A stretch of DNA of 64,000 nucleotides from Sandaracinaceae bacterium (GTDB lineage Bacteria > Myxococcota_A > Polyangia > Polyangiales > JAFGIB01), in the NCBI GenBank assembly GCA_017881055.1, contig JADGRF010000196.1, positions 29,031 through 93,030 of the forward strand. Reading direction: 5' to 3'. The notes under the pieces are model-generated. The model was not told where the DNA came from and searched no databases. It saw only the letters and a list, made by a program, of their open reading frames with translations. The position numbers were made by a program, and so were the translations under genes. Positions 1 to 64,000 of this stretch are shown here, piece by piece (positions within the stretch are counted from its first letter, which is position 1; every line of letters starts with the position of its first letter).

Positions 1-348
1 TGGCTGATCGCCCCGAGCTTCGGCATCGAGCTCACGGGCGCGGCAGCAGTCGCTCGCGGTGGTCGCCTCATGTTCGCGCTGCTGGGACCAGTCGTGAACT
101 TCTTTCCCAGCTCGCCGGTGGTGCCGTTCTGCGATCTCGCGGGCGGCATCGTCACCAGCAGCCCGAACTCGGACACGTTTCTGCTCAAGGCCGGCAGCGT
201 GAGCGCGCTCGCGGGCGGCGCCGGCCTACGCATCGCGTTCCGCTACCGCGTGACGCTGCGGCTCGAAGCGCGCAGCTACGTGCTCTTCGACGCCGACCGC
301 TACCGCCGCAAGGAGGAATACAGTGCAGGACTCACGGTCTTCTTCTGA
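1..348 (+). CDS. 3' end of a hypothetical protein (possible outer-membrane beta-barrel); 5' end lies outside the window
   Basis: Frame 1 is open from base 1 to the TGA at 346-348. The C-terminus has alternating beta-strand-like segments ending ...GLTVFF (terminal Phe). Confidence 0.4.
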   Translation, partial: WLIAPSFGIELTGAAAVARGGRLMFALLGPVVNFFPSSPVVPFCDLAGGIVTSSPNSDTFLLKAGSVSALAGGAGLRIAFRYRVTLRLEARSYVLFDADRYRRKEEYSAGLTVFF

Positions 349-589
349 GCAACACGGGCGCGGCTTTCTGGCTCGCAGGGTCGCGTTCGCGCTTGGGCTG
401 GCCTTCGCGCTCGGCGCCACGACCGGCTGTGCGACCGTGCGCCCCGAAGAGAAGGAATTTCTTTCGGAGCCGAGCATGACCTGGAACAACGGCAGCATCG
501 CCGATGCACAGGAGCAGCACGTGCTCGACAACCGCGAGGGCTCATCGGGCGGTGCGAACGCCAAAGGTGGCGGCTGCGGATGCAACTGA
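323..589 (+). CDS. small lipoprotein, DUF4266-like (C-terminal GGGCGCN)
   Basis: GTG at 323 lies 6 nt after AGGAGG (311-316). There is a signal peptide with Cys (..LGATTGC). The protein ends ...AKGGGCGCN, the hallmark I recall for DUF4266. Confidence 0.75.
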   Translation: MQDSRSSSEQHGRGFLARRVAFALGLAFALGATTGCATVRPEEKEFLSEPSMTWNNGSIADAQEQHVLDNREGSSGGANAKGGGCGCN

Positions 590-1794
590 CGGCGCAGCGA
601 TGCCTGTCCGTGCTCGTCGCGCTCCTGCTGGCGGCGAGCGGCGTCGCGCGCGTGCGTGCCGAAGACGGTGTAGACGTCGGCACCTCGTTGTTTCGCGAGA
701 CCGGCGGACCGTTGCACATGACGGTGCTCGTGCCGACGGCGCAGGCCAGCGTGAACCTGGGCGAATCGGCGACGTTCCGAGCCGGCTGGACGGCAGACAT
801 CGTCAGTGGCGCGAGCGTCGCGGTGGTCGACGCACCCGCGGCCAACGTGGATGCCATCAGCTCGGCCACCGTGACCGACACCCGCCACGCGTTCTCCGGA
901 CACTTCGAGCTGCGCGACGGGCTCTCCGCGCTCAATCTCGGCTACACGCACGCATTCGAGAACGACTACTTGTCGAATGCGTTCGACGTGGCGGCCAGCA
1001 CCGACCTGTTCGATCGCGACACGACGCTTTCGATCTCGTATGCGCGCAGCTTCGATGGAGTGTGCGATCTCGCGGGCAGCTTCGATCCGGTCATGAAGCC
1101 GCGTATGGATTCGTCGAAAGGCTGCTTCTCGGATGCCGCAACGCGCGCGGAGCGCTCGCTCGCGACGCACACCTGGCAAGCGGCCTGGACTCAGGCGCTG
1201 ACGCCCGTGCTCAGCATGCAGCTGGGATCGAGCGCGCAGCTGCTGCACGGCTTCCAATCGAATCCGTATCGCGCGGTGCTGATCGGCAAGACTGCCGCGC
1301 AAGAACATCATCCCGAGGACCGCGCGCGCTACGCCGTGAGCGCGGGGCTCCGGCTTTGGATCGTACCGCTCTCGGGTGCGCTCTCGGGCCTGGCGCGCGC
1401 ATACCGTGACACCTGGGACATGACGTCGGTCACGGGCGAGCTCGCGTACGAGCAGTCGATCGCGTCCGGGCTGCGCGTGCGCGTGCGTGGCCGCTACTAC
1501 ACCCAAACCGCTGCCGCGTTCTATTCGGACGACTACGTGCTTGCCCCACGCGGCCAGTACTTCACCGGCGACCGCGAGCTATCTCCCATGCGCAGCATCT
1601 TGGTGGGCGGGCAAATGCTTTGGGCGGTCCCGGAGGACGCCAAGGGCGAAATCTTGGGCCTGCTGTCCGGCCTCGACTTCACACTCAAGGGTGATTTCCT
1701 GCACACCTATTTCGACGACTTCCACTACGATCGCGCGCCGGTCCCGAATACCCTCGCCCTGATCGCGACCTTCGAGGTGCACGCGGTGTTCTAG
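580..1794 (+). CDS. DUF3570-like outer-membrane beta-barrel protein
   Basis: The ATG overlaps the stop of the upstream small lipoprotein by 10 nt. It has a signal peptide (..AASGVARVRAED), is beta-rich and ends ..FEVHAVF. Pairing with DUF4266 is typical of this family (from memory). Confidence 0.7.
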   Translation: MQLTAQRCLSVLVALLLAASGVARVRAEDGVDVGTSLFRETGGPLHMTVLVPTAQASVNLGESATFRAGWTADIVSGASVAVVDAPAANVDAISSATVTDTRHAFSGHFELRDGLSALNLGYTHAFENDYLSNAFDVAASTDLFDRDTTLSISYARSFDGVCDLAGSFDPVMKPRMDSSKGCFSDAATRAERSLATHTWQAAWTQALTPVLSMQLGSSAQLLHGFQSNPYRAVLIGKTAAQEHHPEDRARYAVSAGLRLWIVPLSGALSGLARAYRDTWDMTSVTGELAYEQSIASGLRVRVRGRYYTQTAAAFYSDDYVLAPRGQYFTGDRELSPMRSILVGGQMLWAVPEDAKGEILGLLSGLDFTLKGDFLHTYFDDFHYDRAPVPNTLALIATFEVHAVF

Positions 1795-1877
1795 GCGCGC
1801 GGGGAGGCCCTCGTAGACGCGGCTTGCGCTGCGGGCCTGCCCTGCATACGGTTCGCGCGGTTGGAGGTTTTGAACGA

Positions 1878-2951
1878 ATGAACGACGTGTTCGCGGTCAT
1901 CATGGCGGGCGGTTCCGGCACGCGCTTTTGGCCCCTGTCCCGCAGCGTGTGGCCGAAGCAGTTTCTCTCGCTCGCGCACGAGCAAGATTCGTTGCTGCAG
2001 CAGACCGTGCGACGCCTCGCCGGGATCGTGGACAACGAGCACATCTTGGTGGTGACCTCGGCGCGGCACGCGGACGCCACGCGTGCGCAGCTGCCCGAGC
2101 TGCCGCCGGGCAACGTGCTGGGCGAGCCTACGGGCCGCAATACGGCGCCGTGCATCGCCTGGGCCGCGGCGCATGTCAGCGCGCGCAATCCAAAGGGCGT
2201 GATGGTGGTGCTGCCTGCCGACCCATACATCGCCGACGAGCCTGCGTACCGCGACGTGCTTCGCCGCGCGATCGCTGCCGCTCGTAGCGCCGGTCTCGTC
2301 ACCGTGGGAGTGACGCCGACGCGACCCGAGACCGGCTACGGCTACGTCGAGGTCGGTGAGCCGCTCGACCCAGGCGTCGAGCGCGTGGTGCGCTTCGTGG
2401 AAAAGCCGGACCTCTACCGAGCGCAACGCTTCGTGACCTCGGGAAACTTTCTCTGGAACAGCGGCATGTTCTTCTTCCGCGCGGACGCGATGCTCGCCGA
2501 GCTGAAAGCCCAGCTGCCCGACCTGCACGCCTTTGCGCGCGGTTGCGCCGAGCGGCTCGCGAGCGGCGGCGACGAGGCCGCGTTCGCGGCGGAGCAGTAC
2601 GCGACGCTCACGTCGATCTCGATCGATCACGGCGTGATGGAAAAAGCCAAGGATGTGCGCGTCGTGCGCGGCGCCTTCGGTTGGTACGACATCGGCAGCT
2701 GGACGACCGCGTACGAGCTCGCCATCAAAGACGAGCATCAGAACGCCGTTCTGGGCATGGTGTCGCTGATCGACACGCAGGGCTGCTACGTGCGCGGCAA
2801 GGTCGACAAAGTGATCGCGCTGATCGGTGTGCGCGACCTGGTCGTGGTCGACACCGAGGACGCGCTCTTGATCATGCCGCGCGAGCGCGCGCAGGACGTG
2901 AAGCGCGTGGTCGAAGATTTGAAAGCTCAAAAGGCCGATAAGCTGGTCTGA
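1878..2951 (+). CDS. manC: mannose-1-phosphate guanylyltransferase (GDP-mannose pyrophosphorylase)
   Basis: N-terminal MAGGSGTRFWPLSR nucleotidyltransferase motif. ATG at 1878 is preceded by GGAGG (1864-1868). 357 aa, with no PMI domain. Confidence 0.9.
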   Translation: MNDVFAVIMAGGSGTRFWPLSRSVWPKQFLSLAHEQDSLLQQTVRRLAGIVDNEHILVVTSARHADATRAQLPELPPGNVLGEPTGRNTAPCIAWAAAHVSARNPKGVMVVLPADPYIADEPAYRDVLRRAIAAARSAGLVTVGVTPTRPETGYGYVEVGEPLDPGVERVVRFVEKPDLYRAQRFVTSGNFLWNSGMFFFRADAMLAELKAQLPDLHAFARGCAERLASGGDEAAFAAEQYATLTSISIDHGVMEKAKDVRVVRGAFGWYDIGSWTTAYELAIKDEHQNAVLGMVSLIDTQGCYVRGKVDKVIALIGVRDLVVVDTEDALLIMPRERAQDVKRVVEDLKAQKADKLV

Positions 2952-2959
2952 GGAACTGT

Positions 2960-4318
2960 ATGAACCCGTTGATTTTCCGCGAATACGACATCCGTGGCGT
3001 GGCCGACTGCGATCTCACCGACGACGTCGTGGCCGACATCGGCCGCGCGTACGGCACGTTCCTCGTGCGCCGCGGCAAGCAACGCATCGTGATCGGGCGC
3101 GATTGCCGCCTGAGCTCGCCACGCCTGCACGCCGCGCTGACGACGGGCCTGTTGTCGACCGGCGTAAGCCTCGTGGACGTCGGCGTAGTGCCGACACCGA
3201 TGGTGTATTTCGCGGTGTTCCATCTCGACACCGACGGTGGCGTACAGATCACGGGCAGCCACAACCCCCCCGGCGACAACGGCTTCAAGATGATGTGCGG
3301 CAAGGGGACGCTGGCCGGCGACGACATTCGCGAGCTCCGCGAGCTGATCGACCAGCGCGACTTCGCAGTTGCAGCTGACGGCGAGAACGCGGTGGAGCGC
3401 TTCGATGCGCTGCCCGCCTACGCGAGCTACATGAAGGGCAACATTCGACTTGCCCGCACGAACATCCGCTTCGCAATCGACGCCGGCAACGGTGCTGGCG
3501 GCCCGGCGGCGCTGGCAGCGATGCGCGCGGTCGGACTCGAGCCGGCGGCGATGTACTGCGACATGGACGGCGCATTTCCCAATCATCACCCGGATCCTTC
3601 GCTGCCGGAGAACGTCGAAGAGCTGTGCGAGCGCGTGCGGCGCGACGGTCTCGAGCTGGGCATCGCGTACGACGGCGATGCGGATCGCATTGGTCTCGTC
3701 GATAACCTCGGCAACATCGTGTACGGCGACAAGCTGTTGATTCTGTTCTCGCGTCAGATCCTGAAGCGCCATCCGGGTGCGCCGATTCTGGGCGAAGTGA
3801 AGTGCTCACAGACCCTGTACGACGACATCGCCAAGCAAGGCGGCCGACCGATCGTGTGGAAGACCGGCCACTCGCTGATCAAGAAGAAGATGAAAGAGGA
3901 GCAGGCGCTGCTCGCGGGCGAGATGAGCGGCCACATGTTCTTCGCCGACCGCTACTACGGCTACGACGACGCGATCTACGCGTCGCTGCGCGTGCTCGAG
4001 ATCGTCGCGGAGAGCGGCATGACGCTCAACGAGCTGCTCAGCGACGTGCCGCAGACGTTCAGCACGCCGGAGCTGCGTGTGGATTGCGCGGACGAAGTGA
4101 AGTTCGGCGTGGTGGAGCGCGTGCTCGCGCACTACCGCGCGAGCCACGAGGTGCTCGACGTCGACGGCGCGCGCGTGAAGTTCGCGGGCGGCTGGGGTTT
4201 GGTCCGCGCCTCGAACACGCAACCAGCGCTCGTGCTTCGTTTTGAAGCCGACACGGCCGCCCGGCTCGCAGACATTCGCGCCGAGGTCGAGGCTGTCGTC
4301 CGCAGCGCCGGCGCCTGA
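2960..4318 (+). CDS. manB: phosphomannomutase/phosphoglucomutase
   Basis: Active-site TGSHNPPGDNGFK, Mg-binding DGDADR and GEMSGH sugar-binding loop. Starts 8 nt after manC. Confidence 0.92.
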   Translation: MNPLIFREYDIRGVADCDLTDDVVADIGRAYGTFLVRRGKQRIVIGRDCRLSSPRLHAALTTGLLSTGVSLVDVGVVPTPMVYFAVFHLDTDGGVQITGSHNPPGDNGFKMMCGKGTLAGDDIRELRELIDQRDFAVAADGENAVERFDALPAYASYMKGNIRLARTNIRFAIDAGNGAGGPAALAAMRAVGLEPAAMYCDMDGAFPNHHPDPSLPENVEELCERVRRDGLELGIAYDGDADRIGLVDNLGNIVYGDKLLILFSRQILKRHPGAPILGEVKCSQTLYDDIAKQGGRPIVWKTGHSLIKKKMKEEQALLAGEMSGHMFFADRYYGYDDAIYASLRVLEIVAESGMTLNELLSDVPQTFSTPELRVDCADEVKFGVVERVLAHYRASHEVLDVDGARVKFAGGWGLVRASNTQPALVLRFEADTAARLADIRAEVEAVVRSAGA

Positions 4319-4432
4319 CTCGCTTGCTGGAAACCCGTGTCCTGCAACGGAAATACCATCTTATGCGCTTGTTTTTCCGTGGACGGTCCGTGCGCTACTC
4401 GTAACCACTTGAAATCGTAGAAGTCTTCCTGC

Positions 4433-4448
4433 TGGCACGGCACCTGCG
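4433..4448 (+). promoter_or_regulatory. candidate sigma-54 (-24/-12) promoter TGGCACGgcacCTGCg upstream of the sulfate ABC operon
   Basis: GG at 4434-4435 and GC at 4446-4447 have the canonical spacing of TGGCAC-N5-TTGC. It lies in a relatively AT-rich intergenic region. The predicted TSS falls only ~1-2 nt before the annotated ATG at 4461, which is a weakness. Confidence 0.4.
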
Positions 4449-4460
4449 TAGGGGCCGAGC

Positions 4461-5561
4461 ATGATCTCACGCTCTTCCGTGGTTGCTCACGGCCTGCCGC
4501 GCTTCGTCGCAGGCCTGGCGCTCGTGCTTTCGAGTTTCGCTGCAGCCTGCGGAGGCGGCGACAAGACCGGTCCAGCGGCAGCTCCGGGTGCACCCATGAA
4601 ACCGGCGGAGCCGCAGAGCCTGACCCTGGGCGCCTACACGACGCCGCGCGAGGCCTACTCGGAGATACTGCCGGCGTTCCGCAAGCAGTGGGCCGTGGGC
4701 GGTCGTGATGTCGTATTCAAGGAATCGTACTTGGGCAGCGGAGCGCAGGCGCGCGCGATCGTGTCCGGCTTCGAAGCCGATGTCGCGGCGCTCTCGCTCG
4801 AACCCGACCTCGCCACCATCAAGAAAGCTGGCCTCATCACGAGCGACTGGAAGAACGCTCCGCACGCGGGTGTCGTGACGCAGTCGATCGTCGTGATCGG
4901 TGTGCGCCCAGGCAACCCCAAGGGCATTCACGACTGGGACGACCTCGCGAAGCCGGGCCTCGACGTGCTCACGCCGAACGTGCGCACGAGCGGTGGGGCA
5001 CGCTGGAACGTCGCAGCGATCTACGGTGCGGCGCTGCGCGGACACACCAGCGCGAAGGCCGGCGATGACGCAGCCGCCACCAAGTTGCTCGGCGCGATCC
5101 TGCACAACGTGAAGAACATGGACGCGGGCGGGCGAGAGTCGCTGCTCAACTTCGAGCGCGGCGTGGGCGATGCCATCATCACGTACGAGAACGAGATCCT
5201 GGTCGGCCAGCAGAAGGGACAGAAGTACGAGCTGATCGTGCCAAAGTCGACGATCCTGATCGAGAACCCGGTCGCGGTCGTCGATGGCTACGCGGACAAG
5301 CACGGCTCGCGCGAGCTCGCGAATGCGTTCGTCGCGTTCCTCGGCACTGCAGGGGCGCAGCGCATCTACTCGCGATACGGCCTGCGACCGGTGCTGCCGG
5401 AGATCGCGGCCGAGGTCGCAGCGCACTACCCGACGCCCCCGGACCTGTTCAACGTGCGCGAACTCGGCGACTGGGCAGGCTTGCAGAAGAGCGTGTTCGA
5501 TCCCGGTGCGAGCTACGACAAGGCACTCGGCATCGCGGGCACGGGTGCCGTCGCGCCATGA
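4461..5561 (+). CDS. cysP: sulfate/thiosulfate ABC transporter substrate-binding lipoprotein
   Basis: Lipobox ..SSFAAAC. Sbp/CysP-like blocks (PNVRTSGGARWN, GDAIITYENE). First gene of a permease/ATPase operon. Confidence 0.88.
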   Translation: MISRSSVVAHGLPRFVAGLALVLSSFAAACGGGDKTGPAAAPGAPMKPAEPQSLTLGAYTTPREAYSEILPAFRKQWAVGGRDVVFKESYLGSGAQARAIVSGFEADVAALSLEPDLATIKKAGLITSDWKNAPHAGVVTQSIVVIGVRPGNPKGIHDWDDLAKPGLDVLTPNVRTSGGARWNVAAIYGAALRGHTSAKAGDDAAATKLLGAILHNVKNMDAGGRESLLNFERGVGDAIITYENEILVGQQKGQKYELIVPKSTILIENPVAVVDGYADKHGSRELANAFVAFLGTAGAQRIYSRYGLRPVLPEIAAEVAAHYPTPPDLFNVRELGDWAGLQKSVFDPGASYDKALGIAGTGAVAP

Positions 5562-6388
5562 AGTCGGTGGCGTACGCGCTGACGCCGACTCGCAGCGAGC
5601 GCATCGCGCGTAGCTTCGTCGTGCTCTACATCGCTGCGCTCGTAGCGCTGCCGCTGCTTGCGCTCGTGGTGTTCGGGACGTCCGACGGCTTGGTCGCGCT
5701 GGCCGCCGCGCTGCGCTCGCCGCTCGCGCGCTCGGCGCTATGGCTCACGTTGTGGACGAGCGTGCTCGTCGGCATCCTCGACGTTCTGCTCGGCGTCGCA
5801 ACGGCCTGGGTACTGGTGCGCTACGAGTTTCCGGGACGCGCTGCGATCTCGGCGCTGGTGGATCTGCCGTTGGCAATTCCAACGCTAGTCGCCGGCATGA
5901 TGCTGGCGACGCTGTACGGCGCACATTCCTGGATCGGCAGCAACCTCGACGCTGCTGGAATGCCCGTGATGTTCGCAGCGCCAGGCATCCTGCTCGCCCT
6001 CTTGTTCGTGACGCTGCCGTTCGTGATCCGTGCGGTCGAGCCGGTGTTGCTCGAGATCGATCCCGCCGAAGAAGAAGCGGCGCGCATGCTGGGCGCGGGG
6101 CCGTGGCGCACGTTTCGCACGGTGTTCCTGCCGGCCATTGCACCTGCGGCAATCTCCGCCGGCATTCGCTCGGTTGGGCGCGCGCTCGGCGAGTTCGGCG
6201 CGATCGTGATCGTCGCGGGCAACATTCCGTTTCGCACGCTGACTGCACCGGTCTACATCTTCGGTGAGATCGAGAGCGGTGAGCCACGCAGCGCGGCCGC
6301 GGTGTCGGTCTTGCTGCTCGCGGTTGCGCTTGGGCTGCACTCGCTCGCAGGCACGATCGAGAAGCACACGGGAGCGCGCCATGGCTGA
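5558..6388 (+). CDS. cysT: sulfate ABC transporter permease CysT
   Basis: Six-TM permease with the EAA loop (EEAARMLGAGPWRTFRTVFLP). The ATG overlaps the cysP stop (ATGA). Confidence 0.88.
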   Translation: MKSVAYALTPTRSERIARSFVVLYIAALVALPLLALVVFGTSDGLVALAAALRSPLARSALWLTLWTSVLVGILDVLLGVATAWVLVRYEFPGRAAISALVDLPLAIPTLVAGMMLATLYGAHSWIGSNLDAAGMPVMFAAPGILLALLFVTLPFVIRAVEPVLLEIDPAEEEAARMLGAGPWRTFRTVFLPAIAPAAISAGIRSVGRALGEFGAIVIVAGNIPFRTLTAPVYIFGEIESGEPRSAAAVSVLLLAVALGLHSLAGTIEKHTGARHG

Positions 6389-7262
6389 GCCTGCCGTAAG
6401 TGCCCTCGACCAGGTGACGCGCGTTGCGAGCCGAGACCACGCAGCTGCGGGCCTGCTCGATGGGCAGATACTGCGGCGCGGCGCGATCAGCTCGGTCGTG
6501 TTCATCTACCTCGGCGCGATCCTGCTTGGGCCGCTGGCCGCTATGGGCGTCGAGCTGGCACACGTCGGCGTGTTGGACGCGCTTCGTTCGCTGCTCGCGC
6601 CCGACGCGTTGTTCGCGCTGCGCACGTCGCTCGTGCTCACGACGATCGCAGTCGTGGTCAACGCGGTCGTCGGCACGCTGGGCGCGATCGCCGTGGTGCG
6701 CCAGCGCTTTCTCGGGCGCGCACTGGTTAATGCGCTAGCCGACCTGCCACTGGCGATCTCTCCGGTGATGATCGGGCTTGCGTTCATTCTGCTGTTCGGG
6801 CGCGAGGGCTGGCTTTCAGCATTGGTGACGGCGACCGGCATCAAGGTCGTGTTCGCGTGGACGGGCCTCTTGATCGCGACGCTGTTCGTGACGCTGCCGT
6901 TCACACTGCGCGAAGTCGCATACGTGCTGGAAGAGATCGGCACGAGCGAGGAAGAGGCTGCCGCCACGCTGGGGGCGGGGCCATGGCAGATCTTCTTTCG
7001 CGTTACGCTGCCGAACATTCGCTTTGCGCTGGGCTATGGCTTGCTCATGACGCTGGCGCGCTCACTCGGTGAGTTCGGCGCGGTGCTCGTGCTCGGTGGA
7101 AGCATCTCGGGGCAGACGCAGACGGCGACCACGTTCATCCACGCGGCCATCGAAGAGCGTCAGACGGGCAGCGCGTACGGCATGGCGCTGCTACTCGCGC
7201 TGACGAGCGTGCTCTTGCTTTCGTCGCTCGAGTGGGCGAAGCGCCGCAAGAAGGTCAAGTAG
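6381..7262 (+). CDS. cysW: sulfate ABC transporter permease CysW
   Basis: Paralogous permease with the EAA loop ([21 protein letters not shown]). ATG at 6381 overlaps the cysT stop by 8 nt. The longer track ORF start (6264) lies inside cysT. Confidence 0.85.
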
Positions 7263-7267
7263 TCGTC

Positions 7268-8326
7268 ATGCACATTCGCGTGGAACATCTCTGCAAACGG
7301 TTTGGTAGCTTCGCGGCGGTCGACGACGTGAGCTTCGACGTCGAAGACGGCTCGCTGGTCGCCTTGCTCGGTCCCTCCGGCAGCGGCAAGAGCACGCTCT
7401 TGCGCATCCTGGCCGGGCTCGAGTCGGCGGACTCAGGCAACGTCTGGTTCGACGACGAGCCCGCGACCGACCTGCACGCACGCATGCGCGGCGTCGGCTT
7501 CGTGTTCCAGCACTACGCGCTGTTTCGGCACTTGACGGTCGAGCAAAACGTGGGCTTCGGCCTGTCGGTGCGCGGAGTCTCGAAGGAGGCCACAGCCAAG
7601 AAGGTGAAGGAATTGTTGCAGCTGACAGGGCTCGCCGGCCTGGAGCAGCGCTTCCCGTCGCAGCTCTCCGGCGGGCAGCGCCAACGCGTCGCGCTGGCGC
7701 GAGCGCTCGCGCCAGAGCCGAAGCTGCTACTGCTCGACGAGCCGTTCGGCGCAGTGGATGCGAAGGTGCGCGAAGAGCTGCGTCAGTGGCTGCGGCGCCT
7801 GCACGACGAGGTCGGTGTGACTTCGATCTTCGTGACACACGATCAGGAAGAAGCGTTCGCCGTCTCGGACCGTGTGCTCGTGGTGCACCGCGGACGGATC
7901 GAGCAGAACGGTGCGCCGATGGAGATCCTGGATAGCCCGGCGACCGAGTTCGTGGCGCGGTTCGTGGGCGAAGTGAACGTATTTCCGGCGGTGGTACGTG
8001 CCGGCGTCGCGCAAGCCGGCAAGCTGGAGGTCCGCGTGCAGGGCGAGCACGGGCCGGGAGAATCGCACCTGGTCATCCGCGCGTACGATCTGAAGCTGTG
8101 GCGCGAAGAACCGGGGATCGCGACCGTGCAGCGTGTCGTGACCTTCGGCGACCGCGTGCGCGTGCAAGCGCTCGTGGACGGTGCAGGTCCGATCATCGCG
8201 CAATTTCCACGACGTAGCTCGTTGCTCAAGGGTGTGGAGCCAGGCTGCCGCGTGCAGATCGATGTAACCACCGCCCGCGCCTACCCCGCGCAGGCCTCGA
8301 GCTTGTACCCGCTCCCCGCGACTTGA
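7268..8326 (+). CDS. cysA: sulfate ABC transporter ATP-binding protein CysA
   Basis: Walker [10 protein letters not shown], signature LSGGQRQR and Walker B LLLLDEP, plus a C-terminal TOBE-like regulatory domain. Confidence 0.9.
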
Positions 8327-8330
8327 TTTT

Positions 8331-8386
8331 CCGGAGCGGCCCACGCCCCTCCTCGGCCTGATTCCCGGAGCGGCCCACGGCCCTCC
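8331..8386. repeat. two 22-bp direct repeats CCGGAGCGGCCCACG(C/G)CCCTCC, 34-bp period
   Basis: Copies at 8331-8352 and 8365-8386 differ at one base. They lie between the cysA stop and the sigma-54 activator start. Confidence 0.8.
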
Positions 8387-8432
8387 GCCTACCGAGAAAA
8401 CGCCCCATGCATGCTGTACGATCGAGCGCGAG

Positions 8433-10058
<1,626 letters not shown>

Positions 10059-10168
10059 GCCGAGGGCTCTGCCCGCACTCTCCGACCCGCGATGGATCTC
10101 GGACACAAGCTCGGCCTCGGTGCGCTCACGGCTCGGCGCGCCGTCGCAGGCCACCGCTGAGTAGCGCC

Positions 10169-11224
10169 TCAGCGCGTGCGGAGCTGCACGAGGCCTTTGT
10201 CGTGCGGATTGCCTGAGTACTGCCCGGCCGTTTGATTGTGCCGAAAGTGATCCGGCGCGGACGCTTGATGGACGCACGCAATCGTGCAGAACGGAGCGCA
10301 CGCCTTCTCGGTGCGGTTCTCTTGATGGATGCGCGCGCGGTCATACTGCGCGAGTGGCACGCCAGGAAAACCGCGCTGCTGCGAGCAGTAGTGCACTAGG
10401 CCGTCTTCGCAGATGTACAGGTAACGACCACCGGCGCGACAACGCCAGTCGTTGGCCTTTTGCGTGGCCAGGTTCGTCTGAAAGCTCTGGTTGAAGCGCG
10501 TGATGCTGAAGCCATCGAGCGCTTGGAACTCGCGCAGCACCGCCGACTCGCGTGGACCGAACGGAGACAGCCCGCCATCGCCGTCGTGGATCACGCCCAT
10601 GGTCGCGGTGAAACCAAGCTCGCGCGCGCGCTTGGCTATGGTGAGCGCGTCTTCGGGATTCGGCACGCCCGCACCGAGCACCGAGTTGATGTTGATCTCG
10701 AATTCCGCGAGCTCGGCCAGATAGCGCAGCTTGCGGTCGAGCACCTTGAGGCTCTTCTTCGAGACGTCGTCCGGGTTCACGTTGTCGATGCTGATCTGCA
10801 AGCGATCGAGCTTCGCGGCGTTGAGCGCACGAATCTGCTCGGGCACCAGGAGATACCCGTTCGTGATCAGTGTGCAGACCATGCCGTGCTGCTTGATACG
10901 CTCGATGATCTTGCACAGGTCGGGATGCAGCAGCGGTTCGCCTCCGCTGATCGTGATCACCGCGGTGCCCAGCTCGGCGAGCTTGTCCACGCGCCGGAAC
11001 ATTTCCTCGGTCGGCACGGGCGGCGAGTGGTCGTCGTATTCGTTGCAATACGCGCACGCCAGATTGCAGCGGCGGATCGGCACGATGTGAACGAGCAACG
11101 GCCGGTCGGGATCGACCACGGTCTCGGCCAGCTTCTTGAGCTCGAGCGCGCTGCGCACGAGACCTCTACGCCCACCCAAACGCCCACGCAGACGCTCAGC
11201 AAGACGACTCACGAGTGGATTCAT
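10169..11224 (-). CDS. radical SAM protein with a Cys-rich (SPASM/twitch-like) C-terminal region
   Basis: CNLACAYC (CX3CX2C) at aa 53-60. GGEPLL SAM-binding motif. Additional C-terminal Cys clusters CRAGGRYLYICEDGLVHYC and CAPFCTIAC. The start overlaps the stop of the upstream GT gene by 4 nt. Confidence 0.85.
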   Translation of the reverse strand: MNPLVSRLAERLRGRLGGRRGLVRSALELKKLAETVVDPDRPLLVHIVPIRRCNLACAYCNEYDDHSPPVPTEEMFRRVDKLAELGTAVITISGGEPLLHPDLCKIIERIKQHGMVCTLITNGYLLVPEQIRALNAAKLDRLQISIDNVNPDDVSKKSLKVLDRKLRYLAELAEFEININSVLGAGVPNPEDALTIAKRARELGFTATMGVIHDGDGGLSPFGPRESAVLREFQALDGFSITRFNQSFQTNLATQKANDWRCRAGGRYLYICEDGLVHYCSQQRGFPGVPLAQYDRARIHQENRTEKACAPFCTIACVHQASAPDHFRHNQTAGQYSGNPHDKGLVQLRTR

Positions 11225-12459
11225 GATGTGGCTCCTGACGCGCTGAGCTCAGCTGCGACTTCCGAGAACAACGCTTCATAGCGGCGTACGACCACGGGCA
11301 CATCGAACTCACGCGCGCGCTCGGCGCCAGCGCGGATCAAGCGCTCACGCAGCGCGGCGTCGCCGAGCAGGTGATCGATGGCGTCGCGCGTGCCGGTCAC
11401 GTCGTCGGTCGCGACGACCCAGCCATCTTGACCGTGGCGCACGATTTCCTTCGGCCCGTAGCTGCAGTCCGAGACGATCACGGGCACGCGACTGGCCATG
11501 GCTTCGATCACGACGTTGCCGAAGCCTTCCCAACGCGAGGGCAAGACGAAGAGCTGCGCGCGACGCATCACCGACCATGGGTTATCGTGCCATCCGGGTA
11601 GGCGCAAGCGATCGGCAATGCCAAGCTCGGTGGCGAGGCTGCGCAGCGCCGCTTCCTCGCGGCCCGTTCCGAGAATCATCAGCTCGTGCGTGCTGCGGTA
11701 GGCGCTGGCCGCGAACGCGCGCAAGAGCACGTCGAAACCCTTTTGGCGATCGAGGCGGCCGACCGCGACGATGTATGGCGCGTCGACCTGCAGCGCCATC
11801 GGTTCGGCGGCGCGACGCTCGACCTCGGCAATGTCGACTGCGTTGTAGATGGTGCTTACGTGCGCGGGATCGAGGCCCAGGTCGCGCTCGAGGTCGCGCG
11901 CCATCTCGTGGCAGATCGTGAGCAAGCGATCGGCCGAGCCGTAGCAGAGCGCGGTCAGCTTGCGCACGGCCGTGCGCGCGAGCTCGGACTGCAACTCGTC
12001 GTTGATTACAGCGAACGTGTTGTTGCCCTCGCGCGCGATGAAGCGCACACGCGAGCGACCGTAGAGTGTAACGGCGGCGAGCGCGATCACGCTCATGCCC
12101 TTGCGAAAGCTCATCACGACATGCGGGCGAAACCGCCGGAGCATGGCGACCACGTGAGCCGGCGTGAGCACGGCGGCGGGCGCAAGGTTGGCAAGCTGGT
12201 ACGACTTGTCGTTGCCTTGATCGAAGTCCAAGAAGCGCGCACCAAAGGTCGGTGCGTCGATGCGTGAAGGATCCACGAGCGGCAAGTACGGGCCGCTCTT
12301 GCGCAAAAGGCCCATGCGCACGTCGAAGCGCGCGGGGTCCATGTGCTGCATGAGATGGACTGCGACGCGCTCCGCGCCCCCGCCGTGCAGGGACGGCAAG
12401 AGCAGCAGCACGCGCAGGCGCGAATTGGGGCCCATCGACACGACCGGCCTGACTAGCAC
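11221..12459 (-). CDS. glycosyltransferase family 4 (GT-B, group 1)
   Basis: N-terminal ..LLPSLHGGGAERV and C-terminal EGFGNVVIEAMASRVPVIVSD (EX7E). The start is uncertain: GTG at 12459 or ATG at 12435. Confidence 0.85.
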   Translation of the reverse strand: MLVRPVVSMGPNSRLRVLLLLPSLHGGGAERVAVHLMQHMDPARFDVRMGLLRKSGPYLPLVDPSRIDAPTFGARFLDFDQGNDKSYQLANLAPAAVLTPAHVVAMLRRFRPHVVMSFRKGMSVIALAAVTLYGRSRVRFIAREGNNTFAVINDELQSELARTAVRKLTALCYGSADRLLTICHEMARDLERDLGLDPAHVSTIYNAVDIAEVERRAAEPMALQVDAPYIVAVGRLDRQKGFDVLLRAFAASAYRSTHELMILGTGREEAALRSLATELGIADRLRLPGWHDNPWSVMRRAQLFVLPSRWEGFGNVVIEAMASRVPVIVSDCSYGPKEIVRHGQDGWVVATDDVTGTRDAIDHLLGDAALRERLIRAGAERAREFDVPVVVRRYEALFSEVAAELSASGATS

Positions 12460-12503
12460 ACTCCTAGCTCGCGTGATAAGAGGCCCCCGGTCCGGATCCC
12501 GTC

Positions 12504-13613
12504 ATGGCGCGCTTCGAATTACTCGTCGGCTCGGAGGCGTTCTGGCAGCGCGCCCGCGCGGACATCCTCGCCGCCCAAGAGCGCGTGTTCGTGCAGGCGA
12601 TGACGTTCGAGGGGGACGCCACCGGCCTGGCCGTGACCCAAGCCATCGAAGAGAGCGCTGCCCGTGATCGGCGCGTGCTCGTCGACAGCTACTCCAAGTA
12701 CATCGTGAGCGACCACTTCGTGTTCTCGCCGAGCGCGCGACGCGACCCCGTGTTTCGCGAAGAGGTGCACCAGACCAGCGCGATGTTCGAGCGCTTGCGG
12801 GCGCACGGCGGCCGCGTCGTGTTCACCAATCCGCTCGGTCTTCTCGGCTCGCGACTACCCGCGCGCAATCACAAGAAGCTGCTGGTGCTGGACGGCATCG
12901 CGTACGTCGGCGGCATCAACTTCAGCGACCACAACTTCGCGTGGCACGACCTGATGGTGCGCTGTGACGACCGCGCGATCGCGGACTTCCTCGCGCAGGA
13001 TTTTCTGCGCACGTTCGAGGGCAGGCCGGAGTCCTCCGAAGCGACGTTCCCCGACGCGCTGCTGCTGGCGCTGAGCGGTTTCGACAACGAGGTCCTGTTC
13101 ACACGCTTGCTCGATCGCATCGCGAGCGCGCGCACACGCATCGACGTGTTCAGCCCTTATCTCACGTTCCCGTTCTGCGAGGCGCTCGCCCAAGCTCGCC
13201 AGCGCGGCGTAGCCGTGACGCTGTTCACGCCGCAGGCGAACAACAAGGGCATCGTGCGAGACTACTTGGTTTGGGCGGCCAAGCGCTTCGATTTCAGTGT
13301 GCGCATGTACGGTCGCATGAGCCACTTGAAAGCGATGTTGATCGACGACCGCGAGCTGGTGGTGGGCTCCTCGAATTTCGACTTCGTCAGTTACTACGCG
13401 CAGGCAGAGCTGGTCGCGATTCTGACCGACGCGCATCTGGTCGACGCGTTCCGCAAGCAAGTGCTCGAGCCGGACAGTGTGTGTTCCCAGCCCGCGGGCG
13501 ACGTGGACGAACTGCGCGGTTGGCTCGCATTCGGCGCGCTCAAAGTGGCCGAACGAGCGGCGCGCTTCAGCGGCTCGCTACTGCGCGCGGAGCACGCGCG
13601 CTGGCGCGAGTAG
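12504..13613 (+). CDS. phospholipase D / phosphatidyltransferase superfamily protein (two HKD motifs)
   Basis: HKKLLVLDGIAYVGGINFSD and HLKAMLIDDRELVVGSSNFD (HxKx4D twice). No obvious TM segment. Confidence 0.85.
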   Translation: MARFELLVGSEAFWQRARADILAAQERVFVQAMTFEGDATGLAVTQAIEESAARDRRVLVDSYSKYIVSDHFVFSPSARRDPVFREEVHQTSAMFERLRAHGGRVVFTNPLGLLGSRLPARNHKKLLVLDGIAYVGGINFSDHNFAWHDLMVRCDDRAIADFLAQDFLRTFEGRPESSEATFPDALLLALSGFDNEVLFTRLLDRIASARTRIDVFSPYLTFPFCEALAQARQRGVAVTLFTPQANNKGIVRDYLVWAAKRFDFSVRMYGRMSHLKAMLIDDRELVVGSSNFDFVSYYAQAELVAILTDAHLVDAFRKQVLEPDSVCSQPAGDVDELRGWLAFGALKVAERAARFSGSLLRAEHARWRE

Positions 13614-13620
13614 GATCCGC

Positions 13621-14763
13621 ATGCGCCTTCTCATCGTTGCCAGCAACTTTCCACCGATCGTGGGCGGCATCCAGACGTATGCGTATGAAGTCGCGCGGCA
13701 CCTTGCACCGCGCTGCAGCGAGCTCTTGGTGGTGGCGCCGCGCTCGCCGCAATTTCGCGAGCATGATGCCCGCGCACCGTTCGAGATCGTTCGACTGACC
13801 AGCCTCGGCGATGACCTCGCGCTCTCGGGCATTCCTTCGCTGACGGCGCTCCTGCGCGCGCGGCGCTTCGACGTCGCGTTCACTACGCATTGGGCGCCGG
13901 GCTTCGCGGTCGAGCGTGCGGCGCGCATCGCGCGTGTGCCGATGCCACTCTTCGTGGCCGCGCACGGCAAAGAGCTCATCCACGCACCCCTCGGGCGAGT
14001 CGCGCTCGCCCAGCGCGTGTACGACAGCATTCGCGCGCACGTGCTGCGCACGGCGGATGGGTTCTTGCCCGTGAGTCACAGGACGGCAGAGCTGCTGCGT
14101 GCGGCGGGAGTCGCGGCCGCAAAGATCACCGTGGCGCACAACGGCGTTGATCCGAGGCGCTACTTTCCGCGCGAGAGCAACACGCTGCAGGAACAGCTCG
14201 GCGGGCAAGGCCCGATCTTGCTCAGCGTCGCGCGCCTCGTGTCGCGCAAAGGCATCGACACCGTGCTGCGCGCCCTACCTGCGGTGCTCGAACGCATGCC
14301 CGGCGTGCGCTACGCCATCGTCGGCAGCGGCCCCGACAAGACGCGGCTGCAAGCGCTCACCGAGCAGCTCGGTCTTGCGAAACACGTACGCTTTCTCGCG
14401 CCGGTCGCCGATACCCTCGCGGACTACTACAACGGCTGCGACTTGTTCGTGCTACCGACGCGCGAGGAGCCGGGCGACATCGAAGGCTTCGGTTTGGTGT
14501 TCCTCGAGGCAGGCGCCTGTGAGAAGCCGGTGATCGGTGCGCGCGCGGGCGGAGTCGTCGATGCCATCGTGCATGGCGAAACCGGCCTGCTCGTTCCACC
14601 TGACGAGGCAGCCGCGCTGTCCACGGCGATCTGCGAGTTGCTCGGCGATCGCACGCGCGCCAAGGCGATGGGCCGCGCTGCGCGCGCACGCGTGCTGCGC
14701 GAGGGCACGTGGGACCACACGGCGAACACAATCTTCGGCGCGCTGCAAACCCGCGCGGGCTGA
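13621..14763 (+). CDS. glycosyltransferase family 4 (GT-B, group 1)
   Basis: MRLLIVASNFPPIVGGIQTY start, 7 nt after the PLD stop. EGFGLVFLEAGACEKPVIGARAGG..HGETGLLV motif. Confidence 0.88.
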   Translation: MRLLIVASNFPPIVGGIQTYAYEVARHLAPRCSELLVVAPRSPQFREHDARAPFEIVRLTSLGDDLALSGIPSLTALLRARRFDVAFTTHWAPGFAVERAARIARVPMPLFVAAHGKELIHAPLGRVALAQRVYDSIRAHVLRTADGFLPVSHRTAELLRAAGVAAAKITVAHNGVDPRRYFPRESNTLQEQLGGQGPILLSVARLVSRKGIDTVLRALPAVLERMPGVRYAIVGSGPDKTRLQALTEQLGLAKHVRFLAPVADTLADYYNGCDLFVLPTREEPGDIEGFGLVFLEAGACEKPVIGARAGGVVDAIVHGETGLLVPPDEAAALSTAICELLGDRTRAKAMGRAARARVLREGTWDHTANTIFGALQTRAG

Positions 14764-14767
14764 TGCG

Positions 14768-16303
14768 CTAGTGCTTCACGCGCTTGTGCAGCGTGACGTC
14801 GAGGCTCGCCACGTGCTCAACGCCCGCGAAGTCCGCGGCCTGCACGACGCGCGTCTCGATCGCATAGCCAGGCACGTAGACCAGCAGCTCGTAGCTGCGG
14901 TCCACGTGCATCCCGGAGACGCGGACATCCGGCGTGAACCCGATCAGCTGGTAGACTTGCGCGCCGGGCGGCGTCGTGATCACGCGTACCGTGCCAAGCG
15001 AGCCCTTGGGCGCGCCGGGCGCTTGGGGCAAGAGCGTGGCACCGAGCTCGACGTCGGCGCCGGAAGCGAGCTCCTTGCCGGTCTGCATCGCGAGCTCGTA
15101 GCGAGCTTGCCCTTGGCCCGCGCTTTCCCAAGCTGCGTCAGCTGGCACGACCGCGCGGGTCGGGACGCGGCCGTTCGCGATGGCGACGAATTCCTGCGCC
15201 ACACCGACGGGCAGATCCGTTGCAAGCGCGGGACCGGGACCTAGGCGCAAGAAGACCTGCGCGTGCGGCGGCGTGGACGTCACATGGAGCTCACCGCTCT
15301 CGATTACGCTTGCAGCTGACGGCGCGGACGCGACCGGAGCGACAACGTCGCTGGCAGGCAGGCCGAGCAGCTTGCGGGCGCCCATCTGGCCGACCGTGAT
15401 GTAGGCGATGCCGAGCACGACCGCGGCGAAGAAGAACACGCCGCCGATCACCGCGCCTCCACTCTTCGGACGCGGCTCGTCCTCGAACAGGTCATAGGTA
15501 CGCACGCGCCGACCCGACTGGGTTTGAGGTTCCGGCGCACGGGCTGGTACAGGGACTGGCGTCGGTGCAGGCGCTGCTGCGGGGAACGGTGTGCGCGCCG
15601 CCGCGCCGGCCTCACGCGCACCGGCCGGTGGCGCATCCTTTGCAGCTGACGGAAGCGAAGGGATCGTCGGCGCAACCGCAGCCTTGGTGACAACGTCGGG
15701 CGGACGCGGGGCCGGGGGCGCTACGTCAGGCGCGCTAGGCGCCGGCGCTGCTGGCCTCGGCTTCTTCTGCGTCGGCGGCTCTTCCGGATCGAGCCCCAAG
15801 AGCGCGTCCAGCTCGGCATCGAGCGCCGCCTCATCCGGTCTGCCGCTCGGCCGATTGCCCACGCGCGCGCCTTCGCGCTGCGCTTCACGCAGAAGGCGCG
15901 CAAGCACGCGCCGAGTCGCGCCCCGATTAAGCGGCAGAAGGCACGCTTCCAGATCATCGCGCAAACCCGCCAGCGTCCACTTGCCGGAGCTCGGTCCCTC
16001 CTCGACCAACTCGAGCAGCATCGACGGAACGCCCGGAGCAGACGAGACCAGGAGGTCGCCCAGCACCATCAACACCGCGCGTGTCGCCGCTTCGTCCGTG
16101 GCGCGCGCAGCCGCCGGGTCGACCATGATCTCGCCGACCTCGCCCAGCCACACGTCGCTGGTGCGCAGACGCACCGGAGCGCGCACGATCTGCTCGCAGA
16201 CCTCGAGTGCGATGAACGCACCGATCTCGCAGGGCAGCGGTATCCCCTTGCGCTGGAGCTGCTCCCGCAGCTGTTCCACGGTGACCTCGAGATCGTCTGA
16301 CAC
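14768..16303 (-). CDS. membrane protein: degenerate kinase-like N-terminus, Pro-rich linker, TM helix, two PEGA-like domains
   Basis: GTG start with an AGGA upstream. TM helix GGVFFFAAVVLGIAYITV. PEGA-like VTSTPPHAQVFL and VITTPPGAQVYQ. The N-terminal segment resembles a kinase C-lobe without catalytic residues. Confidence 0.6.
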   Translation of the reverse strand: MSDDLEVTVEQLREQLQRKGIPLPCEIGAFIALEVCEQIVRAPVRLRTSDVWLGEVGEIMVDPAAARATDEAATRAVLMVLGDLLVSSAPGVPSMLLELVEEGPSSGKWTLAGLRDDLEACLLPLNRGATRRVLARLLREAQREGARVGNRPSGRPDEAALDAELDALLGLDPEEPPTQKKPRPAAPAPSAPDVAPPAPRPPDVVTKAAVAPTIPSLPSAAKDAPPAGAREAGAAARTPFPAAAPAPTPVPVPARAPEPQTQSGRRVRTYDLFEDEPRPKSGGAVIGGVFFFAAVVLGIAYITVGQMGARKLLGLPASDVVAPVASAPSAASVIESGELHVTSTPPHAQVFLRLGPGPALATDLPVGVAQEFVAIANGRVPTRAVVPADAAWESAGQGQARYELAMQTGKELASGADVELGATLLPQAPGAPKGSLGTVRVITTPPGAQVYQLIGFTPDVRVSGMHVDRSYELLVYVPGYAIETRVVQAADFAGVEHVASLDVTLHKRVKH

Positions 16304-16390
16304 GCGTTCCTAGTCCTGCTTCTCACCCGGCTCAGCTCTACAGCTGAACGTCGCGGCAGTATCGGTGGGAACGGCGGGCAACGCCACGTT

Positions 16391-17113
16391 TCAGCGCGAG
16401 CTAGCCGCGGCCGCGAACGCTTCTTGGACCGAGAAGGCTCCTGACAGCAGGGCCCTGCCGCAGACCGCGGCGCGAACTCCGCGTTCGGCGAGCGCCCGAA
16501 TGTGCCCGAGGTCGCCGATACCACCGGAGGCAATCACGGTCGCATTCACCTGCTCCTGCAGTGCCAGCGTGGCATCGATGTCGGGTCCTTCGCGCGTGCC
16601 GTCGCGCGCGATCACCGTGTGCAGGATGGCTGCGACGCCCCAGCCATCCACCTCACGCGCCAAGTCGCTGGCGCGCTTGCCGCTGGCTTCGAGCCAACCT
16701 TCGATCGCAACTTCACCGTCGCGCTCGTCCACGGCCACCACGACTGCGTTCGGCAGCTCGCTGCAGAGCTTACGCACGAACGCAGGATCTTTCACCGCTG
16801 CGGTCCCGAGCACCACGCGCTTGGCGCCGCTGTCCAGCCAGCGCCGCGCGATCTGCTCGTCGCGAATCCCCCCGCCGACCTGAATCTGCATCGGGACCGT
16901 GCGCAGGATCGCTTCGATCACAGCCAGGTTCTTGGGCTCTCCGTCGCGCGCACCGTCGAGGTCGACCACGTGCAAGCGGCGCGCACCGGCGTCGAAAAAC
17001 ACGCGCGCCTGCTCGACCGGCCGCTCCGAATACACGGTGACCTGATCGTAGCGACCCTTGTGCAGACGTACGACCTTGCCGCCCAGCAGGTCGATCGCGG
17101 GAATCAACTCCAT
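16391..17113 (-). CDS. hisA: 1-(5-phosphoribosyl)-5-[(5-phosphoribosylamino)methylideneamino]imidazole-4-carboxamide isomerase
   Basis: MELIPAIDLLGGKVVRL... and GGGIR, VIASGGIG blocks typical of HisA. Confidence 0.92.
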   Translation of the reverse strand: MELIPAIDLLGGKVVRLHKGRYDQVTVYSERPVEQARVFFDAGARRLHVVDLDGARDGEPKNLAVIEAILRTVPMQIQVGGGIRDEQIARRWLDSGAKRVVLGTAAVKDPAFVRKLCSELPNAVVVAVDERDGEVAIEGWLEASGKRASDLAREVDGWGVAAILHTVIARDGTREGPDIDATLALQEQVNATVIASGGIGDLGHIRALAERGVRAAVCGRALLSGAFSVQEAFAAAASSR

Positions 17114-17127
17114 AAGCTACTCCGCAA

Positions 17128-17721
17128 CTACTCCGTGAGCGTGCCCTTGGTGGAAGGGACCGATGACGAACGTGGATCCAGCTCCACGGCGTCGCGCAGC
17201 GCGCGCGCAAACGCCTTGAAGCAGATCTCGATGATGTGATGCAGCACTTGGCCGGAGACCATGTGCATGTGCAAGTTGCAACCGGCACCGCGCGCGAAGC
17301 CTTCGAAGAAGACCTCGGCAAGCTCGGTGTCGAACTCACCCACTTTCGCCTTGGGCATCGGCACGTCCCAGACGAAGTACGGGCGACCCGACAGATCGAG
17401 CGCGCAGGTCACGCAGGCTTCGTCCATCGGCAGCGTGGCCGAGCCGTAGCGGCGAATGCCCTTCTTGTCACCAAGGGCGCGCGCCACCGCTTGGCCGAGC
17501 GTGATGCCGAGATCCTCGGTGGTGTGATGACCGTCGATCTCGACGTCGCCCTGCGCATCGACTTTCAGATCGAGCATGCCGTGGCGCCCAAGCTGGTCGA
17601 GCATGTGACTCAAGAACGGCAGCGGGGTCTTCACCACGTGCACGCCACTGCCATCGAGGTCGACCTCGACGTGGATCTGCGTCTCGCGGGTCTTGCGCTC
17701 GAGCGTGGCCTTCCGGGACAT
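17128..17721 (-). CDS. hisB: imidazoleglycerol-phosphate dehydratase
   Basis: RKTRETQI..., HHTTEDLGI and HHIIE metal-binding blocks. ATG at 17721 is preceded by AAGGTG. Confidence 0.92.
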   Translation of the reverse strand: MSRKATLERKTRETQIHVEVDLDGSGVHVVKTPLPFLSHMLDQLGRHGMLDLKVDAQGDVEIDGHHTTEDLGITLGQAVARALGDKKGIRRYGSATLPMDEACVTCALDLSGRPYFVWDVPMPKAKVGEFDTELAEVFFEGFARGAGCNLHMHMVSGQVLHHIIEICFKAFARALRDAVELDPRSSSVPSTKGTLTE

Positions 17722-17792
17722 CGGCCGCACCTTAGCACGGCCCTCTGCAGGGGCTCACGTTTCCAGCGCGGCCCGGCCGCGTCAACCGCGGC

Positions 17793-18275
17793 TCAGCCCT
17801 GCTTCAACTGAGCTTCGATTTCCGCCAGCTTGCGTAGCAGCGCCTCGCTGCCCGGCTCGTGCTGGAGCGCAATCTGCAGGTGCAAACGCGCCTGCTTCCA
17901 GTTCTTGGCGCGGATCGCCTGCTCGGCCTTCGCGAGGAAGGGTCGCGCGCGACTGCTGTGCACGTCGGCCTGGCCCGGCGGCACGCTGGGCCGGATGCTC
18001 TGCCACGCCTGCTCGGGATCGAAGCGCAGCTTGCCCTGTGCCAGCTGCTGATCGTACGCGCGCCGCTGCTCGGGATGCGTCAAGACCCGATAGGCTTCGG
18101 TCGCACGGCGATAGATGCGCCCTGCCCGAGCGCCGCCGTCGGGATCATCGGCATGACGATCCGGATGGTAGCGGCGAGCGAACGCGCGGAACGCCAGCTT
18201 GATGGCGTCGGCGCTGGCGTCGTGCGGCAGATCGAAGAGCGCATAGTAGTCGAGTTCGTCGAGACGCTTGGCCAT
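17793..18275 (-). CDS. J-domain protein with a TPR-like C-terminus
   Basis: DYYALFDL...AFRAFARRYHPDRH (HPD present). ATG at 18275 lies 4 nt after the stop of the upstream Hsp70-like gene. The longer track ORF would overlap that gene. Confidence 0.8.
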   Translation of the reverse strand: MAKRLDELDYYALFDLPHDASADAIKLAFRAFARRYHPDRHADDPDGGARAGRIYRRATEAYRVLTHPEQRRAYDQQLAQGKLRFDPEQAWQSIRPSVPPGQADVHSSRARPFLAKAEQAIRAKNWKQARLHLQIALQHEPGSEALLRKLAEIEAQLKQG

Positions 18276-18279
18276 GACG

Positions 18280-20940
18280 CTATCGCTTGCCGGCCCGGAT
18301 GGAATTTCCTTGGCGCGAGCGCATGCGCTCGATGTCGCCGGGTTCGATCGCACCCACGAGGCTCACACGAATCGCCTGCGCTTGGCCCGTCGTGCGATCC
18401 TGCGCCTTCACGAGCAGCGTGCCGTCCGCGTCGATGATGAACGTCACGGCGATGCTGATCTCGCCACGCCGCCCCGTGCGCAGTCCCATGAGCTCGATCT
18501 GACCGAGCACTTGGTTCTCGTCGGTGCGGCGCGCCTCGCCCTGACAGACGCGCATGCTCACGACCACCTGGTTGTCCTGGCTGGTGGAGAAGATGCGCGT
18601 CTGCTCGGTCGGGATTGGCGCGTTGCGTTCGATGACCTGCTCGCAGAACCCACCCGCGGTCTCGACCGACAGCGTGTGGGGCGTGACGTCGAGCAGCAGC
18701 AACGGCGCGTTCGGGCGCGCGGGCGCGGGGAACTGACTCTGCGTCGTGGCGACGGCAGCAGGTGGAGCCGCAGGCACGGCATCCTTCACGGCGGGCGTGG
18801 AAGCCGGCATCGACACGGGTGTCGCTGCAGCTGACGGCTGCGGCGCCTTCCACACGGGGGCCGGGGCTGGCGCGACGGGCGCCGGCGCCGACACTTGACC
18901 CGCTCGCAGCGCCGCCGCCTCCTTCGCCAATGTCACATCGCCTGGGTTCTTCGCGATCAGCTCGTCGTAGATGGCCAGCGCGCGGTCGACATGCCCCTGC
19001 GTGGCAAAGAGGCGCGCCATGGAGTGCGTGCGGATCGGCTCCTGTGCGCTCACAGGTACTTGCGACACAGGTGCAGCGGCCGGAGCAACTGAGGCCGCGG
19101 GCGCCGCCGGAGGCGCGAGAGAAGCCGCGCGCTGTGCAGCTTTCGCTTTCGGCGTCTCGGCCAAGGTCGACGTGGCGGGCTTCGTGACGCGCGGCGCGGG
19201 CGCCGGGCTCGCCGCTTCGCGCCGCTGCGCCTTGAGCGCCGCCGGCACGGCTTCCTCGGCGATCTCGTTCATCGCCAGCGGGAATGCCGCTGCGTCAGCT
19301 GGAACGCGTGGCGCGGGCGGCAACGTGACCGGCGCCGCGCTCGGCTGCGGGATGCTCCGCGGCAAACCCGACGGCCGCTTGCCGAGCTTCGCTCCGGGCG
19401 TCTCCGCCAGGGTACGAGTTGGCGCTGGAGCGCGCGCGCTCTCCAACACGGCCGCAATCGGCGGCGGCGTCGGCAGCGCCGCGCCGGCGGCCAGCGGCGC
19501 GGGAACCGGCGGTGCCTTCGAGCCGACACCCGTCAGCGTCGACTTGGGCATTGCGGCCGCGCGCGCGGGCGCGGGGTCAGGTCGCTGCGCCACGGTCGTT
19601 GGCAAGTCGTCGAACGGCGCGTCTGGGTTGCGCACCGCAACACTGGTCGGCTGATCTTCGAAGCCACTGCTAGGCGGGCTCGACTGCGCGAGCGAGCGCG
19701 GCTTCGCATACTCGAGTGTCGGCTCCGAGCGCATGCGCGGCGGCAGCGGCGTGCCCGACCGCGTCTTGGTCAAGCTCTGCACGGGATCCTGCCGGTTCGC
19801 CGACAGCGCAAAACCCTGCAGCGCGGCGCCCTGCGCCACGACCAGATCCGGATCTACGCTCGACTGCGGCCGCACGCCAAAGTACTCGCCAACCATGTCG
19901 CGAACCTTCGGTGTGCGCGTCTGGCCGCCGACCAAGATCACGCCATCGAGCTGCGACGGCCGCACACCCGCCAGGCGCAGCGCGTCTTCGCAGATGTCGA
20001 ACGTGCGACCGATCAAACCGAAGATCATGTGATCCAGCTCGGAGCGCGCGAGCCCGAACACGAGATCGATCGGCTTGCCGTTCGAGCTATATGCGACTTC
20101 CTGCACGGTCACTTCGGCGCGCTCGAGCAGCGACAGCTGACACTTGGCCCACTCGGCCGCCAAGCACACCCGCTCGTACGCTTGCACGTCCTGCGCGAGA
20201 TCGATGAAGTGCTTGGCCAGGAACTCGGCGACCATCTTGTCGGCGATCAAGCGATCGATGTCGTCGCCGCCCAAGTACGTGTCACCGGCCGTTGCGACGA
20301 CTTCGATCACGTCACCGGAAAGCTCGAGGATCGAGATGTCGAACGTGCCACCGCCGAGATCGTAGACCGCGATGCGCTGGTTCGTGTTGGCTTGGTAGCC
20401 GTACGCGAGCGCGGCCGCCGTCGGCTCGTTCAAGATGCGCAGCACGTTGAGGCCGGCGATGCGCCCGGCGTCGCGCGTCGCCATGCGCTGCAGCTCGTTG
20501 AAGTTCGCCGGCACGGTCACGACCGCGTTCACGCACGACTGACCGAGCGCTTCTTCCGCCACCTTGCGCAGCTCGCGCAGCACGAACGACGAGATCTCGG
20601 GCAGCGAGTAGAGCTCACCGCGCGCCTGCACCATCACCCCACCGGTCGCGCCCTCTTCGAGCTTGAACGGCAAGCGCTCGGCGGCGCGGCGCACCTCGGG
20701 ACTGCGGAACGGACGACCGATCAAGCGCTTGACCGAGAACACCGTGTTCGTCGCATCGACGAGGCGCCGCTCGCGCGCCGGATGGCCGACCAGAATCTGC
20801 CCCGACGGATGGAACGACACCGTGGACGGCGTCAGCAGGTGCCCGCCTTCGTCGCGCAGCACGCGCACGCGGTTTTGATCCGCGTACGCCACCACCGAGT
20901 TGGTCGTCCCCAGATCGATGCCGAGAACGGGGCTCGCCAT
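18280..20940 (-). CDS. atypical Hsp70 family protein (NBD + ~366-aa disordered insertion + SBD-beta, no lid)
   Basis: GIDLGTTNS, DLGGGTFD and VGGQTRTPKV in aa 1-380. LLLLDVTPHTLSVETAGG... from aa ~747. The Pro/Ala-rich segment between them is encoded at nt 18703-19800. Confidence 0.88.
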   Translation of the reverse strand: MASPVLGIDLGTTNSVVAYADQNRVRVLRDEGGHLLTPSTVSFHPSGQILVGHPARERRLVDATNTVFSVKRLIGRPFRSPEVRRAAERLPFKLEEGATGGVMVQARGELYSLPEISSFVLRELRKVAEEALGQSCVNAVVTVPANFNELQRMATRDAGRIAGLNVLRILNEPTAAALAYGYQANTNQRIAVYDLGGGTFDISILELSGDVIEVVATAGDTYLGGDDIDRLIADKMVAEFLAKHFIDLAQDVQAYERVCLAAEWAKCQLSLLERAEVTVQEVAYSSNGKPIDLVFGLARSELDHMIFGLIGRTFDICEDALRLAGVRPSQLDGVILVGGQTRTPKVRDMVGEYFGVRPQSSVDPDLVVAQGAALQGFALSANRQDPVQSLTKTRSGTPLPPRMRSEPTLEYAKPRSLAQSSPPSSGFEDQPTSVAVRNPDAPFDDLPTTVAQRPDPAPARAAAMPKSTLTGVGSKAPPVPAPLAAGAALPTPPPIAAVLESARAPAPTRTLAETPGAKLGKRPSGLPRSIPQPSAAPVTLPPAPRVPADAAAFPLAMNEIAEEAVPAALKAQRREAASPAPAPRVTKPATSTLAETPKAKAAQRAASLAPPAAPAASVAPAAAPVSQVPVSAQEPIRTHSMARLFATQGHVDRALAIYDELIAKNPGDVTLAKEAAALRAGQVSAPAPVAPAPAPVWKAPQPSAAATPVSMPASTPAVKDAVPAAPPAAVATTQSQFPAPARPNAPLLLLDVTPHTLSVETAGGFCEQVIERNAPIPTEQTRIFSTSQDNQVVVSMRVCQGEARRTDENQVLGQIELMGLRTGRRGEISIAVTFIIDADGTLLVKAQDRTTGQAQAIRVSLVGAIEPGDIERMRSRQGNSIRAGKR

Positions 20941-21007
20941 GCGCCGACCCTAACCCGCGCGGCGCGCGGCCCTCAACCCTTTAGGCGCCGTTTCGCGCAG
21001 GACCGCG

Positions 21008-23791
21008 TCAAACTTCGGGTGTTCCGCCAGCGCCGTCGTCACCGTGGTCGTCGGAACCAGCGCTGGGATCGCCGGCATCACCAGTTTCGCCAGCTGGCGC
21101 CGGCTCGGTGCCACCCGGTGGGATGCGCGAGTTGCGCGCTTCGTCGTCGCGCTCGGCGAGCTTCGCTACGTCCACGACGCGCTCGCTCTCGCCCAGGCTC
21201 ATCACGCGCACACCTTGGGTGTTGCGACCGACCTCACGCACCTGCGCAACCTCGGTGCGAATCACCTGGCCACCGTTCGTGATGCACATGAACTGCTCGC
21301 TCGGTACCACCAAGCACAGGTTCACGACCTCACCGTTACGCTCGGAGGTCTCCATCGCGATGATGCCGATGCCGCCGCGACCCTGCACGCGCCAGTCGCC
21401 CACGGGCGTGCGCTTGCCGTAACCGTTCGCGCTGACCGTGAGCACCTGCTGCTCGACCTTTTGCGAGCCCGCCTCCGGCGCTTCGCCTTTCGAACCCGCC
21501 TGCGGCGGTTCTACCTGAATCACGTCCATGCCGATCACGCGGTCGCCCTCACGCAGCTCGATGCCGCGCACACCGCGCGCATCGCGGCCCATCGGACGCA
21601 CATCCGCGATGTTGAAGCGAATCGACATGCCGCGGGCGGTGCCGAGGATCACGTCCTGGCCTTCTTTCACGACCTTGGCCGTGAGCAGCGCGTCTTCCGG
21701 CGCGAGCCCCACCGCGATGATGCCGGTCGAACGAATGTTCGAGTACGCGGCGAGCGACGTGCGCTTGACCGTGCCGCCACGCGTGCACGTGAGCAGGTGA
21801 TCGCCCTCGACGAACTCCTTGATCGGCACGATCGCAGCGACGCGGTCGCCCGGATCCATGCCGACGAAGTTCACGATCGCACGGCCACGCGAGGCACGCC
21901 CCGACTCCGGGATCTCGTACACCTTCTTCAGGTACGCGACGCCCTTGTCGCTGAGATACAGCACGTGATCGTGGTTGTTCGCGATGAAGATCTGTTCGAC
22001 GAAATCTTCCTCGCGCGTGTCCATGGCGCGCTTGCCGCGACCGCCGCGACCCTGCGCGCGATACTCCGACGTCGGCACGCGCTTGATGTAGCCGGCGTGG
22101 CTGACGGTCACGACCACGTCTTCGTTGCTGACGAGGTCCTCGATGCTGATGTCGCCTTCGTCGGCGACGATCTGCGTGCGGCGTTCGTCGCCGTACCGAT
22201 CGCGGATCTCGTCCAGCTCCCGCACGATCACGTTCTTGAGCTCGCTCTCGCTGGCGAGGATCGCCTGCAGGCGCACGATCGTCTCGCACAGCTGGCCGTA
22301 CTCGGCGGCCAGCTTGTCGTGCTCGAGGCCGGTCAAGCGCGACAGCCGCATCTCGAGAATGGCCTTGGCCTGACGCTCGGACAGAAAGTAGTCGCCCCGC
22401 GCCTTGGCAACGTCGATCTCAGCCTGCGGACGCCCCGCACGCAGCACGAAGGCTTCGAGCCCCTTGAGCGGCAACGCCATCAAGTCGCGACGCGCGTCGT
22501 CGACGTCGCGCGCGGCGCGGATCGTCTTGATCACCAAGTCGGTCTCGGTCACGGCCATGCCGAGACCTTCGACGATCTCGCGCTGGCTCTCGGCTTCACG
22601 CAGCTCGTAGCGCGTGCGGCGCGTGACCACCTCGCGCCGATGCTCGATGAAGTAGCCGAGCGTGTCTTTCAAGTTGAGCAAACGCGGCCGGTTGCCCACG
22701 ATCGCCAGGTTGTTCACACCGAAGCTGCTCTGCAGCGGCGTCATCTGGAACAGCTGGTTCAGAACGATCTGCGGCTCGGCATCGCGCTTGACCTCGATCA
22801 CCACGCGCATGCCGTCGCGATCCGACTCGTCGCGCAGGTCGCTGATGCCCTCGATGCGCTTCTCGCGCACGAGCTGCGCGATCTTCTTCACGAGCTCGGC
22901 CTTGTTCACCTGGTACGGCAGCTCGGTGATCACCACCTGCTCGCGATCCGACTTGCCGGGGATCGGCTCGAACATGGTGCGCGCGCGCATCACGATCCGA
23001 CCACGACCCGTGTGAAACGCTTGGCGAATGCCCGCGATGCCATGCACGAAGCCGGCGGTCGGGAAGTCCGGTCCTTTGAGACCGATGCGACGGCGCGGCT
23101 TGGGCGTCTTGTCGTTATCGTTATCGTTATCGGACGACTCGTCGTCCGACGCTTCCGGCTCGTCGATCATCAGCTCGTCGATCGAGATCTCGGGATTCAG
23201 GATCACGCGAATGGTCGCGTCGATCACTTCGCGCAGGTTGTGCGGCGCGACGTTCGTCGCCATGCCAACGGCAATGCCCGACGAACCGTTCACCAGCAGG
23301 TTGGGCACACGGCTCGGCAGCACGAGCGGCTCGCGCTCGGACTCGTCGAAGTTGGGACCGAAGTCGACGGTCTCCTTGTCGATGTCGGCGAGCAGCTCGG
23401 TTGCGAACCGAGCCATGCGCGACTCGGTGTAACGCATTGCAGCCGGCGAATCGCCGTCGACCGAGCCGAAGTTGCCCTGGCCGTCGACGAGCGGGTAGCG
23501 CATCGAAAACGACTGCGCCATGCGCACGAGCGAATCGTAGACCGCCGCGTCACCGTGCGGGTGGTACTTGCCGAGCACTTCGCCGACCACACGCGCCGAC
23601 TTACGGTACTGGGTGTTCCAGTTGAGCTTCATCTCGTGCATCGCAAAGAGAATGCGGCGATGCACTGGCTTGAGGCCGTCGCGGACGTCGGGGATTGCGC
23701 GTCCGATGATGACGGACATCGCGTACTCGAGGTACGCGCTGCGCAGCTCGTCCTCGATGGCGACAACGATCTTGGAGGTGGGTTCAGCCAT
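21008..23791 (-). CDS. gyrA: DNA gyrase subunit A
   Basis: [24 protein letters not shown], the catalytic region AAMRYTE, and a GyrA box in the first CTD blade (QGRGGRGK). Acidic C-terminal tail. Confidence 0.95.
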
Positions 23792-23958
23792 GAGAGCGCG
23801 CGCACGCTACCACACGGAAACTGCGCTTGGGATCCCAGGTTGATCCGACCCGCCCTCGCCAACGACGTTTCTTGGAATTGCCAACCTGGTTGCCGTGGCG
23901 GCTCGCCTTTGGCGCTGGAATCTGGGAGCTTTCAGGACGACTCACGTAGGCACTTCTT

Positions 23959-24336
23959 TTGCAGAGTGTCCTTCCGGAGATCTCCGTGCCGCGTACCGTT
24001 CCAACGCTGATGATCGTGTGCTTCGCGGGCTGCGTTGGCCTACTCGCAGACTGCACGTCGCGCACCTTGCCACTGCCGCCACCGGAGGTCAGCAGCGTGA
24101 GTCTGCCCAACTCGCTCGGTCAGGTCACGGTGTCCGGTTACGCGCTCGAGGGCGCTTCGATCGGCGTGGTCAACGATCGCACTCTCGCCGGCACGATCAC
24201 GACCAGCGCGAAGTCCAACTGCGATCGCACGTGCCCGTTCACGGCCACCGTTCCCGCGAAAAGCGGCGACGGTCTGCGCGTCTGGCAGTTCTTCGAGACC
24301 GAAGGCTCGATCGAAGAGGTAGTCCCCACTCCGTGA
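23959..24336 (+). CDS. hypothetical small secreted protein or lipoprotein
   Basis: High GC3 frame with a hydrophobic N-terminus containing Cys (..LMIVCFAGC..LLADC). The start is ambiguous (TTG at 23959 or ATG at 24010). Followed by a terminator-like element. Confidence 0.5.
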   Translation: MQSVLPEISVPRTVPTLMIVCFAGCVGLLADCTSRTLPLPPPEVSSVSLPNSLGQVTVSGYALEGASIGVVNDRTLAGTITTSAKSNCDRTCPFTATVPAKSGDGLRVWQFFETEGSIEEVVPTP

Positions 24337-24361
24337 GGTAGGAGTCCCGCGCGGTTTTTTT
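24326..24361 (+). terminator. candidate intrinsic terminator
   Basis: ACTCC(24328-24332)/GGAGT(24341-24345) and a GC-rich CCGCGCGG, followed by T7 (24355-24361), overlapping the stop at 24334-24336. Confidence 0.4.
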
Positions 24362-24395
24362 GACCGGTGGACGACTCTTCCCTACATGGTTTTAC

Positions 24396-25283
24396 ATGGA
24401 AAACCAAGTTCGCGATCTGGAGCAGTTGGAGGAACGGGATCCTCAGGACCGCGGCCGACGCATCGGCATGGTCTTGATGGCGACGCTGGGCATCGTCGCA
24501 CTGACCTTCGCCATGGGCGTGGTCGTGGGCAAGGCCGCGGAGCCGGCAGCGAGCACCAAGGATCCGCTCGATCAGCTCGACCGCGTGGCCGCAGCCACCG
24601 CGAAGCCTAGCGCGCCCGCCGCAGCTGCCGCGAAGGGCGAGTCGACCGCCGTCAACGCGGCGGACCTGTCGTTTCCGAAAAGCCTCACCGAAGAAGAAGA
24701 CCGTCCCGAGGTGATCGCGGCCCTGGCCGCCGCCGCGAAGGAAGAAGAGACGCTCGACGACAAGGTTCCCGCCGCTACCGTGCTCGCGGCGACCGCCGTC
24801 GACGCGCAGACCGCCGCCGGTGCAGCGCGGACGACTCACGCTGCGCAACCGTCAACTGCAGCCGACGACGAAGCGGGCGACGAGCCTGCCCATCCGGCAG
24901 CCCTACCCGCTGCCGTGGCTGCGGGTTCAGCGGGACAGAAGCTCTTGAAGGCTGCCAAGCACGACCAGCTCGTCGCCGCCGCGCTCCCCGAGGCCGCCCC
25001 GAAAGAGCGCGCGCCCCACGGCGAAGAGGGTGAATTCACGCTGCAGATCGTCAGCTACGACGCGCCGGCTCCAGCCCAAGCGTTCGCGAGCAGCCTGCGC
25101 GCGAAGGGGCACGAGGCGTTCGTGACCTCCGCCGACGTGCCGGACCGCGGTCGCTACTACCGCGTGCGCATCGGACCTTTCGCCACGCGCGATCGTGCCG
25201 CAGCCTACCGGCACAAATTCGAAAACGACGAGCACATGAACACGATCGTCGTTCGCCGCTCCAAAGACGAGAGCGAGCGCTGA
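24396..25283 (+). CDS. SPOR domain-containing membrane protein
   Basis: TM helix IGMVLMATLGIVALTFAMGVVV. C-terminal SPOR-like FTLQIVSYDAPAPAQAFASSLRAKGHEAFV...YYRVRIGPFATRDRAAAY. Confidence 0.8.
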   Translation: MENQVRDLEQLEERDPQDRGRRIGMVLMATLGIVALTFAMGVVVGKAAEPAASTKDPLDQLDRVAAATAKPSAPAAAAAKGESTAVNAADLSFPKSLTEEEDRPEVIAALAAAAKEEETLDDKVPAATVLAATAVDAQTAAGAARTTHAAQPSTAADDEAGDEPAHPAALPAAVAAGSAGQKLLKAAKHDQLVAAALPEAAPKERAPHGEEGEFTLQIVSYDAPAPAQAFASSLRAKGHEAFVTSADVPDRGRYYRVRIGPFATRDRAAAYRHKFENDEHMNTIVVRRSKDESER

Positions 25284-25296
25284 CACCTGACTTCGG

Positions 25297-25327
25297 GTGA
25301 CATCCTGCACGCCGAGTCCTCTATAAT
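25297..25327 (+). promoter_or_regulatory. candidate sigma-70-type promoter (GTGACA-19 nt-TATAAT) upstream of pilT
   Basis: A perfect TATAAT at 25322-25327 in a GC-rich genome, 22 nt before the pilT ATG. The -35-like GTGACA is at 25297-25302, but the spacer is long. Confidence 0.3.
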
Positions 25328-25348
25328 GAGGACCGCGCGGGATTTGCC

Positions 25349-26389
25349 ATGGATGAGAAGACGTTCCACGACCTGCTGCAGCGCGGCGCGCGTTATCGCG
25401 CCAGCGACGCGCTGTTCAAGGTCGGGCAACCGCCCGCATTCCGCGTAGCGGGCAGCCTGCACTACCTGCAGGGCGAGCGTCTGCGTCCAGAGCACACGCT
25501 CGCGCTCGCGGAAATCGTGATGCGCCAGTCGCGCTACAAAGGCGATGTGCACGACGTGTTCGAGCACGACACGGCGTACAGCGTCTCGGGGCTCGGCCGC
25601 TATCGCGTGAACGTGTATCGCCAACGCGGCACGTTTGCGCTCGCGCTACGCAACATCCCGCTCGAGATTCCGACCTTCGAGCAGCTTCGCTTGCCAGCCG
25701 CGGCGCACGCGCTGGCCGAGGTCGAGCGGGGCCTCGTGCTCGTGGTGGGAGCAGCTGGAAACGGCAAATCGTCGACCTTGGCGGCGATGATCGGGCACAT
25801 CAACCAGACCCGTCGCTCGCACATCGTCACGATCGAAGACCCGATCGAGTTTCTGCATGCCGACCAGCTCGCCACGATCTCGCAGCGCGAAGTCGGCGTC
25901 GACACGCCCAACTTCGCGTCGGCGCTGCGTGCCGCCCTGCGCCAGGATCCCGACGTGATCTTGGTCGGCGAGATCCGCGACGAAGACACCATGGACACGG
26001 CGCTCAAGGCCGCTGAGACCGGTCACTTGGTGCTGTCCACGCTGCACACCGCGGACGTCGCACGCACCGTGGGGCGCATCCTTGCGCTCACCAAATCCTC
26101 GGATCCGGGCGAGACGCGCGAGCGCCTGGCGGACAACCTCAAAGGTGTGCTCGCGCAACGGCTGCTGCCTACGCCGGACGGTGAGAACCGCGTGCTGGCC
26201 GCCGAGGTGCTCGTGGTCACCGGCACGGCGCGCGAGTCGATCCGCAGGCCCGAGAAGAACCTGCCCATCAAGGACGTGATGGAGCGCGGCGTGCACCCGT
26301 ACGGCATGCAGACCTTCGAGATGAGCATGCGTCAGCTGGTGACCGAGGGGAAGCTCTCGGTCGAAGTGGCGCGGCAAGCGCTCGATTGA
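25349..26389 (+). CDS. pilT: PilT-family type IV pilus retraction ATPase paralogue
   Basis: Walker A GAAGNGKSST, Asp box/Walker B DPDVILVGEIRD and the His box region LSTLHT. 346 aa. Confidence 0.85.
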   Translation: MDEKTFHDLLQRGARYRASDALFKVGQPPAFRVAGSLHYLQGERLRPEHTLALAEIVMRQSRYKGDVHDVFEHDTAYSVSGLGRYRVNVYRQRGTFALALRNIPLEIPTFEQLRLPAAAHALAEVERGLVLVVGAAGNGKSSTLAAMIGHINQTRRSHIVTIEDPIEFLHADQLATISQREVGVDTPNFASALRAALRQDPDVILVGEIRDEDTMDTALKAAETGHLVLSTLHTADVARTVGRILALTKSSDPGETRERLADNLKGVLAQRLLPTPDGENRVLAAEVLVVTGTARESIRRPEKNLPIKDVMERGVHPYGMQTFEMSMRQLVTEGKLSVEVARQALD

Positions 26390-26403
26390 CGCGGCAGTCG
26401 CCG

Positions 26404-27729
26404 TCAGTGCTTCGTGGTTTCAGCTGACGAAGTTGCGGGTTCCGTGTGCGCGGCCACGGTTGCCTGCGGGGGCTTGCCGGTCGCAGGGCCTCGCTTCGTC
26501 GCAGCGGGGACGAGGTACTCGCGCAGCGCTTCGCGTGCGAGAAAGCTGCCCTTGATGCGCCACTTCGGCGTGTTCACGACCAGCGCCGCGACCGCGATCT
26601 TCGGTTGGTTGGCAGGCGCGAAGCCCACCCACCAGCTGTACGCGCGGTACGGTCCGTCGGCGCTGAGCGAACCCGTCTTGCCCGCCACGTCGATGCCCGG
26701 CAGATACGACTTGCCGTGCTCGTAGAACGCGCTGCGAGCGGTGCCGTCGGTGACGGTGCGCAGCATCATGTGCCCGACCGTGCGCGCCGTGCTCTTCTCG
26801 ATGACGGTGCGCAGCGCTTCCGGCTTCCACGTCTGCAGCACGTTGCCGCTGGCGTCGAGCACGCGCTCGATCATGGAGGGCTTGGGCATCACACCGTCTG
26901 CTGCAATCGTGGACGCGATCAGCGCCGCGTGCAGCGGGGACATGTGCATGTGCCAGAAGCCCGCCGCCGTGCGCGCGAATTCCAGACGCTCCTCGGGAAC
27001 ATCGTACGAGCTGGCAGCCGTCTCGACGTCGAATGGAAGCTTGCGGCCGAAGCCGTACGCGTCGGCGTAGCGCCGCAGCGTGGCCGGATCGAGGTGCTTG
27101 TCCGCGAGCTTGGCGAACACGGCGTTGATCGAGCCCCCGAGCGCTTCCGTCAACGTCGCGCACGTGCGATCGCGCCGTGGGTCGTCGTTGATGTCGGCGA
27201 GCGCTAGGTGCGACAGGCCACCGCCGTAGCAGGCGCTGGTCTCGGGGCCGACACCGACATCCACCAACGCAGACGCGGTGATCAGCTTGAAGACCGACGC
27301 GGAAGGCGGCGTGGCGTCGCGCACGAGATCACCGGCGGCGGGATTGGCGGTCGAGTGGCTCACGTACGCCAGCACGCGCCCGGTGCTGGGCTCGATCGCC
27401 ACCAGCGCTCCGTACGGCACTGCGTAGTCCGAGAGCAGCTTCTCGATGTGGGCCTGCAGCTTCGGGTCCAGCGTGAGCTCGGCGTGGGCCCCGGCATCGA
27501 GCGTGGCCACGAGGTGGTCGCCCTCGAGCTGGTGCTTGCGCGGATCGAACGACGCCAGCAGCGCGCGCGGCTTGGGCGGCGCCGGTTTCGGCTTGGCAAC
27601 GCGCTCAGGCTGCGGCGCGGCGGCGTCGCTGGCGCGTTGATCATCGGCTGCGGCGAGCGCGATCACGGAACCAGCCAGCGCGGCCGCCAGCACACAAGAC
27701 ACGACGACCCGCGGGGAACCCCGAACCAT
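26404..27729 (-). CDS. penicillin-binding protein (transpeptidase domain)
   Basis: N-terminal TM helix, SVFKLITA (SxxK) and AGKTGS (KTG). Confidence 0.8.
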   Translation of the reverse strand: MVRGSPRVVVSCVLAAALAGSVIALAAADDQRASDAAAPQPERVAKPKPAPPKPRALLASFDPRKHQLEGDHLVATLDAGAHAELTLDPKLQAHIEKLLSDYAVPYGALVAIEPSTGRVLAYVSHSTANPAAGDLVRDATPPSASVFKLITASALVDVGVGPETSACYGGGLSHLALADINDDPRRDRTCATLTEALGGSINAVFAKLADKHLDPATLRRYADAYGFGRKLPFDVETAASSYDVPEERLEFARTAAGFWHMHMSPLHAALIASTIAADGVMPKPSMIERVLDASGNVLQTWKPEALRTVIEKSTARTVGHMMLRTVTDGTARSAFYEHGKSYLPGIDVAGKTGSLSADGPYRAYSWWVGFAPANQPKIAVAALVVNTPKWRIKGSFLAREALREYLVPAATKRGPATGKPPQATVAAHTEPATSSAETTKH

Positions 27730-27881
27730 TCCCGAAGCTAACGGCGCGGGATCTCCCGGGTCAAAAAAAGATCGGTCACTGCGGAGAGGAGCTCGCGAAA
27801 CTCTCTTCCACCCCGGCCCGTAGGTCGGTATAGGCTATCGCCACGTCGAACTCGCCGATCACGATCGATTACGGGCTGTGC

Positions 27882-28097
27882 ATGGCCGATGGCGTTGGTC
27901 CCCTCGGGGGCCTGCGCGATACCGAGCTCGATGCCGAGCGGCCTGCGTTCGAGAAAGCAGCCAAGCATGTCGCTGCGCAGGTGGAGAGCGGTACGCTGGG
28001 TTTTTGGCGCCTGCCCGAGGGTCGCGATCAGGTCGCGCTCGTGCGCGCGCAATATGCACGCTCCTCAAGGTTACCGCGTGCAGTGACGACGCTGTGA
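27882..28097 (+). pseudogene. possible N-terminal remnant of a glucose-6-phosphate isomerase
   Basis: A 71-codon, GC3-rich ORF. GGLRDTELDAERPAFEKAAKHVAAQVESGTLGFWRLPEGRDQVALVRAQ resembles the N-terminus of short bacterial PGIs (..G..FLGW.DLP...D..E...I). The SIS core (GIGGS) is absent. Confidence 0.3.
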
Positions 28098-28100
28098 CAC

Positions 28101-28529
28101 GTGATGACGACCGTGGACAACGACAAACCGCAGCTGATGACGCCGTTCGATCAACTGGGTGGTCACGCCGCCGTCATGGCGTTGGCCGGAGCGTTCTACG
28201 ACGCCATGGAGCGTGAAGAGGCCGAGCTCACCGCGCTGCATCGCCAGGCAGAGGGCACACCGGGGCGCGTTCATCCCGACGTGCGCGCACGCTTCGCGCT
28301 CTTCCTGATCGGCTGGCTCGGCGGCCCGCAGGACTACGTCGCACAGAATGGTCACCCGCGGCTGCGCATGCGCCATGCGCGCGTGGCAATTGACGTCGGG
28401 ATGCGGGACGCATGGCTACGCGCGATGAAAGTCGCGCTCGACCAGCAAGGCGTGCAGGGCGAGCTGCGCAGCTTCCTCGACCAACGCTTCGCGCACGTCG
28501 CGGACTTCCTGCGCACTCAAGACGCGTAG
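28101..28529 (+). CDS. glbO: group II truncated haemoglobin
   Basis: FDQLGG..., ..FLIGWLGGPQDY...HPRLRMRHARVAI.. are typical trHbO blocks. Start is GTG at 28101 or ATG at 28104. Confidence 0.85.
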   Translation: MMTTVDNDKPQLMTPFDQLGGHAAVMALAGAFYDAMEREEAELTALHRQAEGTPGRVHPDVRARFALFLIGWLGGPQDYVAQNGHPRLRMRHARVAIDVGMRDAWLRAMKVALDQQGVQGELRSFLDQRFAHVADFLRTQDA

Positions 28530-28537
28530 ACAGCGCG

Positions 28538-29758
28538 CTACACGAACACGTGGCGGCCGCGGCTCTCGAGCGCGCTCTCGACCAAGCGTTCCACCTGACC
28601 GCGCACCCGCTGGTTGAGCTCGCCCACGAGTACCTCGTCGCGAGCGTCGTCTGGACCGTGCCCTTCCAACTCACGCACGGGCGTTCCGATCACGATCTTC
28701 CAGCGACTCGGGAGCGGTGCGAGGCCGAGCGGGCCCAGCCACGGGAAGGTCGGTGTCACCGGCAGAAACGGCATGCCGAGCAGCTTCGAGAAGGCCTTCA
28801 CCATGTGCAGCAGCGGATAGGTTTCCTCCGCGCCGATCACGGCCACGGGGATTACCGGAGTACCCGTACGCAACGCGAGCTTGATATACCCGCCCCGGCC
28901 GAAGCGCTGCAGCTTGTAGCGGTCCGAGTAGCGCTTCGCGATGCCCTTGATGCCTTCGGGAAACACGGCGACCAGCTCTTCGTTCTGCAGCAAGCGCTCC
29001 GCGTTCTCCTGACACGCGCGCACCGCGCCAACCCGGTTCACGAACGCGCCGAGAAACGGCGCGTGGTACACGTAGTCCTCCACGAGCCAGCGCAGCTCAC
29101 GCGCCACCGGATGCTTCTGGCGCAGCGCGGTCTTCAGCATCACGCCGTCCCACGGCAACGTGCCACTGTGGTTGCCGATCAAGAGCGCGCGCCCCTCGTT
29201 CGGAATGTTGCCAACGCCTTCGATCTCCACGCGGAAGTACTTGTTCGCCATCAGCTCGAAGAACGGGCGCAAGCTGGCTTCGTACGTGCGGTCGAGGCCG
29301 AAGTCGTCCACGCGGTCGGCGCGATTGCGCATGCCGCGCTCGCCCCATTGCTTCAAGTAGAAGGCGGTCGACAGGTACTGACGCGCCTTCGGCAGGAGCG
29401 CGGCCGAGTCGCTCGTAGCCGTGTTGGCGTCGGGCGTGAGGCGCGTCGCGATGCTCGAGATCGCGTCCGCAGCGCGCTGGCGTGCGTCATGATCCTCGCC
29501 GACGTGCCGGACGTCCTGCAGCAGCGACTCCAAGTCGCGCTCCATCTCCTGGATCTCTTCTTGGCCCGCGTCGATAGCCGGTCGAGTCACGGCAGTGCTC
29601 GCGCTGACTTTGCGCTTTTCAGCGCTCGGACGTACGCGCTTGGGCTTGGCCTCCGGCGTCGCCGCGCTGACGCGAGCCCGGTCGTCGGCATCCGGCTTCG
29701 CGCGCCGAGCCGACGGACGCTTGGGGCGCCCCGCGTCGCTCGCTTCCGAGTCGCTCAT
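28538..29758 (-). CDS. lysophospholipid (PlsC-family) acyltransferase with a long basic/disordered N-terminal extension
   Basis: NHSGTLPWD (HX4D) and VFPEGIKG motifs. ATG at 29758 lies 19 nt after the upstream SDR gene. Confidence 0.82.
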   Translation of the reverse strand: MSDSEASDAGRPKRPSARRAKPDADDRARVSAATPEAKPKRVRPSAEKRKVSASTAVTRPAIDAGQEEIQEMERDLESLLQDVRHVGEDHDARQRAADAISSIATRLTPDANTATSDSAALLPKARQYLSTAFYLKQWGERGMRNRADRVDDFGLDRTYEASLRPFFELMANKYFRVEIEGVGNIPNEGRALLIGNHSGTLPWDGVMLKTALRQKHPVARELRWLVEDYVYHAPFLGAFVNRVGAVRACQENAERLLQNEELVAVFPEGIKGIAKRYSDRYKLQRFGRGGYIKLALRTGTPVIPVAVIGAEETYPLLHMVKAFSKLLGMPFLPVTPTFPWLGPLGLAPLPSRWKIVIGTPVRELEGHGPDDARDEVLVGELNQRVRGQVERLVESALESRGRHVFV

Positions 29759-29777
29759 GTCTTCTTCTCCGACCTGT

Positions 29778-30854
29778 TCATGTCGTCTCACCGAGCAGCC
29801 TGAGCTTGGCCTCGCGCAGACGCAACGCGCCCTCGAAATCGAGCACCGCATCGCGCGTCGTGTACGCGGGTCGAAACCCGAGCTCGCGCTGCGCTTTGCT
29901 GCAATCCATCACGCACAGGTACTTCATCAGCGCGGCGAACGGAGGCGGCGCTTCGCTCAGCTGCGCGACCCAGAGCAGCGCGCTGGTGCGCCGCAGAAGG
30001 CCGTACGGGACAGGGATCGCCAGCCGCCCGACCAGCTTGATCACCGTGCTGATCGGCAAGACCCCTTCGCTCCCGACGTTGAACACACCGCCGACGCTGC
30101 GATCGATCGCGAGCTTGAGCGCGGTGACCGCATCCACCTCGTGCACGAACTGAACGAGCGGATCGTAACCGAGCACAGTCGGCACGATGCTGCGCGACAG
30201 CCAGCGCACCACGAAGTTCTGCGCGGTCGGTCCGAGCACGGTCGCGAAGCGCAGCACGGTCACCGTTGTGTCGGGATGCCCGCCGGCGAACTTGGCGACT
30301 TGCTCTTCGAGATCGATCTTGTCCGCGATGTAGTGAGCACCGTGCAACCCACGCAGCGCGCGATCTTCAGTGAGAAAATTCGGGTTGTCGGGATGCGCGC
30401 CGTAGACCAGCGAGCAGCTGCCAACAACGATCTTCTTGATCTTCTGTTTGTGACACGCGACCAGCACGCGCATCGTGCCCACGCTCTCCAGCTCGTGCGC
30501 AAACGCCGTGGCTTGGGTCGGGTTCTCGAGAAACGCCAGGTGCACGAACGTGTCGACGGCTTCGGCCTGGAGGATCTCGGCCAGCCGCGAGTCGACTCCG
30601 GGTTGCGTCAGATCGAGGTCGTAGAAGCTCGTCTTCGGGCCGGCCGTGTTGGGATTCTCCACGTCCACCACGACGATGCGCGACACGCTCGGATCTTCAC
30701 CGAGCAGACCCACGAGGTTGCGTCCGAGGAACGTGTTTGCTCCCGAGATCGCGATCGAGCGACCGCGCCGACGCGCACGCGCGATCCCTGCGTTGGTACG
30801 CGAGGCTAGGCTCGTGTCGCTGTCTTGGTTGTCGCCCGAGCCCTGCGTGCTCAT
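29778..30854 (-). CDS. NAD-dependent epimerase/dehydratase family (extended SDR) protein
   Basis: Rossmann ISGANTFLGRNLV and catalytic YIADK (YxxxK). ATG at 30854 follows GGGGACGGGA. Confidence 0.82.
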   Translation of the reverse strand: MSTQGSGDNQDSDTSLASRTNAGIARARRRGRSIAISGANTFLGRNLVGLLGEDPSVSRIVVVDVENPNTAGPKTSFYDLDLTQPGVDSRLAEILQAEAVDTFVHLAFLENPTQATAFAHELESVGTMRVLVACHKQKIKKIVVGSCSLVYGAHPDNPNFLTEDRALRGLHGAHYIADKIDLEEQVAKFAGGHPDTTVTVLRFATVLGPTAQNFVVRWLSRSIVPTVLGYDPLVQFVHEVDAVTALKLAIDRSVGGVFNVGSEGVLPISTVIKLVGRLAIPVPYGLLRRTSALLWVAQLSEAPPPFAALMKYLCVMDCSKAQRELGFRPAYTTRDAVLDFEGALRLREAKLRLLGETT

Positions 30855-31017
30855 TCCCGTCCCCGAATTCGTGAACGCAGGAGAGTAGGTACGCGCCCCA
30901 ACTTGGTCAACGCAGCGGCGAGCAGCCGCCGCTGCGCCCGGGTGGAGGCTCATTCGCGATCGATGTAAGGTAGGAGATCACATTCATCGCGGTTCGCGCG
31001 CCGCTAGTTCACGCTTG

Positions 31018-31046
31018 CTTGCACCTGGCCACCCGGCTGACTATGT
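31018..31046 (+). promoter_or_regulatory. candidate sigma-70-type promoter TTGCAC-17 nt-TATGTT upstream of lon
   Basis: Hexamers at 31018-31023 and 31041-31046, about 100 nt before the lon ATG. Confidence 0.35.
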
Positions 31047-31149
31047 TGCCCAGAAGCGCGGGAAGATTGCGAACGTGGCGGGAATAACCCTGCTCTTTTG
31101 CGGCCTCGGCCACCGCGCCAACGCTTCGGAAGAACACAGCGCGGACGAA

Positions 31150-33609
<2,460 letters not shown>

Positions 33610-33613
33610 TGGC

Positions 33614-33820
33614 ATACCCGCGAAGCAGCCTGCGGCTCTTCGCGGAACTTGATCACATACCCGCGAAGCAGCCTACGGCTCTTCGCGGAACTTGATCACA
33701 TACCCGCGAAGCAGCCTACGGCTCTTCGCGGAACTTGATCACATACCCGCGAAGCAGCCTACGGCTCTTTGCGGAACTTGATCACATTCCCGCGAAGCAG
33801 CCTGCGGCTCTTCGCGGAAT
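33614..33820. repeat. five tandem copies of a 43-bp hairpin-forming unit (ATACCCGCGAAGCAGCCTACGGCTCTTCGCGGAACTTGATCAC)
   Basis: Units start at 33614, 33657, 33700, 33743 and 33786. Each contains the inverted repeat CCGCGAAG(C)AGCC-NNN-GGCTCTTCGCGG. A few point differences occur (loop TGC vs TAC; C>T in copy 4). Confidence 0.95.
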
Positions 33821-33856
33821 TTCTCGCTGGGCGCTCGCTCGGGTAATCTGAGCGAT

Positions 33857-34861
33857 ATGCTGACGGTCGCTGTTCTCGGCGCAGGCTCGTGGGGTACTGC
33901 GATCGCGAAGTTGTTCGCGGATCGTGGGAACCGCGTGCGGCTTTGGTCGCGACGCGAAGAAGTTGCTCGCGACATCACCGCGCACCGCGAGAACAACGCG
34001 TATCTGCCGGGTGCGCAGCTGCCGCCGACGTTGCTCGCGACGCATCGGCTCGAGCGCGCGCTCGAAGGCGCCGATGCCGTGTACTTCGTGGTGCCGTCGC
34101 ACGGGTTGCGCCGGGTGATCGCAGACGCGATGCCGTTCTTGCCGGCGCAAGGACCGATCGTGAGCGCGACCAAGGGCATCGAGCACCCTTCTCTGCTCCT
34201 GATGACGCAGGTGCTCGAAGACGCGCTGCCGGCCGAGATGCACGCGCGCATCTGCGCGATCGGCGGGCCGAGCTTCGCCAAGGAAGTCGCGCAGAACATG
34301 CCTGCGGCGCTTTGCATCGCCGGTAAGGACCCGGAGGTGACGCGCATCGCGCAGGAACAGCTCGCGGGTGAGCGCATGCGCGTGTATTCGACCGAGGACG
34401 TGATCGGCGTCGAGGTCGGCGGCGCGCTGAAGAACGTGATCGCGATCGCCGCCGGCGCGGCCGACGGCCTCGGCTTCGGCAACAACGCGCGCGCCGCTCT
34501 GATCACGCGCGGTCTCGCCGAGATGGCGCGGCTCGCGATGCACATGGGCGCCAATCCGCTCACGCTCGCCGGCCTGTCGGGGATGGGTGATCTGGTGCTC
34601 ACGTGCACCGGCGATCTCTCGCGCAACCGGCGCGTCGGTCTCGAGCTGGCGCGCGGTCGCACACTGAACGAAGTGCTCGGCGAGATGACGATGGTCGCGG
34701 AGGGCGTGCGCACCGCCAGGAGCGCCTACGAGCTGGCGAAGCGCGAAGGCGTCGACATGCCGATCACGACCGAGGTCTACCTAGCTTTGTACGAAGGCAA
34801 GTCCGCGAAAGACGCCGTCGGAACCCTGATGAGCCGCGCACCCCGCCCAGAACGCGACTGA
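33857..34861 (+). CDS. gpsA: NAD(P)H-dependent glycerol-3-phosphate dehydrogenase
   Basis: VLGAGSWGTAIA Rossmann motif, ...KGIE..., GGALKNVIAIAAG blocks. Confidence 0.93.
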   Translation: MLTVAVLGAGSWGTAIAKLFADRGNRVRLWSRREEVARDITAHRENNAYLPGAQLPPTLLATHRLERALEGADAVYFVVPSHGLRRVIADAMPFLPAQGPIVSATKGIEHPSLLLMTQVLEDALPAEMHARICAIGGPSFAKEVAQNMPAALCIAGKDPEVTRIAQEQLAGERMRVYSTEDVIGVEVGGALKNVIAIAAGAADGLGFGNNARAALITRGLAEMARLAMHMGANPLTLAGLSGMGDLVLTCTGDLSRNRRVGLELARGRTLNEVLGEMTMVAEGVRTARSAYELAKREGVDMPITTEVYLALYEGKSAKDAVGTLMSRAPRPERD

Positions 34862-34867
34862 GGGCGA

Positions 34868-34976
34868 CCTAGCCGCGGCGCGGATCGGGGCCTAGCCGCG
34901 GCTTTCGTCCTCGCTTGGCTCGGTCACGTACGAGAAGTACGCTACCTCGCCGCGCTGCGGGCGCGCTCGCGGCTAG
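34868..34976. repeat. CCTAGCCGCGGC direct repeat (x2) plus an inverted partial copy GCGGCTAG
   Basis: Copies at 34868-34879 and 34891-34902, with the inverted copy at 34969-34976. A small hairpin CGTAC-GAGAA-GTACG lies between them. Confidence 0.7.
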
Positions 34977-35092
34977 ACCCCGCTGCGCGCCGCTCACGTT
35001 GGAAGAGACGAAACTGCGGAAAATCTGGCGGGTGGGCAGTGCGTGGCCCGGGAGCCGCGCGGGCAAAGCAGTGCTAGATTTCCGCGCGGCGC

Positions 35093-36739
35093 ATGGATGA
35101 TACGCGATTTAGGCGGGTTTACCGCGTTCTGCTTCCCACGATCGCGGTCGCGACGTGCGTGCTGGCCTATTACGCGTACCTGACGGCGGTGCAGTTTCAG
35201 GCGTTGGGCGAGAAGTCGATCGCGGAGTCGAGTTTGTGGTTGGTGCAGGATCGCGTGAATCGGTTGGAGCAAACGATCATCGCGGCCGACAACCAGGTGT
35301 TTGGCGCGCTTGATCTGGAGAATCCCGAAAGCGCGCTTTCCGAGTGGAAGGATCGCGCGGGAGAGATCTCGCCGAGCGTGCGCGCTGCTGTCGTGCTCGA
35401 TGTGCAAAAGCGCGTCGTCGATGCCGAAGCGCGCACCAACGATCACGACAAGCAGGCGTTCATGCGCTTGTTCATGAAGCAGATCGTGCCGGATATGAAG
35501 CTCGAGTCGTTGCCGTTCAACGTGCTCAACCACCTGCACAAGAGCTACGAACGCCGCAGCTATCTGATCTCGTTCGAGGCCGTGCGCCACCGCGGACGCC
35601 GCTTCTACATTGCCGCGCATCACGACACGGGCTACCTCACGCGCACCGTGTTTCCGGACCTGTTTCGCAGCGAATCGGGCAAGGAATGGCACAACGTCGT
35701 CGACGAGGACAACCGTCGTGTGTTCGGCCCGAACTTGGCGAGCGCAGGCGACTACGTGGTGGGCCTGCGCTTTCCAACCACGCTCTACCAGTGGCGCTTG
35801 CAGGTCGCGCCGAAGACCGCGCCGCTCTTGAAGGCCAAGGGCCGCACCAGCCGCGTGAACCAGGGCGCGCTGATCGGCCTGTCGCTGGCCGTGATTCTGA
35901 TCGGCGTCGGCTTCATTCTGTACGCCGCGGACAAAGAACGTCGCCTCGCACGGCTCAAGAGCGACTTCATCGCGAACGTGTCGCACGAGCTGAAGACGCC
36001 TCTTTCAGTGATCAAATTGTTCGGCGAGATGCTACTGACCAAGCGCGTGCGCGACGAGGCCAAGCAGGAGGAATACCTCGAGATCATCTGCAGCGAGAGC
36101 GAGCGCCTGTCGGGCTTGATCGAGAACGTGCTGGATTTCGCGGCCTTGGAGCGCGGTAAGCGCCAGTACGAGATGCGCCAGTGCCAGATCGCGGATGTAG
36201 TCACCCGCGCGGTGGAGACGTTTCACTACCGCTTCGAGCGCGTGGGCACCGAGGTCAGCGTGCACAGCATCGGCGCTGCGCCGGAAGGCCGCGTGGACGA
36301 CCAGGCACTGATGCTCGCCGTCATCAACTTGCTCGATAACGCGGTCAAATACGGAGGCGGGACGCCGGTCGACGTGATCGTGGAGACACTCTCCGACTCG
36401 ATCGAAATCCGCGTGCGCGATCACGGCCCTGGCATTGCCGAAGTCGACAAGAAGCGCGTGTTCGAGCGCTTTTACCGCGCACAGAGCGCCGGCCGGACGC
36501 GCGGCTCGGGCATCGGGCTTTCCCTCGTGAAGCACATCGCCGAAGCCCACCACGGACGCGCCTGGGCGGACAACGCCGAAGGCGGCGGAGCTGTGGTGAC
36601 AATCAGCATTCCACGACGTGACGCCACGTCAGCCACGCTTGCGACGCAGCGCAGCGATGCGCGCCAAGCGAGCCAAGGCGCGGCGGAAGGCTCAATTGAC
36701 AGCACCGAACCCGCTGATATCGTGGCCCGACATGGCTAG
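35093..36739 (+). CDS. sensor histidine kinase
   Basis: Two TM segments flank a periplasmic region. H-box FIANVSHELKTPL. N, G1 and G2 boxes (NLLDNAVKYG, DHGPGI, GSGIGLS). Confidence 0.9.
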   Translation: MDDTRFRRVYRVLLPTIAVATCVLAYYAYLTAVQFQALGEKSIAESSLWLVQDRVNRLEQTIIAADNQVFGALDLENPESALSEWKDRAGEISPSVRAAVVLDVQKRVVDAEARTNDHDKQAFMRLFMKQIVPDMKLESLPFNVLNHLHKSYERRSYLISFEAVRHRGRRFYIAAHHDTGYLTRTVFPDLFRSESGKEWHNVVDEDNRRVFGPNLASAGDYVVGLRFPTTLYQWRLQVAPKTAPLLKAKGRTSRVNQGALIGLSLAVILIGVGFILYAADKERRLARLKSDFIANVSHELKTPLSVIKLFGEMLLTKRVRDEAKQEEYLEIICSESERLSGLIENVLDFAALERGKRQYEMRQCQIADVVTRAVETFHYRFERVGTEVSVHSIGAAPEGRVDDQALMLAVINLLDNAVKYGGGTPVDVIVETLSDSIEIRVRDHGPGIAEVDKKRVFERFYRAQSAGRTRGSGIGLSLVKHIAEAHHGRAWADNAEGGGAVVTISIPRRDATSATLATQRSDARQASQGAAEGSIDSTEPADIVARHG

Positions 36740-37433
36740 CCCCGCGGCGCGCACCATCCTGCTCGTCGAGGACGATCCCGCGTTGGCGCTCGGTTTGCGT
36801 GACACGCTGGAGTTCGAAGGCTTTCGCGTGCTGCACGCCGATCGCGGCGAACAAGGCCTTGCCCTCTTTTCGCAGGCACACCCCGACTGCATCATCCTCG
36901 ACCTCATGCTCCCCGACACCAACGGCTATCAGCTGTGCGAGCGCATGCGTCGCACGGACGAGCACGTGCCGATCATCATGCTCACCGCGCGCGGGCAGGA
37001 AGCGGACAAGATCCGTGGTCTCGACGCGGGCGCCGACGACTACGTGACCAAGCCCTTCTCGGTGGGCGAGCTGGTCGCGCGCATCCGGGCTCTGTTTCGT
37101 CGCGGCTCGCGCTCACGCAGCGCCACGCCCCGGGCCCGCTTCGAGCTCGGCGACACGGTCGTCGATCTGTCGGCCCACAGCTTGGTGCGCGGGCACAAGA
37201 CCGTGCCTCTATCGTTCTACGAGGTGGAGCTGCTCAAGCTGCTGCGCGAGCGCCAAGGCCATCCCGTCTCGCGCGACGAGATCCTGGACAAGGTCTGGGG
37301 CGCGAAGTCGAACCCCAGCAACCGCACGGTCGACAACTTCGTGGTCAAGCTGCGCAAGAAGATCGAAACCCAACACGACAAGCCGCGGCACATCCTCACC
37401 GTCTACGGATTGGGCTACAAGCTCGTTCCGTGA
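36732..37433 (+). CDS. OmpR-family response regulator
   Basis: Receiver ILLVEDD...DLMLPD. Winged-helix C-terminus ...LTVYGLGYKLV. The ATG overlaps the kinase stop by 8 nt. Confidence 0.9.
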   Translation: MASPAARTILLVEDDPALALGLRDTLEFEGFRVLHADRGEQGLALFSQAHPDCIILDLMLPDTNGYQLCERMRRTDEHVPIIMLTARGQEADKIRGLDAGADDYVTKPFSVGELVARIRALFRRGSRSRSATPRARFELGDTVVDLSAHSLVRGHKTVPLSFYEVELLKLLRERQGHPVSRDEILDKVWGAKSNPSNRTVDNFVVKLRKKIETQHDKPRHILTVYGLGYKLVP

Positions 37434-37450
37434 TCGCTCGTTCCGTGATC
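37421..37450. repeat. perfect 15-bp tandem duplication GCTCGTTCCGTGATC x2 spanning the response-regulator stop codon
   Basis: Copies at 37421-37435 and 37436-37450. The TGA at 37431-37433 is duplicated at 37446-37448. Confidence 0.9.
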
Positions 37451-37466
37451 GAACAACGACAACTCA

Positions 37467-37928
37467 ATGGCCAGGCGAATACTCACAGGAGCTCCACGGA
37501 TCGGCCGCCGCGTCGGGATCACCAGCTTCTGGCTGATGGCCGTCGTCGTGATCGGCACGTCCACGCGCTCCGTGGTCATGGAGCTCTACGGAAACGGCGA
37601 CGAGCGCGAAGCGAGCAGCGCGGAGCTCGTGAGCTGCGCGCACGAGCTGCGTATGCTGGAACGCTCCCTGCTCGATCACGCCGCCCAGGACGTGCGCTGG
37701 CCGGGACATGCGAGCGACACCCAGAAGTGGATCGCCTCGTGGGACAAGCAATACGCCTCGCTCGGACCGTGCGGTTCCCTGGATACTGCACGCAAGACCC
37801 TGTTTCGGCTGCGCGAGCGAACCGTCGCGCTGCTCCACGCGCATCTGCGCCAAAACCTGCCTTTGACCGAGAGCATCGATCGCATGATCAACCAGATCGA
37901 CACGCGGTTCGGCTCGGTCGCCCGGTGA
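37467..37928 (+). CDS. hypothetical membrane-anchored protein
   Basis: GC3-rich frame with an N-terminal TM helix ITSFWLMAVVVIG. No recognisable motif. Confidence 0.55.
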   Translation: MARRILTGAPRIGRRVGITSFWLMAVVVIGTSTRSVVMELYGNGDEREASSAELVSCAHELRMLERSLLDHAAQDVRWPGHASDTQKWIASWDKQYASLGPCGSLDTARKTLFRLRERTVALLHAHLRQNLPLTESIDRMINQIDTRFGSVAR

Positions 37929-37970
37929 ACACCGGCTCCACATCCCAGCACTGAAATCAGAAGACCTGAC

Positions 37971-39899
37971 ATGAACACTTCACCACCTTTGACAGCTGAA
38001 ACCCCGAGCGAAGTCTCCGGGTTTGCAAACATGAACCTCGGCGAAGAGGTTCGCCGCGCGTTGGAAGAAATCGGCTACACGCAGCCAACGCCCGTGCAGG
38101 AGGCCACCTACCCGCTCGCCATCGAAGGACGCGACATCATCGTCCAGGCGCGCACCGGTACCGGAAAGACCGCAGCGTTCGGTATCCCACTGGTCGACAA
38201 GATCGTGACCAGCGAGCCGGTGGTGCAGGCGCTCGTGCTCGCGCCAACACGTGAGCTGGCGCTGCAGAGCCAGCGCGAGATCTCGCGCATCGGGCAGCAC
38301 AAGAACCTGCTCGCGACCGCCATTTACGGCGGCGCACCGATGGGCAAGCAGATCGACGACCTGCGTGCAGGTGCGCAGATCGTGTCGGGCACGCCGGGCC
38401 GTGTGCTCGATCATCTCAAGCGCGGCACGCTCGACGCCTCGCGCTTGCGCGTCTTGGTGCTCGACGAGATGGACGAGATGCTGTCGATGGGCTTCGCCAA
38501 GGAGCTCAACGCCATCCTCGAGCTGATCCCAAGCCGCGAGAAGCGCCAGACGATGTGCTTCTCGGCGACGGTCGACGGCGAAGTGCGCCGCCACGCCGAG
38601 CGACACATGAACAACCCCGAGATGGTCTCGCTGTCGAGCGACGCCGCAGCAGCGAACCTGATCTCGCACTCGACGTACATGGTCAGCGGCCGCGATCGCC
38701 CCGGCGAGCTGGTGCGCATCCTGGAAGTCGAAGACCCCGAGAGCGCGATCATCTTCTGCAACATGCGCTCGGAGACCGAGCGCGTCGCAGGCGCGCTCAA
38801 GCAAGCCGGCTTCAACGCAGATTGGCTCAATGGCGACCTTCCGCAGAAGGACCGCGAGCGCATCATGCAGGCCACGCGCGAGAGCAAGCTGCGCTACCTG
38901 GTTGCAACTGACGTGGCCGCGCGCGGCATCGACATCTCGCACCTCACGCACGTGATCAACTACACCTTCCCGGAATCGGCGGCGGTCTACGTGCACCGCA
39001 CCGGCCGTACCGGTCGCGCTGGCCGCACGGGTTCGGCGATTTCGCTGGTGAGCCCGGACGAGCTCGGGCGGCTTTACTACCTGCGCCTCGAGCACAAGAT
39101 CTCGCCGGTGGAACGCAGCTTGCCGACGCATGGCGAGCTCAAGACGCGTCACGAGATCGATCGCATCACGCTACTCGAGACTGCGTTCGCGGATGCTCCG
39201 GCAGCGGCCGACATCGCGCTCGCGCGACGCTTGCTCACGCATCCGCGCATCGAGCCGATCCTCGCGGGCCTGATCCACACCGTGCTCGGCACGCATGGCG
39301 AGGTCGACGAGGAGGCGGCGGCCGCTCGTCGTTCCAAGCGGCCTGCGCCGGTGGAAAGCGTAGAGGCAGCTCCCACGCACCAGCCGGTGTCACGTCCGCG
39401 GCACCGTGAACGCGAGCCGCATGCTGGATCACGTGCGCGTGATACGAGCGCCGCTCCGCGCGAGCGCGAGCGCGAGGCCAATGCCGCTCCGCGCGAGCGC
39501 GAGCGCGAGGCCAATGCCGTTCCGCGCGAGCGCGAGCGGGCGCGTCGCTCCGATCGCCCGCAGGCCGTACGGAACGACGCGCCTCGCGACGTGGAGACGG
39601 GGCCGAATGGCAACGCGTCGGAAGGCGTCAGCGACGCGCATCACTCCGGGATTCTGTATCTGAACCTGGGCAAGCGTGACGGGGTACGCGTGGGCGAAGT
39701 CGTGGACCTGCTGCGCACCAACTGCGAGCTGCCCCAGGAAGACATCGGGCGGATTCGGATTCGCGATCGCTACACGTTCGTGGACGTCCCGGAAGGACGG
39801 CTCGACGGCATCATCGAGAAGCTCGCGGGGCACACATTGCACGAGAGGACCCTCGCTCCCGAACGTGCCAAGGCCGCTCGCAACGCCGCACCCGTTTGA
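37971..39899 (+). CDS. DEAD-box ATP-dependent RNA helicase (DeaD/CsdA-like, DbpA-type C-terminal RNA-binding domain)
   Basis: Q motif PTPVQ, motif I ARTGTGKT, Ia PTRELA, II DEMD (a DEAD variant), III SAT, VI HRTGRTGRAG. C-terminal ILYLNLGKRDGVRVGEVVDLL. Confidence 0.9.
   Translation: MNTSPPLTAETPSEVSGFANMNLGEEVRRALEEIGYTQPTPVQEATYPLAIEGRDIIVQARTGTGKTAAFGIPLVDKIVTSEPVVQALVLAPTRELALQSQREISRIGQHKNLLATAIYGGAPMGKQIDDLRAGAQIVSGTPGRVLDHLKRGTLDASRLRVLVLDEMDEMLSMGFAKELNAILELIPSREKRQTMCFSATVDGEVRRHAERHMNNPEMVSLSSDAAAANLISHSTYMVSGRDRPGELVRILEVEDPESAIIFCNMRSETERVAGALKQAGFNADWLNGDLPQKDRERIMQATRESKLRYLVATDVAARGIDISHLTHVINYTFPESAAVYVHRTGRTGRAGRTGSAISLVSPDELGRLYYLRLEHKISPVERSLPTHGELKTRHEIDRITLLETAFADAPAAADIALARRLLTHPRIEPILAGLIHTVLGTHGEVDEEAAAARRSKRPAPVESVEAAPTHQPVSRPRHREREPHAGSRARDTSAAPREREREANAAPREREREANAVPRERERARRSDRPQAVRNDAPRDVETGPNGNASEGVSDAHHSGILYLNLGKRDGVRVGEVVDLLRTNCELPQEDIGRIRIRDRYTFVDVPEGRLDGIIEKLAGHTLHERTLAPERAKAARNAAPV
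39450..39540 (+). repeat. in-frame 33-bp tandem repeat (~2.7 copies) encoding A(A/V)PREREREAN
   Basis: Units at 39450-39482, 39483-39515 and a partial one at 39516-39540, inside the helicase linker. Confidence 0.9.
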
Positions 39900-39929
39900 A
39901 ACGGGCGCGAGACGAGCGAAGATAGCGGC

Positions 39930-40730
39930 ATGCACGCGCGCGCAGGAACGCAGAAAACCCGATTGAACAGCGGTACTGCCGCGCTGGCATGCCTCGCGTG
40001 TGTCGGCGCACTGCCGTTGGCGCTCGGCGGCTGCGATCGACGGCCGAAGGTGGACGGACCGCCGAAGGTCGCCGGCATCCGGCCGCTCGCGATCGAGGGC
40101 GCGAACGATCCCAGTGCTGACGAGAAGAAAGCAGGCGAAGCGTCGCCGTACTTGCCGACGATGAAAGGCATCGACGTCGAAGCCGAGCTGAAGAAGAGGC
40201 TAGCCGCGGGCGAGAAGCGCGACTTCCAGGGCGAGCTGTCGTCGCAGCTCAGCGGGATCAACGGCTGTCTCGCAGCTCGCCCGAGCGACACGGCACCGCG
40301 CAGCATCGATATTGCGTTCACGGTCTACGTGACGCCGAGTGGGTCCGTGAGTCGCAGCGAAGTCAGCGCGCCTCTGGACCAAAGCGAGCTCGCATGCCTG
40401 CGCCAGCGCGCCGCAGCGACTCACTTCACGCCGCCGTTCGAAGAAGCGCCATTTTCGATCCAGACGAGCATGCACCTCGATCAGAGCGCACCGCCAGCAG
40501 CGGCAGCGCCGCCAGCGGCGGCCGCCGCGGCAACGCCTGAGCAGCCGGCACCCGAAGGAGCGACGCAGGCCACGCCGGCGCAACCGACGGAGGCGCAGCC
40601 ATCGAGCGCACCTTCGCCTGCACCTTCGCCGCCTGTACCTTCCGATGAAGCGCCAGGCCCACCCGCTGCCGCCGAGCCCGCGCCGCCAAGCCCACCGACG
40701 ACCGAAATTCCGAGCGCGCCCACGCCGTGA
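39930..40730 (+). CDS. lipoprotein with a two-Cys TonB-C-like (AgmX/PglI-type) domain and a Pro/Ala-rich tail
   Basis: Lipobox LALGGC. The domain INGCLAARP...VSRSEVSAP..SELACLRQRAAATHFTPPF resembles the C-terminus of the downstream pseudokinase. Confidence 0.65.
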   Translation: MHARAGTQKTRLNSGTAALACLACVGALPLALGGCDRRPKVDGPPKVAGIRPLAIEGANDPSADEKKAGEASPYLPTMKGIDVEAELKKRLAAGEKRDFQGELSSQLSGINGCLAARPSDTAPRSIDIAFTVYVTPSGSVSRSEVSAPLDQSELACLRQRAAATHFTPPFEEAPFSIQTSMHLDQSAPPAAAAPPAAAAAATPEQPAPEGATQATPAQPTEAQPSSAPSPAPSPPVPSDEAPGPPAAAEPAPPSPPTTEIPSAPTP

Positions 40731-40868
40731 GCCGTGCGTAGCCCTCACTTGGGAACATGGCGTCGCGCGCAGCAACTGGCGCGCATGTCTGGCTGTGTCG
40801 CACCTATCAGCGCGGCTAGTCGTCGTGCTTGAACGGTACGGCCCCGCTCCGTTACCCTCCTCGCTTCG

Positions 40869-42806
40869 ATGTCGGCGAACGTGCCTGTAGAACCCAGCCT
40901 GACCCCAGGCCCCATGACGAAGGGCACGCTCGTCGGTGGTCGCTTCCAGGTCGAAGACCACGGACCGAGCGATGCCCTCGGTCAAACCTGGCTCGCGCGC
41001 GATCAAAAGACGCGCAAGCCGATCGCCATCTACGTGTTGTCGCCGCAGCTTGCGGCTGACAAAACCGCGTACGACGTGTTCCGCGACGAGATGCGCGTAG
41101 TCGCGAAGCTCAAGCATCGCGGGCTCGTCGCCATCTATGGGGTCGGCACGCACGCGGGTCGCGAACACTTCGTAGCGCGCGAGTGGGTCGCCGGACAAAC
41201 GCTGGCGGATCTGTGCGTAGATCGCGCGCGCACCGGGCAGCTGCTGTCCGTGCGCGGTTGCTACAACGTGATCGCACACACCTGCAAAGCGCTCACGTCG
41301 ATGCACGAGATCACGTGTCACGGCGCGTTGCGCCCATCGATCGTCTGGGTCACGAAGACCGGCCGCGTGAAGATCGGTGATCTGGGCGTTGGCCTTTCTC
41401 TGATCAAAGCGCGGCGCTGGCAGCTCCTGCCCGCGGAGGAACAAGCGTTCCTGTCACCCGAAGTGAAAGCCGGACAGCTGCCGGACGCGCGCAGCGATGT
41501 CTTCGGCGTCGGCGCGCTGCTTTACGTCTTGCTCACGGGTCGGTCGCCGACGATGGAGTTCGCTGCACCATCGCAGGTGCACCCGGACGCGACGCCGGAA
41601 CTCGACGCCGTGCTGCTGCGTTGCTTGGCAAGCGACCCCGCGCAGCGCTTCGCGACGCCCGACGAGATCGTGCAAGCACTGCTGCCGCTGACAGCTGGCA
41701 CGCCGGAGCCCGAGGGCATCGATTTCGGCGCCAACGTCGAAATCGACGTGGATATCGCAGTGTCGATCGCACCGCCCGCGCCCGACGCCCAAGGGCCGAT
41801 CGTCATTCCGGTGAGCGTTGCGATGCGCACACCCACGCCGCCGCGCGCGGCTCCGCCTGCCGTCACACCGGGCCTGCCTGCGCTGCGCCCGCAACAGCAG
41901 CCGTCAGCTGCAAAACCGGCGCCCGCAGCAGCGAGCGGCCCGGACATCGCGTCGCTGACGGCACAGCTGACGAAGAACGACGCACCGCGCTGGATGGCAA
42001 TAAAAGACGGCATGGACCACGGTCCGTTCACGGCGCGCGAGCTGATCAAGGCCATCGTCGACGGCGAGATCCTCGAGGATCACGGCCTGTTCAACATGGC
42101 GACCAACGAACGCAAGCTGGTCCGCGAGTACCCGGAGTTCGTGGAGTTCGTCCAGCAGTACAAGATTCGCAAAGAAGAGCGCGAGCACGTCGAGGCGCTC
42201 GCCCGCTCGTCCAAAGTCGAGAAGCGCTCCACGGCAGCGAAGTTCACCGTCCTCGCGGCCTGCATCGTGGGCGTGGGCGTGGTCGGCGCGCTGTACATGA
42301 TGAGCCGCCAAGTGGCGAAGAACCGCGAGCAAGCCAAGAGCATGGACCTCGCGGCGCTATACGAGAGCGGTCAAGTGAAGATCAGCGGTACGGCCGGCAT
42401 CCTGCAGCACACCGCGCACGCGGGTGGACCACGTCACACGAGCTCCGGCGGCGGACCAGGCGGCTTCTCTTCGTACGAAGACGCGATGAACCAAGCCATG
42501 GAGCTGGGCGATGCCTCGAAGGGCGGCGGCGAACGCCAGCTGAGCAGCGCCGACGTCGCTGGCGCGATGAATCGCAACTTGAACAGCATGTTCAGCTGTG
42601 TCTCGGAGGAGCTGCGCCAAGGCGGTCATTTGAGCAAGGTCACGATCGACCTGGCGATTGTCGGCAGCGGTCACGTGGCAGGTGCCAGCGTGAGCGCAGG
42701 CAGCGCGGGCTTTCAGCGCTGCATGACGGCCAAAGTGCGGCGCGTTTCGTTTCCTTCGTTTCCGGCACCGCGCATGGGCGCTCGCTACAGCTTCAACGTG
42801 GACTGA
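40869..42806 (+). CDS. Ser/Thr pseudokinase - GYF_2-like - TM - AgmX/PglI-type C-terminal domain protein
   Basis: Kinase fold with IAIYVL (no Lys), CHGALRPSI (no HRD Asp or Asn) and DLG. GYF-like WMAIKDGMDHGPFTARELIKAIVDGEI. TM helix FTVLAACIVGVGVVGALYMM. Two-Cys C-terminal domain. Confidence 0.8.
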   Translation: MSANVPVEPSLTPGPMTKGTLVGGRFQVEDHGPSDALGQTWLARDQKTRKPIAIYVLSPQLAADKTAYDVFRDEMRVVAKLKHRGLVAIYGVGTHAGREHFVAREWVAGQTLADLCVDRARTGQLLSVRGCYNVIAHTCKALTSMHEITCHGALRPSIVWVTKTGRVKIGDLGVGLSLIKARRWQLLPAEEQAFLSPEVKAGQLPDARSDVFGVGALLYVLLTGRSPTMEFAAPSQVHPDATPELDAVLLRCLASDPAQRFATPDEIVQALLPLTAGTPEPEGIDFGANVEIDVDIAVSIAPPAPDAQGPIVIPVSVAMRTPTPPRAAPPAVTPGLPALRPQQQPSAAKPAPAAASGPDIASLTAQLTKNDAPRWMAIKDGMDHGPFTARELIKAIVDGEILEDHGLFNMATNERKLVREYPEFVEFVQQYKIRKEEREHVEALARSSKVEKRSTAAKFTVLAACIVGVGVVGALYMMSRQVAKNREQAKSMDLAALYESGQVKISGTAGILQHTAHAGGPRHTSSGGGPGGFSSYEDAMNQAMELGDASKGGGERQLSSADVAGAMNRNLNSMFSCVSEELRQGGHLSKVTIDLAIVGSGHVAGASVSAGSAGFQRCMTAKVRRVSFPSFPAPRMGARYSFNVD

Positions 42807-42857
42807 GCCACGATTCCGCGGTTGACGCCGGAGGGTGATTGGGCGAGGACTCGGCGC

Positions 42858-43406
42858 ATGCGCCGCTCGTACTCGAGATTGCTCGTCGTCGCGCTTGGTT
42901 GCGTTTCGCTCGGCGCGTTCGGCTCGCTCCTTTTGGCATGCGACAACGAGGTGCTGCCGACGCACAGCGAAGAGCAGCTGCACACCGCCAGCTCACTCGC
43001 GAGCAACCTTGCGCGGTCGCTCGAGACCTTGCCGGGGGTCAGCGACGCACGCGTGCACATTGCGCTCTCGGACACGCCGGACTTCGCCGCGCGCCTTTCG
43101 CCTTCGCCGCGGGCGTCCGTGCTCCTGCACGCGCTCGGCGATCGCACGCGCATCGACGTCGCCGCCGTGCAGAGTTTGGTGGCAGGCGCCGTGTCGGGGC
43201 TCACTCCCTCGGCGGTACAGGTGGTGATCGCGCCCGCGGCCGGGTCGCCTACCCCGGCTGCGCCGAAGCTCAGCCGCGTCGGTCCGTTCGTGGTCGCGGC
43301 GGCGAGCGAGAATAGCTTGCGCGTGCTGCTCGCCACGATGCTCGCGACGCAGGCCGTGCTCGCGGCCCTGCTCGTGCTCGTGCTGGGTCGCAAGAAAGCG
43401 CGCTGA
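42858..43406 (+). CDS. SctJ/YscJ/FliF-like single-RBM lipoprotein with a C-terminal TM anchor
   Basis: Lipobox LLLAC. LETLPGVSDARVHIAL...ASVLLHA...GLTPSAVQVVI matches the ring-building-motif pattern. C-terminal TM helix plus RKKAR. Confidence 0.55.
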   Translation: MRRSYSRLLVVALGCVSLGAFGSLLLACDNEVLPTHSEEQLHTASSLASNLARSLETLPGVSDARVHIALSDTPDFAARLSPSPRASVLLHALGDRTRIDVAAVQSLVAGAVSGLTPSAVQVVIAPAAGSPTPAAPKLSRVGPFVVAAASENSLRVLLATMLATQAVLAALLVLVLGRKKAR

Positions 43407-43407
43407 C

Positions 43408-43689
43408 TCAGCCGCCGTCGTTGCCGCTCAGCGCGGCGTCCGCGGGCGGCGCCATGGCGTCAGCGCTCGCGCCATCGGCCGCCGCGGCATCTCTCAAGCC
43501 CAGATTCGCTGCCATGCTCTTGTCCGCGATCGACTGCAGGTTCGAGCTGCACTTGCTCTTCACGCAGGCGAGGCCCTCGGCGCACTCGGCGCTGCGCTCG
43601 CAGCTGTCGCCCTTCTGCAACACGGGCAGTGAGCAGCCGGAAGCCCAGAACGCCACCAGCACCACGAGGCCGAGCGCTGCCTTCGTCAT
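43408..43689 (-). CDS. small Cys-rich lipoprotein
   Basis: Signal peptide and lipobox ..AFWASGC. CERSAECAEGLACVKSKC motif. ATG at 43689. Confidence 0.6.
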   Translation of the reverse strand: MTKAALGLVVLVAFWASGCSLPVLQKGDSCERSAECAEGLACVKSKCSSNLQSIADKSMAANLGLRDAAAADGASADAMAPPADAALSGNDGG

Positions 43690-43726
43690 GGCCGCATCGT
43701 ACTGCGCGCCGTGCGAATCTACACCG

Positions 43727-43942
43727 TCAGTCCACGACAGCGAGGATGGCGCCATCCTCGACAGACTGCCCTTCGTTGCAGCGGATCTCGGTGATCTTGC
43801 CGGCGACCGGCGACTCCACCGGCATTTCCATCTTCATGGATTCGAGGATCACGACCGCCTCGTCGCGGGCGACCGAATCCCCCACGCGTTTCACGATCTT
43901 CCAGACGGTTCCGGTGATGTGGGCTCGGACGTTCGTGGCCAT
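43727..43942 (-). CDS. stand-alone biotinyl (biotin/lipoyl attachment) domain protein, 71 aa
   Basis: ESMKMEMP biotinylation motif. ATG at 43942 is preceded by GAGGGAG. Confidence 0.85.
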   Translation of the reverse strand: MATNVRAHITGTVWKIVKRVGDSVARDEAVVILESMKMEMPVESPVAGKITEIRCNEGQSVEDGAILAVVD

Positions 43943-44114
43943 CACTCCCTCTCGCGCGCTCTGTCGTCCCATGGCTTCCCTAGCACCACATGGGAACACA
44001 ACGCCTTCTTAGGACGAAAACGACTCGACCCAAGCTGAGTATCAGAACCTGCCGCGCTACGGCAAGCCGTTGAAATATGAGCCCTTTTCGAGCTACCGGG
44101 AGACTGTGCTCGCG

Positions 44115-44143
44115 TTGACAGCGCGGGATCTGGACGTTATTGT
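44115..44143 (+). promoter_or_regulatory. candidate sigma-70-type promoter TTGACA-17 nt-TATTGT
   Basis: Consensus -35 at 44115-44120 and -10 at 44138-44143, about 90 nt upstream of the ATG at 44234. Confidence 0.45.
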
Positions 44144-44233
44144 TTTTCGTCGAGTCGCGTGGTTCGCTGCGGGCGCGGCGGCTGGCGTAGCGTCAGCACC
44201 CTTCGGGACGCGGCATACGGAGAAGCAGGCACG

Positions 44234-45052
44234 ATGAACGAGCAGAAAGAGTCCTCGGTTCTCTTCAACCTCAAAGAGCTGATGAGCCTCGAGGAGGAGC
44301 GGATTCAATCCGAGGAAGACGAGCGCAAGCGACGCGCCGAAGAAGAAGCCCACATGCGCGCGGCGGAAGAAGCGCGCATCAAGGCGGAAGCCGAAGCCCG
44401 CATTCGCGCCGAGGAAGAAGCGCGCATGGCGGCCGAGCGCGCCGCGCGCGACGACGAAGAGCGCGTGCTACGCGAGCGCGAAGCGGCCTCGCTGCGGGTG
44501 AAGCTCGAAGCCGAAGCGCGGGTGCGCGCTGAAGAAGCCGAGCGCGCACGCGCGCACGACCTGCAGGTGCAAACGATTCACGCGCAGCGGCGCAAGGGCG
44601 TGCATCCCGGCGTGCTCGCGGCGATTGCTGTGATCGCACTGGCTGGCGGCGCCTACGGCTACTTCGGAGTGTACGTACCTACGCAAAAGCACCAGGCCGA
44701 AGAGCGTGCCGAGAATGCGCGGCGCGAGCAGCAAGCTGCGGTCGAGCGCGAGCGCTTGAAGACGCTTGCGGAGCAGGAGCGCGTCGAGCACGAGCGCCAG
44801 CTGCAGGAAGCCCAGAAAGCGGCTGCGAAGGCCAAGGAAGACGCCGAGAAGGCCGCCATGTTGGCAGCTGCATCGAAGAAAGCCGAAGAGGCAGCAACCT
44901 CTGCGGGCGCGGCCCACAGCGGCGGCGGACACCACGCCACCGGTGGCGGCGCGAGCAGCAGCAGCAGCAGCAGCGGCGGTAAGAAGCCGAGTGGCAAGCA
45001 CGAGTCGAGCGGCGGCAGCGACGATCCGTTGGCTGGCCTCGACGGCATCTGA
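44234..45052 (+). CDS. hypothetical Glu/Ala/Arg-rich coiled-coil membrane protein
   Basis: ATG at 44234 after GGAGAAGCAGG. EEARxxAE repeats. Central TM helix VLAAIAVIALAGGAYGYFGVY. Poly-Ser tract. Confidence 0.65.
   Translation: MNEQKESSVLFNLKELMSLEEERIQSEEDERKRRAEEEAHMRAAEEARIKAEAEARIRAEEEARMAAERAARDDEERVLREREAASLRVKLEAEARVRAEEAERARAHDLQVQTIHAQRRKGVHPGVLAAIAVIALAGGAYGYFGVYVPTQKHQAEERAENARREQQAAVERERLKTLAEQERVEHERQLQEAQKAAAKAKEDAEKAAMLAAASKKAEEAATSAGAAHSGGGHHATGGGASSSSSSSGGKKPSGKHESSGGSDDPLAGLDGI
44954..44974 (+). repeat. (AGC)7 in-frame trinucleotide repeat (poly-Ser)
   Basis: Seven consecutive AGC codons encode SSSSSSS. Confidence 0.9.
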
Positions 45053-45128
45053 AGCGAGTGCTCGGTATGAAGCGGGATGACGCGATGACGCGCGCGCAGC
45101 GAGTGCGCGACTCGAGAGAGCGCGCACC

Positions 45129-45860
45129 GTGAGCGCGCGCACCGTGAGCGCGCGACTCGAGAGCGCGCGCGCGCGGCTGGCGTTTCCGCTCGACCTGAGC
45201 ACGCTGGCAGAAGCCGAGCACTACTTGGATCTGCTCGTCGACCACGTGGGCGTGTTCAAGGTGGGCCTTGAGCTGTTCAGCGCCGAAGGCCCTGCGGCCG
45301 TGCGGGCCGTGCACGCCCGCAAGCGCGCGTGCTTTCTCGATCTGAAGCTGCACGACATTCCGGCGACCGTCGCGCACGCGGCCAAAGCAGCCGAAAAGCT
45401 CGGCGTCGCGTACCTGACGCTGCATGCGGCCGCAGGCGCCGATGCCATGCGCGCAGCACGCGAAGCGACGCTTGGCGGTGGGTTGCAGCTGCTCGCGGTC
45501 ACCGTCCTTACGAGCATGGATGCCGGTCAACTCGCGGGCGTCGGCATGCGCGGGGAGCCTGCGGAAGCGGCGACACGCCTGGCGGACCTAGCGGTAACGA
45601 ACGGCGTGCGGGGCCTGGTGTGCTCACCCCTCGAGTGCGCCGCGCTACGCGCTCGCTTCGGACACACGGTCGTGCTGGTCACACCCGGGGTTCGTCCTGC
45701 AGGCGCGCAGCTGGGTGACCAGCGCCGGGTCGCGACGCCCGCTGCCGCAATCGCAGCCGGCGCGGACCTCTTGGTGGTGGGTCGCCCTATTCGTGACGCA
45801 CGCGATCCGCGGGCGGCGGCAGAACAGATCGTCAGCGAAATCGATCGAGCGTTGCCGTGA
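45129..45860 (+). CDS. pyrF: orotidine-5'-phosphate decarboxylase
   Basis: FLDLKLHDIPATV and LVVGRPI motifs. The start is ambiguous (GTG at 45129 or 45144) because it lies in a duplicated block. Confidence 0.9.
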   Translation: MSARTVSARLESARARLAFPLDLSTLAEAEHYLDLLVDHVGVFKVGLELFSAEGPAAVRAVHARKRACFLDLKLHDIPATVAHAAKAAEKLGVAYLTLHAAAGADAMRAAREATLGGGLQLLAVTVLTSMDAGQLAGVGMRGEPAEAATRLADLAVTNGVRGLVCSPLECAALRARFGHTVVLVTPGVRPAGAQLGDQRRVATPAAAIAAGADLLVVGRPIRDARDPRAAAEQIVSEIDRALP

Positions 45861-46597
45861 AGCGCGTGGTGCTCGGGCCGCGTGCGGTCGAGGAAGCGCT
45901 GCGTGGAGACGCGAAGCGGATCGCCGTGATCTACGCGGCGGCCGAGGGCGGGCGCTTTGCACCGTTGGAAGATCTCGCGCACAAAGCCAACGTGCGCTTC
46001 GAGACCTGTCCGAGCGCCGACTTGGACGCGCTGGCAAAGGGCGAGCGTCACCAAGGCATTGCCGCCATCAGCGGCGAGTACGTCTACGACGAGCTCGAAA
46101 CCATCTTGGAGCATGCGGCCCCGCGACCGTTGCTCGTGGCGCTCGATCAGATCAGCGACCCACACAACTTCGGCGCGATCGTGCGCAGCGCAGTGGCGTT
46201 CGGCGCGGACGGCGTCATCACGCTCAGGGACCGCGCTGCACCGGTGACTCCCGTGGTGGTCCGCGCGTCAGCGGGAGCAACCGAACGGGCGCGTATCGCG
46301 CGTGTGACGAATCTGGCACGCACGCTCGGTATGCTGAGACAGCAGGGCCTTTCGTTGGTCGGACTCGATGCCGAAGGCAGCGTCGCATTGCACGAGCTGC
46401 CGTTCGCCGAGCAAGGGCGTGTGCTGGTGATCGGCTCCGAAGGCGAAGGGCTGCGCCGGCTCACGCGGGAAGCCTGCGACACGCTCGTACGCATCGACCT
46501 ACCCGGCCCGATCGCCTCGCTCAACGCCTCCGTGGCAGCAGCTATTGCGCTCTACGAGAGCGCACGCGCGCGAGCGGCAGCAGAGTCTGCGGGCTGA
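45857..46597 (+). CDS. rlmB: TrmH/SpoU-family 23S rRNA 2'-O-methyltransferase (RlmB-like)
   Basis: DQISDPHNFGAIVRSA, LVIGSEGEGLR and SLNASVAAAIALYE blocks. The start overlaps the pyrF stop (GTGA). Confidence 0.85.
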   Translation: MKRVVLGPRAVEEALRGDAKRIAVIYAAAEGGRFAPLEDLAHKANVRFETCPSADLDALAKGERHQGIAAISGEYVYDELETILEHAAPRPLLVALDQISDPHNFGAIVRSAVAFGADGVITLRDRAAPVTPVVVRASAGATERARIARVTNLARTLGMLRQQGLSLVGLDAEGSVALHELPFAEQGRVLVIGSEGEGLRRLTREACDTLVRIDLPGPIASLNASVAAAIALYESARARAAAESAG

Positions 46598-46700
46598 CTC
46601 GCAGCCGCACGCCTCAGCCGCCTGCCTGCCTTATTTACACACCGGTCGGCACAGCTGGGGCGCTCGGCGTTATGCTTGCTGGCGAGCGAGGATCGAGCGC

Positions 46701-47843
46701 ATGACGAAGCCGCGAGCACGAAAGATCTCTTCGAAGAAGCACCCGCGCGCGCCCGAACCGGTACGCCGAGTCTGCATCTTGACCGGCGGGGGCGATGCGC
46801 CCGGCCTCAATGCCGTGCTGCGTGCGTTCGTGAAGACGTGCTGCGAGCTGGATATCGAGGTGTACGGCAGCGAAGACGGCTTCGAGGGTTTGATCCAACC
46901 CGATCGCTTGGTGAAGCTGAGGAGCGCCAGCGTGCGCGGGATCCTGCCGAAGGGAGGTAGCATTCTCGGTTGCTCCAACCGCGCCAACCCGTTCGCGTAC
47001 CCGAGACACGACAAGCGTGGACGCGAGCACTTCGAAGACGTGTCGGACGTCGTGCTGCGACGCATCCACGATCACGAGATCGACGTGCTCGTGATGGTCG
47101 GCGGCGACGGCACGATGAGCCACGCGCAAGCGTTCATGAAGCGGGGTCTGCGGGTGATCGGTGTGCCGAAGACGATCGACAACGATCTCGCCGCGACCGA
47201 CTACACCTTCGGCTTCGATACGGCGGTCGATACGGCAACCTGGGCGATCGACGCGCTGCACTCCACCGCGGAGTCGCACGACCGTGTGATGTTGGTCGAG
47301 CTCATGGGCCGCTATGCGGGTTGGATCTCACTCTACGCGGGCATTGCCGGTGGAGCCGACGTGATCTTGATCCCCGAGATCGCGTACGACGTGGACCGCG
47401 TCGTCGCCAAGATCCAAGAGCGCGCCTCGCGCGGCGTGACATTCAGCATCGTGGTCGTGGGCGAAGGCGCAAAACCCCGTGGCGGAAAAGAGTCCACGAT
47501 CAGCAAAGGGCGTGCGGGTCACCTGGCGCGCCTCGGCGGCGCTGCGCACGGCCTCGCGGAGCAGCTCAAGGGCCGCATTCCGCACGAGATTCGGGTCACG
47601 GTGCTCGGGCATTTGCAGCGCGGTGGGACACCGTCGTCGTTCGACCGATTGCTCGGAACGCGCTTCGGTGTGGAAGCCGCATGGCTGTGCGCACGCGGCG
47701 AGACAGGCAAGATGGTCGCGCTTCGTGGTCAGCAGATCGTGTCCGTGCCGATCGAGGATGCGGTTGGGCACGCGAAGCTGGTGGACCCGAACGGGGAGCT
47801 CGTGCAGGTGGCCCGTGCGATCGGCGTCGAGCTCGGCGCGTGA
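46701..47843 (+). CDS. pfk: 6-phosphofructokinase
   Basis: ILTGGGDAPGLNA, MVGGDGT, PKTIDND and GHLQRGG motifs. ATG at 46701. Confidence 0.9.
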   Translation: MTKPRARKISSKKHPRAPEPVRRVCILTGGGDAPGLNAVLRAFVKTCCELDIEVYGSEDGFEGLIQPDRLVKLRSASVRGILPKGGSILGCSNRANPFAYPRHDKRGREHFEDVSDVVLRRIHDHEIDVLVMVGGDGTMSHAQAFMKRGLRVIGVPKTIDNDLAATDYTFGFDTAVDTATWAIDALHSTAESHDRVMLVELMGRYAGWISLYAGIAGGADVILIPEIAYDVDRVVAKIQERASRGVTFSIVVVGEGAKPRGGKESTISKGRAGHLARLGGAAHGLAEQLKGRIPHEIRVTVLGHLQRGGTPSSFDRLLGTRFGVEAAWLCARGETGKMVALRGQQIVSVPIEDAVGHAKLVDPNGELVQVARAIGVELGA

Positions 47844-47862
47844 GCGACACCCCTTCGTGCCA

Positions 47863-47878
47863 GCGCACCCAGGTGCGC
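47863..47878. terminator. candidate bidirectional hairpin between convergent genes
   Basis: GCGCACC/GGTGCGC stem between the pfk stop (47843) and the stop of the minus-strand lipoprotein gene (47886). No U-tract. Confidence 0.25.
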
Positions 47879-47885
47879 ACGGCGC

Positions 47886-48205
47886 TCACTGCGGAATCGG
47901 TCGCAGCTTGATCGTGATATTCGTCTCGCCGGCTGGCAGCTCCACGCGTAAGTCGTGCGGGAAGTAGCCCGGCGCTTTGAACGACAGAAATTTCACGCCG
48001 GCGTGCAGCTCCTTCGGCTGCTTCGCGAGCAAGCGCGCAGTGCCGAGAAACCGATCGTTGTCGTAGACCGTGGTTTCCGGTGGCACCGCGGTCACGCGCA
48101 GGTACGCGATTGGTGCCGGTGGCGGTGGCTTGACGCAGCCTACCCCCGTACCGGACACGACCCCTGCGCTCAACACGAGCAGCGCGCGTGCAGCTGACAG
48201 ACGCA

Positions 48206-48206
<1 letters not shown>
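47886..48206 (-). CDS. PEGA-like lipoprotein
   Basis: Lipobox ..GTGVGC. LRVTAVPPETTVYDNDRFLGT. The ATG shares one nt with the guaA stop (TGATG). Confidence 0.65.
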
Positions 48207-49753
<1,547 letters not shown>

Positions 49754-49797
49754 GAGACTTTACCCAAAGAGTCGAAGGCTGCTTTGGGGCTATGTAC

Positions 49798-51312
<1,515 letters not shown>

Positions 51313-51362
51313 TCAGCGAGGGGTGAAAGAAAATACGGCGATTCCGTGGAGGTCGCGGAGCC

Positions 51363-52585
51363 TCAGGGGCCGTTGGGCACGATCACGCGCTCGATCACGA
51401 CCGGCTGCTTCGACGTGTCTTCGACGATGGTGGTCCCGGGCGTGCTGACACCCTGGAAACTGCTCGTGTTGGGCTGATCAACATAGCGGCGGGGCAAGTG
51501 CATCGCTATGCTGAAACCGACGCCGACCACGTTGAGCGTTTGGTGATCAGCCTCAGCATGGCGACCGAGCGCCGAGAAGATCTTGGCCGGCTCCAGCACG
51601 CGGAAGGTTCCGTCGTTGGTCGTGCTAGGGCCTTCGAACAGCACGACGACACCGCCCGTGCTGACGAACTGCGCCAGCGCATTGCCCCACTGCTTCCCCA
51701 GTTTTTGCAACGTGCTCTTGCGTGCCGTTTGCTGGGGGTAGATGACGAACACGTCGGCATCGCGGAGCTGCAACGGGACGATGGTTTCGATGGCGTCGAT
51801 CCGTTGCCAGGCGCGGCCCGATTCGGTCTTCTCGAAATTGATGGCCCGTTCCACACCGAGGATCGACTTGGGGTCGCTGTCACCACGGTAAGCCAGGACG
51901 CGGACTGGATTTCCGCGCGCGAGGAACACCGCGCTGCCGGCAAGCCGTCGGATCGCGTCGTTCGCCGACACCATGTCGTGGCCGATCACGACGGCATAGC
52001 CCGGTAGCGCATCGGCACAGCTGCCAGCCTCGCAGATGCCTGAAATGCAGTTGACCCCGCAGTCGCCACAACTGGTTGGATTGGTGCGGAAATCGAGGCA
52101 ACCACCGCGGCACGGGAAAAGGCCTGAATCGCAAGCCGGCTGGCAAAAGCCCAGCGAGCAACTCTGATTCGCCGGACACGCGTGACCGCAACTGCCGCAG
52201 TTGTCGTGATCGCTGTCGGGATCGCTGCACGTCCCGCCGCACGCTTGTTCGCCGATCCGACAGCCGCCGAGCCCGGGATTCGGATCGAAGCTCGCGTCGG
52301 ACATGCCGGTTCCGATCACGCTCCCGTCGAGCCCCGAGTCGACGCCTGAATCGCCGGCGTCCGGGCCACCACCATCCAACCTCGGCGCGTTGCTGCACAC
52401 ACCCTGCACGCACAGAAACGCGCCGCAGTCGTGGCCGCACGCGCCGCAGTTCTGGTAGTCCGCGCTGGTATCGACGCACATGCCGCTGCAGGCGGTGAGG
52501 CCGCTCTTGCACTCTTCGCCGACGATTGGGCTGCCGCAGGCAACGAGCCCGAGCGCGACGCACAGCATGAGTGGGGCCAGTGTTC

Positions 52586-52589
<4 letters not shown>
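51363..52589 (-). CDS. lipoprotein with three Cys-rich repeats and an uncharacterised C-terminal domain
   Basis: Lipobox LGLVAC. Three repeats of C-x6-C-x3-C-x9-C-x2-C-x3-C-x4..6-C-x4-C (e.g. CKSGLTACSGMCVDTSADYQNCGACGHDCGAFLCVQGVC). The start overlaps the OmpA-gene stop by 4 nt. Confidence 0.7.
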
Positions 52590-54046
<1,457 letters not shown>

Positions 54047-54127
54047 GGATGAAAGGACGCCGCTGGCGCGAGACACCCTTAGTGTTTCACCCCAACGCGC
54101 ACGCGGCAAGAATACGGCTGCGGTCAG

Positions 54128-56041
54128 TCAGACGTCCAGCTCGTCGAACTCCGCCTCTTTCGCGCGCTCCATGATGAAGTGGTAGCGGGCCTGGGGATCT
54201 TTGCCCATCAGCTCGTTCATCACGCGGTCAGCCTCGACTTCGCTGTCGATCATGACGCGCATCGCCCGCCGCCGCTTGGGGTCGAGCGTAGTCTCTTTGA
54301 GCTCTTCGGCGGACATCTCGCCCAAGCCTTTGAAGCGCGAAATGTCAGGCTTCACGTTGCGCGGCAGCGCGGCCACGACTCGATCCTTCTCCGCATCGTC
54401 GAGCGCCCAGTGCGTCTCTTTGCCGGCGTCGATGCGGTAAAGCGGCGGCATCGCGATGTACACGTGCCCCGTACGTAGCAGCCCCGGCAAGTGCCGGTAG
54501 AAGAACGTGAGTAGAAGTGTCGTGATGTGGTGCCCGTCGGTATCGGCGTCCATCAAGAGGAAGATCTTCGAGTAGCGCAGCTTGCCCTCCTCGAAGTCCT
54601 TGCCGACGCCGCAGCCCAGGCCCGACACGATGTTCTGCAGCTCTTTGTTGGCGAGCACGGCTTCGGCGCTGGCGCGCTCGGTGTTCAGCACCTTGCCGCG
54701 CAGCGGCAGAATCGCCTGCGTGCGGCGGTCACGGCCCTGCTTGGCGTTGCCACCTGCGCTGTCGCCCTCGACGAGGAACAGCTCGCACTCTTCGGGATCG
54801 GTGCTCGCGCAATCGGCGAGCTTGCCCGGCAGATTCAGCCGGTGGCTGATCGCCGTCTTGCGCAGCACCTGCTGCCCTGCGGCGCGACTCGCGGCACGCG
54901 CACGCGACGCCGTGATGATGCGCGCGACGATCGAATCCGCAGCGCTGGTGTTGTCGAGCAACCACTGCTCGAGCGCCACGCGTGCAGCTGACTCGACCGC
55001 GCTCGTGACCTCGGGGTTGTTCAGCCGGTCCTTGGTCTGGCCTTGAAACTGGGGCTCGCTCACGTACACGCTGACGATCGCGACGATGCCTTCGCGAATG
55101 TCTTCCGCCGTGATCGTCACGCCCTTCGGCGCGATCTTCTTGGCCGCCATGTACGAGCGAATGGCCTTGCCTAGGCCCTGCTTCCAGCCGTTTTCGTGCG
55201 TACCACCGGACGGCGTAGGAATGCCGTTGGCGTACGAGCGTACTTGCTCGTCGGTACCTTCTGTCCACTGCAACGCGGCTTCCATACGCACGTTGTCGCT
55301 GTCGCGCTCGAGCGTGAACGCGGTGGGATGGATCGCCGGCCGGCCCGCACGCACGAGCTTCGCCAAGTAGTCGTTGATGCCGCCCGGATGATTGAACTCT
55401 TCTTTCGCGCCGGTCGCTTCGTCGATCAGCGTGATCCGCAGACCTTTGTGCAGATACGACTTCGCTTCGAGTCGCTCGCGCACGGTCTCGAGATCGAACT
55501 GAGCTTTCTCGCCGAAGATCTGCGGATCGGCCCGAAAGTGAATGGATGTCCCGTGTAAGCGCGTCTCGCCGAGCACTTTGATCTTGCCGGTAGCGACTCC
55601 GCGCGCGAACGACTGACGATGCTCCTCGCCGTCGCGACGCACCGTGGCGGTGAGCTCGACCGACAGCGCGTTCACTACAGATGAGCCCACGCCGTGCAGA
55701 CCGCCCGAGACCTTGTAGCTGTCCCCGTCGAACTTACCGCCTGCGTGCAGCGTGCACAGGATCAACTCGAGCGCCGGCTTCTTGAACTTCGGGTGGATGT
55801 CGACCGGGATGCCGCGGCCGTCGTCGACCACGGTCGCGCCCTTACGATCTTTGTCGATCGAGACTTCGATCTTCTTGGCGTGGCCGTTGATCGCCTCGTC
55901 GACCGAGTTGTCGACGATCTCCCAGAGCAAGTGATGGTAGCCGCGCACGTCGACGCCGCCGATGTACATCGACGGACGCTTGCGCACGGGCTCCAGGCCC
56001 TCGAGGACTTCGATGTTCTCTGCGGTGTATTGCGTCGTCAC
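54128..56041 (-). CDS. parE: type IIA topoisomerase B subunit (topoisomerase IV ParE-like, 637 aa)
   Basis: GHKL ATPase LWEIVDNSVDEA..GGLHGVG. Toprim ELFLVEGDSAGG and DADTDGHHI. Adjacent to an A subunit that lacks a first-blade GyrA box. Confidence 0.88.
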   Translation of the reverse strand: MTTQYTAENIEVLEGLEPVRKRPSMYIGGVDVRGYHHLLWEIVDNSVDEAINGHAKKIEVSIDKDRKGATVVDDGRGIPVDIHPKFKKPALELILCTLHAGGKFDGDSYKVSGGLHGVGSSVVNALSVELTATVRRDGEEHRQSFARGVATGKIKVLGETRLHGTSIHFRADPQIFGEKAQFDLETVRERLEAKSYLHKGLRITLIDEATGAKEEFNHPGGINDYLAKLVRAGRPAIHPTAFTLERDSDNVRMEAALQWTEGTDEQVRSYANGIPTPSGGTHENGWKQGLGKAIRSYMAAKKIAPKGVTITAEDIREGIVAIVSVYVSEPQFQGQTKDRLNNPEVTSAVESAARVALEQWLLDNTSAADSIVARIITASRARAASRAAGQQVLRKTAISHRLNLPGKLADCASTDPEECELFLVEGDSAGGNAKQGRDRRTQAILPLRGKVLNTERASAEAVLANKELQNIVSGLGCGVGKDFEEGKLRYSKIFLLMDADTDGHHITTLLLTFFYRHLPGLLRTGHVYIAMPPLYRIDAGKETHWALDDAEKDRVVAALPRNVKPDISRFKGLGEMSAEELKETTLDPKRRRAMRVMIDSEVEADRVMNELMGKDPQARYHFIMERAKEAEFDELDV

Positions 56042-56044
56042 GGG

Positions 56045-58471
56045 TTACTCCGAATCTTCCAACGGCTCGGGGACCGGCGGCGGGATCGTCACGACCTTGG
56101 CGACCGAGCCACGCTGGAACATCGCGTGGCCTTTTCCGCCGCGCGACACGGCTTTGTACTTTTCGAGGCTCACACGCAGCTCAGCGCCCGATTCCTTCTC
56201 GACCGTGAGCGCATCACGCTGTCCGTAGAGCAGCTGCGCACCCACCACGACGTCGTCCTTCTCGAGCTTGATCAGCATCACGCCCTTGCCCGGACCCGCA
56301 AGCAGCGACACTTCATTCGCATCGCAGATCAGGGCACGCCCTTCTGCCGTGGCACAAGCCACATGCGCGCCCTTCTGCTTCAGACCGACGAACAACACTT
56401 CGTCGCCCTCGTCGAGGCGCATGAAGCGACGGCCGGTGCGCGTGCTGGGCTCGCGCTGCGCGCGCAGCGACATGCTCATGGTCATGCCTTGCTTCGTGAC
56501 CGCTATCGCGAACGGCGGACCGGGTTCTGCCGCCGCTTCATCGCCAGCTGGAACATCCAACACGCGCGGATCGAAGCTGATCATGCGCACGATGCGCTCG
56601 CCGTCGCCCATCTTGAACATGTTCTGCAGCGGCGTGCCGTGGCCTGTCGTGGCCGGCACGTCCACGATGCGGCACACGTAGCAGGTGCCCTGGCTCGAGA
56701 AGAACGCCACCGCGGCCTTGGTCGAGCCTGCGACCACTTCGAGCACGGCGTCGCCTTCGCGCACGCGCGTGGCTGTGGCGTCTTTCATCTCGCGCTGACG
56801 CTTGATCCAGCCCTGGCGCGTGAGCACGACGAGCGCGTCCTCCGCCAGGATGAAGTCTTCCGCTTCGTACGCGGGCTCGTCGAGGTTGCCGACGATCTTG
56901 GTGCGCCGGCCGTCGGCGTACTGCGTCTTCAGCTCCAACATCTCCGCGCGGATCAGCTTCCAGCGCGCTTCCGGGCTCTTCAAGAGGCCGGCGAGCCGAC
57001 GCTCTTCCTTGCGCTTCTCGTCTAGCTCTTTCTGAATCAACAGAATCTCGAGCTGCGCCAAGCGATACAACTTGAGCTCGAGGATGGCCTCGACTTGCTC
57101 CTCGTCGATCTCGAAGCGCTTCATCAGCTTCTCGGCCGCGTCCTTTTTGCCTTCGGACTTGCGGATGATGCGGATGGTCTCGTCGAGCGCGTCGAAGACC
57201 TTCGCGAAGCCTTCGAGCACGTGGATACGGCGCAGCAGCTCGCCTTGCTCGAAGCGCAGGCGCTTCTCCACGACCTCCATCCGGAAGTCGAGGAAGCGCC
57301 GGAGGATGTCGCGCAGCGAAAGGCGCGCAGGCCCGGCAATCTCCGGGTTCTCCGTGGGCACCAGGCACGTGAAGTCTGCACCCACCGTCGTCTGCAGCGG
57401 TGTGTGCTTGTACAGGTACGCCATGACCATTTGCGGGTCGGCGTCCTTCTTGATCTCCAGCACCACGCGCGTCTCATCGGTGCTCTCGTCGCGCACGTCG
57501 AGCAGCGCAGGCAGCTTCTTCTCGATGATGACGTCCGCGACCTTCTCGACGATCGAGCCGCGCTTGACCGCGTACGGGATCGACTTGATCACGATCACCG
57601 TGCCACCACGCTTCTGTTCTTCCAGCTTCCACTCGGCGCGCAGCCGGAACGAGCCTTGGCCCGTGGAGTAGATGTCTTCCAGCTCTTTCTTCGTCGAAAG
57701 CAGCTGGCCGTACGTCGGGAAGTCCGGGCCCTTGATGTGCTTGAGCAGCGACTTCACGGTGATCTCGGGCTCGTCGATCATCGCGATCGACGCGTCGATC
57801 ACTTCGCCGAAATTGTGCGGCGGTATGGACGTGGCCATACCCACGGCGATGCCCGACACGCCGTTGACGAGCAGGTTCGGAAAGCGCGCGGGCAGAACGA
57901 CCGGCTCGAAGCGCGTGCCGTCGTAGTTCGGACGAAACGCGACCGTCTGCTTGCCGAGCTCTTCGAGCAGCTCGCTCGCGAGCTTCTGCAGCTTCGCTTC
58001 CGTGTAACGCATGGCGGCGGGTGAATCGCCGTCGGCCGAGCCGAAGTTGCCGCGACCATCGACCAGCGGCTTCTGCAGGGAGAACGACTGGGCCATGCGC
58101 GCCAGCGCGTCGTAGATCGCGGTGTCGCCGTGCGGATGGTACTTGCCCATCACGTCACCGACGACAGCTGCACACTTGCGATACTTCGCATCCGACCGCA
58201 GATGCAGATCGTTCCACATCGTGTACAGGATGCGGCGCTGCACGGGCTTGAGGCCGTCGCGCACGTCGGGCAACGCGCGCGCCGTGATCACGGAGAGCGC
58301 GTAGTGCAGATAGCGACGCTGCGCTTCGTCGGAGAACGACGCATCCATGATCGGCGCGATGCCGGGCAAGGTGTCGTTGCCGTCGCCGTCACGACCGCCA
58401 TCACCACCGCCGCCCTTGCCCTTGAACAAGCCGAGCTGGCCCTTGCCTTTGCGTGTGCCCTTCTCTGCCAC
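56045..58471 (-). CDS. parC: type IIA topoisomerase A subunit (topoisomerase IV ParC-like)
   Basis: [24 protein letters not shown] and AAMRYTE. The first CTD blade ([11 protein letters not shown]) has no GyrA box. The start is uncertain: GTG at 58471 (GC3-rich Gly/Lys-rich extension), ATG at 58348, or ATG at 58618. Confidence 0.88.
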
Positions 58472-58664
58472 TCTACAAACTCTCTTGCTTACGTTCCCAC
58501 AAGCCCGGCGCGCCCGGCCGCCAGCGGCGCTGAATACCCTTTCAGTCACGCGAGGGCTACCAGAACCGGCAACTTCCAGGCAAGAAAACTCTGGGCCTGT
58601 GTGGTTTTCCGAGCACATCCACGCGCAGCGCGAGCAGCTTGCCGGCGCGCTAGACTCCTAGTCG

Positions 58665-59945
58665 ATGCGCATTCTGATCGTCGGCGACGGGTCACGCGGG
58701 GATGTTCAACCGATGACGGTCCTGGCCGCGCAGCTGCAGAGCGAGGGCCACTCCGTCACGTTCGCGGGACCGCCCTCGTTCCGCGCGTTCGTGGAGGCCC
58801 GCGGTCTGCCGTTCGCATCGCTGATGTTCGATTCCGAAGCGGAGATTCGCGCGAACTCGCTCGCGGTCGTGGGTGGGTTTCGGGAAACCATTCGCACCGC
58901 GCCGAGAATCTTCAACCGTCTGATCGAGAGCCAGCTCGAGGTCCTGCCCGAGCTTGCCAAGCAGCACGACTTCATCCTTGCTGGCGGTGTGCACGGCGGC
59001 GTACCCACGGCCGCCGAAGTGGCCGGCATCCCGTGGCGCTGGGTGCTCTACACCGCCAACATGTACCCCTCGAATTCGCACCCGCCGATCACGGCGCCGT
59101 TCGGACGCGCGCCGCGCTTCGTGAACTGGCTCTTGTGGCAGCTGACACGCTACATGACCGATCACTGGTTTCGCGGGCCGATCAACAAGCACCGCGCGCG
59201 CCTCCAGCTGCCGCTCTTGAAAGACGCCGCGGCGTACATGCTCTGCCCCAACCCCATCCTCGCGATGGAGCCCGAGCTTGCGCCCCTGCCGCCCGAGTGG
59301 CCGAACATGGACGTGATCGGCTACCTCGATCCCGGCGACGGCGAGCCCTTGAGCGACGAGATCGAGACGTTCCTCGCAACGGGCCCCGTGCCCGTGTACA
59401 TCGGCTTTGGCAGCATGCCGGATCCGAATCCTGATCGGACGACGCAGCTGTTCGTCGAAGCCACCAAGCGTGCCGGTGTGCGCGCGGTGATCTCGCGCGG
59501 CTGGGCGGAGTTCGGCAAGAACCTACCGGAGCACTGCCTGGCGATCGGCCCGGTCTCGCACCCGCGCATGTTCGCGCGCGTCGCTGCCATCGTGCACCAC
59601 GGCGGCGCGGGCACCACCGCAGCGTCGACCCGCGCCGGCACGCCGCAGCTCGTCGTGCCTCACATCGCGGATCAGTTCTTCTTCGGCAACCTGGTGAACG
59701 AACTCGGAATCGCGGTCGCAGCCGTGCCGCGCACGAAGCTCACGCTCGAGCTGCTCACCGCGCGCCTCGAAGAGCTGAAGCGCGACGATGCAATGCGGGA
59801 GCGCGCGGCCCAGCTCGGCGCAGAGATTCGCGCGCGACCCCGTCCGCACAACTTGTCTCGCTTGCTGGTCGCACCGAACGAGCAACCACTGGCGCTGCCG
59901 TCGCGCACCGTCTCGCAGCGTATTTCCATCGCGCCCGGCGGATAG
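58665..59945 (+). CDS. GT1-family UDP-glycosyltransferase (MGT / sterol-macrolide glycosyltransferase-like)
   Basis: MRILIVGDGSRGDVQPM... N-terminus. C-terminal HHGGAGTTAASTRAGTPQLVVPHIADQFFFG donor-binding motif. Confidence 0.85.
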   Translation: MRILIVGDGSRGDVQPMTVLAAQLQSEGHSVTFAGPPSFRAFVEARGLPFASLMFDSEAEIRANSLAVVGGFRETIRTAPRIFNRLIESQLEVLPELAKQHDFILAGGVHGGVPTAAEVAGIPWRWVLYTANMYPSNSHPPITAPFGRAPRFVNWLLWQLTRYMTDHWFRGPINKHRARLQLPLLKDAAAYMLCPNPILAMEPELAPLPPEWPNMDVIGYLDPGDGEPLSDEIETFLATGPVPVYIGFGSMPDPNPDRTTQLFVEATKRAGVRAVISRGWAEFGKNLPEHCLAIGPVSHPRMFARVAAIVHHGGAGTTAASTRAGTPQLVVPHIADQFFFGNLVNELGIAVAAVPRTKLTLELLTARLEELKRDDAMRERAAQLGAEIRARPRPHNLSRLLVAPNEQPLALPSRTVSQRISIAPGG

Positions 59946-59961
59946 CCGCCCGAAAGAACCA

Positions 59962-60180
59962 ATGAGCTTCGACGCCAACTCGCTGATCGCCAACCTGTTC
60001 ATCAGCAGCATCGGCTTCGTGCTGTTCTCGTATGGAAGGAAGCAGCATCGAATGCCGCACGCAGCCATCGGTGTCGTGATGATGGTGTACCCGTACATCG
60101 TCACGAACGTGCCGCTGATGCTGGGCATCGGCGGAGCGTTGTGCGCTCTCTTGTGGGCTGCTACGTATCTCGGCATGTGA
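59962..60180 (+). CDS. small (72 aa) two-TM membrane protein
   Basis: ATG at 59962. Two hydrophobic helices are separated by [12 protein letters not shown]3-rich. Confidence 0.55.
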
Positions 60181-60205
60181 TGCGGACAGTCCCGGGAGCG
60201 TGCCG

Positions 60206-60643
60206 ATGCGTTATCTCCACACCATGCTGCGCGTGCGCGACCTCGGCGCCGCGCTCGATTTTTTCGTGAACAAGCTCGGCCTCTGCGAGCAACGCCGAGT
60301 CGAACACGAAGCCGGTCGCTTCACGCTCGTGTTCCTCGGAACTGGCCGTCAGAGCGACGATGAGAGCGACCCCGCGCAGGTCGAGCTCACCTACAACTGG
60401 GACCAAGCCGAGCCGTACGCCACGGGCCGCTTCTTCGGCCACCTCGCCTATGAGGTCGACGACATCTACGCCACGTGCGAGCGCCTGCGCGCAGCCGGCG
60501 TCACGATCCACCGCCCGCCGCGCGAAGGACGCATGGCGTTCATCAAGTCACCTGACGGGCACTCGGTCGAGCTGCTGCAGAAGGGCGACGCGCTTCCGCC
60601 GACCGAGCCGTGGAAGTCGCTGCCGAACATCGGGGAGTGGTAG
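60206..60643 (+). CDS. gloA: lactoylglutathione lyase (glyoxalase I)
   Basis: [13 protein letters not shown]..., VELTYNW and GHLAYEVDD align with GloA blocks. ATG at 60206 follows GGGAG. Confidence 0.85.
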
Positions 60644-60653
60644 AGCGCGAAGC

Positions 60654-63305
60654 TCAGCCGATCACGAGCGTGACGATCTTGCCCGCGACGTAGATCGCCT
60701 TCTTCAGCGTCTTGCCCGAGAGCTCGGCGGCGATGCGCTCGTTGGCCTTGGCCGCTGCGAGCACGACCTCTTCGCTGGCATCCTTTGCCACGGTGATGCG
60801 CGCGCGCACCTTGCCGTTGATCTGCACGGGCACCTCCACGGTGGCCTCGTGCAATGCACTCTCGTCCAGCTTCGGCCACGCGTGATGCAGGAGCGTGCCT
60901 TTGCCGCCCATGTGCTCGAACAGCTCGTCGGCCACGTGCGGCGCGAACGGTGAGAGCAGCACGAGCAAGGTCTCGATGCCTTCGCGCACGACCGCGTGAT
61001 CGTCGGCGGTCTCGCCCTTGAAGGCCGAGATCGCGTTCATCAGCTCCATCAGCGCAGCGATAGCAGTGTTTGGCTGGTAGCGCTCGCCGAGATCGAACGT
61101 GACACGCTGAATCGTGCGGTGCGTGGCGCGACGAACCTCGGCTGCAGCCAGCGAGAGTTCACCAACGCTCTTGTAAGCTGCAACGGATGCGATCTGCGGC
61201 AAGCGATCGCGCACCAAGCGCCAGACGCGCTGCAAGAAGCGGTGCGCACCCTCGACGCCGGCCGTGGTCCAGTCCACTTGGCCTTCGGGCGGCGCTGCGA
61301 AGAGCATGAACACGCGCGCCGTATCGCCGCCGTACTCGCCGATGATCTCGTCGGGGTCGACGATGTTGCGCTTGGTCTTCGACATCTTCACGACGTTGCC
61401 GACGAAGACCTCGTTGCCGTCGGCCTTGAGCACGCGCACGCCGTCGTCGCGCAGCTCGGTCTCCTCGGGATAGAAGTAGAGCTTGTGCGCCGGGTTGTCC
61501 TCGGCGGTGCGCGAGTAGAATTCCTTGCAGACCATGCCCTGCGTGAGCAGGCGCGAGAACGGCTCGCGCGGCGTATCTTTCGGCAGAAAGCCGAGGTCGA
61601 TCATCGCGCGCTGCCAGAAGCGCGCGTAGAGCAAGTGCATCACGGCGTGCTCCTTGCCGCCGATGTAGAAATCGACGGGCAACCACTCGCGCGCCTCGTT
61701 CGGCTCGACCGGCGCACCTTCGTGGCGCGGCGTAGTGAAGCGGTCGTAGTACCAGCTGGACTCGACGAACGTGTCGAACGTGTCGGTCTCACGCCGGGCT
61801 GGGCGACCGCACTTCGGGCACGTCACGTTCACGAACGAGTCGACCTTGGCGAGCGGAGAGCCGCCGACGCCGGTGATCGTCACGTCGAGCGGCAGGGCGA
61901 CCGGCAAGTCCTGCGTGGGCACCGGCACGATGCCGTCGGTCTCGCAGTGCACGACCGGGATCGGGCAGCCCCAGTAGCGCTGACGCGACACCAGCCAGTC
62001 GCGCAGGCGAAAGCTCGTGGTGGCGCGGCCCTTGTTCTCGGCGACCAGCTTCTCGGTGACCTTGCGCTTGCCCTCTTCGCTGGGCACTCCGTCGAACACG
62101 CCGCTGTTCGTCATCACGCCCGGGTCCGTGTACGCTGCCGTCAGCTGCGCACCCGCGAGGGCTCTGCCAGCTGGCTGAATCACCACTTGAACGGGCAAGC
62201 CGTACGCTTTCGCAAATTCGAAGTCGCGCTCGTCGTGCGCGGGCACGGCCATGACCGCACCCGTGCCGTAGTCCATGAGCACGAAGTTGGCGATCCAGAT
62301 CGGCACCTTGCTGCCGGTGAGCGGATGGATGCAGTAGCGACCGGTGAACACGCCCCGCTTGTCGCCCGCGTCGGCGCCCTTCTTCACTTTGTGCTCGAGC
62401 TGGATCTTCTCCGCAAACGCGCGCACCTCGGCCTCGCGCTCCGTGCCCTGCGCGAGCTCGAGCGCCAGCGGATGCTCAGCCGCGATCGACATGAACGTCA
62501 CGCCGTACAGCGTGTCCGGACGCGTCGTGAACACGGCAATCTCGCGCTCACCGGAAAGAGCCGAAGGCTGCTTTCCGGGTATGTCGATGGCCTCGAGCGG
62601 GAAGCGCACCTCGGCGCCGAAGCTCTTGCCGATCCAGTTGCGCTGCATCTCGCGCACTTCGTCCGGCCAGCGACCGGCCAGCGTGTCGAGGCCCGCGAGC
62701 AGCTCTTCGGCGTACTGCGTGACGCGCAGGAACCACTGCGCCATCGCCTTCTGCACGACGACGTTGCCGCAGCGCCAGCACTTGCCGTCTTCCACTTGCT
62801 CGTTGGCGAGCACGGTCGCGCAGTGATCACACCAGTTCGCGAGCGCATGCTTGCGATACGCGAGACCGCGCTCGAGCATGGCGATGAACACGGCCTGCTC
62901 ATGCCGGTAGTAGCTCGGGTCGCAGGTTGCGATCTCGCGGCTCCAGTCGTAGCTGAGCCCGAGCTTCTTCAGCTGCTCGCGCATCTGCGCGATGTTGTCG
63001 TACGTCCACTCGGCCGGATGCCGACCGCGCTCGATCGCGGCGTTCTCGGCCGGCATACCGAACGCGTCCCAGCCGATCGGATGCAGCACACGCTTGCCGC
63101 GCATACGCATGTGACGCGCAAGCACGTCGCCGATCGAGTAGTTGCGCACGTGCCCCATGTGGATGCGTCCCGACGGGTACGGGAACATCTCGAGCAGGTA
63201 GAATTTCTCCGCGCTCTTGTCTTCCGACACGGAAAACGCGCCGCTATCGGCCCAACGCTTCTGCCACTTCGGCTCGATCTCCGCGGGATTGTATCGCTCG
63301 TCCAT
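60654..63305 (-). CDS. leuS: leucyl-tRNA synthetase
   Basis: PYPSGRIHMGHV (HIGH) and VKMSKTKRN (KMSKS). 883 aa with a CP1 editing domain. Confidence 0.97.
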   Translation of the reverse strand: MDERYNPAEIEPKWQKRWADSGAFSVSEDKSAEKFYLLEMFPYPSGRIHMGHVRNYSIGDVLARHMRMRGKRVLHPIGWDAFGMPAENAAIERGRHPAEWTYDNIAQMREQLKKLGLSYDWSREIATCDPSYYRHEQAVFIAMLERGLAYRKHALANWCDHCATVLANEQVEDGKCWRCGNVVVQKAMAQWFLRVTQYAEELLAGLDTLAGRWPDEVREMQRNWIGKSFGAEVRFPLEAIDIPGKQPSALSGEREIAVFTTRPDTLYGVTFMSIAAEHPLALELAQGTEREAEVRAFAEKIQLEHKVKKGADAGDKRGVFTGRYCIHPLTGSKVPIWIANFVLMDYGTGAVMAVPAHDERDFEFAKAYGLPVQVVIQPAGRALAGAQLTAAYTDPGVMTNSGVFDGVPSEEGKRKVTEKLVAENKGRATTSFRLRDWLVSRQRYWGCPIPVVHCETDGIVPVPTQDLPVALPLDVTITGVGGSPLAKVDSFVNVTCPKCGRPARRETDTFDTFVESSWYYDRFTTPRHEGAPVEPNEAREWLPVDFYIGGKEHAVMHLLYARFWQRAMIDLGFLPKDTPREPFSRLLTQGMVCKEFYSRTAEDNPAHKLYFYPEETELRDDGVRVLKADGNEVFVGNVVKMSKTKRNIVDPDEIIGEYGGDTARVFMLFAAPPEGQVDWTTAGVEGAHRFLQRVWRLVRDRLPQIASVAAYKSVGELSLAAAEVRRATHRTIQRVTFDLGERYQPNTAIAALMELMNAISAFKGETADDHAVVREGIETLLVLLSPFAPHVADELFEHMGGKGTLLHHAWPKLDESALHEATVEVPVQINGKVRARITVAKDASEEVVLAAAKANERIAAELSGKTLKKAIYVAGKIVTLVIG

Positions 63306-63368
63306 GGCTCTCTCTGGCGCTGCGGGGTATCACGTAATCGAGGGTGCGGCAAAGCAGGCCGCGCGCGA

Positions 63369-64000
63369 TCACAGGGCGGGTTCCGCGTGCCGCACCGGGC
63401 CACGACGGCCACCAAAGTCGGGCGCGTTCTCGATCGCACGCGTGAGCCAAGCCTTCGCGGCCGAGCACGACGCCCACACCGATTCGCCGCGCGCCAAGCG
63501 CGCCGTGATCGCCGCCGATAGCGCACAGCCTAGCCCATGCAGCAAGCGGTTCTCGATGCGCACAGCCGGCAGCTCGTGGCACACCCCGTCGACGTACAGC
63601 CAGTCGGTGGCCGGACCCGCGCTGTGCCCGCCCTTCACGAGCACCGCGCGCGCACCGAAGTCTGCGATGGCTTTGGCCGCGTCGCGCATGCTGGCGGCGT
63701 CGTCCACGTCGCGCTGTGCCAGCTGCGCCGCTTCGTAGAGGTTGGGTGTAACCAGCGTGGTCAACGGCAGCAGATGCTTGCGCAGCGCGATCAAGCCCGA
63801 CGTATCGAGCAACGTTGCACCCGACGTGCTCGCGAAGATCGGATCGACCACGAGCGTCGTCGAACGCCGTGCAAAGATCGCCGCGACTGCCTCGACCTGC
63901 GCCGCTCCACCGAGCGCGCCCGTCTTCGCCGCTGCGGGCGGCAAGTCGGCGATCAGTGTCTCGAGCTGCGCAGCGACGAGCTCCGGCGCGAGCAGCTCGA
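63369..64000 (-). CDS. thiD: hydroxymethylpyrimidine/phosphomethylpyrimidine kinase (partial; 5' end beyond the window)
   Basis: ..AKTGALG.., VVDPIFASTSG, LVTPNLYEAAQL, VLVKGGH and HGLGCALSAAITA blocks. The frame remains open to base 64000. Confidence 0.88.
   Translation of the reverse strand, partial: ELLAPELVAAQLETLIADLPPAAAKTGALGGAAQVEAVAAIFARRSTTLVVDPIFASTSGATLLDTSGLIALRKHLLPLTTLVTPNLYEAAQLAQRDVDDAASMRDAAKAIADFGARAVLVKGGHSAGPATDWLYVDGVCHELPAVRIENRLLHGLGCALSAAITARLARGESVWASCSAAKAWLTRAIENAPDFGGRRGPVRHAEPAL

Follow-up and report, generated by a model that had tools for sequence, protein, structure and literature searches.

The locus raises the question of how an Hsp70 can couple its nucleotide-binding domain (NBD) to its substrate-binding domain beta (SBD-beta) when a long disordered stretch separates them. 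The window, that is the whole stretch of DNA analysed, is 64,000 nucleotides long and holds such an Hsp70 gene next to a J-protein gene (Table 1). The hosts of this gene family are soil myxobacteria of the class Polyangia. We consider it reasonably probable that the protein is a DnaK-derived and J-activated lidless Hsp70 clamp, whose SBD-beta is held on a long leash and which runs an ordinary Hsp70 cycle.

The Hsp70 gene and its family

The Hsp70 reading frame is one real gene and its architecture is not an artefact. Pfam HSP70 matches the 886-aa protein at aa 5-383 and in a second stretch, with 524 bits in all, and a public collection contains an identical protein (P0001). The in-frame GC3 stays at 0.72-0.95 along the whole gene, including 0.72-0.87 within the insertion, and every homologue examined repeats the layout. 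Hence, the architecture is not due to chance. The earlier note had allowed for two genes, a frameshift or a mispredicted region; none of them was found, and the insertion is present in all orthologues. The motifs it had quoted all lie where it had placed them, namely GIDLGTTNS at aa 7-15, DLGGGTFD at aa 194-201, VGGQTRTPKV at aa 337-346, those listed in Table 1, and the stretches MARLFATQGHVDRALAIYDELIAKNPGD at aa 641-668 and AVTFIIDADGTLLVKA at aa 831-846.

Table 1. Positions in the window of the Hsp70 gene, its J-protein partner, their parts and their neighbours
Feature	Position	Strand	Basis
Lidless Hsp70 with interdomain insertion, whole gene, 886 aa	18280..20940	-	ATG start, TAG stop; ORF list and translation
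Nucleotide-binding domain, aa 1-385	19786..20940	-	DnaK alignment; AF2 pLDDT >90
Pro/Ala-rich disordered insertion, aa 386-745	18706..19785	-	Composition, pLDDT ~40, low column identity
Short motif copy 1, TRTLAETPGAK, aa 508-518	19387..19419	-	TL[AL][ED]xPxAK pattern
Short motif copy 2, TSTLAETPKAK, aa 590-600	19141..19173	-	TL[AL][ED]xPxAK pattern
Predicted folded three-helix TPR-like module, aa 634-683	18892..19041	-	AF2 helices; Pfam TPR_14 below cut-off
Interdomain linker P-LLLLDVTP, aa 746-754	18679..18705	-	Equivalent to DnaK 389-396
Substrate-binding domain beta, aa 755-865	18346..18678	-	Equivalent to DnaK 397-507; pLDDT 80-93
Helix-A stub and basic tail, aa 866-886, no lid after it	18283..18345	-	AF2 helix 867-885
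J-protein, 160 aa	17793..18275	-	Pfam DnaJ, 56 bits (cut-off 27.8)
J-domain, aa 9-75; HPD at aa 37-39 (nt 18159-18167)	18051..18251	-	AF2 four-helix J fold
J-protein tail, ARPF motif and three-helix TPR-like module, aa 108-160	17796..17954	-	AF2; ARP invariant
gyrA, upstream neighbour	21008..23791	-	Pfam DNA_topoisoIV, DNA_gyraseA_C
hisB, downstream neighbour	17128..17730	-	Pfam IGPD

In the alignment to E. coli DnaK (2KHO), aa 4-385 correspond to DnaK 3-388 and aa 747-878 to DnaK 389-521. The C-terminal end is equivalent to DnaK residue 528, and of the lid only a part of helix A is left. The C-termini of all 120 closest homologues lie no more than 16 aa from this point, so the lidless form proposed earlier holds for them all.

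By homology, the Hsp70 belongs to a large family in the Polyangia-class Myxococcota (Polyangiales, Sandaracinaceae, Nannocystaceae). Its conserved core, as aligned, is the NBD, a P-[LIV][LIV][LIVM]DVTP linker, SBD-beta and the helix-A stub. All 120 closest homologues share an architecture of NBD, insertion, SBD-beta and a tail of at most 16 aa. A more distant sample, the 150 best cluster representatives at 50% identity, includes 141 with both domains. The insertion is at least 50 aa long in 126 of these two-domain representatives (maximum 731) and shorter than 20 aa in 12, and the C-terminal tail exceeds 40 aa in only 10.

The gene surroundings are conserved as well. In six of the eight related loci, gyrA lies upstream within 0-3 genes, and hisB directly follows the J gene also in 6/8. 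These flanks give no hint of the client. The Hsp70/J locus does not contain grpE.

The disordered insertion

The insertion lies at DnaK 385-388, where the interdomain linker begins with a hydrophilic segment. This first segment (DnaK 384-386) is known to be hydrophilic and variable in length (PMC6843406). The disordered split noticed earlier is real, with pLDDT of about 40 and 42% Pro plus Ala (24% Ala and 18% Pro, no Cys), but its size of ~366 aa is corrected to 360 aa by the DnaK alignment boundaries; the range given for it, nt 18703-19800, comes close to that in Table 1. A survey of orthologues, as the earlier note had suggested, gave lengths of 102-543 aa for 119 close homologues and a wider span of about 12-731 aa for more distant members, the shortest in Nannocystaceae, all at one constant site. 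The column identity is 0.12-0.31 in the insertion versus 0.6-0.94 in the folded domains. Its Pro/Ala/Arg composition is what GC-rich low-complexity drift would yield, and most of it is poorly conserved.

Some parts of the insertion are kept. Both copies of the duplicated motif are there and conserved, but they mark a subclade rather than the family: TL[AL][ED]xPxAK occurs in the insertions of 25/119 homologues and twice in 13 of these 25. Copy 2 is conserved more widely than copy 1, for instance as TLLDSPRAK in proteins 47-49% identical overall. What had been described as a TPR-like helix pair is indeed predicted to be helical, but with three helices (aa 639-647, 651-664 and 669-683; pLDDT 93-97) and a Pfam TPR_14 match (E = 3.3e-4, 21.5 bits) under the cut-off of 23.5. 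A search with a profile built from this module finds it in 25/120 homologues and not in the closest relatives P0002-P0004. Since these relatives lack it, the core function cannot depend on the module. By their distribution, the module and the duplicated TLAETPxAK belong to a single subclade.

A third element, [LM]P[APS][VIL], appears 147 times in the insertions versus 51.8 in shuffles, counts that include related sequences and are not independent observations, and reversed controls are depleted rather than enriched. The insertion would be mostly a tolerated tether, but one that carries clade-conserved short motifs and, in the clade of the window protein, also a folded module. The simplest reading of the two TLAETPxAK copies, FDD-x-PT-x-V, [LM]P[APS][VIL] and the module is that they may serve as docking sites.

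Alternatively, the insertion may be a functionless spacer, a low-complexity expansion that arose by GC-rich repeat drift and is tolerated while the lidless Hsp70/J core does the work. The length range among syntenic orthologues, the low column identity, a Pro/Ala/Arg richness typical of GC-rich codons and the lack of the module in the closest relatives all fit this, and the insertion-less Nannocystaceae orthologue retains the same J and hisB neighbours. However, TL[AL][ED]xPxAK is kept, often twice, between proteins only 47-60% identical overall, the confidently predicted module extends to divergent members, and [LM]P[APS][VIL] is about three-fold above the shuffled expectation. We regard a mere spacer as unlikely, albeit worth keeping in view.

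Another reading gives the tether motifs a role as pseudo-substrate. The protein's own SBD-beta may bind them for autoinhibition, or a neighbour's may do so to form chains or condensates, as with BiP and Hsp70 oligomers, and the J-protein and ATP would release them. HscA binds the LPPVK segment of IscU, which the enriched [LM]P[APS][VIL] and LP[AP]V resemble. Up to 12 copies of this type occur in the 1175-aa orthologue, and the lidless small-arch pocket is intact. SBD engagement of the linker in trans is documented for BiP and human Hsp70 (PMC4608358, PMC3696110), and lid-truncated BiP forms oligomers in crystals (7A4U, 7A4V). In the window protein, however, the motif is degenerate (AVPAALK, TLPPAP), and in the AlphaFold2 (AF2) model the insertion is unstructured rather than set in the groove. 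Such self-binding seems rather improbable.

The J-protein partner and the coupling of the domains

Four nucleotides separate the Hsp70 stop from the start of the J gene (TAG-cgtc-ATG), which encodes 160 aa with the HPD intact, as had been observed before. Both genes lie on the minus strand, on which the earlier note was silent. A J gene of 157-179 aa stands immediately downstream of the Hsp70 gene in 8/8 loci examined, including those of the Nannocystaceae 546-aa insertion-less form (L009) and the 1175-aa form (L010), and H37, P38 and D39 do not vary among 72 aligned partners. The private Hsp70/J pair proposed earlier is borne out by this pairing, and the two genes are probably co-transcribed. 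The J-protein has at least 120 full-length orthologues at E < 1e-59, and in the two match lists at least 14 J and Hsp70 matches come from contigs of identical length.

Structurally, the modelled J-domain fits Foldseek-matched J-domains with an rmsd of 1-2 Å. The tail was thought to be TPR-like, and AF2 does predict three helices in it (111-122, 126-139 and 144-159; pLDDT 84-92), but TPR_14 scores only 18.1 bits, under its Pfam cut-off of 23.5. A110, R111 and P112 at its start are invariant in the 72 aligned partners, and an [AS][RK]P[FLYW] motif is present in 120/120.

The residues of the Hsp70 cycle are retained on the Hsp70 side. In 87/87 aligned family members, the equivalents of DnaK's catalytic D8/K70/E171/D194/T199/D201, J-contact R167/N170/T173, linker L390-V394, interface N415/Q442/L454 and SBD-beta pocket F426/V436 are invariant, as is that of T403; LLLDVT is invariant in 120/120 homologues and likewise in the 87 aligned members. 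The Pro-switch residues P143/R151 are invariant in the family, and K414 is replaced by R in 82/87. The residue map also gives changes from DnaK. The SBD-beta arch is shrunk (M404 to A/V, A429 to S/G/A), and the R56-E264 bridge is lost along with L257 (to Q). D326, in DnaK an NBD residue at the SBD-beta interface, is hydrophobic in the family, and hence the NBD/SBD-beta interface is not identical to DnaK's.

We ran AF2 without templates, on an alignment of the family itself. The pLDDT is above 90 in the NBD, 80-93 in SBD-beta and about 40 in the insertion save for the three helices at 639-683. The model superposes on the domain-docked ATP state of DnaK, 4B9Q, with an rmsd of 3.3 Å and a target-normalised TM-score (TMt) of 0.79, and matches 7KZU and AMPylated BiP with TMt of 0.87 and 0.88. 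It does not superpose on the undocked 2KHO (rmsd 18.6 Å, TMt 0.58). Because AlphaFold2 leans toward the docked form of Hsp70s, its model is a weak indication that docking occurs with a tether this long. Still, given the invariance of LLLDV and of the interface residues and the prediction of an ATP-type docked state, the puzzle of how allostery crosses the long tether appears largely defused.

Mechanistically, the favoured clamp would work as follows. The hydrophilic first segment of the linker has expanded in this family, from about 12 to over 700 aa that are disordered and rich in Pro and Ala. In the ATP-bound form, the LLLDV strand and SBD-beta would dock intramolecularly on the NBD, at an effective concentration estimated at about 0.2-0.5 mM for a 361-aa tether. 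The partner J-domain together with a bound segment would then trigger hydrolysis, and in the ADP state SBD-beta would be freed on a leash of about 10-15 nm. The missing lid and the shrunken arch would make substrate exchange fast and could let the protein hold clients that are bulky or folded. Nucleotide exchange should rely less on GrpE, because one of two cleft salt bridges and the hydrophobic patch are lost. The ARPF motif and the three-helix tail of the J-protein presumably pick the client or the cellular site.

The opposite view is that allostery has been lost, with the NBD turned into a regulator, such as an Hsp110-like exchange partner of canonical DnaK, and SBD-beta into an ATP-independent holder. 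A review proposes that many myxobacterial DnaK derivates lost the canonical function, with Hsp110 as a parallel (PMC13580251). Furthermore, the effective concentration is estimated to be about 70-fold lower than with a 12-aa linker, and the D326 equivalent is not conserved. But the invariance of LLLDV, R167/N170/T173, P143/R151 and the SBD-beta interface is hard to explain without coupling, the linkers are divergent in Hsp110s and not in this family, and a dedicated J-protein with an invariant HPD adjoins at every locus examined. An uncoupled derivative is therefore quite improbable. Hardly credible at all is an artefact, a frameshifted assembly or a fusion of an NBD-only gene with an SBD gene, for which we found nothing specific beyond the general proneness of long low-complexity GC-rich stretches to assembly error, against a single open frame with high GC3 throughout, antisense ORFs that have no coding-like GC profile and a continuous layout in 120/120 independent homologues, including the complete genome of the cultured Sandaracinus amylolyticus.

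Comparison with known Hsp70 systems

The myxobacterial Hsp70 has all catalytic and J-contact residues of canonical E. coli DnaK (with DnaJ and GrpE), as well as the LLLDV linker, SBD-beta fold and pocket core of DnaK, and its predicted docked state matches ATP-bound DnaK. Its NBD is 45-47% identical to those of DnaK and mortalin in structure alignment. It differs in having neither the alpha-helical lid nor the C-terminal tail, in the 360-aa disordered insertion before the linker and in the loss of the lower cleft salt bridge and hydrophobic patch. Its scores fall below the NCBIfam DnaK cut-offs (550.7 versus 648; 531.3 versus 822.55), and a minimal J-protein takes the place of DnaJ as its partner, with no grpE nearby.

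The best structural matches by target-normalised TM-score, 0.87-0.88, are lid-truncated Hsp70s. These (DnaK 7KZU/7KRU, BiP 7A4U and M. genitalium DnaK without SBD-alpha, 5OBU) have the same domain content after the linker. However, they are laboratory constructs, whereas here the lidlessness is natural, family-wide and joined with a tether.

HscA/HscB and HscC/DjlC are specialised pairs, probably GrpE-independent and with few clients (PMC8215388). They follow the same logic of a diverged Hsp70 encoded beside its own J-protein. The J partner resembles HscB in size and layout, a J-domain plus a small helical C-domain, with a weak full-length Foldseek match, but the scores stay under the cut-offs for HscA and HscB. 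Lids, in shortened form, are retained in HscA and HscC, and an interdomain insertion is absent from both. Moreover, the L1,2 insertion and the deletion of DnaK 76-101 in HscC are absent from the myxobacterial Hsp70 alignment.

M. xanthus has 15 Hsp70-family genes, and reviews note shortened or deleted lids and added unstructured segments (PMC13580251; PMC8265645). Among these derivates of the same phylum, StkA is a 540-aa DnaK homologue with a regulatory, not housekeeping, role, followed by StkB and StkC (PMC4319316). Compared by description, its length fits the lidless form, but what lies downstream is StkB and StkC, not a J-protein. Besides, the additions that the reviews describe are terminal (N or C) and do not separate the NBD from the linker. 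Recent reviews call the myxobacterial "DnaK derivates" unexplored and go no further. In the searchable literature, we found no account of a lidless Hsp70 with a long interdomain insertion. As far as we found, this family with its insertion and J partner is a previously undescribed variant of the Hsp70 theme.

Hsp110 and Grp170 are also Hsp70-derived with long disordered insertions. Theirs are placed within SBD-beta and the lid; both proteins also have divergent linkers and are no longer stimulated by J-proteins (PMC13580251), whereas the linker here is canonical and invariant. The eukaryotic cytosolic Hsp70s have an insertion at the same site, after D385 (PMC6843406), of 4 residues in contrast to 100-730 here. 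With lengths that differ between species, from about 12 up to some 730 residues, the myxobacterial tether makes a natural test of Hsp70 interdomain communication over distance.

The hsp70 and J-protein genes and their neighbourhood

Two co-oriented minus-strand genes lie in the region, hsp70 and then the J-protein gene, and the hsp70 stop is 4 nt ahead of the J start (TAG-cgtc-ATG). An earlier note had described a lidless Hsp70 split by a long insertion next to a J-domain gene. This was confirmed by the ORF, Pfam, DnaK alignment and homologues, and the motifs it had quoted were all found in place in the Hsp70.

Alignment to E. coli DnaK (PDB 2KHO) pairs residues 4–385 with DnaK 3–388 and residues 747–878 with DnaK 389–521, and the C-terminus falls within lid helix A, at the counterpart of DnaK residue 528. 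Ala makes up 24% and Pro 18% of the intervening insertion, which contains no Cys. Three antisense ORFs in its region were rejected as genes because their GC at the codon positions does not look like that of coding sequence. A promoter and terminator scan of 17000–24500 gave no signal above the shuffled expectation, so it offers no operon evidence for or against.

Positions and strands of the features in the window
Feature	Position (nt)	Strand	Description
Hsp70 ORF (P0001)	18280–20940	−	886 aa, ATG start, TAG stop
Insertion in Hsp70	18706–19785	−	aa 386–745, 360 aa, by residue alignment to DnaK 2KHO
J-protein gene	17793–18275	−	160 aa; J-domain (Pfam PF00226) 56.1 bits versus cut-off 27.8; HPD at aa 37–39
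Antisense ORFs	18971–19654, 18762–19187, 19716–20207	+	rejected as genes
511-aa ORF	14768–16303	−	no Pfam match; after hisB and the His_biosynth gene
hisB, then a single His_biosynth gene	16391–17730		same order in L005 and L007
gyrA	21008–23791	−	upstream of hsp70
SPOR-domain protein gene	24360–25283	+	upstream of gyrA, divergent
PilT/T2SSE-type ATPase gene	25349–26389	+	upstream of gyrA, divergent

A gene for a J-protein of 157–179 aa directly follows hsp70 in 8/8 loci examined. These range from the locus of a Nannocystaceae orthologue of 546 aa, whose insertion is ~12 aa (L009), to that of a 1175-aa orthologue (L010), and the J-proteins of both align in full length with that of the window. 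In the two match lists, at least 14 J matches and Hsp70 matches have contigs of identical length. At least 120 full-length proteins belong to the J family (E < 1e-59). The HPD motif (H37, P38, D39) is invariant in 72 aligned J partners, and an A-R-P motif before the C-terminal helices is also invariant in the aligned partners. AF2 gives the J-protein a J-domain, disorder at aa 95–103 and three helices within 111–159, and Foldseek with this model matched J-domains and, weakly, whole HscB.

Upstream of hsp70 is gyrA in 6/8 loci and hisB comes after the J gene in 6/8. The order of PilT-like ATPase, SPOR protein, gyrA, hsp70, J and his genes is common to the window and Sandaracinus. We read this as housekeeping synteny rather than a clue to function. 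No grpE was present in any locus examined, the window and the related loci alike.

The neighbours have features of their own. The SPOR and small-ORF arrangement upstream of gyrA, at 24360–26389 in the window, is kept in Sandaracinus (L004) and metagenome loci including L008. The N-terminal domain of the window GyrA contains a very acidic low-complexity insertion at ~aa 210–236, and at the C-terminus the protein has a long tail that is acidic and rich in Gly. At the position of the 511-aa ORF, the loci L004, L005, L007 and a JGI locus have proteins of 551–735 aa with no Pfam match on record. Sandaracinus L004 (8689–11427) and L006 have hisH, hisA and hisF after hisB.

Family architecture, coupling residues and predicted fold

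All 120 best database homologues consist of the NBD, an insertion of 90–531 aa and SBD-beta followed by at most 16 aa, and one of them is encoded in the complete genome of Sandaracinus amylolyticus, a cultured species. Measured in close homologues, the insertion spans 102–543 aa (median 250), and the column identity is 0.6–0.94 in the NBD and SBD-beta versus 0.12–0.31 in the insertion. The LLLDVT linker is identical in 120/120, mostly with Pro directly ahead (consensus P-LLLDVTP).

For the distant relatives, a filter-free search covered 1.84 billion cluster representatives and the best 150 were analysed. The NBD and SBD-beta are both present in 141 of these 150, the insertion is at least 50 aa (maximum 731) in 126 and below 20 aa in 12. 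A C-terminal tail longer than 40 aa occurs in just 10, which points to the lidless state as the norm of this Hsp70 family. The insertion is a size-variable expansion at a single fixed site, the first segment of the Hsp70 linker, which is hydrophilic. By a review (PMC6843406), the length of this segment is variable, and eukaryotic cytosolic Hsp70s have 4 extra residues there.

Four distant Hsp70 representatives (P0343, P0357, P0367 and P0298) carry an N-terminal extension of 400–620 aa before the NBD and have retained a longer C-terminus; they are another derived architecture than the lidless family. By the source names in the protein searches, the lidless family comes from Polyangiales, Sandaracinaceae, Nannocystaceae and unclassified Myxococcota. 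The matches listed by a genome-contig scan with the whole protein were three unrelated generic Hsp70s (Gracilibacteria, Ferruginibacter and Moellerella HscA).

The functional residues of DnaK were mapped onto an 87-member family alignment. All 87 members keep the catalytic D8, K70, E171, D194, T199 and D201 (DnaK numbering), the Pro-switch P143 and R151, the J-contact R167, N170 and T173, the linker L390–V394, the SBD-beta interface Q442 and L454 and the pocket core T403, F426 and V436. Interface N415 is kept in 86/87 and K414 is R in 82/87. The arch is smaller than that of DnaK (M404 to V/A/T, A429 to S/G/A), and the D326 equivalent is hydrophobic.

In DnaK, two cleft salt bridges (K55-E267 and R56-E264) and the patch residue L257 go with GrpE dependence, and this set is not complete in the window Hsp70. 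In the lidless family, the upper bridge is kept (R56/E263), the lower one is gone with E/D at the R56 equivalent and A/M/L at the E264 equivalent, and the hydrophobic L257 is Q. Under the Mayer framework, where fewer cleft bridges accompany quicker intrinsic nucleotide release and GrpE independence (PMC8215388), we infer from the lost bridge that the family would have both properties.

Five cysteines of the window Hsp70 (C136, C267, C317, C766 and C799) are kept in the family without a counterpart in E. coli DnaK. C317 is invariant, the conservation of C136, C267 and C766 is 90% or higher, and C799 is in the consensus RVCQGE, where mortalin also has Cys. They might be related to redox sensing, because oxidative resistance is lost in M. 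xanthus mutants of atypical hsp70 genes (PMC8265645).

The AF2 model of the window Hsp70 was built without templates, from the alignment of its own family. The pLDDT is >90 in the NBD, 80–93 in SBD-beta, ~40 in the insertion except for 93–97 in its helices 639–683, and 65–86 in the C-terminal helix 867–885. The model agrees with the domain-docked ATP-state structures 4B9Q (rmsd 3.3 Å, TMt 0.79) and 7KO2 (3.3 Å, 0.78) and with docked truncated DnaK 7KZU (5.3 Å, 0.87) and AMPylated BiP (3.8–6.4 Å, 0.87–0.88). It does not agree with the undocked ADP-state 2KHO (18.6 Å, 0.58) or undocked 2V7Y (26.6 Å, 0.67). AF2 is biased towards docked Hsp70 conformations, so the docked model supports rather than proves an intact NBD/SBD-beta interface.

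By a worm-like-chain estimate, a tether of 361 residues gives the linker and SBD-beta an effective concentration of ~0.17–0.46 mM at the NBD, versus ~20–30 mM with 12 residues. The long tether is thus estimated to lower it, yet to leave it comfortably in the range of intramolecular reactions.

Insertion content, proposed cycle and alternatives

The insertion seems composition-driven in most of its length, with parts under constraint. The duplicated motif seen in the earlier note broadens to TL[AL][ED]xPxAK, which occurs in 25/119 insertions, twice in 13, and also in proteins only 47–49% identical overall. Further motifs of the window clade are GF[DE]DEPTxV / TPFDDLPTTV, STLxGVGSKA and SQFPAP, whereas the Sandaracinus clade has the different G[KR]VAL[KR][KR] and GPAFQP[KR]. 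The short motif [LM]P[APS][VIL] was observed 147 times versus 51.8 in shuffles (188 insertions, related sequences counted) and its reversed controls were depleted; the window insertion has it in a degenerate form only (AVPAALK). The protein P0363 (1175 aa, L010 5001–8528), whose gene lies between gyrA and the J gene as in the window, has 12 copies of this motif, such as DLPAV, GLPALK, DLPAIK, GLPAVK and AMPAVR, in an insertion of ~660 aa.

A three-helix module of the insertion is found in 25/120 homologues and is missing from the three closest relatives. The earlier note called this module and the J tail 'TPR-like'. AF2 predicts a helix pair and a capping helix in each, and their TPR_14 scores of 21.5 bits (insertion) and 18.1 bits (J tail) are below the Pfam cut-off of 23.5. 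Kinship of the two modules was rejected because of an hhalign probability of 1.9%; they are similar in shape with no homology detectable.

What bears on J-stimulated ATPase activity and ATP-controlled substrate binding, the marks of a functional Hsp70/J machine, is the conservation of residues and the docked AF2 model. We consider it fairly probable that the protein is a working, J-activated, lidless Hsp70 clamp with the following cycle, and the overall interpretation of the earlier note, a specialised Hsp70 with a private J-protein, is supported. ATP would make LLLDV and SBD-beta dock on the NBD, the dedicated J-domain and a bound segment would trigger hydrolysis, and SBD-beta would then be let go on a 10–15 nm leash. 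The lid loss and small arch predict that exchange is fast and that bulky clients are tolerated. The J tail presumably directs the pair to a client or site. The tether would be mainly tolerated slack that has acquired clade-specific docking motifs.

That the insertion is purely a neutral spacer is rather unlikely; its low column identity stands beside the recurrent motifs. It is slightly more doubtful that the tether is a regulatory device, not a spacer, whose occupancy sets whether LLLDV and SBD-beta reach the NBD. The bound elements would be TLAETPxAK (two copies), [LM]P[APS][VIL] and the three-helix module, and the candidate binders would be its own SBD-beta, the J-protein tail or a cellular scaffold. 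If true, this would be a naturally 'split' Hsp70 with allostery switched by disordered-linker ligands, or chain or condensate assembly, and an Hsp70 control mode not described before.

A pseudo-substrate or self-assembly role of the insertion has a small chance. Hsp110 and Grp170 have a divergent linker and insertions inside SBD-beta and the lid, whereas the window Hsp70 has a canonical, invariant linker with the insertion ahead of it, not in the SBD; that it is an uncoupled derivative of the Hsp110 kind is very improbable. That the hsp70 ORF is an artefact rather than a true single gene is hardly credible, given the in-frame GC3 of 0.72–0.95 over the entire gene, insertion included, and the shared domain order of the 120 homologues.

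Comparison with known Hsp70 and J-protein families

In the current view, Hsp70 allostery requires that the ATPase domain and the substrate clamp be coupled by a short conserved linker. The present family retains every coupling residue although ~12 to ~730 disordered residues precede the linker, and without a lid. It is a ready-made evolutionary length series with a cultured host included (Sandaracinus amylolyticus), with which the effects of tether length, effective concentration and lid loss on the Hsp70 cycle can be tested. The family is familiar in its fold, its chemistry and the logic of a specialised Hsp70/J gene pair; its natural linker length series with fully conserved coupling residues would be useful and somewhat surprising to Hsp70 specialists.

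Numerous 'DnaK derivates' occur in Myxococcota; their lids are shortened or absent, they have extra terminal segments, and they have been called unexplored (PMC13580251; PMC8265645). In the open-access literature, we found no account of the NBD-linker insertion, its length series or the J pairing, and on a natural lidless form or an interdomain insertion it yielded general reviews only. The present family is a concrete, syntenic and widespread case with an identifiable dedicated J-protein, and thus a tractable entry point to the role of specialised chaperones in myxobacteria. In M. xanthus, the DnaK homologue StkA (540 aa) is a regulator of exopolysaccharide and is followed by non-J genes (PMC4319316).

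The window protein belongs to the Hsp70 superfamily, with 524.5 bits versus a cut-off of 20.6 for Pfam PF00012 (HSP70) in two stretches, the signatures GIDLGTTNS and DLGGGTFD, the invariant LLLDVT and an SBD-beta aligned to DnaK 397–507. It scores below both NCBIfam cut-offs of the DnaK equivalogs (550.7 versus 648 for NF001413, 531.3 versus 822.55 for TIGR02350) and of HscA (478.5 versus 708.55 for TIGR01991, 467.8 versus 620 for NF003520). DnaK proper has the lid (SBD-alpha, helices A–E) and a disordered C-terminal tail, whereas the window Hsp70 has a helix-A stub only. HscC is marked by a 4–8 aa insertion in the SBD-beta loop L1,2 and a deletion of DnaK 76–101 (PMC8215388). Both marks are absent from the window Hsp70, as its alignment is unbroken over DnaK 76–101 and L1,2 (VETAGG versus IETMGG).

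The J partner has an intact HPD in its J-domain and scores 58.8 versus 377 with the DnaJ model and 37.1 versus 403 with the CbpA model. Class A and B DnaJ and CbpA have a G/F region and zinc-finger and/or C-terminal client-binding domains. Since the J-domain is the sole part matching these models, the partner belongs to the class C J-proteins. HscB binds IscU by its C-terminal three-helix bundle; the J partner scores 34.1 versus 198 with the HscB model, and Foldseek to full-length HscB gives an rmsd of 15–18 Å. In operating logic, the window pair is nearest to the specialised pairs HscA/HscB and HscC/DjlC.
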